From assembly GCA_035559535.1 (NCBI GenBank), contig DATMBG010000048.1, forward strand, positions 1-35,230: DNA of 35,230 nucleotides, written 5' to 3'. Below the pieces are notes generated by a model that saw nothing but the letters and a program-made list of their open reading frames with translations, had not been told where the DNA came from and did no database searches. The translations under genes and the position numbers were made by a program. Each line of letters begins with the position of its first letter. Position 1 is the first letter of the stretch. Below, one piece after another: positions 1-35,230 of the stretch. The DNA is from Candidatus Limnocylindrales bacterium. Its GTDB lineage: Bacteria; Moduliflexota; Moduliflexia; Moduliflexales; JAUQPW01.

Positions 1-208
1 TGCCGCCATAAAACAGAGCAAGCCCAGGGGCGGTCATCATCAAAACCAGGGCCGCTGAGGTCAGCATCCAGGCCGTATCTCCGGCACTAATTTGAGGGGG
101 AGGGGTCTCCTCGGCACTCCATGCAAAGTTCAAATTTCCAACCCCCCCTATAAAGATGAGACTTCCTAGGAGAAGGCTCATTAATCTTACAGATAATTTT
201 CCTGTCAT
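1..208 (-). CDS. amtB: Ammonium transporter AmtB, N-terminal part (runs off the window)
   Basis: Not in the ORF track. Manual translation from ATG at 208: [69 protein letters not shown], containing the Amt signature [30 protein letters not shown] at 217-223. Confidence 0.93.
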
Positions 209-267
209 GGGTAAAACCTCCTTAAATAATGGATAAATATTTTTTATCCCTAACTGCTGATTTTATG

Positions 268-283
268 AGCAATGAGTATACCA
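268..283 (-). promoter_or_regulatory. Sigma-54 (-24/-12) promoter of amtB
   Basis: Minus strand reads TGGTATACTCATTGCT, i.e. GG-N10-GC with TTGC, about 60 nt upstream of amtB. Confidence 0.75.
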
Positions 284-371
284 TATCGTTTAGAGTACGG
301 GAAATCTTGAAATTCCACCGGAAACTATGGGCTCTGGATTACCGGATCAACTCCCATTTAGAAAGAAAACT

Positions 372-419
372 TGATTAAACTTTGTGCAATCAGGAGAGGT
401 TTAGCCTAATTTTTAGGCA
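372..419. promoter_or_regulatory. Tandem NtrC-like enhancer boxes
   Basis: Two 17-bp sites, TGATTAAACTTTGTGCA (372-388) and AGCCTAATTTTTAGGCA (403-419), 31 bp apart and about 90-135 bp upstream of the -24 element. Confidence 0.6.
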
Positions 420-509
420 ATTCCTGTAAAGGTCCTTAGAACCGGGATGTTTCTAGACGGGAATTTATCCGGCTGGAAGGTATGGAAAAAACCTGTCAGG
501 CCAAAAAGA

Positions 510-1337
510 CTATTTTTTAGGCAGAACCGTTTTTTCAATCCCATCTTGCCCACAAATTGGGCACCGGGGATCTGAATAGATCTCGATGGAAAGGAGCCGG
601 TAATTTAGCTCATCGTAATAAAGGTAATAGGGGTGCTGATCCCCGGGGTTTATCAAATAGTTTACCAGTAAATTGAGTCCTATATTTGCTATGACAGCAT
701 TCAGGGTAATAACACTGGGAGAGGATAAATGGGTATTCTGAATATAACCGGTGGCCCGACGAGCCTGTTCCAGGGTTTCTGAGTATCCTTGAACTTTTAG
801 ACCCTGGCAGAGTAAACAGGGCCCTCCGGGTCTATAAAATCGAACCTGGGCCCCTTTTTCCTGAAGAGTCCCTTCGGGGGAAAGAATAATCCCAGACCCC
901 AGATCTAATAAAGGTTTTCCTTGCTGTGAGGCAAAGAGTTGCAAAGCCAGTCGGGAAAGATTATTATCTAGACCGCCAATCCAAACCTCTGGAGCAGGAA
1001 GAAGATCTTCAGTATCCAACAGGTTTTGGAGGTCGGTGGGAAAGGTTTTAACAAAGGCCTGGGGATTAAAAGAAAGGACGGTTTGTTTTAAAAACTCAAC
1101 TTTGTATTTGCCCACATCGGATTCTTGAACTCCTGGGAGCCTGTTAAAATTGGACAGTTCCACACGGTCAGGATCTATGAGAAGAAATTTGCTAAAACCC
1201 ACATGCATGGCACTTTGAACAAAGATGGCTCCAAGGCCGCCACATCCGAAAACGGCCAGGATGGTATCAAAGATTTTTTGTTGGGCCGCTTCTCCCAACC
1301 AACGAATATTTCGGTCCCACCGTTCTAAACTCAACAA
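510..1337 (-). CDS. ThiF/MoeB-family E1-like adenylyltransferase
   Basis: RWDRN..Q start, GCGGLG nucleotide-binding loop, DPDRVELSNFNR, GKYKV, GLDN..SR, and two Zn-binding CxxC motifs (CLLC, CPIC). TTG start with no clear RBS; an in-frame stop at 1362-1364 limits upstream extension. Confidence 0.9.
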   Translation of the reverse strand: MLSLERWDRNIRWLGEAAQQKIFDTILAVFGCGGLGAIFVQSAMHVGFSKFLLIDPDRVELSNFNRLPGVQESDVGKYKVEFLKQTVLSFNPQAFVKTFPTDLQNLLDTEDLLPAPEVWIGGLDNNLSRLALQLFASQQGKPLLDLGSGIILSPEGTLQEKGAQVRFYRPGGPCLLCQGLKVQGYSETLEQARRATGYIQNTHLSSPSVITLNAVIANIGLNLLVNYLINPGDQHPYYLYYDELNYRLLSIEIYSDPRCPICGQDGIEKTVLPKK

Positions 1338-1397
1338 ATTATAAAGAAAGAAGAAAGAAGGCTAAATCTTCTCGTAGGATTTAACCTTCCTCTTCCC

Positions 1398-1814
1398 CTA
1401 CTGCCGCTTTCCCTGTTGGAGTTCTGCTAACTGAATGAGCAGCATTTCGATAAAAGTTAAGATGTTATCATCTGAATGCCAGACGGGATGGACGCATATC
1501 CAACACCAGCCTTTGTCTACATACCGGTTAAAGTGTGAATACTGACTATCGAAATAGTGAGGGATATCCACCCATTTCCCCTCCCGATTCATTTTTAATC
1601 CGGGACTGATATAAGCTTCCTCTAAACCAACTCCATATTGGTAAAAATCCGGGATGATAATCAATAGATTGGTCCATTTTTGATTAAACCCGGGCGGAAG
1701 TTTCACCCGATTGATCTGAACCCAGCTATAGTCGTAACTCCAGAGTACGTGATCTTTACCGTAGATTTTCTCACACAGTTCAATCTCTGTTTTCAACCGT
1801 TTGAGGTTGCGCAT
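1398..1814 (-). CDS. Prokaryotic E2/UBC-fold protein (E2 family E-like)
   Basis: N-terminal helix KRLKTEIEL, LPPGFN, LLIIIPDFY, and GWCWICVH..W..DNILTFI resembling the UBC active-site region (candidate Cys107). Lies between a Ubl and an E1. Confidence 0.72.
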   Translation of the reverse strand: MRNLKRLKTEIELCEKIYGKDHVLWSYDYSWVQINRVKLPPGFNQKWTNLLIIIPDFYQYGVGLEEAYISPGLKMNREGKWVDIPHYFDSQYSHFNRYVDKGWCWICVHPVWHSDDNILTFIEMLLIQLAELQQGKRQ

Positions 1815-1819
1815 AGAAC

Positions 1820-2035
1820 CTAACCAGAGGCAAAAGAACTGAGGACCTCGATCCGGGCCTGATCTTTAACCGGAATCGGATGATATTCGGGAACTCGGGT
1901 ATAGGAATCGGATTCGTCTTTAATCAGATAAATATCTTTGGTAGGGGGTATTTGAAGGGTTTTCCTTAACTCAGCTCCGGTTACTTTAGCCGGAACTTGC
2001 ACAGGATGTCCTTGCACATCGTAAAGGGTCGGCAT
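1820..2035 (-). CDS. Ubiquitin-like (beta-grasp) protein ending in Gly
   Basis: 71 aa with a beta-beta-alpha (VTGAELRKTL)-beta pattern and C-terminus SSFASG. Its stop is 5 bp before the E2 start. Confidence 0.7.
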   Translation of the reverse strand: MPTLYDVQGHPVQVPAKVTGAELRKTLQIPPTKDIYLIKDESDSYTRVPEYHPIPVKDQARIEVLSSFASG

Positions 2036-2049
2036 ATCAACTCAAGGAC

Positions 2050-2110
2050 CAGAAGTCAGAAATCAGGGGTCAGAAGCTCCCCGGCTCCTGGCCTCTGATT
2101 TCCAACTCCC
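2050..2110. repeat. Degenerate heptamer tandem repeats in inverted arrangement
   Basis: CAGAAGT CAGAAAT CAGGGGT CAGAAGC followed by complementary CTCCTGG CCTCTGA TTTCCAA units. Confidence 0.6.
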
Positions 2111-2135
2111 TGGGTTTGCTAGGGTTTTTGGAGTT

Positions 2136-2579
2136 CTACCACCTTCCTAAAAAAGCCCTCCATTCTCGAATGGTATGATATCCCACATAACCAATAACCA
2201 AAATGAGGGCCAGAAGGAGAAGAGAGACCCAGTACACGGGATTATCTAAAAAGTGATCGTAGACGACCTTCAGGTAAAATCCTATCAAAATAAGATAGGT
2301 CACCGTTAAAAACAACATCAGCAGGTAAAGCCACCATTTATTCAGGGTTATAGCTAAAGCCCCGGATAAGATCGGAAGCCAAAGCCCTCCCCCATACCAG
2401 TTGTAAAAACCCAGTGAGCCTATGAAAAGTAAAACAGAGAGAATTTTTAATCCCCTTACCAGCATCCGAATCAGACGTGCAGATGTTCGCGGATAGGAAG
2501 AGGTAGAACGGGATGGATAAAAAGTTTCTGAAACTCCCAGGGGATTGACAGGTATCTCTCGTGACTGAACTTGTGGCAT
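2136..2579 (-). CDS. Hypothetical multi-pass (3-4 TM) membrane protein
   Basis: RBS GGGAGG before the ATG. Ser/Pro-rich N-terminal tail followed by hydrophobic segments. Confidence 0.8.
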   Translation of the reverse strand: MPQVQSREIPVNPLGVSETFYPSRSTSSYPRTSARLIRMLVRGLKILSVLLFIGSLGFYNWYGGGLWLPILSGALAITLNKWWLYLLMLFLTVTYLILIGFYLKVVYDHFLDNPVYWVSLLLLALILVIGYVGYHTIREWRAFLGRW

Positions 2580-2641
2580 GCTCTTAACCTCCCAAAGGGA
2601 TGAGGCAGGGTAATCAAAATCAGGTACGGCCTCCTCCCTTG

Positions 2642-2694
2642 TTCGTCTTTTATTCGCTTATTTAATAATGGAAATAAAAGACGAAACTTGTCAA
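2642..2694 (-). promoter_or_regulatory. Candidate sigma-70 promoter overlapped by a perfect 13-bp inverted repeat
   Basis: TTGACA at 2689-2694 and CATTAT at 2665-2670 on the minus strand. Repeat arms TTCGTCTTTTATT (2642-2654) and AATAAAAGACGAA (2673-2685). Confidence 0.6.
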
Positions 2695-2878
2695 GGGAAA
2701 AATTTAGAATTTTAAAAACAGGGGGTTTAGAAGTCAGATCCCGACAATCAAGCAAGGGTTGGCCGTTTGTAGACGAAATCTTGGGCTTAATGAAGGGGGA
2801 GAGGGTCCACAGGAAGGCAGATCGTGAGGAATTTAAACCACAAAAAGGAAAGTTTTCGATCGTCAAGCCAGGAGAAGA

Positions 2879-3100
2879 TCAGATTCCTTCCATCTCCCGG
2901 ATTTTTTCCGCCAGGAAGTTAAGTTGTTTTTGAAATTCTTCCTCAGAAGCTTCCAAATCGATAGTAACCACAGGTTTCCGCCCAACGATGCGCTTAAACC
3001 CAACATGTTCCTCTAGAATGAATTTATCCAAATCTCCTTTATAAATAAGAAGGAAACCCCCCTGAGGGTCTAAAATTTTTATAAAATCGTGTTCTCGCAA
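2879..3100 (-). CDS. Small hypothetical protein (73 aa)
   Basis: TTG start with RBS AAGGAGG, protein-like composition and a strong promoter upstream. Confidence 0.7.
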   Translation of the reverse strand: MREHDFIKILDPQGGFLLIYKGDLDKFILEEHVGFKRIVGRKPVVTIDLEASEEEFQKQLNFLAEKIREMEGI

Positions 3101-3179
3101 AGAAATTCCTCCTTATAGCTTTGCTTCAGAATAAAAGGATCAATTAACGGTTCGGCAATTTCTCCAACAGGTTGTTAAG

Positions 3180-3207
3180 ATTATAACCTACAAGATAAAT
3201 ACGTCAA
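3180..3207 (-). promoter_or_regulatory. Sigma-70 promoter
   Basis: TTGACG-N16-TATAAT on the minus strand, about 80 nt upstream of the 73-aa ORF. Confidence 0.7.
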
Positions 3208-3510
3208 ATTATTTATCATTTTTTCCTTGAAAGATTAAAAAAAGCAAAAAAGGTAAAACCGATACAAAATCCCAGGGACAATGCAACAATTATGAGGATA
3301 AGATCCATCATACAAACCCTCCCATGGGTAAACGGTCGGTCGGTATACAAAATTTATCCATCGACTTATCTTGCATGCTAAGATAGACCTTCAATAAAAC
3401 CTGGATAGATAGAAATGTCAAGAAAAAAATTAAAAGGAGGGAATTCAACCTTCTTCCCTCCTTTCACAAGATCAGGGAGGATTTTCCCGTTAAGGGTCAG
3501 GATGTATCGG

Positions 3511-4512
3511 CTATTCCTCGACTTTTTTAATATAACGGGCCGAAACATATCCCACACGTCCATCGGGTAACTTAACCTTATACCACTCGCCGGAAGACTG
3601 GAGAATTTCAACTTCTTCTCCTTTCTTAAGCCTGGTAAGGACCTTAAAGGTTTCCCCCTCCCCTTCTCGCACATTCAGAGTTCCGGTTTTAATATTGGTA
3701 ATTCCTTTAACGGGTTTTTTCTCTTTTCTGGGCGGTGGTGGGGCAGTTTTCTCTGAAGAGTTTGGGAGAGTGTTTTCCTTTGATTGATCGGAAACCTCGG
3801 AAGTAACCGGAGAGGGTTTTTTCTCCTCTATCTCTGCCGTGGTTTTTTCTTCTGATGGACTGGGAACTTCAGAGGGTTTTTTCTCCTTCATACCGACCCC
3901 AGAAGGGGGTTTCTCCCGGCCTGTATTAGGCTCTTCGGTTTTGGGCGGAGAGGTATCCAGGGGTCGGGCATCCAACTCTGCAACTTTTTCCAGGTCGATA
4001 TCCAGGTCTCCATGCCTGGTTTTAACCTTCATCGTTTTCGTTAAAAATTCCCCTGTGAAAACATTGCCATCGTTCATTTTCACTTTATTATTCTGTACGG
4101 TTACAACATTTCTCATATCTAAGGCCAGATCTCCATAAGGGGATCGAATTTTTAACCTGTCGAGGAAAATATCTCCTTTAATGGAAGTGCCATCCCGAAG
4201 TTGGATTTGAGCAGAACGAATGCTAGGTTCCTGGGATATTTCTGGATTCAAATTAGTCGTTGGGGGAGGAACGGTTGGAGTTGCAGAAGGGGCTACAGTT
4301 TGATCGGAAGCAGGTGAGCGACCGGTAGGTTCTTGAGTTTTTCCCTTAGGAACAGGAGATGGAATCACTTTTTTTTCTGGAGGTGGTTGGATAGCCCCTT
4401 TGTTCTCAGTAACCAAGGGAGGTTTCTTACGGCTGGCAATGAAATCCAAACCCAACAGGATAAGCACCGTGATAAGTAAAAATCCCATAGCCAGTACAAG
4501 AAGCTTTTTCAT
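3511..4512 (-). CDS. Membrane-anchored protein with Pro-rich linkers and a C-terminal SH3b domain
   Basis: N-terminal TM helix. C-terminal LNVREG..LKKGEEVEIL..EWYKV..GYVSARYI is a typical bacterial SH3. Confidence 0.85.
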   Translation of the reverse strand: MKKLLVLAMGFLLITVLILLGLDFIASRKKPPLVTENKGAIQPPPEKKVIPSPVPKGKTQEPTGRSPASDQTVAPSATPTVPPPTTNLNPEISQEPSIRSAQIQLRDGTSIKGDIFLDRLKIRSPYGDLALDMRNVVTVQNNKVKMNDGNVFTGEFLTKTMKVKTRHGDLDIDLEKVAELDARPLDTSPPKTEEPNTGREKPPSGVGMKEKKPSEVPSPSEEKTTAEIEEKKPSPVTSEVSDQSKENTLPNSSEKTAPPPPRKEKKPVKGITNIKTGTLNVREGEGETFKVLTRLKKGEEVEILQSSGEWYKVKLPDGRVGYVSARYIKKVEE

Positions 4513-4795
4513 GCTATCCTCCAGTTTTAATAGAATTTAAAGGTTTTCTTCTGCCGGGGTTCATAGTTATCACTATCTGTTAACCCAAATAAATTGTCAA
4601 GGGAAGGTTTTCGGCCCTTTCCGGTATTTTATATTCAATTTTATAGAATTGAATCTTCGTTCCCGGGCTTCAGCCCCATGCCTTTGACTTAAGGTTTAAA
4701 CGTTCCGGCGAGGCTTCCTTTGGGTAGCAATGATGGAATCTAAAAATCTTCGACCTGAGAGACCTGCTGCAAGGGGATCCAAGGGATCAGAGAAA

Positions 4796-5170
4796 TCATC
4801 CTTGTTTGATAAAGATATACTCAACCCCACGATTTCCTATAAAAACACTGATAAAGAAACTGATGATACTCAAAATAATAGCCCCCACCAGGGCAGACCA
4901 GAAGTCTGTAATCACAAAACCTTCTACGAGCTTAGAAGCCATCATGAGCATAAAGGCATTAACGACAAAGGTAAACAATCCGAGGGTAAGTATATTAAGG
5001 GGAAGGGTTAAAAGGAGAATGATAGGTCTCAGAAGGGCATTCAGGATTCCCAGAACCAAAGAAGCTATCAAAAGAGTTCCCAGACCCTGGATATCGATTC
5101 CCTTAACCAGCCAACTGGTCAGGCCTAAGGCGATGGCATTGATGAACCAGCGAATTAAGAATCCTCTCAT
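4796..5170 (-). CDS. YvlD/DUF360 holin-like 4-TM membrane protein
   Basis: Motif LNALLRPIILLLTLPLNILTLGLFTFVVNA. No phage genes nearby. Confidence 0.9.
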   Translation of the reverse strand: MRGFLIRWFINAIALGLTSWLVKGIDIQGLGTLLIASLVLGILNALLRPIILLLTLPLNILTLGLFTFVVNAFMLMMASKLVEGFVITDFWSALVGAIILSIISFFISVFIGNRGVEYIFIKQG

Positions 5171-5299
5171 AGAGATTTAAAGGGCAAGCCGGGATCCCTT
5201 AAAGGTTGGATCGGCCTTTGTCCTTTTTTTAAGATTTTATCAATTTATCGAAATATTCAAAACCATGCAAGCTCAACGGAAGCTGGCATGAAGTAGTCT

Positions 5300-6493
5300 T
5301 TATTCACTTCGACGAATATGGCAATCTTTACGTTTCAATACCTCCGGCAGGAGCTTGAGTCCGAGTCCTGGGGCCTGAGGAGGGCGGATCATTCCCTTCT
5401 CGATGGGAGGAAGGTCGGTAACCAATTGTCCATACCAGCCGTAGTAGAAGGCTCGAACGATCTCCTGGATAAAGCAGTTACGGGTATTCAGGGCCAGATG
5501 AGTTGAAGCCGTAAGTACCACAGGACCGGTACAATCATGGAAGGCCACAGGTACATGCCAGGCTTCGGCCATAGCCGCGATTTTACGTGCCTCTGACAGG
5601 CCTCCACACCAGGAGAGGTCCAGAATAATCAGACTCAAGGCATCCATTTCCAGGAGATAGCGAAAATCGGCACGTCCGCCACGGGTCTCCCCCACGGCAA
5701 TGGGGACTGTTGTAGAACGGGCCACTTCTTCAAGGCTGTGCAGATGATCCATAAAGACCGGATCTTCGACCCAAAGGGGATCATACGGCTCCAGGGCGCG
5801 GGTTATTTTTACCGCCATGGGTCGGTTCCACAGGGAATGGAGTTCGGCCATTACATCCATCTTATCTCCAACGGCTTTTCGAATCTTCTCGAAGGGTTCC
5901 AGGGCCTTTTTAAGGTCCGCTGCGGAAATATACTGACCGTTAGAGGCTTCGGCAGCATAATCGAAGGGCCAAATCTTCATTCCGGTAATACCCATCTCCA
6001 GCAGGCTGTGGGCCAGCTCATCTGCACGGTTCAAAAAAGCCTCCAGATCTTCATAAGGGCCTTCCGTAGCCCCAAGACCGAAGTTCGCCGTACCCTGGGT
6101 GGGTCGATTTTGCACATATCTATACCCTGCACAGGTATTGTAGACCCGAATACTATCCCGGATGGATCCGCCTAAAAGTTGATGGATAGGTTGATGGGTT
6201 GCCTGCCCCCATAAATCCCACAAGGCAATATCGACGGCAGACCGACCCCGCATCTCGGCACTGGTTCCTACAAATCCCACATAACCGATGAGATGGGCCT
6301 GATGCCGATCGATTTTCAAAGGATCCTGCCCAAGCAAATAAGGTGCAATAATATGATGAATGTGGGCTTCCGCCGAATGGGGACCATAAAAAGTCTCCCC
6401 TAAGCCTACGAGACCCTCATCGGTATGAATCTGGACCCACAATAAGTTTGGAAACTCTTCCACACGGATCGTTTCAATAGCGGTAATTTTCAT
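5300..6493 (-). CDS. Mandelate racemase/muconate lactonizing enzyme family protein (DgoD/RspA-like dehydratase)
   Basis: MKITAIET, TDEGLVGLGE, SAVDIALWDL, WVEDP, PIAVGE and PGLG motifs. Confidence 0.92.
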   Translation of the reverse strand: MKITAIETIRVEEFPNLLWVQIHTDEGLVGLGETFYGPHSAEAHIHHIIAPYLLGQDPLKIDRHQAHLIGYVGFVGTSAEMRGRSAVDIALWDLWGQATHQPIHQLLGGSIRDSIRVYNTCAGYRYVQNRPTQGTANFGLGATEGPYEDLEAFLNRADELAHSLLEMGITGMKIWPFDYAAEASNGQYISAADLKKALEPFEKIRKAVGDKMDVMAELHSLWNRPMAVKITRALEPYDPLWVEDPVFMDHLHSLEEVARSTTVPIAVGETRGGRADFRYLLEMDALSLIILDLSWCGGLSEARKIAAMAEAWHVPVAFHDCTGPVVLTASTHLALNTRNCFIQEIVRAFYYGWYGQLVTDLPPIEKGMIRPPQAPGLGLKLLPEVLKRKDCHIRRSE

Positions 6494-6648
6494 GAACTTC
6501 TCCTTTCCTCATGGATAGTACCGGTTAATAGAAAAGTTTATCTGACTAACATGGAAGGGATTCACTCCAAACCCCCCCCCGCCGATTAACAGAACCGACC
6601 TTCCCACCTAATAGCCCTTTCCACCGGTTTTCTCAGCCTATCCGCATC

Positions 6649-7224
6649 TTACTTGAATCGAGATCGTACCTGCTTATAGGCTTTCTCTAAATCCTCCATA
6701 GCCGAGTCAATCCCCATTTTTATATCTTCCCAGGCTTCTACACCGGCAGATTTCAGCCCTTCTAACTTCTTCTGGATTGCTTCTTTCTTCTTAGATAACT
6801 CGTCCAGCTTTTTACTTAATTCAGCCTTTAATTCTGTTCCTGTTTTTTCAGCCTTAACCTTCAAGTCGCCTATCCAGGTATCGAATTCCTTTATTTTCGC
6901 TTCCATTTTTCTCTGGTATTCTTCTTTTTGTTGCTTTGATTTTGAAACCGCAGCATCCAGGGTTGTCCGAAGATCCTCCCAGGCTTTCTCCACACTGGCC
7001 TTAAGATCCTTCCAGGTTTCATCACCGGCTTTCTTCAATTCCTTTAGTTTCTCCCGGGCTATTTGTTGCTTGGAAGACAATTCCTCAATGAGCTTATTAA
7101 GTTCGACTTTGGCTTCCGCGACCGCCTTTTCAGCCCTGGCTTTTAACTCATCGATTTTAGCACTCCATTCATTGAGTTGGGCTTCCATCTTTTTTTGAAA
7201 GGCTTCTCTTTCCTTTGATTCCAT
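6649..7224 (-). CDS. Coiled-coil protein made of two tandem repeats of about 90-95 aa
   Basis: Duplicated unit (Y/F)Q.KMEA...W..D.K..EKA. Start moved to ATG 7224, which follows RBS AAAGGAG. Confidence 0.8.
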   Translation of the reverse strand: MESKEREAFQKKMEAQLNEWSAKIDELKARAEKAVAEAKVELNKLIEELSSKQQIAREKLKELKKAGDETWKDLKASVEKAWEDLRTTLDAAVSKSKQQKEEYQRKMEAKIKEFDTWIGDLKVKAEKTGTELKAELSKKLDELSKKKEAIQKKLEGLKSAGVEAWEDIKMGIDSAMEDLEKAYKQVRSRFK

Positions 7225-7350
7225 GATTCTCTCCTTTCCAATCGGGTACCCTTCCATATGAAAACTTCCTACGGAAATACCTCGAATATCGGAATAGACT
7301 CAATTAACCCTTAGCTCTGAAATTTGTATAACTCAGCTTTTATAGGCTGC

Positions 7351-7379
7351 ATACTAACCCCAACTGCCATTCCCGTCAA
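7351..7379 (-). promoter_or_regulatory. Sigma-70 promoter
   Basis: TTGACG-N17-TAGTAT on the minus strand. Confidence 0.5.
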
Positions 7380-7769
7380 GTAGATTCTCTCGAAAACCCG
7401 ATAGGTCTTAATCGGAGCTTTTCTTTTGAATATTCCCTTAATCTTAAACTTTAAGTTGATAGTTTTAGTCTTTATCCCTTGAAGAAAGTAGTATTTTTAG
7501 ATATTAGATAATATTAATCCGCCGCGAACCTAGTGTCCAATAAGGTTGTGGCAATCCCAGGAAACCCCTTTAACAGGGCAGCCTTACAGGCCCATTTCCG
7601 CAGGTCTGAAGCTAATAAGTAAAAAAAGTCCTGTGGGGACGGCCTATTTATAGCCCTTCATACCGGAGAAACCTTCAGGCTCTACAGGAGTGATCTGTAA
7701 AGATTTTTATAAACAGGTTGCCCCTCCCGGAGCTTGTGGGAGAAGAAGCTGGATAGAGAGGCAAATTTT

Positions 7770-8816
7770 ATGGAAAAAATTCAAGAAACTTTAAATAAGA
7801 TCCAACCCATCCATATTGAGCTTATGAAAAAAGCCCAGGCACGACTGGATCGTTTGACCAAACCCCAGGGGAGTCTTGGAAAGTTGGAGGAGTTTGCTAA
7901 AAAAATAGTGGGAATTACCGGTCGGGAGCGGCCTTCTCTGGAAAAGAAGATTATCTTTACCCTGGCCGGAGATCACGGAGTCGTCCGGGAGGGTGTCAGC
8001 GCTTATCCCCAAGAGGTTACTTCCCAGATGGTTTATAACTTTCTTCGAGGGGGGGCTGCAATCAATGTCCTGGCCCGACATGTGGGAGCCCGGGTTATTG
8101 TGGTAGACATGGGGGTTGCCGTCGATTTAAAGCCGCAGCCTGGGCTGATCATCCGAAAGATTGGATATGGTACTCGAAATATAGCCGAAGGACCTGCCAT
8201 GACTCGAGAAGAAGCGGTCAAGACTATTGAAACAGGAATAGAACTTATGGAAGAATGGGGGAATGGGGACATTATCGGGATTGGAGATATGGGAATCGGA
8301 AATACTACCCCCAGTAGTGCCATCATTGCCTGTATAACAGGGGTAGAAGTCAAAGCGGTTACGGGGAGGGGTACGGGCATTACTGAAGCCCAGTTAGCCC
8401 ACAAGATCCGGGTGATTGAAAAAGCTCTGGAAATCAATCATCCCGACCCCAAAGATCCCATAGACGTCCTGGCAAAGGTCGGTGGGTATGAAATAGGAGG
8501 TCTTGCAGGAATTGTCCTGGCTGCCGGAGCGCGTCGAATTCCGGTAGTTCTGGATGGACTCATTTCAACGGCAGCCGCCCTTATTGCCTATCAACTGGCT
8601 CCTGCTGTTGGCCCTTATCTTTTTGCCTCCCACAAATCCGTTGAGATTGGTCATGGTATCACGCTGGATAAAATGGGATTGTCCCCTATATTGGATCTCA
8701 GTTTACGTTTAGGGGAAGGTACAGGAGCTGCGCTTGCTATGGGCCTTCTGGAAGCGGGGGTTAAAATCTATAATGAAATGGCAACCTTTGAAGAGGCCGG
8801 AGTTTCCAGGAAATGA
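7770..8816 (+). CDS. cobT: Nicotinate-nucleotide--dimethylbenzimidazole phosphoribosyltransferase
   Basis: [34 protein letters not shown] and [10 protein letters not shown] motifs. ATG 7770 preferred as start. Confidence 0.96.
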
Positions 8817-8982
8817 AAAATTCTGCCGAGAGCCCCAGGACCCTCATTGTTTTTATCGTTCAGGAGTTACCCGGAATAAGGGATTAAAATTCGGTTTTTT
8901 ATAAAGCCTGGTTGCTTAGGAGCCTGGGCCTACTAACGGGTGTTTCCTACGTTGGTATAACTTAGTTTTTCGGTGTCGGCTC

Positions 8983-9666
8983 TTATCGAGCCTGTTTTCT
9001 GGAATAAATATTTTTACACCACAGGATTAAAGTCTCTAGCTCCTTGGAATCTCTTAATTGGAAAGGTGTTGTCGGGTAAGAGTGGAATATTTCCAGGGTT
9101 TTTTTAGCCAGTTCCTGCGTATTAAAGGTACCATCGATCCGATCTTGAGGTCGGCGAGACCAGATTAATCGATCTACTCTTACCTGGTCATCCTTCAAGG
9201 TTTCAGAGCTTATCATGTGTTGGAGGCTCTGCAGGGCGGCTTCTTTATTTCCAAGCTCAAAATAGGTTAGTGCCAGATAAAAGTAAGCATCTGCCAGCTC
9301 CTTACTGGCTTTATCCTCGTAATTCTGAATAAAGTCTCTATAAGCACCCGCTGCCTGTTCTAAACTGGAAGGATCCGTTATACCTCGCAGGTCCCGGACA
9401 ATATAAAATTTCTTCTGATAATACCGTCCCAACTGGTAAGCCGCTTCTTCGGCTGTTGGGGTGTTGGGATATTTACGGATTAAGGATTGAAAAATCTCCA
9501 CGGTCTTATCCGAGATATCATCGTTATTATAGAAAAAAAGACCTATTTCATATTCCTTCTCCGGGGTCTCTGCCATAATCCCTGGAGAAGACAATAAGCT
9601 ATACAAACTAAAAAAAATAGCTAGGATATCTTTAATTCTAATTCTTAAATTCTTCATTTTACCCAT
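8983..9666 (-). CDS. Exported tetratricopeptide-repeat protein
   Basis: Signal-like N-terminus. TPR-like segments KYPNTPTAEEAAYQLG and ADAYFYLALTYFELG. Confidence 0.8.
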   Translation of the reverse strand: MGKMKNLRIRIKDILAIFFSLYSLLSSPGIMAETPEKEYEIGLFFYNNDDISDKTVEIFQSLIRKYPNTPTAEEAAYQLGRYYQKKFYIVRDLRGITDPSSLEQAAGAYRDFIQNYEDKASKELADAYFYLALTYFELGNKEAALQSLQHMISSETLKDDQVRVDRLIWSRRPQDRIDGTFNTQELAKKTLEIFHSYPTTPFQLRDSKELETLILWCKNIYSRKQAR

Positions 9667-9681
9667 GTGAGAATTTCTTCT

Positions 9682-10860
9682 TCACGTTTTCTTATCTGTT
9701 TCAGCGGTTCCTCCGAAAAGTTTGTCGATCAGCTCTAACCCCCACCAGCCACTCAGAAACCCGATCAGGAGGGTTCCTAAGGCATCTTTAGCTTGAAAGG
9801 AAAAGTTGAAAGCCGAGATTTCAAATCTTCCACTAAAAGCCAGGGTATAAGCAACCAGTCCAACCAGGCAAGAGCTTAGTAAATGAAACGGTTTCCAGGG
9901 CTCTTTAGTTTTTGTGAGTTTGAGGTAGCTCCCAATGCAGGTACCTAGCAAAAGAGGGAACAATAAATACAGATAAAGGGTCAAATCCCGAATTTGAAAC
10001 GTAACGGGAACCGTGAAGCTAAAATCTCGAATACTTCTGCCGTATTCGTCTCGATAATTGATTTTAACCCTGGCCGTATCATCCGGGGAAAAGTTCCTGG
10101 AAAACAGGGTATTCCAGGGGAACGTAAGTACTCTGGCCTTGAGAATGATCTCGGCGTTTTTCTCTCCCGGAAAGATTTGCTCAGGATGTGTCTCGGTAAC
10201 TTCATAAAGGTCCTGCCTGTTAAGTTCTACGATGACTTCATCCAGGAAGAGAATATAGTCCGGGAAGTTATTCTCCAAAGGAATGGTCAATATTTTTCGA
10301 TCCCCCACATCCCATTTCTGATTACGATTCCAGCTTCCGGAGACCTCCAACAATCCACGATTGGTAGTTCCTACGTATAAAAGCTCTTCGATAGGGATCA
10401 CTTCAAAATCCTTATATTGAATTTTAAACTGAATAGGGTGTCGCCTGGGGATCACTTTCGGATCTATCGCCAATGAATAAACAAATTCTTTGCAAACAAT
10501 AGAACCGGAGACCTCTCCACAAAGCTGATCCCGTACAAACCGAAATCGGATTCCGACTCCTGAGTCCAGAGGACTTAAATCCAGGATTTTTAGCCTGGTT
10601 ACATCCCCTTCCGGTTTCAACATGGCCTGAATTCGGATATTAAAGGGGGTATTCTCTTTTCCCTGCAAAGCCTGTTCTTTCGGATAGATGACCCAGACAT
10701 TGAATAGCCCATAGTCCATCTGGGCTTTAAAGTTGGGATCTCCCAGACCCATGACAGTATCTTGGGCTTTAGCGGGTGTTAAAATCTCCATCAGAAAAGC
10801 CAATAAGATTCCATAACCCTTTAGTTCCCTGAATGGGAAGATATTTATAGGTAGTTGCAT
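9682..10860 (-). CDS. Hypothetical protein with signal peptide, beta-rich extracytoplasmic region and 3 C-terminal TM helices
   Basis: AKA signal-peptidase-like site and a hydrophobic C-terminus. Its stop is 15 bp before the TPR gene. Confidence 0.75.
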   Translation of the reverse strand: MQLPINIFPFRELKGYGILLAFLMEILTPAKAQDTVMGLGDPNFKAQMDYGLFNVWVIYPKEQALQGKENTPFNIRIQAMLKPEGDVTRLKILDLSPLDSGVGIRFRFVRDQLCGEVSGSIVCKEFVYSLAIDPKVIPRRHPIQFKIQYKDFEVIPIEELLYVGTTNRGLLEVSGSWNRNQKWDVGDRKILTIPLENNFPDYILFLDEVIVELNRQDLYEVTETHPEQIFPGEKNAEIILKARVLTFPWNTLFSRNFSPDDTARVKINYRDEYGRSIRDFSFTVPVTFQIRDLTLYLYLLFPLLLGTCIGSYLKLTKTKEPWKPFHLLSSCLVGLVAYTLAFSGRFEISAFNFSFQAKDALGTLLIGFLSGWWGLELIDKLFGGTAETDKKT

Positions 10861-11087
10861 AAAAAGATCGTAAGAAGCTCAGAATAGATCCCTTTAATTC
10901 AAGATTATATTTGATTTTAACAGGGGAGAGAGAGACCTGTCAAGAACGAAGTCAGTTCACACCTCTTTTTGTTTCTTGACCTGATTTAGAGAGCGAATTA
11001 CTTTAAAAGAGGAGTTAAAGGAGTGAAATTTGAAACTAAGAAGTCCAGTTAAACCCTTTTTGTGAAACTTATAGGAGGTGAATAAAA

Positions 11088-11606
11088 ATGAAGCAGGGAA
11101 TTTTCTTTTTAGGCATATTATTTTTGCTCAGCACAGCCCTTTATACCCAGGCAAATGCACAAACTGCGAAGGCAGAGTTGAAAAACTCAAAAGGGGAGAA
11201 GATAGGTACTGCAACGTTTACTCAGGAAGCTGAAGGGGTTAAGATCACGTTGGAGGTCTCCAATCTTCCTCCGGGCTCCCATGGATTTCATATCCATGCC
11301 GTGGGCAAATGTGAGCCACCCGACTTCAAATCCGCGGGAGCTCACTTTAATCCAACGGGAAAGAAGCACGGATTACAAAATCCCGAAGGACCCCATGCCG
11401 GGGATTTACCCAATTTAACCGTAGGGTCAGATGGTACCGCCAAGGTAGAGGTTGTAGCCAAGCAGGTAACTTTAGGTGAAGGTAAAAATTCTCTCCTACA
11501 GCCTGAGGGTACCGCCCTGGTGATCCACGCTAACCCCGACGATGAAAAGACCGATCCTGCCGGAAATGCCGGGGATCGTATCGCGTGTGGGGTTATTACC
11601 AAGTAG
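11088..11606 (+). CDS. sodC: Exported Cu/Zn superoxide dismutase
   Basis: Signal peptide. HGFHIH, GAHFNP, KHG, HAGDL, VIHA and RIACG, so all metal ligands are present. Confidence 0.95.
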   Translation: MKQGIFFLGILFLLSTALYTQANAQTAKAELKNSKGEKIGTATFTQEAEGVKITLEVSNLPPGSHGFHIHAVGKCEPPDFKSAGAHFNPTGKKHGLQNPEGPHAGDLPNLTVGSDGTAKVEVVAKQVTLGEGKNSLLQPEGTALVIHANPDDEKTDPAGNAGDRIACGVITK

Positions 11607-11663
11607 GGAAAAGAGTCGGAGATAGGATAGAAAGAGAAAAACAGAGATATCTCCAGGTTGAAG

Positions 11664-11696
11664 CCTCCGAGGTTTTAATTGCCTCGGAGGTTTTTT
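11664..11696 (+). terminator. Intrinsic terminator after sodC
   Basis: CCTCCGAGG-loop-CCTCGGAGG followed by TTTTTT. Confidence 0.8.
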
Positions 11697-12095
11697 ACTT
11701 TTAAAATAGTTTATAAGATCTGGCTACCTGATCGGATCCTGCCATTACCCTTAAAAGGAGGGAAAATATAAGATAAATCGAGTTTAGTCTTTTTCACCCT
11801 GTAGTGGTGTTAAATTTGCAGGTGAAAAGTCAATGGAGAATTAAAAAGTTTACGAGGTCCTGGCTGAGCAACGGGATCCCGACTTTTCATAAGGGAGTTC
11901 TCTTTAAGTAAAGAAAGGGGAGAATTTGTTCTCTTTGATAAAGAGGAAGGATCTTAAAGGTCATGGGCCCTCAGACAGTAAGATATTTTCCTTGACTTTA
12001 GAGTGGGAACCTGACTAGAAATTTGAATAGGCAAAGGTTCTAGTAGACTTGTAATTGTTCCCGATTTGATGTAATTTGAAAGGGAGGCGTTTTTT

Positions 12096-12626
12096 ATGTT
12101 CGAAGACAAAACGAGAGAGATTCCTCAAGGACATCCTTTAAGACAACTCTTTCATAAATTAACCGAAGCTACCCTGGAAGGTATAGGAGTTAAAGACGAA
12201 GAACTGGTTTTTTACATCTCCGATTTACTGGTTCGATTTACCCATATCGATAATCTTTATAAACTCAGGAATACAGCCGGAGAACGCCTGGTTTATATTG
12301 TAGATATGCTCTTGGCAGCCAGTGAGGCAGATTTTCAACAACAGAGAGAGGTACGTAAGCATATTGGAGATTACTCCCTGTTTATTTTAGGTCTTTTTCC
12401 AGAAAGTCTGAGACGTCCTCGACGCCCCCTAAGTCCGGAATACTATGTTGAACAAGGCAAAGAGTCGTACTGGATTGTTGCAGAGATTGATCGATATAAA
12501 CCTACGGCTTCTCTATTCAGGAAGTTATCGGATAACTTTGAATACTGTATCAACGCACTAAATCTTGAGAAGGAATACTTGCAGGATCCTGTTTATCAAT
12601 ATATCGGAAGACAAATGGGTTGGTAA
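12096..12626 (+). CDS. Conserved helical hypothetical protein
   Basis: RBS GGGAGG and motif IGDYSLFILGLFPE..YY..GKESY. Lies 29 bp upstream of lepA. Confidence 0.82.
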   Translation: MFEDKTREIPQGHPLRQLFHKLTEATLEGIGVKDEELVFYISDLLVRFTHIDNLYKLRNTAGERLVYIVDMLLAASEADFQQQREVRKHIGDYSLFILGLFPESLRRPRRPLSPEYYVEQGKESYWIVAEIDRYKPTASLFRKLSDNFEYCINALNLEKEYLQDPVYQYIGRQMGW

Positions 12627-12655
12627 ACACGGGTTAATGAACTCCAGGTATATCC

Positions 12656-14452
12656 ATGAATATTGAAAATATTCGTAATTTTTCTATTATCGCTCACATT
12701 GATCATGGTAAATCTACCTTAGCGGACCGATTATTGGAAATCACAGGAACCCTTTCAGACCGGGAGATGAAGGAGCAGGTTCTGGATAATATGGACCTGG
12801 AGCGGGAGCGTGGCATTACCATTAAGGCCCACGCCGTTCGCCTGGTGTATAAAGCCAAGGATGGTAAAGAATATCTTCTCAACCTTATCGATACCCCCGG
12901 ACATGTAGACTTCTCCTATGAAGTGTCTCGAAGTCTGGCAGCCTGTGAGGGGGCCTTGCTGGTCGTAGATGCGAGTCAGGGGGTTGAGGCTCAAACTCTG
13001 GCGAATGTTTACCTGGCCATGGAAAATAACCTGGAGATTATCCCGGTTATCAACAAAATTGATTTGCCCAGTGCAGATATAGAACGGACGAAAGCTCAAA
13101 TTGAAGACATCTTGGGTATTGACGCCAACGATGCCGTTCTGATCAGTGCCAAACAAGGTATAGGTATTGAAGACGTACTGGAGGCTATTATTCGAAGAAT
13201 TCCTCCTCCTAAGGGAGATCCGGCAGCTCCGCTAAAAGCCCTTATTTTTGACTCCTGGTTTGATACCTATCAAGGGGCGGTCGTTTATATTCGTGTTTAC
13301 GATGGAACCCTTAAAAAGGGGATGCGGATTAAAATGATGTCCAACGAAAAAGTCTTTGAAGTCAGTGAAGTAGGCATTCTTCGATTGGATATGATTCCCA
13401 CCTCCGAATTGACGGCAGGGACCGTTGGCTACTTTATAGCGGGAATTAAGCAGGTCAGTGATACCAAAGTCGGGGATACCGTTACCGAAGCAGACCGACC
13501 GACCCCAACGCCTCTTCCCGGATTCAAGCACATCAAACCCATGGTTTTCAGTGGACTTTATCCTGTAGATAGCCAGGATTATGAAGCCCTTCGAGATGCC
13601 CTTGAAAAGCTTCGGTTGAATGATTCGGCTTTTTCCTATGAACCTGAAACTTCCGCCGCTTTAGGTTTTGGGTTCCGTTGTGGATTTTTAGGACTACTTC
13701 ATATGGAGATCGTTCAAGAAAGACTGGAACGGGAATTCGATCTGACTCTGGTTACCACCGCACCCAGCGTGGTTTATCGGGTTATTATGAAGGATGGAAG
13801 TGTAATTCAGGTGGATAATCCAACCAAACTTCCCCCTCCCACCCAATATCAAAGGATTGAGGAACCTTATGTACTGGCAACGATTCTGGTTCCTACCGAC
13901 TTTGTCGGAAACGTTTTGAAATTGGCCCAAGAACGACGAGGGATTCAAAAGAAAATGGAATATCTGGATAGCACGAAGGTCCTGCTCACCTACGAATTCC
14001 CCTTGAACGAAATCATTATGGATTTCTACGATAAATTGAAATCCTCCACGAAGGGTTATGCTTCTCTGGATTATGAACACATCGGTTATCGAGAATCGGA
14101 TCTGGTCAAACTGGATATTTTATTGAACGGCGAACCCGTAGATGCCCTGTCGACTATAGTTCATAGGGAAAAAGCTTATTATCGAGGAAAGCAACTGGTT
14201 GAAAAAATGCGAGAGCTTATTCCCAGACAACTTTTTGAGGTAGCGATTCAGGCAGCCATCGGAGGGCGTGTTATAGCCAGAGAAACGGTTCGTCCTCTTC
14301 GGAAAAATGTTACGGCTAAATGTTATGGCGGAGATATTACCCGAAAACGAAAACTGCTGGAGAAACAAAAGGAAGGTAAGAAACGGATGAAGCAAGTGGG
14401 GCGGGTTGAAGTACCCCAAGAGGCTTTTATGGCTGTATTGAAGATCGATTAG
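12656..14452 (+). CDS. lepA: Elongation factor 4 (LepA)
   Basis: [28 protein letters not shown] and [25 protein letters not shown]. Confidence 0.99.
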
Positions 14453-14465
14453 AGTGTTTCTTACA

Positions 14466-14510
14466 AAGGCGCAAAGATGCAAGTAAAAAAATTTAGCTTC
14501 TTTGCGCCTT
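14466..14510. repeat. Intergenic inverted repeat (12-bp stem)
   Basis: AAGGCGCAAAGA (14466-14477) and TCTTTGCGCCTT (14499-14510). Confidence 0.65.
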
Positions 14511-14524
14511 CGTGTTCCTTTGGA

Positions 14525-14599
14525 ATGACTTGGTTTGAAATTGTGGTCACAGCCCTCATAGCCTTTATCCTGATCCTTGTTCTAAACTTAATTTTATAA
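14525..14599 (+). CDS. Possible 24-aa single-TM peptide
   Basis: Manual translation MTWFEIVVTALIAFILILVLNLIL*. Fills the lepA-rqcH gap in the operon direction. RBS is weak. Confidence 0.45.
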   Translation: MTWFEIVVTALIAFILILVLNLIL

Positions 14600-14627
14600 C
14601 TTTCAATTACTTTTTAATTGCTTTGTT

Positions 14628-16361
14628 ATGGATCTTTTGGTCCTCAACGCTATAACCCAGGAACTTCAGAATACACTGATTACGGCCAGAATTACCCGGA
14701 TCTATCAACCTGCCGATTTACTTTTAACCCTTTTTTTACGAAAACAAGGACAGGACTATCGTTTAGTTATTTCGGCAGATTCTTCTTATCCCTGTATCTA
14801 CCTTCAGCAGCAGGTAACGGACAACGGACAGGGAACAAGGGAGGAACCTCAAAGTTTTAATAAATCCCTTAAATATCATTTACAGGGGGGATGGGTTGAG
14901 GACATTCACAAACCCCTTTTAGAGCGGGTGGTTTATATCGAAGTCTTCAAAAAAGAACTGGACGGAACCAAAACTTCCTTGCAACTCATTGTTGAAATCA
15001 TGGGGCGTCATAGCAATATCATCCTGATCGATAAAACCAGTGGAAAAATTCTGGATAGTATCAAGCATGTGACGGCTGCCATGACTTCCTATCGTAGAAT
15101 TGTGCCGGGAGCTCCTTATATTCCACCTCCCGAGCAGGAAAAGCTGGATCCCTGGAGCCTTACAAAGGAAGATTTCATGAAAATTCTCCTGGCCAGACCT
15201 CCAGAAAAACCCCTCTGGCAATATATTTTAGATACCTTTAAAGGTTTTAGTCCCCTCACAGCCAGAGAGGTTCAAGACCACCCGGATCCGGAGAGAGTCT
15301 GGAGTTCCTTCGAGAGAATAAGCAGGACTTTAAAATCCGGTCCCTACGAACCGGTCATTATCACCTACTCCCATCCCCAGGAAAAGAAAAGTCGCTCTTA
15401 TCTTTCTCCTGTTCCCCTGATTCAATTTGAACAGGACCGGGTCCAAATCCAGAACTTCGGGAGTATGTCGCAAGCGGCTGAGGTCTACTACGCAGAAACC
15501 TTCATCCGATATCGGTTACAGGTCCTTCGATCTTCTCTTCTTCAAACCCTTCATCAGCGGCTGGTTAAAAACGAGAAAAAACAAAAACAGCTGGAAGAGG
15601 AACTGGCCCAGGCGGAAAAGGCTCAGGAATTCAAAAAGCTCGGGGAACTCATTACCGCCAACTTATCCCTTTTAAAAAAAAGTATTGATGAAGTAGAAGT
15701 CGTTGATTTTTACGATCCGGATCAGAGAAAGGTAAAAATTAGGTTGGATCCTCGATTGACCCCTTCCCAGAATGCCCAAAAGTACTTTAATCAATATGCA
15801 AAGTTGAAACGAAGCCTTCCTATTTTACAAGAACGTTTGGCAGCGGTTAATCAAGAAATAGCCTATTTAAAGGAACTTCAGTTTTTTGTTGAGGAGGCAA
15901 CTTCTCTGGAAGAACTGGAGAAACTTAAAGGGGAAGTAAGGGGAGAAGAAGGAAGGAGGGGTAAAGGAAAGGAAAAACAGGAGACGACGCAATCCCCCTC
16001 TCCTTTTCGTCGTTTCATTTCCTCAGATGGGTTCCCGATCTGGGTAGGACGGAGTAGCCGGGAGAACGATCTGTTGACCCTTAAATTTGCCATCCCGGAT
16101 GATGTATGGCTTCATGCTCAAGGGGTTCCCGGTTCCCATGTACTCATTTTAAACCGAACCCGCTCAGAATCTATCCCGGAGAGGACTTTAGAGGAGGCTG
16201 CTTCCCTGGCTGCTTATTATAGTAAGGGACGTGGCTTAGGAAAAGTCCCGGTTGACTATACCTTGAAAAAATATGTTAAAAAGCCGAAAGGGGCTCCTCC
16301 CGGATTGGTAACTTTAATAAAACACAAGACCATTTTAGCCATACCCAGGAAAGAGGTATAA
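14628..16361 (+). CDS. rqcH: Rqc2/RqcH (FbpA, NFACT family) ribosome quality-control factor
   Basis: EIMGRHSNIIL, coiled coil, SQNAQKYF and the NFACT-R motif WLHAQGVPGSHV. Confidence 0.92.
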   Translation: MDLLVLNAITQELQNTLITARITRIYQPADLLLTLFLRKQGQDYRLVISADSSYPCIYLQQQVTDNGQGTREEPQSFNKSLKYHLQGGWVEDIHKPLLERVVYIEVFKKELDGTKTSLQLIVEIMGRHSNIILIDKTSGKILDSIKHVTAAMTSYRRIVPGAPYIPPPEQEKLDPWSLTKEDFMKILLARPPEKPLWQYILDTFKGFSPLTAREVQDHPDPERVWSSFERISRTLKSGPYEPVIITYSHPQEKKSRSYLSPVPLIQFEQDRVQIQNFGSMSQAAEVYYAETFIRYRLQVLRSSLLQTLHQRLVKNEKKQKQLEEELAQAEKAQEFKKLGELITANLSLLKKSIDEVEVVDFYDPDQRKVKIRLDPRLTPSQNAQKYFNQYAKLKRSLPILQERLAAVNQEIAYLKELQFFVEEATSLEELEKLKGEVRGEEGRRGKGKEKQETTQSPSPFRRFISSDGFPIWVGRSSRENDLLTLKFAIPDDVWLHAQGVPGSHVLILNRTRSESIPERTLEEAASLAAYYSKGRGLGKVPVDYTLKKYVKKPKGAPPGLVTLIKHKTILAIPRKEV

Positions 16362-16421
16362 AAGGTGGTAGTATAGAAGTATCGGGGTTCTCCCTTATAT
16401 GCTCCCATCCTTCTATTCTCC

Positions 16422-16955
16422 ATGAAGGCTCGATTGATTGTCGGTATTTCCGGGGCGACAGGAAGCATCTATGCCAGGCGGCTTTTAGAGGTTTTAAAGG
16501 CATCAGATCAAATCGAAACTCACCTTGTAATAAGTAAAGCAGGGAAAAGAACTTTGAGAGAAGAAACGCCCTGGCGTGTAGAGGAAATCGAAAGTCTGGC
16601 CCACTTCGTATATGAAGTAGAGGATTCTCAGGCTCGGATCCTGGATAACGACTTTGAAGCCCTGGGCATGGTGGTTATTCCCTGCTCTGTGAAGAGCATG
16701 GCGGCCATTGCTTTATCTACCCAGGATAACTTGCTGATTCGAGCTGCTAATGTTATTTTACAAACGGGTCGGAAGCTGGTTTTGGTTATACGAGAAACCC
16801 CTGTACATATAGGGCATATTAAAATTATGTTACGTTTAGCTGAAGCAGGAGCTATTTTACTTCCACCGATACCCACTTTTGAGCAGCGGCCTAAAACTGT
16901 CGATGATTTGGTAGATCAGGTCGTTCATCGGGTATTAAGGATATTTAAAACGTAA
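16422..16955 (+). CDS. ubiX: UbiX-family flavin prenyltransferase (divergent)
   Basis: IVGISGATG, IPCSVKSMA, NLLIRAA and RETP motifs. Confidence 0.85.
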   Translation: MKARLIVGISGATGSIYARRLLEVLKASDQIETHLVISKAGKRTLREETPWRVEEIESLAHFVYEVEDSQARILDNDFEALGMVVIPCSVKSMAAIALSTQDNLLIRAANVILQTGRKLVLVIRETPVHIGHIKIMLRLAEAGAILLPPIPTFEQRPKTVDDLVDQVVHRVLRIFKT

Positions 16956-17004
16956 GGTTTAATACTTGGGTATTTTTCATTTTACGTTTCAAGCTTTGGG
17001 TCTT

Positions 17005-18036
17005 ATGATTCAAAATCGAAAGGAAGAACATCTCAGGATTTGTTTAGAAGAGAATGTAGAGGCTCACCTTGTTACCTCCGGGTTTGAGAAATTTCGGTTT
17101 ATCCATCAGGCATTACCGGAAATTGATCGAGATGAAATAGATGTCTCATTAACTCTGTTTGGTAAAAAACTTCGTGCACCCATTTTGATTTCTCCCATGA
17201 CCGGTGGAAGTGAGGCAGGCAAAAAGATTAATCGGAACCTGGCATTAGCTGCTCAGAAAGTTGGAGTGGCTATGGGCGTGGGATCCCAGCGTATTGCCTT
17301 AGAATTTCCAGAACTGGCCCCTACGTTTCAAATTCGGGATCTGGCTCCGGATATTCTCCTGTTCGCTAATTTGGGGGCTGTACAGTTGAATTATGGCTAT
17401 GGAGTTAAGGAGTGTCTAAAAGCTGTGGAAATGATAGAAGCAGATGGACTTATCTTCCACCTCAACGCGTTACAGGAAGCCTGTCAGCCGGAAGGGAACC
17501 GAAATTTTAAGGGACTGACTGCTAAAATTGGAGAAGTGTGTCGAAATTTACCGGTTCCGGTTTTAATTAAGGAGTGTGGTTGGGGGATATCCCGAGAGGT
17601 TGCCCAACGCTTGAAAGATACGGGGATTCAGGGAATTGATGTGGCCGGGGCGGGAGGAACTTCCTGGTTCTTTATCGAAAATTATCGAGCCAAGGCGAAA
17701 AAGAAGGCTTATTTAAGCGACTCCTTTAGAGAATGGGGTATCTCTACTGTGGAATCCCTGTTATGGGTTCGAGAGGTAGCCCCCCATTTGATTCTGATTG
17801 CCTCGGGTGGAGTTCGAACAGGCCTGGATATCGCCAAGGCCATTTCATTAGGTGCTACAATGGCTGGATTGGCTTTACCCATGCTAAAAGCAGCCACGCA
17901 ATCTGCCGATGCAGTCGCCGAAAAATTAACGATCTTGATCGAAGAATTAAAAACGGCTATGTTCTGCATCGGAGCTTCCACCCTGGAAGAATTGCGAAAT
18001 ACTCCTTATCTCCGGAAAGTGAATGAAGATGTCTGA
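17005..18036 (+). CDS. fni: Type 2 isopentenyl-diphosphate isomerase (FMN-dependent)
   Basis: RKEEH, MTGG, GVGSQR, ANLG, HLNALQE, KECGWG, GAGGT and SGGVR. ATG 17005 preferred as start. Confidence 0.95.
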
Positions 18037-19168
18037 GTTCAAATTAAATACCATTGAAGAAGCTATTGAAGATATCCGTGCAGGTAAAATGGTCATTGTC
18101 GTTGACGATGAAGATCGAGAAAATGAAGGAGATCTGACCTGTGCGGCAGAAAAAGTAACTCCTGAGATCATCAACTTTATGGCCAAGTACGGTCGAGGGC
18201 TTATCTGTCTGCCTATGACCGAGGAGAGACTCAAGGAACTAAAGATTCCCCAAATGGTCTCGGAGAACACGGCCGCCTTCGGAACGGCTTTTACGGTTTC
18301 CATAGATGCCAAACGGAATGTTACCACGGGAATCTCTGCAGCAGATCGGGCCCGTACCATTTTAACAGCCATCGATCCCAAAACCAAGCCTGAAGATCTG
18401 GCAAGGCCCGGGCATGTATTCCCTTTACTGGCCCGGAAAGGGGGAGTCCTACGACGAGCCGGACAAACGGAAGCTGCCGTAGACCTGGCCCGCCTGGCAG
18501 GCCTATATCCCGCCGGAGTTATTTGTGAGATTATGAATGATGACGGAACGATGGCGCGCCTCCCTCAACTCCTTGAATTTAGAGAGAAGTTCGGTATTCG
18601 CGTGATTAGCATCGCAGATCTCATCAAGTTCCGTCTCAAAATGGAGCGATTTGTTAGCCGGGTTGCAACCACCCATATTCCTACAGAGTTTGGAGACTTT
18701 ACGGCCATCTGTTATCAAAACGACCTGGATAATCTTCACCATGTGGCCCTGGTTAAAGGAGACGTTAAATCGAAAGAAAGTGTTCTGGTCCGGGTTCATT
18801 CCCAGTGTCTGATAGGAGACGTTTTTGGATCTCTGCGGTGTAGTTGTAGAGAGCAGCTTCGGAGCTCCATGGAAATCATCGAGCAAGAAGGGGTAGGCGT
18901 TTTACTTTACTTGAGACAGGAAAGTCAGGGGAATCTGTTGATCAACCGGCTTAAAGCTTACGAATTACAGGATCAGGGTCAAGATATTCCAGAAGAAGAG
19001 CCGGGTACCAAAATGGATTTACGGGATTACGGAGTTGGCGCGCAAATTTTAGTGGATCTGGGTTTAAAAAATATTCGTTTATTGACCAACAGTCCTAAAA
19101 GAATTGTCGGTTTGGAAGGATTTGGATTACATATAACCGAGTGTGTACCCATCAAGGGCAGGACGTAA
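18029..19168 (+). CDS. ribBA: DHBP synthase / GTP cyclohydrolase II fusion
   Basis: [29 protein letters not shown] and [10 protein letters not shown]. The GCHII half looks degenerate. Confidence 0.92.
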
Positions 19169-19232
19169 TGATCCGAAGACGCGGAGATTGTTTTTCAGAT
19201 TCCTTCCTTCCGGCGTCTTCGTATCTTAAATC

Positions 19233-19982
19233 ATGGATCTCCTCTCAGCCTTTGACATAAGTCGGGGAGAAGTGGTTTCCGTAGTGGGAAGTGGAGGAAA
19301 AACCACTTTAATTACAGAATTGGCCCATCAACTTACCAGGAAAGGCCTCAAGGTCTTGAGCACGAGTACCACCCATGCCCAGAAACCCACATCTTATCAA
19401 ACGGAAAAATGGTTGATTGCGGAGGAGGAAACGGACCTCCTGGCCGCCATTCAAAAGCATTTTAAATCCTATCACCACATCACCGTACTCGGGCAGTATA
19501 TCCGTAAAGATAAGTTGAAGGGCTTAGACCCTGCGCTGGTGTGTAAGTTAAACAGTTACCGTCTGGCAGATGTTGTCTTGGTTCATGCCGATGGGGCTCG
19601 AAAGAAATCGTTTAAGGCTCCCAGGGAAGATGAACCGATCATACCGGCCTGTAGTACCCGTTGTATTCTGGTCGTGGGAAGTGATATTATTGGAAAGACC
19701 CTCAACGAGGAAAATGTTCACCGCCCGGAAATGGTGACCCACTTTACTTCTTTACAGATGGGTGAAACGATCACGACCGATACCATCGTTCAGATCGTCA
19801 ATCACCCTCAAACCTACTTCTGTAAGGTCCCGCCCGGGTGTCCGCTTATTCTCTATCTCAGCAAAGTGGGAAATCCCCAACGACAGCAATGGGCTGAGGA
19901 AATCAGATCTAAAGTTGACAAAACCAAAATTGCCAAGGTCGTGTGGGGGGACCTTCACCTGATCCCGAACTCTGAACCATGA
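19233..19982 (+). CDS. yqeC: Selenium-dependent hydroxylase accessory protein YqeC
   Basis: VVSVVGSGGKTT, STTH, ADGARKKSFKAP..EPIIP and VHRPE. Confidence 0.85.
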   Translation: MDLLSAFDISRGEVVSVVGSGGKTTLITELAHQLTRKGLKVLSTSTTHAQKPTSYQTEKWLIAEEETDLLAAIQKHFKSYHHITVLGQYIRKDKLKGLDPALVCKLNSYRLADVVLVHADGARKKSFKAPREDEPIIPACSTRCILVVGSDIIGKTLNEENVHRPEMVTHFTSLQMGETITTDTIVQIVNHPQTYFCKVPPGCPLILYLSKVGNPQRQQWAEEIRSKVDKTKIAKVVWGDLHLIPNSEP

Positions 19983-20044
19983 ACCATGGGCAGGCAGGAG
20001 TTGTTTATGGTTCATGCTTTCAGATAAAAAGGAGGGTAGACAGA

Positions 20045-21211
20045 ATGAAAAGAAATATCGGTAAAGCTTCATTAGGATTTCTTTCTGGAGTTTTAGGGTT
20101 GGTGTTCACCCTTCAGGTTTCGGCTCAAGTCATTATTTCCGGCAATGATAGCAAAGCCCAGATCCAAAATGGTAAACTAGTTGTGGTTCCAGAAGGAGAA
20201 CAGAATATTTCCATCATCGACCTCAAGGGACCTGCTCCGGTTGTAAAGGCCACACTGCCCATGATAAATAGCATCTTCGGTCCTCCTACCAATATTGCCA
20301 TTGCCCCGGATGAAAGTATCGCCCTTATTGCCGAGGCTATGAAACTGGGAGAAGTGGAAGGAAAACCCGGGTTTGTGCCCAGCAATCTGATTCATATTGT
20401 CGATTTGCAGGCGGATCCACCCAAGGAGATCGGAACGGTGACCGTAGGAAAGCAACCCTCGGGTCTGTCCATTTCACCCAAAGGAGATATAGCCCTGGTT
20501 GCCAATCGGGCCGAGACCACCCTTTCTATTTTGAGTATTCGAGGTAAAGAGGTCAGCGTAGTCGGTACGGTGGACGTAGGGGATAATCCCACCCATGTAG
20601 TCTTTACTCCCGATGGTAAAAGAGCTTTGGCCACCAAGGCGTTGAAAAACCTGGTTGCTCTCTTAACGGTGGATGGGACGAATGTAACCTACACCAAGCG
20701 GGATCTCCCCTCTGGAATTTATCCTTATAATATCGATGTAACACCGGATGGGAAACTGGCCCTTGTAGCAAATACAGGGGCTATGGGCCGATCGGATGGA
20801 AATGTGGATACCATCACCATCATCGATCTGGAAGCAGATCCCCCTCGGGTCATTGACCATGTAGTCGTAGGGGATGCGCCTGAAGGGATTGCCGTCAGTC
20901 CTACCGGAAAAATAGCCATCGCCGCGCTTCTTAACGGGAGTGATGCACCTTCCGATGCTTTCTTTTATAACAAACGGGGTCGAATCGTAGTACTAGGGAT
21001 TGAGGGTAAGAAAGTGACCCGTTTAGAAGACATTGAGCTGGGGGGAGTTACCGAAGCTCTTGCTTTTAGCCCAGACGGTAAATGGCTTTTGGTCGGTAAT
21101 CTGCTGGATAAAGATATCTCGGTGCTGAAAGTCGAGGGGACCAAAGTAACAGATACCAAAGCAAATATAGCCTTGACGGCCGGTCCGGGTGCCATGCGGG
21201 GAAGAAGATAG
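20045..21211 (+). CDS. Exported YVTN/YncE-type beta-propeller protein
   Basis: Signal peptide and repeated P..I.(F/I)(S/T)PDGK.ALV blades. ATG 20045 follows RBS AGGAGG. Confidence 0.85.
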   Translation: MKRNIGKASLGFLSGVLGLVFTLQVSAQVIISGNDSKAQIQNGKLVVVPEGEQNISIIDLKGPAPVVKATLPMINSIFGPPTNIAIAPDESIALIAEAMKLGEVEGKPGFVPSNLIHIVDLQADPPKEIGTVTVGKQPSGLSISPKGDIALVANRAETTLSILSIRGKEVSVVGTVDVGDNPTHVVFTPDGKRALATKALKNLVALLTVDGTNVTYTKRDLPSGIYPYNIDVTPDGKLALVANTGAMGRSDGNVDTITIIDLEADPPRVIDHVVVGDAPEGIAVSPTGKIAIAALLNGSDAPSDAFFYNKRGRIVVLGIEGKKVTRLEDIELGGVTEALAFSPDGKWLLVGNLLDKDISVLKVEGTKVTDTKANIALTAGPGAMRGRR

Positions 21212-21386
21212 CCGGGCTGATTGTACAAAATCTCCTTTCCCTTTGAGCCTGCAAGGGTATCTTTTTTATTTCGAGCTATAACCCTGAGTCGGGCGGAAGG
21301 ATCAAGCTTGTTAAGCTTCATAAGAGCGACCTGTATCTCATCCAACCAGGCAGGTTGCCCGTATAGGGCTTAACCGGGTAAAAACC

Positions 21387-24224
21387 ATGGACCTTAACCA
21401 ATCCCATAAGATGCTATTTCAAGCCATCATCAATGACAAATCCATTCAGCTAGAAGTGGATCCCCAGAGAACCCTTTTAGATATTTTACGAGAAGACCTG
21501 GATCTGACGGGAGCTAAAAAGGCCTGTGATATCGGTACATGCGGATCCTGTACCGTTATCATGAATGGAAAAGGGATACTGGCCTGCATTACCCCTGCCG
21601 AGCGGGCCCATGGAAAGAGTATTCAAACCATTGAAGGAATTAGCCAGAATGGGAAACTACATCCTCTCCAAGAGGCGTTTATCAAAGGTCATGGCTTCCA
21701 ATGTGGAATCTGTACTCCGGGCTTTATCATGGCTGCCAAGGCCTTACTGGATAAAAACCCAAATCCGACCGATCAGCAGATCAAAACGGCCCTTAAAACC
21801 AATATTTGCCGATGTACGGGTTACCAACAGCTTATTGAGTCAGTGAAGCTGGCTGCAGGCCAGTTGAAAGAAGAAGATATCAAAGCCAGAGAAACCGACA
21901 AATTCCGGATTGCACGGTATACCGATGAAGAAGACCAACATCTTCCCTGGGCTCGGCGAGAATTCAAGATTATCGGTAAGCCTCAACCCCGTATTGAAAG
22001 TGAATCTCGGGTAACGGGGAAGGCCAAATATACGGCCGATTATAAAATTCCCGGCATGATCTGGGGAGTTACCGTTCGAAGCACCTATACCCATGCCCGC
22101 ATTTTAAATATAGATACTTCTTCAGCGGAGCAAATGGCCGGGGTTTACCGGGTTTTGACCTGGAAAGATGTTCCCGGAGAAAATGCCTATGGAAAGAAAA
22201 TTCGAGATCAGCAGGTCTTTGCCAGGGAGAAGGTACGCTACTACGGAGAGCCTATCGCCCTGGTTGTGGCAGAAACCAAAAAGATCGCAGAAGAAGCTGC
22301 CCGACTCGTTAAAATCGACTACGAGATTTTACCCGGCGTATACGACCCAGAAGAAGCCATGAAACCCGATGCCCCTCAGGTCCATGAGAAAGGAAATATC
22401 CTTTCCCATTATCACCTGGAAAAAGGGGATATTGCCAAAGGGTTCGCCGAAGCCGAGGTTATTATCGAGCGAAAGTACACGACTCAACCCCAGGACCATT
22501 CCCCTCTGGAATCTGAAGCCGCCCTGGCCTATTATGGAGAAGATGGTAAGCTAACCGTTATCTCTCCGGGTCAGAGTGTCTTTTTTGATCGGCTGAATAT
22601 TATTCGGGCCCTGGGTATTCCCAAAGAAGATGTCCGCTGTATCCAGGCGGCCATTGGGGCTGCTTATGGAAAACGAGAAGCCATCTACGCCCAGATCCAT
22701 GCTGCGCTGGCCACTTTTTTAACCGGAAAGCCGGTTAAGATAGAATATTCCCGTGAAGAGACCATGCTGGTTACGACCAAACGGACCCAACTCCGTACCT
22801 ACCTGAAAACCGGAGTCAAGAAAACCGGTGAAATTGTAGCTTTAGAAGCCCGAATTATTGGAGATGCGGGGGCCTATGCCTCCTGGTCCCTCAACATCAT
22901 GCGGAAAGCGGGCGTTTTGGTCAGTGGTCCCTATGAAATTCCTCATATCAAGGTGGATTCTTATGCTGTTTATACCAATAACCCCATCACGTGTGCCACC
23001 CGGGGATTTGGTGCTGCAGAGACCGAATTCTGTACCGAATCCCATGTAGATGAAATGGCCCATGCTATCGGGATGGATCCCATGGAGTTTCGATTAAAGA
23101 ATGTACTGCGACGTGGCTCTAAGACCTCGACGGATTTTCAGTTAGATTTCTATATTCCGGCCACAGATACTATCCTCGAAGCCGATAAAAACTTCCACTG
23201 GAAGGAAAAGAAAAGCCTGCCTAAGGTGGTTTCAGACGATATTCGTCGGGGGGTTGGGATGGCAACCATCTGGTATGGGATTGGCTTCGGTTCCGGTATA
23301 GAAGATACAACCGATGTTATTGTTGAATTGAACGAGGATGGAACAGCAACGGTTTATGTCGGGACGGTAGACTATGGGAACGGTTCGAATACGACTTTTG
23401 CAATGTTAACGGCTGAGATGTTGGGACTTTCGCTGGATAAAGTTAACATTGTCAACGGAGACTCAGATCGTACGAAAAATTGTGGTTCTACGGTGGCAAC
23501 CAAACAGACCTATACCACGGGAAATGCGGTTGTTGTTGCCTGTATTCCCCTGCGTAAGGACATTTTTTCCATTGCCTCAAAACTTCTAAATATTCCAGAA
23601 GAAGAAGTAGATATTGGGTTCAATGAAGCCTATTCCATGAAAGATCCAGATAAAAAGATCCCCATGACCTTCCTTGCCAAACAGTTTCGTCAATTTGGGA
23701 AACCTCGTCGACGGGAAGGGCTTTTTCATCATCAGAAATTGACTACTCCCCTGGATCCTAAAACAGGGACTGGAAAAGCCTGGTTCCCGATTGCCTTTGG
23801 AACCCAAATGGCCGAAGTCGAAGTAAATGTAAAAACGGGTAAAGTCAAAGTTCTTAAGATAGTAGCAGCTCACCATGTCGGTCGGGTTCTAAATCCCCAG
23901 TCGGTTCGAGGGCAGATTGTAGGAGGTATTTCTTTTGGCTGGGGTTTTGCGCTCTGTGAGGATGCCAATTACCAGAACGGTATCCCCCAGAACCTGAACT
24001 ATGATAAATATAAACTCATGCGGTCCACCGATTATCCCGATATCGAAGTGATTGCCCTGGAAAAGGATGAGAAAAGTGGTCCCTTTGGGGCAATCGGAAT
24101 CGGCGAACCTCCTACCATTCCGGTCGCACCCGCTATTGCCAACGCCGTTTATGATGCTATCGGAGTTCGAGTCTACGACTTACCTATTACTCCGGAGAAG
24201 GTACGTTCTTTGTTACCCCTTTAA
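21387..24224 (+). CDS. Xanthine oxidase-family molybdenum hydroxylase with fused 2x[2Fe-2S] and molybdopterin domains
   Basis: CDIGTCGSC, QCGICTPG, CRCTGY, RGFG, GQIVGG and GIGEP (catalytic Glu). Confidence 0.92.
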   Translation: MDLNQSHKMLFQAIINDKSIQLEVDPQRTLLDILREDLDLTGAKKACDIGTCGSCTVIMNGKGILACITPAERAHGKSIQTIEGISQNGKLHPLQEAFIKGHGFQCGICTPGFIMAAKALLDKNPNPTDQQIKTALKTNICRCTGYQQLIESVKLAAGQLKEEDIKARETDKFRIARYTDEEDQHLPWARREFKIIGKPQPRIESESRVTGKAKYTADYKIPGMIWGVTVRSTYTHARILNIDTSSAEQMAGVYRVLTWKDVPGENAYGKKIRDQQVFAREKVRYYGEPIALVVAETKKIAEEAARLVKIDYEILPGVYDPEEAMKPDAPQVHEKGNILSHYHLEKGDIAKGFAEAEVIIERKYTTQPQDHSPLESEAALAYYGEDGKLTVISPGQSVFFDRLNIIRALGIPKEDVRCIQAAIGAAYGKREAIYAQIHAALATFLTGKPVKIEYSREETMLVTTKRTQLRTYLKTGVKKTGEIVALEARIIGDAGAYASWSLNIMRKAGVLVSGPYEIPHIKVDSYAVYTNNPITCATRGFGAAETEFCTESHVDEMAHAIGMDPMEFRLKNVLRRGSKTSTDFQLDFYIPATDTILEADKNFHWKEKKSLPKVVSDDIRRGVGMATIWYGIGFGSGIEDTTDVIVELNEDGTATVYVGTVDYGNGSNTTFAMLTAEMLGLSLDKVNIVNGDSDRTKNCGSTVATKQTYTTGNAVVVACIPLRKDIFSIASKLLNIPEEEVDIGFNEAYSMKDPDKKIPMTFLAKQFRQFGKPRRREGLFHHQKLTTPLDPKTGTGKAWFPIAFGTQMAEVEVNVKTGKVKVLKIVAAHHVGRVLNPQSVRGQIVGGISFGWGFALCEDANYQNGIPQNLNYDKYKLMRSTDYPDIEVIALEKDEKSGPFGAIGIGEPPTIPVAPAIANAVYDAIGVRVYDLPITPEKVRSLLPL

Positions 24225-24269
24225 TCTTTTCCCACTTCCAGAACAGGAACCGGGTGGCCTGTGCTAATC

Positions 24270-24296
24270 CTCTCCTTCCCTCATAGGGAAGGAGAG
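24270..24296. terminator. Hairpin between convergent genes (terminator or REP-like)
   Basis: CTCTCCTTCCCT-CAT-AGGGAAGGAGAG, a perfect 12-bp stem with no T-tract. Confidence 0.5.
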
Positions 24297-24404
24297 TTGG
24301 AGCGGCCTGGTTTAAAAGATACTCCTAAAAGAGTTTGGGAAGAAGGCCTGTTTATAAGCAACTCCTCAAAATCTATTCCTGAAAGCAGGGGTTACCTCCT
24401 GGTT

Positions 24405-25433
24405 TTAGATGCTTAGGACTAAACGTCCAACGGTTTTCCGATCCTGTAAAAGTTGATGGGCTTCGGATGCTTTCTCTAAAGGGAGGGTATGGGAAACGAT
24501 GGAGCGTATTTTTCTCTGCCGGACCAGATCAATAACCTCTACAAGTTCTTCCCGTGTTACAGCATAAGAACCAATAAGCTCTATTTCCTTGAGGATTACG
24601 AGCCCTGGATTAACCAAAACCGGGGCGGTAATGACATTTCCTAGAAATACTAATTTACCCGAGGGGGCCAGACAACGAAGACTGGATTCAAACGAGGCAC
24701 TCCCTACGATCTCCACAACTATGTCTGCACCGCGCCCTTTGGTAAGGGCTTTGACTTCCTTTGTAAACTGAAGGTCCGGACTATAAATCACCTCATCAGC
24801 TCCTGCTTCCCAAATCTTGTCTATTTTCTCTTTAGAACTGGTTATCGCCAGCACACGACCACCACAGAGTTTAGCAACCTGAACAGCATGGAGTCCTACA
24901 CCTCCTCCCGCACCGGTGATGACGACCTGATCCCCTAAGGAGATTTTAGCTCTGGTTTTGAAGGCATGCAGGCTGGTACCAATAGCACAGGCGAGAATAG
25001 AAGCCTCTTCAAAAGAAATTTCATTGGGGATTTTACATAGGCTACTCATTTTGATTTTTATATACTCCGCATAACCCCCGTCTATTTCTTCGCCAAGAAA
25101 TCCTGGACCTTCCCGGCATAAGCTTTCCCGACCGGTCCTGCAATAGGTACAACTGCCGCATAAAACCCGCTGGATGGCTGTGACTCTATCCCCAGGAGAA
25201 AAGTCTTTAACATGACTTCCCACTTCAACGACTTCACCGGCAATTTCATGCCCCAAAATAATCGGTAACCTGGTTCTGGGGATCTTACCCGACCGGTTTA
25301 GAAGATCATGATAACAAACTCCACAGGCCTTTACTCTTACTAAAACCTCATCGAATGAAATTTTTGGAATTTCAACCTCTTCTAGCTTTAAATTCTCGAT
25401 TCCACCAAATCCCTTCAGTCGAATGGCCTTCAT
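24405..25433 (-). CDS. Zinc-dependent MDR alcohol dehydrogenase/reductase
   Basis: CGVCYHD, GHE, C-x2-C-x2-C-x7-C and GAGGGVG. Confidence 0.93.
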   Translation of the reverse strand: MKAIRLKGFGGIENLKLEEVEIPKISFDEVLVRVKACGVCYHDLLNRSGKIPRTRLPIILGHEIAGEVVEVGSHVKDFSPGDRVTAIQRVLCGSCTYCRTGRESLCREGPGFLGEEIDGGYAEYIKIKMSSLCKIPNEISFEEASILACAIGTSLHAFKTRAKISLGDQVVITGAGGGVGLHAVQVAKLCGGRVLAITSSKEKIDKIWEAGADEVIYSPDLQFTKEVKALTKGRGADIVVEIVGSASFESSLRCLAPSGKLVFLGNVITAPVLVNPGLVILKEIELIGSYAVTREELVEVIDLVRQRKIRSIVSHTLPLEKASEAHQLLQDRKTVGRLVLSI

Positions 25434-25446
25434 ATCAGATAAAATA

Positions 25447-25593
25447 TAAAACGTAAGTAACTATTCGGTCCTGCAAACGGTTGGTCACAAAGATACTCAG
25501 ACAGACTCGACGGGATTCTAAAACAACATTTTGGACTGCTGGACCCTCCGGATTCGAGTCTTTTGATGGATTGAATAGTTTACTTACGTTTTA
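25447..25593. mobile_element. MITE-like inverted-repeat element
   Basis: TAAAACGTAAGTAACTATTCGGTCC ... GGATTGAATAGTTTACTTACGTTTTA, with an inner GACTCGA/TCGAGTC repeat. No ORF. Confidence 0.5.
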
Positions 25594-25607
25594 CCTTTTA
25601 GAGGTTT

Positions 25608-26225
25608 TTATTTTTGATTAATGCATTGGACCAGCTGCCAATAATTGAACAGGTTAATTTTTCTCCGATAACTAATCTTCAGGTTCGTGATAGCCATCAG
25701 CTTTTCCACATCTAAATCGGTTTTAAATCCAATTTTATCACAAAGGGGAGAAATCAGTTCTTCAAATTTAGCCAGAATCCTGTTCTGGCTTTTGAAATGA
25801 TTTAAGAAAAGAAGCTTTCCTCCTTTTTTGCAAACCCGCTTCATTTCCAGGATCACTTTCACAGGATCAGGAACCACACTCACGACATGGGCTGCTATAA
25901 CCGTATCGAAGCTATTATCCTCAAAATCCATATTACCTGCATCCATTTTTTCAAGAACGACATTATCAAGCTGATGTTTTTCTACCTTCTTCTGAGCTTT
26001 TTTTAGCATTTCTGCAGACAAATCAATCCCTACGACCTGACAATTATCAGGATACAAAGGAAGGGAAAGTCCTGTTCCTACCCCTACTTCCAAAATTCTA
26101 TCACCAGGTTGAATATCCATGATCTCAATGGCAGCCTTCTGACCCGGATGCAAAAGTTTTCCCCAAAACAGATCGTAGATGTTAGACCATTTGGAATATG
26201 TTTTTTCTACATAAGCGATATCCAT
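25608..26225 (-). CDS. Class I SAM methyltransferase, PmtA-like (phospholipid N-methyltransferase)
   Basis: ILEVGVGTGLSLPLYP, VVSVVPDP and LNHF. Confidence 0.85.
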   Translation of the reverse strand: MDIAYVEKTYSKWSNIYDLFWGKLLHPGQKAAIEIMDIQPGDRILEVGVGTGLSLPLYPDNCQVVGIDLSAEMLKKAQKKVEKHQLDNVVLEKMDAGNMDFEDNSFDTVIAAHVVSVVPDPVKVILEMKRVCKKGGKLLFLNHFKSQNRILAKFEELISPLCDKIGFKTDLDVEKLMAITNLKISYRRKINLFNYWQLVQCINQK

Positions 26226-26399
26226 GAGCTCTTCTCCTAATTTAATAAGGCTTAAATTTTACTCCTCACTGACCTTAATAAGACCTTACGAAGAGATATC
26301 AATTAGAATAGACAAAAAAATTAATAAAGGAATAACATGGAAAAAAATAGGGAATTTTAGAGAAAAGTCAATGAAAAAAAAAGAGAGAATTTTAGAGAA

Positions 26400-26556
26400 G
26401 TAACTGTAACAATTTAGTAGATGTCACTTTTTCTGTCTGAACACCCCCCTGGTCCCCCTCCAGGGGGGATTCAACAGCAGTAACCCTATGTCAGTCCCCC
26501 CTGGAGGGGGGCCAGGGGGGTGTTTCTTTTTCCACCTACTAAATGGATACGGATAC
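26400..26556. mobile_element. MITE-like element with 9-bp target-site duplication
   Basis: Imperfect 24-bp TIRs (19/24 match), flanking TTTAGAGAA at 26391-26399 and 26557-26565, and an internal GC-rich inverted repeat of about 30 bp. Confidence 0.7.
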
Positions 26557-26587
26557 TTTAGAGAAAAGAAGAGTTTCAGGTAAAAAT

Positions 26588-27490
26588 CTAACGACAGATC
26601 CCTTTTTCATTACATTTCTCCAGTTGCGGGCTTTCTATTTGAATCGTGATATGGTTAATCCCAAATTTTTCTTTAACCCTTGCGGCCAGGGTTTCTATGA
26701 CTTTTGAAGCAGCCTGAGGTTCGATCGTTTCTCCAAGTACAATATGGGCACTTAAAGCTTCGATTCCCGAGGTAATGGTCCATATGTGCAGGTCATGGAC
26801 AGCTGTAACCCCCGGCACCTTAAGCATCTCTTGCTCCACGGCCGACACATCAATATGAGTTGGAGTACCTTCCAGTAGGACATTTATCGTCTGGGTTAAT
26901 AATTTCCACGTGCGGGGTAAGATAAATAGTCCGATTAGCATACTAAAAATCGGATCGGCATAGTACCAGCCGGTCTTCCACATAATTAACCCTGCCACAA
27001 TGACTCCCATAGAGCCAAGTAGATCGCTTACTACCTCGAGAAACGCACCTTGCACGTTTAAGCTCTCTTTGGCTCCTTCGCGTAAGTTCCAAATTCCTAT
27101 AAGATTCACTAAAAGGCCAAGGGTAGCAACAACAAGCATGGGCAGGCTGGCGACTTTAGGAGGAGCTTGAAAACGTTGATAAGCCTCATACAAGATGTAG
27201 AACGAGAGTAACAGGAGCCCTAAGGCGTTTATAAGTGCTGCAAGAATTTCAACCCGGTAATAACCATAGGTTTTAGCTGGAGTCGCAGGTTTTTGAGACA
27301 TCCAGGCAGCAAATAATGCAAGCGCTAATCCACCTACATCGGCCAGCATATGCCCGGCATCTGCTAAGAGGGCAAGGCTGTTGGTAAGAATTCCACCTAT
27401 TATCTCAATCAGAGAATAAAGCAGGGTAAGGCCAAAGGTAATTAACAAGGCACGACGATTTCGGGATGTGGCAGATAACAGTCTTTCCAT
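26588..27490 (-). CDS. czcD: Cation diffusion facilitator (CzcD/ZitB-like)
   Basis: SLALLADAGHMLAD, TYGYYRVEILAA, HDLHIW and HITIQIE. Confidence 0.92.
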   Translation of the reverse strand: MERLLSATSRNRRALLITFGLTLLYSLIEIIGGILTNSLALLADAGHMLADVGGLALALFAAWMSQKPATPAKTYGYYRVEILAALINALGLLLLSFYILYEAYQRFQAPPKVASLPMLVVATLGLLVNLIGIWNLREGAKESLNVQGAFLEVVSDLLGSMGVIVAGLIMWKTGWYYADPIFSMLIGLFILPRTWKLLTQTINVLLEGTPTHIDVSAVEQEMLKVPGVTAVHDLHIWTITSGIEALSAHIVLGETIEPQAASKVIETLAARVKEKFGINHITIQIESPQLEKCNEKGICR

Positions 27491-27560
27491 ACCTCTTCAA
27501 ATTAAAGCCTTATCCCTGTATTTGTCTAATCAGCCGGAAAATCTAAACGGATTGACCCTG

Positions 27561-28772
27561 TTAATCTTCTTGTTTCTCTAAAAGTTGCCGAATCAATCTC
27601 TGTACGCTACGTAACGTAAGGATTTCACGGCAACATTCCAAATCAATGAGGTTAAACTTACGGGATCGGGTTAGATCGTCAACCAACAGATAGACTTCAT
27701 AGCCTGTATAATCCCCTATATAAATACAGTAATCGATTCCAATTTTTGGAGTTGTACAGGCAATGTAAGAACCGGAGCGTACATCTTTGGATTGGGATAA
27801 ATATTGATGAAGTGGATAATACTCCGGAGGTAGATGAGGGGTATTAAGATCTATTTCTACCTCATCATATCGCTTCACGGGTTTCGCAGACCGATAATCC
27901 CCAATAAATTGACACAGCTTATTCTCCTGCTGGGAGAAGTAAAATAAGCCGACCCGATCCACCATTAAAATATATTTAACTTTTCCCAGGACAAACTTTA
28001 ATTTTCTCCGGACTGGTAAATGGCGTAGCGTCTTAACCAAAGCTTCTTCTACTAACTGCCGTGTACTCTCGTTAAGAGCTTTTTTCTGTGGGAAAAGCAC
28101 ATGTCCCGTAAAGGTATAGGTTCCCGTTCCTTTATGATATTGAATAAACATTTTCTGGAGATAGGCACTGTCATAGTCCCGAAGGGCCACCCGCAGATTA
28201 TTGATAATGGTCGGCACCGATACACGACTTCCGACATACTGACGAATGGCCTCTTTACTAAGAGCTTTTCCCCGGTTTCGAACCAGCATTCGTAGCACAG
28301 CGGCTGCCATAGCTCGCCGATCCCCTTTACCGGCAAAAATTTCCTGATTCTTATAACGGAAAGTACCCGTTAAGAAATCAAAGTGATACTCCGTCGAGAT
28401 GGATAATATTCGGTTTTGCTCCACCAGTCTTATCACCCGATAGGATACCTCTTCCAGATCCAGAGCATTATCCGGTGAAATCATAAAATCAAAGAGGGTA
28501 TTCTCCCGTGAGAGAAGAGAAAGAATCTGAGAATGTTTGTCTGTGAGGATGAAGAGGGCCGGAAGACCGATAACTTCTAAATTTTCATATAGATCTACTT
28601 GATCCTTAATTACAGCCAAATAAACTTCCTTCATCTGATCATTAAAAGTAAGTAAGGTGGTACGCTCGGTGACAACTGTAGTTAGATAACCCATCTGCTG
28701 TAATCCTGATACCAGCGGGTCTTCCTCCATCACACCGTAACAGGCAATTTTTATCCTAGGTAATTTCGCCAA
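27561..28772 (-). CDS. Atypical regulator: degenerate receiver-like, OmpR-type winged HTH and GAF-like domains
   Basis: wHTH-like segment VLRMLVRNRGKALSKEAI..IINNLRVAL..GTYTF and GAF-like VDRVGLFYF..FNLIDLE. TTG start uncertain. Confidence 0.6.
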   Translation of the reverse strand: MAKLPRIKIACYGVMEEDPLVSGLQQMGYLTTVVTERTTLLTFNDQMKEVYLAVIKDQVDLYENLEVIGLPALFILTDKHSQILSLLSRENTLFDFMISPDNALDLEEVSYRVIRLVEQNRILSISTEYHFDFLTGTFRYKNQEIFAGKGDRRAMAAAVLRMLVRNRGKALSKEAIRQYVGSRVSVPTIINNLRVALRDYDSAYLQKMFIQYHKGTGTYTFTGHVLFPQKKALNESTRQLVEEALVKTLRHLPVRRKLKFVLGKVKYILMVDRVGLFYFSQQENKLCQFIGDYRSAKPVKRYDEVEIDLNTPHLPPEYYPLHQYLSQSKDVRSGSYIACTTPKIGIDYCIYIGDYTGYEVYLLVDDLTRSRKFNLIDLECCREILTLRSVQRLIRQLLEKQED

Positions 28773-29315
28773 TTTTTAATCAGTCCGTTCTGTAACCAAA
28801 ATAGCTCACAAGGATTAGCTGTCCTCGAGCTTTTTGAACGGGGATAACCGCTCCTCGATAAATAAAGCTCTGAACACTCCCATAGGGATCGGTTTCAAAT
28901 TTGTTTCCAGGCTCCTATGAAAGGGATGGCAGAAATCTTATCTTATCGCTTACTTAGCCAGGATATTCTTAAAAAAAATTTGGGGAAAATTCCAACCTCT
29001 AAAATGGTTTATTTTCTCTTAATATTTGAGAATGAAATCTTTTCTTCCAAAAAAGAGATTTAAACGGGAAAAGATTCAGGGTAAAGTTTATCCTATTGGA
29101 TTATAATCTCTTTTTTTTATTGACGTTTTTTCCTCCTTTAATAAAAATCTACCTGATATTCTACCTGTCAAGTTGATTTTTAACCGTGGTATTTATCTCA
29201 AATTTATTTCATAACCCAGATAAGGTAACCTTCTCTCGTTTTTAAGACCTGATGAATAGAATTCGATCTTCTGGTAGCGACGGAGAAGGGAAAAGCAGCA
29301 TGTCTTCTTGAATAA

Positions 29316-29954
29316 ATGGATTGGATTTTTACAACCATTATAACGGGAATCATCACCTTTGCTGCTACCAATGTAGATGATATTTTCCTCCTTGTATTGT
29401 TTTTCTCCCAGGCGGATCCAACTTTCCGCCGGAGGTATGTAGTTATCGGTCAGTATCTTGGCTTTACGGCACTTATTGCGGTCAGCCTTATCGGTTTTTT
29501 AGCCAGTCTTATTTTACCACGAACCTGGATAGGCCTGATGGGTGTAATTCCTATTCTGATGGGAGTAGATAAACTTGTCCATCGCAAAAAAAATATTCAA
29601 CAGGTAAAGCTAAAACACTCTGAAAGTCAGCCATGGAGGTCTTCTGTATTTGCTGGTCTTCTTCATCATCAGGCCTACAACGTCGCAACTATAAAATTTG
29701 CAAACGGGAGTGATAACATCAGTATCTATACATTACTCTTTGCGAGTAGCAACCTGGCCCACTTGGGCGTCCTGTTGGTTGTATTTTTTGTACTTGTAGG
29801 AGTTTATTGTTACCTTACCAGCCACCTGGCTCGACAGTTCCTCGTAGCTCAGATTTTAACCCGGTACAGCCGTATACTTCTTCCCTACGTTATGATAGGC
29901 TTAGGTGTTCGTACGTTACTTGAGAATGGAACGTTAACATGGTTTATTCCATAG
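29316..29954 (+). CDS. cadD: Cadmium resistance transporter, CadD family
   Basis: FAATNVDDIFLL, IGQYLGF and ANGSDNI motifs. Confidence 0.9.
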   Translation: MDWIFTTIITGIITFAATNVDDIFLLVLFFSQADPTFRRRYVVIGQYLGFTALIAVSLIGFLASLILPRTWIGLMGVIPILMGVDKLVHRKKNIQQVKLKHSESQPWRSSVFAGLLHHQAYNVATIKFANGSDNISIYTLLFASSNLAHLGVLLVVFFVLVGVYCYLTSHLARQFLVAQILTRYSRILLPYVMIGLGVRTLLENGTLTWFIP

Positions 29955-30091
29955 GAAACCCGCTAGGGACTTTGCCAAAAACCGAAAAGTTTACTATCAA
30001 TAAAAATTTCCAAGGTGAAAAGTGAATTGTTGACATTCCGGTCAAAACGAGAATGACAATCGGAGCTAAAGATTTCTGAGGAGGAAATACA

Positions 30092-30430
30092 ATGTTCACT
30101 GAACATCAGAACCATGCAATCCAAGAATCAGGAGTGTTTACCAGATACTGTAAAGAGTGTAATGAGCTATTTCATATAAGAATTCGTCCAGAGCGCCTCC
30201 GAGAGCTGACCAACCTGGCCAGTGATCTTGGGGCTCGGGATATATGGATCCTCCGGGGGGCTACCCTGGCAAAGTTAATTTATTCCTTTGATCCGGATTC
30301 AAAATCTGAAACCGTTTTGACCTCTGAGGATTTTAACGGAATGATAAACCTAAAAGCACCCCATGAACTCATTGTAATTATTGGATTTCCTGTGAGTGAT
30401 GGCTGGGAGGTAGGAATTGAGAAGAGATAA
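30092..30430 (+). CDS. Hypothetical protein with an N-terminal CxxC
   Basis: RBS GAGGAGG and motif YCKECNE. Confidence 0.7.
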   Translation: MFTEHQNHAIQESGVFTRYCKECNELFHIRIRPERLRELTNLASDLGARDIWILRGATLAKLIYSFDPDSKSETVLTSEDFNGMINLKAPHELIVIIGFPVSDGWEVGIEKR

Positions 30431-30690
30431 GTCTTGAGGGAATCCCTCGAAGATTTGCCGAAGGATTTACTAAAGCCCGGTTAGGAGATAAACTTATCCC
30501 ATGGGTTAACTTTTACCCTGATAAAAGGAGGGTGAGGTGTGAGAAGGGATACATGGGAAGTTAGCCCGAAGAGCCACTTATTCCCCTCTCCCACGCTGTA
30601 GAAGAGGGACCAGGGGTGATGGCAGAGAGTTACCCTTAATTTTACAAAGTACTCCTCTCCCTTTAATCTGCCTTATAGATTATCGGCGGA

Positions 30691-31137
30691 TTACCCTTCT
30701 ATGTTAATCTTTATGGTTTGAGATTTAGCCTCCGGTACTTTGGGCAGGGTAATATGTAAAATGCCTTTCTTGTAACTGGCCGTAACTTTATCTGTTTGAA
30801 CCTGGACCGGAATTCGTACAGATCGACTGAAAGGTCCGTAGGTCCGTTCGACCTGATGGTAGTTTTCGTTAGGATCTTCCTTTTCCTGCTTCTTTTCTCC
30901 TTTAATCGTTAAGGTGTCTCCGGTTATAGAGACCGAAACGTCGTTGGCGTCTACTCCTGGAATTTCAGCCCTTACAATAATAGAATCCGGGGTCTCCGAA
31001 AGATCAATAGGTGGATTTACTGCACCACCCCTGAAAAATTCCTCCGGTCTTTCCTTGAAGACCCGGTCAAATACCCTGTTAATCTCTTCCCTTAAACTAG
31101 CTAAATCTTTAAAGGGTCTCCAGCTCTCCAAATCCAT
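30691..31137 (-). CDS. Hsp20/alpha-crystallin small heat-shock protein
   Basis: AEIPGV, LTIKGEK, ERTYGPFSR and GILHITLPK. Start re-placed at ATG 31137 behind RBS AGGAGGT. Confidence 0.95.
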   Translation of the reverse strand: MDLESWRPFKDLASLREEINRVFDRVFKERPEEFFRGGAVNPPIDLSETPDSIIVRAEIPGVDANDVSVSITGDTLTIKGEKKQEKEDPNENYHQVERTYGPFSRSVRIPVQVQTDKVTASYKKGILHITLPKVPEAKSQTIKINIEG

Positions 31138-31159
31138 AATAATACCTCCTGAGTAGAAA

Positions 31160-31281
31160 AGTATGGAGGTAGGGGAGTATGGGAGTGTGGAGGTAAATTC
31201 TCCCATACTTCCATACTCCCCTATCTCCACACCCCCCTACCCCTATACCTCCACACTCCCATACTCCCCTACCTCCATACT
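31160..31281. repeat. Octamer tandem repeats forming a perfect 36-bp inverted repeat
   Basis: 31160-31195 is the exact reverse complement of 31246-31281. Unit is approximately CCATACTC. Confidence 0.85.
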
Positions 31282-31370
31282 CCCAAACTTTTCTTGGTCC
31301 TTGATGGATAAACCCCATCGATCTTTATAAGGGTTGTGTGGAATGGTAGTCGGGGAGGATGGGGTATTTC

Positions 31371-32231
31371 TTATTTCAAAGCAGCCTGAAACCTCTGATT
31401 TCTTAATTGAACCTGTGAAGCGTCTACTTTCATGGAAGGCATTTTCTTTGTGATATTTTTTACTCTATCTACCGTAGCCGGATGGGTTTTCAGGATCCCT
31501 CCACCCGATGCAGCCCCCTGACTTACGAGACGATTCAAGAAATCTTTAAGAGCAGAGGGATTATATCCTGCCTTGGAAAGATAAGACATGGCGGCTTCAT
31601 CGGCCTGATACTCTTGAGATTGACCGTAACCGTTGACTACAAGGGTTTTAAATACATCATCGATGGCTCCCTCAAAGAGCCCCACAAGTTGCGATAAAAC
31701 CTGGGGTGAATAATTCTTGGCGGTATTGGTACCTACCAGGGTAACCACCTGGGTCCAGCGGGATTTGCTGATGGCATTCACACCGTCTCGATGACTCACA
31801 TGGGCTATTTCATGGGCAAGAACTGCAGCCAGCTCATCCTCACTCCGCACAGCCTGAACCATACCTTTGGTTATAAGAATAGTCCCCCCGGGACAGGCAA
31901 AGGCATTGATCTCGTCGGAGTTGAGTAGGGCAAAGTGGTAGCCCCCATAAGTAAACGGCCTGTCCGAGTTCATAACCAAAAGCTGACCGATAGAATTCAC
32001 ATATTCTGTAAGCTTTTTATTATCTAAAAGAGGATAAATAGAAAGAAGCCGGGCTGCTACAGCCCGACCCACATAATACTCCTCTTCTTCTGACATGGGT
32101 CTGACCGCTTTTACAGCCCCTCTCCCTAAATCTACTTTATCTTTTAACTTGAATAAATCCAGGGCATAAGCCATCTGGTAAGGTATAAAAATGGAAAGGC
32201 TCAATAAGCCTACATATAAAAGTCTGTGCAT
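31371..32231 (-). CDS. M48-family zinc metallopeptidase, exported
   Basis: INAFACPGG, ELAAVLAHEIAH, EYQAD and THP. ATG 32231 preferred as start. Confidence 0.9.
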   Translation of the reverse strand: MHRLLYVGLLSLSIFIPYQMAYALDLFKLKDKVDLGRGAVKAVRPMSEEEEYYVGRAVAARLLSIYPLLDNKKLTEYVNSIGQLLVMNSDRPFTYGGYHFALLNSDEINAFACPGGTILITKGMVQAVRSEDELAAVLAHEIAHVSHRDGVNAISKSRWTQVVTLVGTNTAKNYSPQVLSQLVGLFEGAIDDVFKTLVVNGYGQSQEYQADEAAMSYLSKAGYNPSALKDFLNRLVSQGAASGGGILKTHPATVDRVKNITKKMPSMKVDASQVQLRNQRFQAALK

Positions 32232-32235
32232 AACT

Positions 32236-32703
32236 CTACCTGGGTAGATTGAGTTTTCCGCCTGCAGCAAATTCCTGAATCTTATCTTCAGGAACTTTAT
32301 AGCCTTCTATGCTATCAACGGCTTGATAGTTCATTCCCGGATTTTTCTTTTTATAAGCCTCCTCAACTTGAGGGTTGAAACCTTTCCCTGCCAGGGCCAC
32401 CTCATCGCCGGTTACAGATTGCTTTTGTGGACCCAGGAGTTTATCCGTCAGCGAAACCGATTTTTTCTCGATCGCACTTTTATGGATACATCCCTGGATA
32501 TTGTTAAACCTGACCTGGAACCAATCCCCTTCTTGCGAGAGAATCTCCAGCACATTACCGGCACGGACAGCCGCTTTGACCGGTGCGAAAAACTTACAAG
32601 ACTCGCGAATAGCATTTTCCTTTACAATAACCGTGGCCGTGTCTGCATAGGCAAAAACCGGCATAAAGACAACTCCCAATAAACCTATGAAGAATCGTTT
32701 CAT
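32236..32703 (-). CDS. Exported SH3-domain protein
   Basis: Signal peptide, GDWFQV..GCIH, and C-terminal EVALAGKGF..VE..Y. Confidence 0.8.
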   Translation of the reverse strand: MKRFFIGLLGVVFMPVFAYADTATVIVKENAIRESCKFFAPVKAAVRAGNVLEILSQEGDWFQVRFNNIQGCIHKSAIEKKSVSLTDKLLGPQKQSVTGDEVALAGKGFNPQVEEAYKKKNPGMNYQAVDSIEGYKVPEDKIQEFAAGGKLNLPR

Positions 32704-32777
32704 CTTTCCAGCTTATAATTTAAGTACCTTAATTCCTTCTTCCTTACTCCCTCAGAGTTTATCCCTTTGCCACTCCT

Positions 32778-34904
32778 TTACTTTTCTGTCATCTTAATGA
32801 TATTCCAGTCTTCTGTCAAGGGTAACTTTGCATTTACATATTTCTCACACTGCTTTTTGTAGTATTCTGCAGGCACGTCCTCAGGATATTTCCTCAGGAT
32901 ATGGTTGAATACCTCCCAGGCTTCATACCATTTTTGGTCCTTATAAAAGGTAAGGCCCCGATGAAAATCCAGAACCTTTTGTCTTTGATCAGGTGAAATA
33001 TTTTCTTCTTTACCGATGAGTTCAAATACTTTAACCGGAACCGTTTTCCCCTTTACTTCGATCAGGCCGAGTTCCCTGACGAAAAAGAGACCTTCGGTTT
33101 TTTTATAAGTATCTTCGCTTATCAGAATTTTGGTCCCGAAGAACTTATTGGCCGATTCAAGCCTTGATGCCAGATTGACCGTATCTCCGATAACGGTATA
33201 GTTAAAAAGTCGATCACTCCCGATATTACCGGCCGTAGCATCTCCAGAATGTAAACCGATCCGAAAACTAATTTCAGGGAGACCTTCTGCCCGGAAGGAT
33301 GGATTGATCTCATCCAGAATTTCCAGACACTCAATGGCCGCTGTACAGGCGTTTATTTCATCCCGATGGGTGGTAACCGGAGCGCCCCAGAAAGCCATGA
33401 CACAATCCCCCATATACTTGTCGATCACCCCATGATTCTCAATAATAACCTCTGTAAGAGCATTTAAAACCTTATGGAGTTGTACAGCCAGTTTATCTGA
33501 TGGCATGATTTCGGAGATGGTTGTAAAACCTGCAATATCTGCGAAAAACACGGTCACACGCCTGAGCTGACCTCCTGGTCTTATCAAATCGGGATTGTTT
33601 AAAAGATAGTCGGCTACCGTCCGATCCATATATTGCAAGAAAGTTTTCCTGTAGAAAAACCGCTGTTTTCCTTCGGTTGCATAACTATAAGCGGTAACAA
33701 GGATAAAACTAATCCCTAAAGACGTGAGGATCGGCATTACTTCCATATAAATAGTCACCTTAAATAAGACTGCCAATCCAAGAAGTATAAGGAATAAGGA
33801 TACGAAGAAGACAGATAAGTTAACCGATAGAGCATAGGTTCTTAAAACAGCCGAACTGATAAAGAGACAAACCAGGAACATCGCAGCCACCACAAAAAGA
33901 GGATTTACAGGCTTTATAAAATTTCTCCGAAGGATATTATCCAGGGTCGTTGCATGGATGTGGATACCGGTAGATACCGAGGAAGTGGCCGTCGGTTTTA
34001 AATCATAGAGACCTACCGCCGTGGATCCTATTAAGACGATTTTATCCTTAAAGTATCCTTTTTCCATGGCGGGCGGTTTAGAAGCCTGGTAGTCCAGGTA
34101 CCACTGAAGGACCTGGATGGCCGAAAACGTCTCGAAAGGATCTTTATCTCGATAGAATCTAAGGATTAACTTTTCATTCTGGATTGGTAAAGATTCATCC
34201 TGAACAGAAAGTATAGGGGATTGTATCGGAGCCTGTTGCCGAATTTGAATCTTACCTTTTTCAATCAAATAACCCAATACAAAATGAGGAATAAGGTATT
34301 GGTTAAGTTGGAAGAGCAGTGGCACCCTCCGGTAAACCCCATCTTCATCCGGTTTAATCATGACATTACCGGCTCCATGAACCGCAGTTTTTAGGTCATC
34401 GATAGGCGTAATAACCGAATGGTAGGATAAAGCTGTAAAAACTTTATCTGGAATTGCTATCCGCAGGATAAAGGCTTCCTCCTCTGCAGTCAAAGGTCTT
34501 TCTTGTTGGGAAAGAAAAATGGGCAGGTAGACATTCCCGGCCTTCTTAATTGCCTCTGCAAAAAGGATATCGTCTTCCTGCCCGTAAGAAGAGGGTTCCG
34601 TAAAAAACATGTCCAGAAAAATTGCATCGGCTTCTGACAGGTATTCCACGATGGGAGCATACATCTGTCTCGGCCACGGCCAGGTAATGCCCTGTTTACT
34701 CAGGGCATCTATACTCGGCTGATCAATCTGGACAAGGACAATAGGTGCTGAAGATTTTATCGGATTCAGATACCTTGAGAATTGGTCAAAAGCCTTCAAC
34801 TCAAAGGAGCTTAAAACATGGGATAAGTAAAGAATCAGGGCTATGACAAAAGACGAAACCGCAAGAAGCATAGTTTTTAGAATGGGATGACGGTTTGCAG
34901 GCAT
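32778..34904 (-). CDS. CHASE2-domain class III adenylate cyclase
   Basis: WPWPR and DEDGVYRR (CHASE2), 3 TM helices, FADIAGFT, DKYMGD and YTVIGDTVNLASRLE. The Lys/Thr pair indicates ATP specificity. Confidence 0.93.
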   Translation of the reverse strand: MPANRHPILKTMLLAVSSFVIALILYLSHVLSSFELKAFDQFSRYLNPIKSSAPIVLVQIDQPSIDALSKQGITWPWPRQMYAPIVEYLSEADAIFLDMFFTEPSSYGQEDDILFAEAIKKAGNVYLPIFLSQQERPLTAEEEAFILRIAIPDKVFTALSYHSVITPIDDLKTAVHGAGNVMIKPDEDGVYRRVPLLFQLNQYLIPHFVLGYLIEKGKIQIRQQAPIQSPILSVQDESLPIQNEKLILRFYRDKDPFETFSAIQVLQWYLDYQASKPPAMEKGYFKDKIVLIGSTAVGLYDLKPTATSSVSTGIHIHATTLDNILRRNFIKPVNPLFVVAAMFLVCLFISSAVLRTYALSVNLSVFFVSLFLILLGLAVLFKVTIYMEVMPILTSLGISFILVTAYSYATEGKQRFFYRKTFLQYMDRTVADYLLNNPDLIRPGGQLRRVTVFFADIAGFTTISEIMPSDKLAVQLHKVLNALTEVIIENHGVIDKYMGDCVMAFWGAPVTTHRDEINACTAAIECLEILDEINPSFRAEGLPEISFRIGLHSGDATAGNIGSDRLFNYTVIGDTVNLASRLESANKFFGTKILISEDTYKKTEGLFFVRELGLIEVKGKTVPVKVFELIGKEENISPDQRQKVLDFHRGLTFYKDQKWYEAWEVFNHILRKYPEDVPAEYYKKQCEKYVNAKLPLTEDWNIIKMTEK

Positions 34905-34979
34905 TTCCTGACCTCTTTTCTAAATAGACCTTCTTCAATTAACAAAGTTGAACGATCATCCCCGACCCTTTTAAAGAAT

Positions 34980-35010
34980 AAAAAAGGCCAGAGGCCAAGC
35001 CCCTGACCTT
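34980..35010 (-). terminator. Intrinsic terminator
   Basis: Minus strand reads GGTCAGGGGC-TTG-GCCTCTGGCC-TTTTTT. Confidence 0.7.
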
Positions 35011-35031
35011 CTTACTTGGGGAGGCAGACGG

Positions 35032-35230
35032 CTACTTACTCGCCGGCAGATGATAGCCTTCCTTACCTAACTTGATCCGATACAAACTCTTGCCCGCCGT
35101 AATGTACAACGTCTTGCTCTCTTCCCCACGACCAAATCCCACATTGGTCGGAATCTCCGTCGGAATATACCCTAACTCCTTCCCCTCAGGGGAATACACA
35201 TAGATCCCAGGCCGCTTCTCACTCCGCACC
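35032..35230 (-). CDS. SMP-30/gluconolactonase family protein, C-terminal part
   Basis: GIYVYSPEGKELGYI..PTNVGFG..KTLYITAGKSLYRI. Confidence 0.85.
   Translation of the reverse strand, partial: VRSEKRPGIYVYSPEGKELGYIPTEIPTNVGFGRGEESKTLYITAGKSLYRIKLGKEGYHLPASK

Follow-up and report, generated by a model that had tools for sequence, protein, structure and literature searches.

Several Ubl-conjugation systems have been described in bacteria, and the one closest to the operon studied here is Type I Bub, formerly 6E.1/DUF6527, which is known from BubAB, BubCD and BubE of Citrobacter sp. RHBSTW-00271 (PDB 9ea4, 9eae and 9d59). According to the consulted sections of the report on this system (Ye, Gong, Chambers and Corbett, bioRxiv 10.1101/2024.11.21.623953), BubA, BubB and BubCD were shown to conjugate by way of Tyr370 and Ser333, and Bub was presented in 2024 as unusual in conjugating a Ubl without any catalytic cysteine. 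The same sections place Bub operons in mobile elements, 31% of them with CapH and CapP, and conjugation without any deconjugating peptidase departs from all the characterised bacterial pathways given there. Below we compare these systems with an operon in a 35,230-nucleotide stretch of DNA, the whole of which is referred to as the window. On the ORF list, it consists of four co-oriented minus-strand genes for a membrane protein, a Ubl, an E2 and an E1, with gaps of 100 bp from the membrane-protein gene to the Ubl gene, 5 bp from Ubl to E2 and 60 bp from E2 to E1. The features are as follows.

2665..2694, minus strand: match to a sigma-70-like promoter, ahead of the membrane-protein gene (TTGACA-18 nt-CATTAT, 10/12 matches)
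2136..2579, minus strand: membrane protein, 147 aa (ORF), with 3-4 predicted transmembrane helices and a predicted cytoplasmic N-terminal tail
2541..2579, minus strand: codons 1-13 of the membrane protein, encoding the conserved N-terminal peptide MPxVQxxEIPxN (alignment of 8 proteins)
1820..2035, minus strand: Ubl, 71 aa, one beta-grasp domain by its model (ORF), ending ...FASG and then stop, Gly71 being the last residue
1398..1814, minus strand: E2, 138 aa, UBC fold by its model (ORF), with the candidate active site Cys107-x-His109 plus Glu65/Glu66
510..1337, minus strand: E1, 275 aa (ORF with TTG start), one ThiF adenylation domain, which carries the zinc motif CxxC...CxxC and the crossover-loop Tyr198

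The preliminary description of this DNA had listed a 71-aa protein ending in ...ASG, a 138-aa protein 5 bp downstream of it, a ThiF E1 and a multi-TM protein ahead of them, all co-oriented, and the ORF list and Pfam agree with it; they agree as well, together with a genome-wide search, with its claim that the operon has no JAB peptidase, and the adjacent thiG- or moaE-type partner that it had noted as absent is not to be found either, since a Pfam scan of the 26 larger window ORFs shows no thiG-, moaE- or cysM-type gene. A survey of the gene neighbourhood elsewhere, which it had proposed, finds the identical four genes in the same order in a same-genus genome and in a metagenome contig (78% E2 identity), and since both content and order recur, the operon is not a chance set. 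All four ORFs are intact, and dN/dS against the same-genus copy is 0.06-0.32 across the four genes, lowest in the E2 (0.06) and 0.32 in the membrane protein, which indicates purifying selection on all of them. Against the metagenome relative, synonymous sites are saturated in the E2 and membrane-protein genes and dS is 1.8-2.2 in the Ubl and E1 genes, with 64-78% of the residues kept. As for expression signals, a Shine-Dalgarno-like GGGAGG precedes the ATG of the membrane-protein gene, while no evident ribosome-binding site is seen before the TTG start of the E1, 60 bp past the E2 stop; the promoter match is weak evidence because the 7 sigma-70-like matches found do not exceed what shuffled sequence gives (5.5 expected) to any notable extent. 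The operon is flanked in the window by housekeeping genes (amt, LepA, CobT, riboflavin genes, SOD and an RqcH-like gene), with no defence island and no recombinase or regulator adjoining the operon.

Each of the three soluble proteins has its closest solved structure or sequence in Type I Bub: the E2 in BubB, the E1 in BubCD and the Ubl in the BubA-type multi-ubiquitin domain. The E2 model (pLDDT 94.1) has the UBC fold that had been proposed for the 138-aa protein: Foldseek, the comparison suggested at that stage, places BubB first (9eae_C, E 1.6e-4), and so does VIA (Z 13.7, rmsd 2.7 A over 120 residues), after which the 49 entries listed are all UBC-fold E2 or UEV proteins with Z 9.3-10.7. 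The profile of the E2 family matched only the two Citrobacter BubB chains among PDB sequences (2e-4). Against Pfam Prok-E2_E (PF14462) the window E2 scores 15.6 bits (E 0.014), below the 25-bit gathering threshold, and 22 of 35 family members match this model at E <= 0.01, the best at 8.1e-9. In the alignment, Cys107 falls on the Ser of the S-x-H motif of two BubAB-type proteins and of the E2 of a Ser-type relative (G104), His109 on the BubAB-type His and Glu65 on the Asp, the acidic third residue being ambiguous between E65 and E66. The window E2 and that of Type I Bub are thus alike in the BubB-type fold, a diverged UBC fold that lacks the pair of C-terminal helices, in a His two residues past the nucleophile and in an acidic residue about 40 upstream, whereas the one has Cys107-x-His109 and the other Ser-x-His plus Asp. 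Among 89 aligned E2 domains, Cys stands at position 107 in 78 and His at position 109 in 64, so by alignment the Cys-x-His form typifies an E2 family, and a rare one. The E2 tree of the 89 rows splits a Ser-His clade of five rows from the other 84 by a branch with 100/99 support, and Ser turns up at least four more times within the Cys group.

A word-index search with the E2 returned itself and one protein at 83% identity, and a search with a four-row alignment gave four loci in genome contigs (two of them, weak partial matches, set aside uninspected), three in metagenome contigs and none in viral contigs. By tblastn, the window E2 has no match in 50,697 phage or 72,556 plasmid records, nor has the family member P0006 in the 72,556 plasmid records. 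One further match (G039, E 0.004) was dropped, as it lies inside what is, on our reading of its sequence, a gene for a 2-oxoacid:ferredoxin oxidoreductase.

The E1 was described as a single-domain ThiF protein, and Pfam bears this out with ThiF (PF00899, 9.5e-32) over residues 8-260 of 275. A profile of six E1s finds Citrobacter BubCD first at 6.7e-39, the next family following at 1.2e-27, and G31, G33, G34, D55, R66, K79, D124 and G197-Y198 are invariant in all six. G197-Y198 aligns with the crossover-loop G-Y of BubCD, the equivalence of Tyr198 and Tyr370 resting on the profile alignment and on an offset of 2 residues inferred for the numbering in the PDB chain. The translation has no cysteines other than C32, which is in the nucleotide loop, and C174/C177/C259/C262 of the zinc motif; like the E1 of Type I Bub, therefore, the window E1 combines the crossover-loop G-Y with the absence of a crossover-loop Cys, and it has neither a rhodanese nor a catalytic-cysteine domain. 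The zinc motif CxxC...CxxC is a difference, in that BubCD is without the first CxxC cysteines, the second pair lying beyond the aligned stretch. The best NCBIfam matches are weak (57-66 bits against cut-offs of 159-450, for example 65.7 against 450) and are to SAMP-activating E1, ThiF and MoeB models. A check with PADLOC, also suggested in the preliminary description, succeeded in part: its E1-E2 models recognise E1 residues ~2-144, that is the adenylation core (best 7.7e-14), but none of its models covers the E2, the Ubl or the membrane protein.

The 71-aa protein was expected to be beta-grasp, and its AlphaFold2 model (pLDDT 83.2) has this fold: the best VIA match among those listed is the Citrobacter multi-ubiquitin protein 9d59_A (Z 9.4, rmsd 2.2 A, 68 residues), all 50 VIA matches listed are ubiquitin-fold, and the comparison with 8u38 gives TMq 0.72-0.74, while Pfam gives no match to Multi_ubiq at E <= 1. 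A word-index search with the Ubl found three homologues, close relatives only. The Ubl aligns with the N-terminal domains of Ubl-E2 fusion proteins, and Gly71 aligns both with the fusion junction and with the Gly before the 1-2-residue tails of two JAB-bearing relatives. No residue follows the reactive Gly of the Ubl in the three copies of the lineage, whether genomic or metagenomic, or in P0100. The earlier suggestion that it is made already mature thus gains comparative support from the alignment of Gly71 with the junction and the pre-tail Gly.

The separation of the tag from the E2 is one of several points in which the window departs from Type I Bub, although the gene order Ubl, E2, E1 is alike and neither has an E3. 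In Type I Bub the Ubl, with one or more Multi_ubiq beta-grasp domains, and the E2 are fused (BubAB) and the fusion is cleaved by JAB, which is located at the E1 N-terminus (BubCD), whereas the window has separate Ubl and E2 ORFs 5 bp apart, a single-domain Ubl with its stop after Gly71, and an E1 that is ThiF alone and only 60 bp from the E2 gene. Unlike Type I Bub, the window operon includes a membrane protein and sits among chromosomal housekeeping genes. The serine protease BubE, which belongs to the Type I Bub operon, was not found: a search of the 95.8%-complete assembly for BubE/DUF6527 (PF20137) gave nothing at E <= 0.1, and a match did come from the control set of genomes. PF20137 was likewise not found in five genomes with relatives, one of which carries BubAB/BubCD-type genes, and for this reason BubE may not mark all Bub-like operons. 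In the whole assembly (95.8% complete) the sole Prok-JAB match over the cut-off is on another contig; as operon peptidase it was rejected, for it belongs to an unrelated CysM/JAB/MoeZ-like/ThiS-like sulfur-carrier cluster, whose ORFs (cysteine-synthase-like, rhodanese-ThiF and ThiS-like) were recognised by eye, apart from the Prok-JAB match itself. The JAB domain of the relative L015 (residues 1-190) has no match in the window's own genome, in a query run without a positive control.

A further comparison is with the JAB-bearing Cys-type relatives, namely a Wenzhouxiangella MAG and a sediment contig (L011/L015), G052, the soil contig L016 and G260. Their E2 belongs to the same family with Cys at the nucleophile position, and their E1 is of the window's type with G-Y and the zinc motif, but JAB is fused to it in proteins of 480-537 aa, compared with 275 aa and no JAB in the window. 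A single-domain Ubl as in the window is present in L015, G052 and L016, followed after the Gly by two residues in L015 and one in L016 as against none in the window; in G260 no separate Ubl ORF is seen, and the E2 has a short N-terminal extension ending FGG. On the whole, an unfinished tag, with either a C-terminal tail or an N-terminal extension on the E2, is present in three of the five distinct JAB-bearing relatives seen. Their neighbours also differ from those of the window, including MoxR-type AAA plus VWA, NYN and serine recombinase genes.

Other named systems resemble the window less. Type I/II Bil (BilABCD; Iyer 2006 types 6d/6c) has separate Ubl, E2 and E1 genes, a Cys E2 with a nearby His and no E3, as has the window; its E1, in contrast, is a multidomain IAD-AAD-CYS protein and its BilC a JAB peptidase, by the consulted part of the source (PMC10557695), whereas the window has a single 275-aa domain without either. 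No Bil protein is found among the 50 VIA entries or the Foldseek matches listed for the E2, and membership in Bil was rejected on the difference in E1 architecture. Type II CBASS Cap2/Cap3 shares a ThiF-type adenylation domain, and Cap2 (7tqd_B) is a weak structural match of the E2 (E 0.11), but CBASS has an E2-E1 fusion, a CD-NTase substrate and the JAB protein Cap3, while the window has separate E2 and E1 and a dedicated Ubl; as the two are not fused, and as neither the operon nor the Pfam scan of the 26 larger window ORFs shows a CD-NTase gene, membership in CBASS Cap2 was rejected too. Overall, by sequence and model comparisons, the window system is a derivative of the Bub/Prok-E2_E lineage with Type I Bub as the closest named system. 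The remark that this exact architecture was not recognised as a described one holds only in its narrow sense: the exact set is not found in the consulted parts of the literature on Bub, Bil (PMC10557695) and the Iyer systems, but a close named relative exists in Bub/Prok-E2_E, with relatives carrying a JAB-E1 fusion. Our literature search met with no paper on a Bub-like family of Cys type, on a form lacking JAB or on a membrane partner; such operons may be listed in the operon tables (Table S1) of the two bioRxiv Bub papers.

The membrane protein has no Pfam, NCBIfam or PADLOC family. Its hydropathy shows three strong hydrophobic 19-residue stretches and a weaker fourth, with an N-terminal tail of net charge +4; the word-index search gives five homologues, close relatives only (56-98% identity), and ESM Atlas gives only scores of 0.82-0.83 to unnamed clusters. 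The conservation is concentrated at the N-terminus, where residues 1-13 agree with the window residue at a mean identity of 0.86, versus 0.44 for residues 14-44, and M1, P2, E8, I9, P10 and N12 are invariant in all eight aligned proteins. The same peptide is carried by a single-pass LysM membrane protein, otherwise unrelated, of the Wenzhouxiangella-type operon, which belongs to the nearest E2 subclade (the membrane protein of L015 carries it), and among 24 sources, loci and window together, MPxVQxxEIPxN is confined to these two lineages. From the adjacency and the 13-residue peptide common to two lineages, we speculate that the membrane protein is co-transcribed with the cascade and is a dedicated partner of it. 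In yeast ER-associated degradation the membrane-anchored Cue1p recruits soluble Ubc7p through a short cytoplasmic region, and Ubc7 bound to the U7BR of Cue1p (4jqu_A) is among the structural matches of the E2 (Z 9.9); for a membrane protein with an E2 this is a functional analogy only, with no sequence relationship.

Taken together, we think it rather probable that the operon is a working peptidase-free Ubl-conjugation cascade, of the same stock as Type I Bub but with a cysteine E2. The Ubl would be translated already ending at the reactive Gly71 and would for that reason need no JAB processing. The E1, probably a homodimer as are BubCD and UBA5, would adenylate Gly71 with ATP, as its conserved adenylation residues suggest. 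Since it has no crossover-loop cysteine, the activated Ubl would probably pass via Tyr198, the counterpart of BubCD Tyr370, or alternatively go directly to the E2. There it would be loaded on Cys107 as a thioester, helped by His109 and Glu65/66, which with Cys107 seem to occupy the Ser-His-Asp positions of BubB, and the E2 would hand it to targets without an E3. The cytoplasmic N-terminal peptide of the membrane protein may anchor the machinery at the membrane or may itself be a substrate site, and in this lineage the module would be chromosomal and vertically kept rather than mobile. For its function we favour a constitutive membrane-linked role in stress or defence. To our knowledge, a hand-off from a Tyr oxyester to a Cys thioester has no precedent, and this counts against the cascade. 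On the same side can be noted the absence of any deconjugating peptidase, unlike the characterised bacterial pathways, the E2 score below the Prok-E2_E cut-off, the ambiguity of the acidic third residue, the dependence of the Tyr198-Tyr370 equivalence on a profile alignment and a numbering offset, the partial recognition of the E1 by PADLOC and its TTG start without an evident ribosome-binding site. The housekeeping gene context, for its part, gives no hint of function, and the antiphage or stress role of the preliminary description is not supported in the form given there.

The same cascade might instead serve as an abortive-infection antiphage system, in which the multi-pass membrane protein is a membrane-disrupting effector switched by Ubl conjugation after phage infection, and to this we give a minor but real chance. 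Defence systems often employ small transmembrane effectors, the genes in the relative G052 lie alongside a large serine recombinase and a P-loop ATPase, NYN-domain genes occur in the loci of two relatives, and the Ser-type relative G104 has an adjoining HTH_3 and Peptidase_M78 pair like CapH/CapP; Bub itself sets a precedent, in the consulted sections, for the mobile setting and the CapH plus CapP association (bioRxiv 10.1101/2024.11.21.623953). In the window, however, the flanks are housekeeping without adjacent recombinase or regulator, the synteny is kept in the relative with 78% E2 identity, the tblastn search of phage and plasmid records with the E2 is empty, and PADLOC models are lacking for E2, Ubl and membrane protein; moreover, by the same sections, phage protection could not be shown for any Bub operon (bioRxiv 10.1101/2024.11.21.623953). 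That the operon is a decaying or repurposed remnant, which lost JAB, no longer conjugates and persists for a non-enzymatic role or by chance, we regard as improbable. The lack of JAB and BubE and the E1 start without a clear ribosome-binding site would fit such a remnant, but the four intact ORFs, their low dN/dS, the residues kept in the metagenome relative despite high dS, the retention of all catalytic-position residues checked and the Ubl ending at the reactive Gly in the three lineage copies and P0100 argue against it. Lastly, a sulfur-carrier system, in which the E1 turns the Ubl into a thiocarboxylate for cofactor or thionucleoside synthesis with the UBC-like protein as non-catalytic accessory, is very improbable, for although the E1 is of ThiF/MoeB type with a MoeB-like zinc motif, its best NCBIfam matches point that way and the Ubl ends in a single Gly, these matches are all far under their cut-offs with none at equivalog level, BubCD is the closest solved E1 by ~11 orders of magnitude in the profile search, the E2, whose dN/dS is below that of the other three genes, keeps Cys-x-His nearly invariant where the UBC active site lies, and there is no rhodanese on the E1 and no thiG-, moaE- or cysM-type neighbour among the window ORFs scanned, while a separate sulfur-carrier cluster exists elsewhere in the genome.

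Returning to the peptidase-free cascade, a fuller version of it can be conceived, to which as a whole we give a small chance. The relay would be mixed, from Ubl adenylate to E1 Tyr oxyester to E2 Cys thioester; no peptidase would be required as the tag is born mature; the 13-residue MPxVQxxEIPxN, on a membrane protein that varies elsewhere, would tie the system to the membrane as a docking or acceptor site for E2~Ubl; and the module, having left mobile elements in this lineage, would regulate a membrane process as a housekeeping function passed on vertically. On this view the Cys-type family would stand for the thioester state, and the cysteine-free chemistry of Bub would have come out of that state or developed alongside it. 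The window version is the smallest complete set seen, with a 71-aa tag, a 138-aa E2, a 275-aa E1 and no processing or deconjugating peptidase, and being so small and peptidase-free it may lend itself well to reconstitution as a minimal system. In pathways of this class the target or adaptor has long been missing, and the N-terminal peptide common to the two unrelated membrane proteins is a concrete candidate for it. Finally, the closest relatives of BubB hold Cys at the exact position of its Ser while their partner E1 keeps the Bub-type Tyr, and the Cys- and Ser-type systems form a natural pair for studying how and why thioester gave way to oxyester chemistry.

The operon is encoded on the minus strand and consists of four co-oriented open reading frames.

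2136-2579, minus strand: membrane protein, 147 aa
1820-2035, minus strand: Ubl, 71 aa, with the C-terminus ...FASG directly before the stop
1398-1814, minus strand: E2, 138 aa, starting 5 bp past the Ubl stop
510-1337, minus strand: E1, 275 aa, with a TTG start 60 bp past the E2 stop

Based on Pfam, the E1 carries a single ThiF domain (residues 8-260, 9.5e-32), the E2 has a sub-threshold Prok-E2_E match (E 0.014; 15.6 bits, where the cut-off is 25), the Ubl has chance-level matches only (E 0.11 and 0.35) and no credible family, and the membrane protein yields no family. PADLOC matches the adenylation core of the E1 through its Cap2-type models and recognises nothing more, and all NCBIfam ThiF/MoeB/UbaA matches score far under their own cut-offs. 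The reading frames, the ThiF domain and the hydrophobic stretches of the membrane protein show that the four-gene layout was accurate as given in the preliminary description. The four genes are consistent with a single transcript, since a sigma-70-like site and a Shine-Dalgarno-like sequence lie upstream of the membrane-protein gene and no terminator-like site was found on the coding strand between the genes; the matches of the sigma-70-like scan are not above the shuffled expectation.

For the E2, a word-index search returns nothing beyond the query and a single 83%-identical relative, and phmmer against 1.84 billion cluster representatives finds 91 proteins at E <= 1e-3, 41 of these at <= 1e-10. 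In an alignment of 35 of the 91, P40, P55, Y58, H86, W103, C107 and L129 are near-invariant; Pfam Prok-E2_E matches 22 of these 35 at E <= 0.01, and Multi_ubiq matches one. Against the PDB, the family profile finds just two distinct sequences, both Citrobacter BubB (2e-4). The AlphaFold2 model from the family alignment is confident (pLDDT 94.1, pTM 0.87). Foldseek ranks BubB (9eae_C) at the top with E 1.6e-4 and TM 0.59/0.63; below it come, for the most part, UBC-fold E2 proteins with weak E-values. With VIA the match to BubB (Z 13.7, rmsd 2.7 Å, 120 residues) is followed by 49 entries that are all UBC-fold or UEV, at Z 9.3-10.7. This structural check, suggested beforehand, confirms the UBC fold of the 138-aa protein, and BubB is its nearest solved relative.

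Nine Ubl-E2 fusions of the family align by their N-terminal domains with the full length of the 71-aa Ubl, as do the free Ubls of relatives, and Gly71 of the window's Ubl sits in the fusion-junction column (R-F-x-x-G/A, then x-R of the E2). The free Ubls of G052, a JAB-bearing Cys-type relative, and of G104, a Ser-type relative, also terminate at the junction Gly; two residues follow it in the Wenzhouxiangella-type operon and one in the soil relative. The G104 Ubl has a Pfam Multi_ubiq match (6.6e-8). The AlphaFold2 model of the window's Ubl (pLDDT 83.2) has a beta-beta-alpha-beta-beta-beta order. Its Foldseek E-values are 0.013 or worse, a weakness expected at 71 residues, and the matches listed are overwhelmingly ubiquitin or ubiquitin-like folds, led by bacterial multi-ubiquitin proteins at TM 0.71-0.74. 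VIA gives a Citrobacter multi-ubiquitin protein (Z 9.4, rmsd 2.2 Å, 68 residues), and 50 of the 50 matches listed are ubiquitin-fold proteins. The expected beta-grasp fold is borne out by the model.

According to the available text of Ye et al. (bioRxiv 10.1101/2024.11.21.623953), the Type I Bub E2 has an invariant Ser333-x-His335 together with Asp299, and an oxyester is formed. When the window's E2 is aligned with those of two BubAB-type gammaproteobacterial proteins (L025, L026) and of G104, Cys107 falls on the Ser, His109 on the His and Glu65 on the Asp; the true acidic counterpart of the Bub Asp may be either Glu65 or Glu66. A census was taken over 99 sequences, namely 90 homologues (two long repeat proteins omitted) and 9 translations from loci, and 89 of the 99 have an E2 domain spanning at least 90 profile positions. 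At position 107 these 89 domains carry Cys (78), Ser (9), Val (1) or Gln (1); position 109 holds His in 64 domains, with Glu found in 11. In their maximum-likelihood tree (143 columns; bootstrap not fully settled), a 100/99 branch splits five Ser-His rows, including the BubAB-type proteins and G104, from the 84 others, which comprise 78 Cys, 4 Ser and 2 other residues. This supported branch and the census put the window's E2 in a Cys-type group that is sister to the Bub E2s. The Ser label requires at least five changes on the tree, and serine has arisen sporadically inside the Cys-type group. The E2 of the JAB-bearing relative G260 (L023 725-1267, plus strand) has Cys-x-Tyr in place of Cys-x-His. 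It also has an N-terminal extension of about 45 residues with an ...FGG end just before the E2 domain, and no separate Ubl ORF was seen upstream of it in L023; the tag could be a short peptide instead of a beta-grasp.

The E1 was aligned over six sequences (the window, the metagenome contig L014, the Wenzhouxiangella-type operon L015, G052, G104 and G260). Invariant among them are the nucleotide-binding and adenylation residues G31, G33, G34, D55, D57, N63, N65, R66, K79, D124, N125 and R129, the CxxC...CxxC zinc motif (C174, C177, C259, C262), and G197-Y198 in the crossover region. The E1 profile finds Citrobacter BubCD at 6.7e-39, the next family being Uba1 at 1.2e-27, and the profile alignment places the window's G197-Y198 on a G-Y in BubCD's crossover loop. 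The Bub E1 is described in the available text of Ye et al. (bioRxiv 10.1101/2024.11.21.623953) as employing the crossover-loop Tyr370. The aligned BubCD Tyr is residue 372 by index of the 458-residue chain, which we infer to be the published Tyr370, assuming a two-residue tag. Cysteines in the window's E1 are limited to the four zinc ligands and C32 of the glycine loop. With the G-Y kept and the cysteines so limited, the E1 looks Bub-like, with a tyrosine and no catalytic cysteine. The E2, in contrast, resembles a classical thioester enzyme.

The JAB peptidase and BubE are both missing from the operon. No match to PF20137 (DUF6527/BubE) at E <= 0.1 turns up in the organism's own 95.8%-complete assembly, its control set being matched. 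PF20137 is also unmatched in all five genomes with relatives, including G502 with BubAB/BubCD-type genes, so that the missing BubE by itself is not distinctive. The assembly has a single Prok-JAB match over the cut-off, on a contig other than the window's, in a cluster that is, from gene identities read by eye, a sulfur-carrier cluster.

L009 (contig 42 of the same genome, 5000-15000), ORFs at 3174-6266: cysteine-synthase-like protein, JAB (Prok-JAB), rhodanese-ThiF, ThiS-like protein

The ThiS-like protein ends with GG and two residues. The rhodanese-ThiF frame of this cluster appears split (3851-4771 and 3587-3829), pointing to a frameshift or to an assembly error. As a query run without a positive control, the JAB domain of the nearest relative has no match in the window's genome. 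These results uphold the view that the system has no peptidase. A bare E1 with a tag ending at Gly is found in the window, the same-genus genome G001, L010 (counted as the same four-gene stretch by its motif matches) and L014, fitting the prediction that the Ubl is born mature. G052 and G104 (the latter with JAB as a separate gene) retain JAB though their tags end at Gly, so JAB does not serve processing alone.

In the 147-aa membrane protein three hydrophobic stretches are strong and a fourth is weaker; the N-terminal tail is net +4 and so is predicted to be cytoplasmic. Homologues of the protein are found in close relatives only (56-98% identity). In the Wenzhouxiangella-type operon, whose E2 is the closest outside the window lineage (42% identity), the gene directly upstream of the Ubl encodes a single-pass protein with a C-terminal LysM (Pfam 1e-12), which has the same starting peptide and is otherwise unrelated to the window's protein. 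All 8 sequences compared share M1, P2, E8, I9, P10 and N12 of this peptide; identity to the window's residue averages 0.86 over positions 1-13, 0.44 over the rest of the tail and 0.73 over the membrane part. The MPQ start is supported because the upstream extensions of some gene calls are unconserved. Six-frame translations of 24 sources (loci and the window) confine the motif to these two lineages, and sequence comparison of the tails finds no conserved lysine. The shared peptide, seen in just two lineages, is the strongest pointer to a partner or target. At the same position G052 encodes two different small membrane proteins, and none was seen in the operons of G104, G260 and the soil contig L016.

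The E2 family is rare. Its profile matches 5 genomes in a sample of 401 taken around the window, the own genome and its congener among them, none of the 7 other genomes of the window's order, and 5 of 400 scored genomes in the class of the Wenzhouxiangella MAG, that MAG included (one additional genome was unscored). The window's genome has one copy of the Ubl/E2. Of the four other matched genomes in the class of the Wenzhouxiangella MAG, G502 and G500 have BubAB-type Ser-x-His proteins and G616 has a Cys-type Ubl-E2 fusion; the fourth, the unpublished G542, underlies none of the statements made here. Compared with the same-genus copy, dN/dS is 0.32 for the membrane protein, 0.21 for the Ubl, 0.06 for the E2 and 0.14 for the E1. 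Compared with L014, the genes for the E2 and the membrane protein are saturated at synonymous sites and those for the Ubl and E1 have dS 1.8-2.2, with 64-78% of residues kept.

The other genes in the window are housekeeping ones (amt, an enolase-superfamily enzyme, CobT, Cu/Zn SOD, LepA, an NFACT protein, riboflavin genes and a molybdoenzyme). In the window (2-208, minus strand, and past the edge), in G001 and in L014 (7530-9398), the ammonium-transporter gene amt follows directly downstream of the E1 with the same orientation, which may reflect plain synteny or some functional connection. A 73-aa ORF just upstream of the operon (2879-3100, minus strand) encodes a protein with 100% identity to its same-genus counterpart, compared with 89-96% for the operon proteins; it has no family in Pfam or NCBIfam and does not adjoin the operon in L014. 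Also on the operon's strand and less than 3 kb away are genes for a 124-aa four-helix membrane protein (4796-5170; PF04020, Phage_holin_4_2, 2.4e-36) and a 333-aa protein (3511-4512) that combines a hydrophobic, signal-anchor-like stretch at its N-terminus with a bacterial SH3 domain (7.6e-16).

Among the relatives, the neighbours are a serine recombinase and a P-loop ATPase in G052, MoxR-AAA and VWA proteins in the Wenzhouxiangella-type operon, and an HTH_3 and Peptidase_M78 pair in G104. NYN-domain genes lie immediately upstream of the Ubl/E2 in L016 (1870-2598, 1.8e-17) and in G260 (L023 95-415, 3.9e-13), two Cys-type relatives that are unrelated, which is a hint that a nuclease partner recurs with the JAB-bearing form. 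Past the JAB-E1 of L015, a 231-aa gene (4805-5500, plus strand) encodes a protein whose first ~100 residues are weakly like the E2 family (hhalign probability 32%, E 5e-4), with Thr at the Cys position, and whose C-terminal part matches FlgD_ig (2.7e-5). It may be an inactive E2-like adaptor.

As for known systems, operon type 6e is described in the accessible text of Iyer et al. (2006; PMC1779556) as having poly-Ubl, a cysteine-less inactive E2/RWD-like domain, a JAB-E1 fusion and a metal-binding protein; it was renamed Bub, and BubE is said in the available text of Ye et al. (bioRxiv 10.1101/2024.11.21.623953) to be encoded by all Bub operons. Gong et al., in the text available, treat Ubl architectures only, with zero occurrences of 'cysteine', 'membrane' and 'transmembrane', and the Chambers et al. 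preprint (PMC10557695), as available, has Bil as its subject. No Cys-type Bub-like family, JAB-less form or membrane partner was found in the literature, the supplementary operon tables lying outside the search. Four features that define Type I Bub, namely the Ubl-E2 fusion, JAB, BubE and the Ser nucleophile, are lacking in the window's system. The operon is real and its structural reading in the preliminary description was right; the most fitting description of the system is a derivative of the Bub lineage that is minimal, peptidase-free and of Cys type. By homology, Gly71 of the Ubl would be adenylated, possibly with an intermediate on Tyr198 of the E1, and the Ubl would be carried as a thioester on Cys107 of the E2 and transferred independently of an E3 near the membrane.
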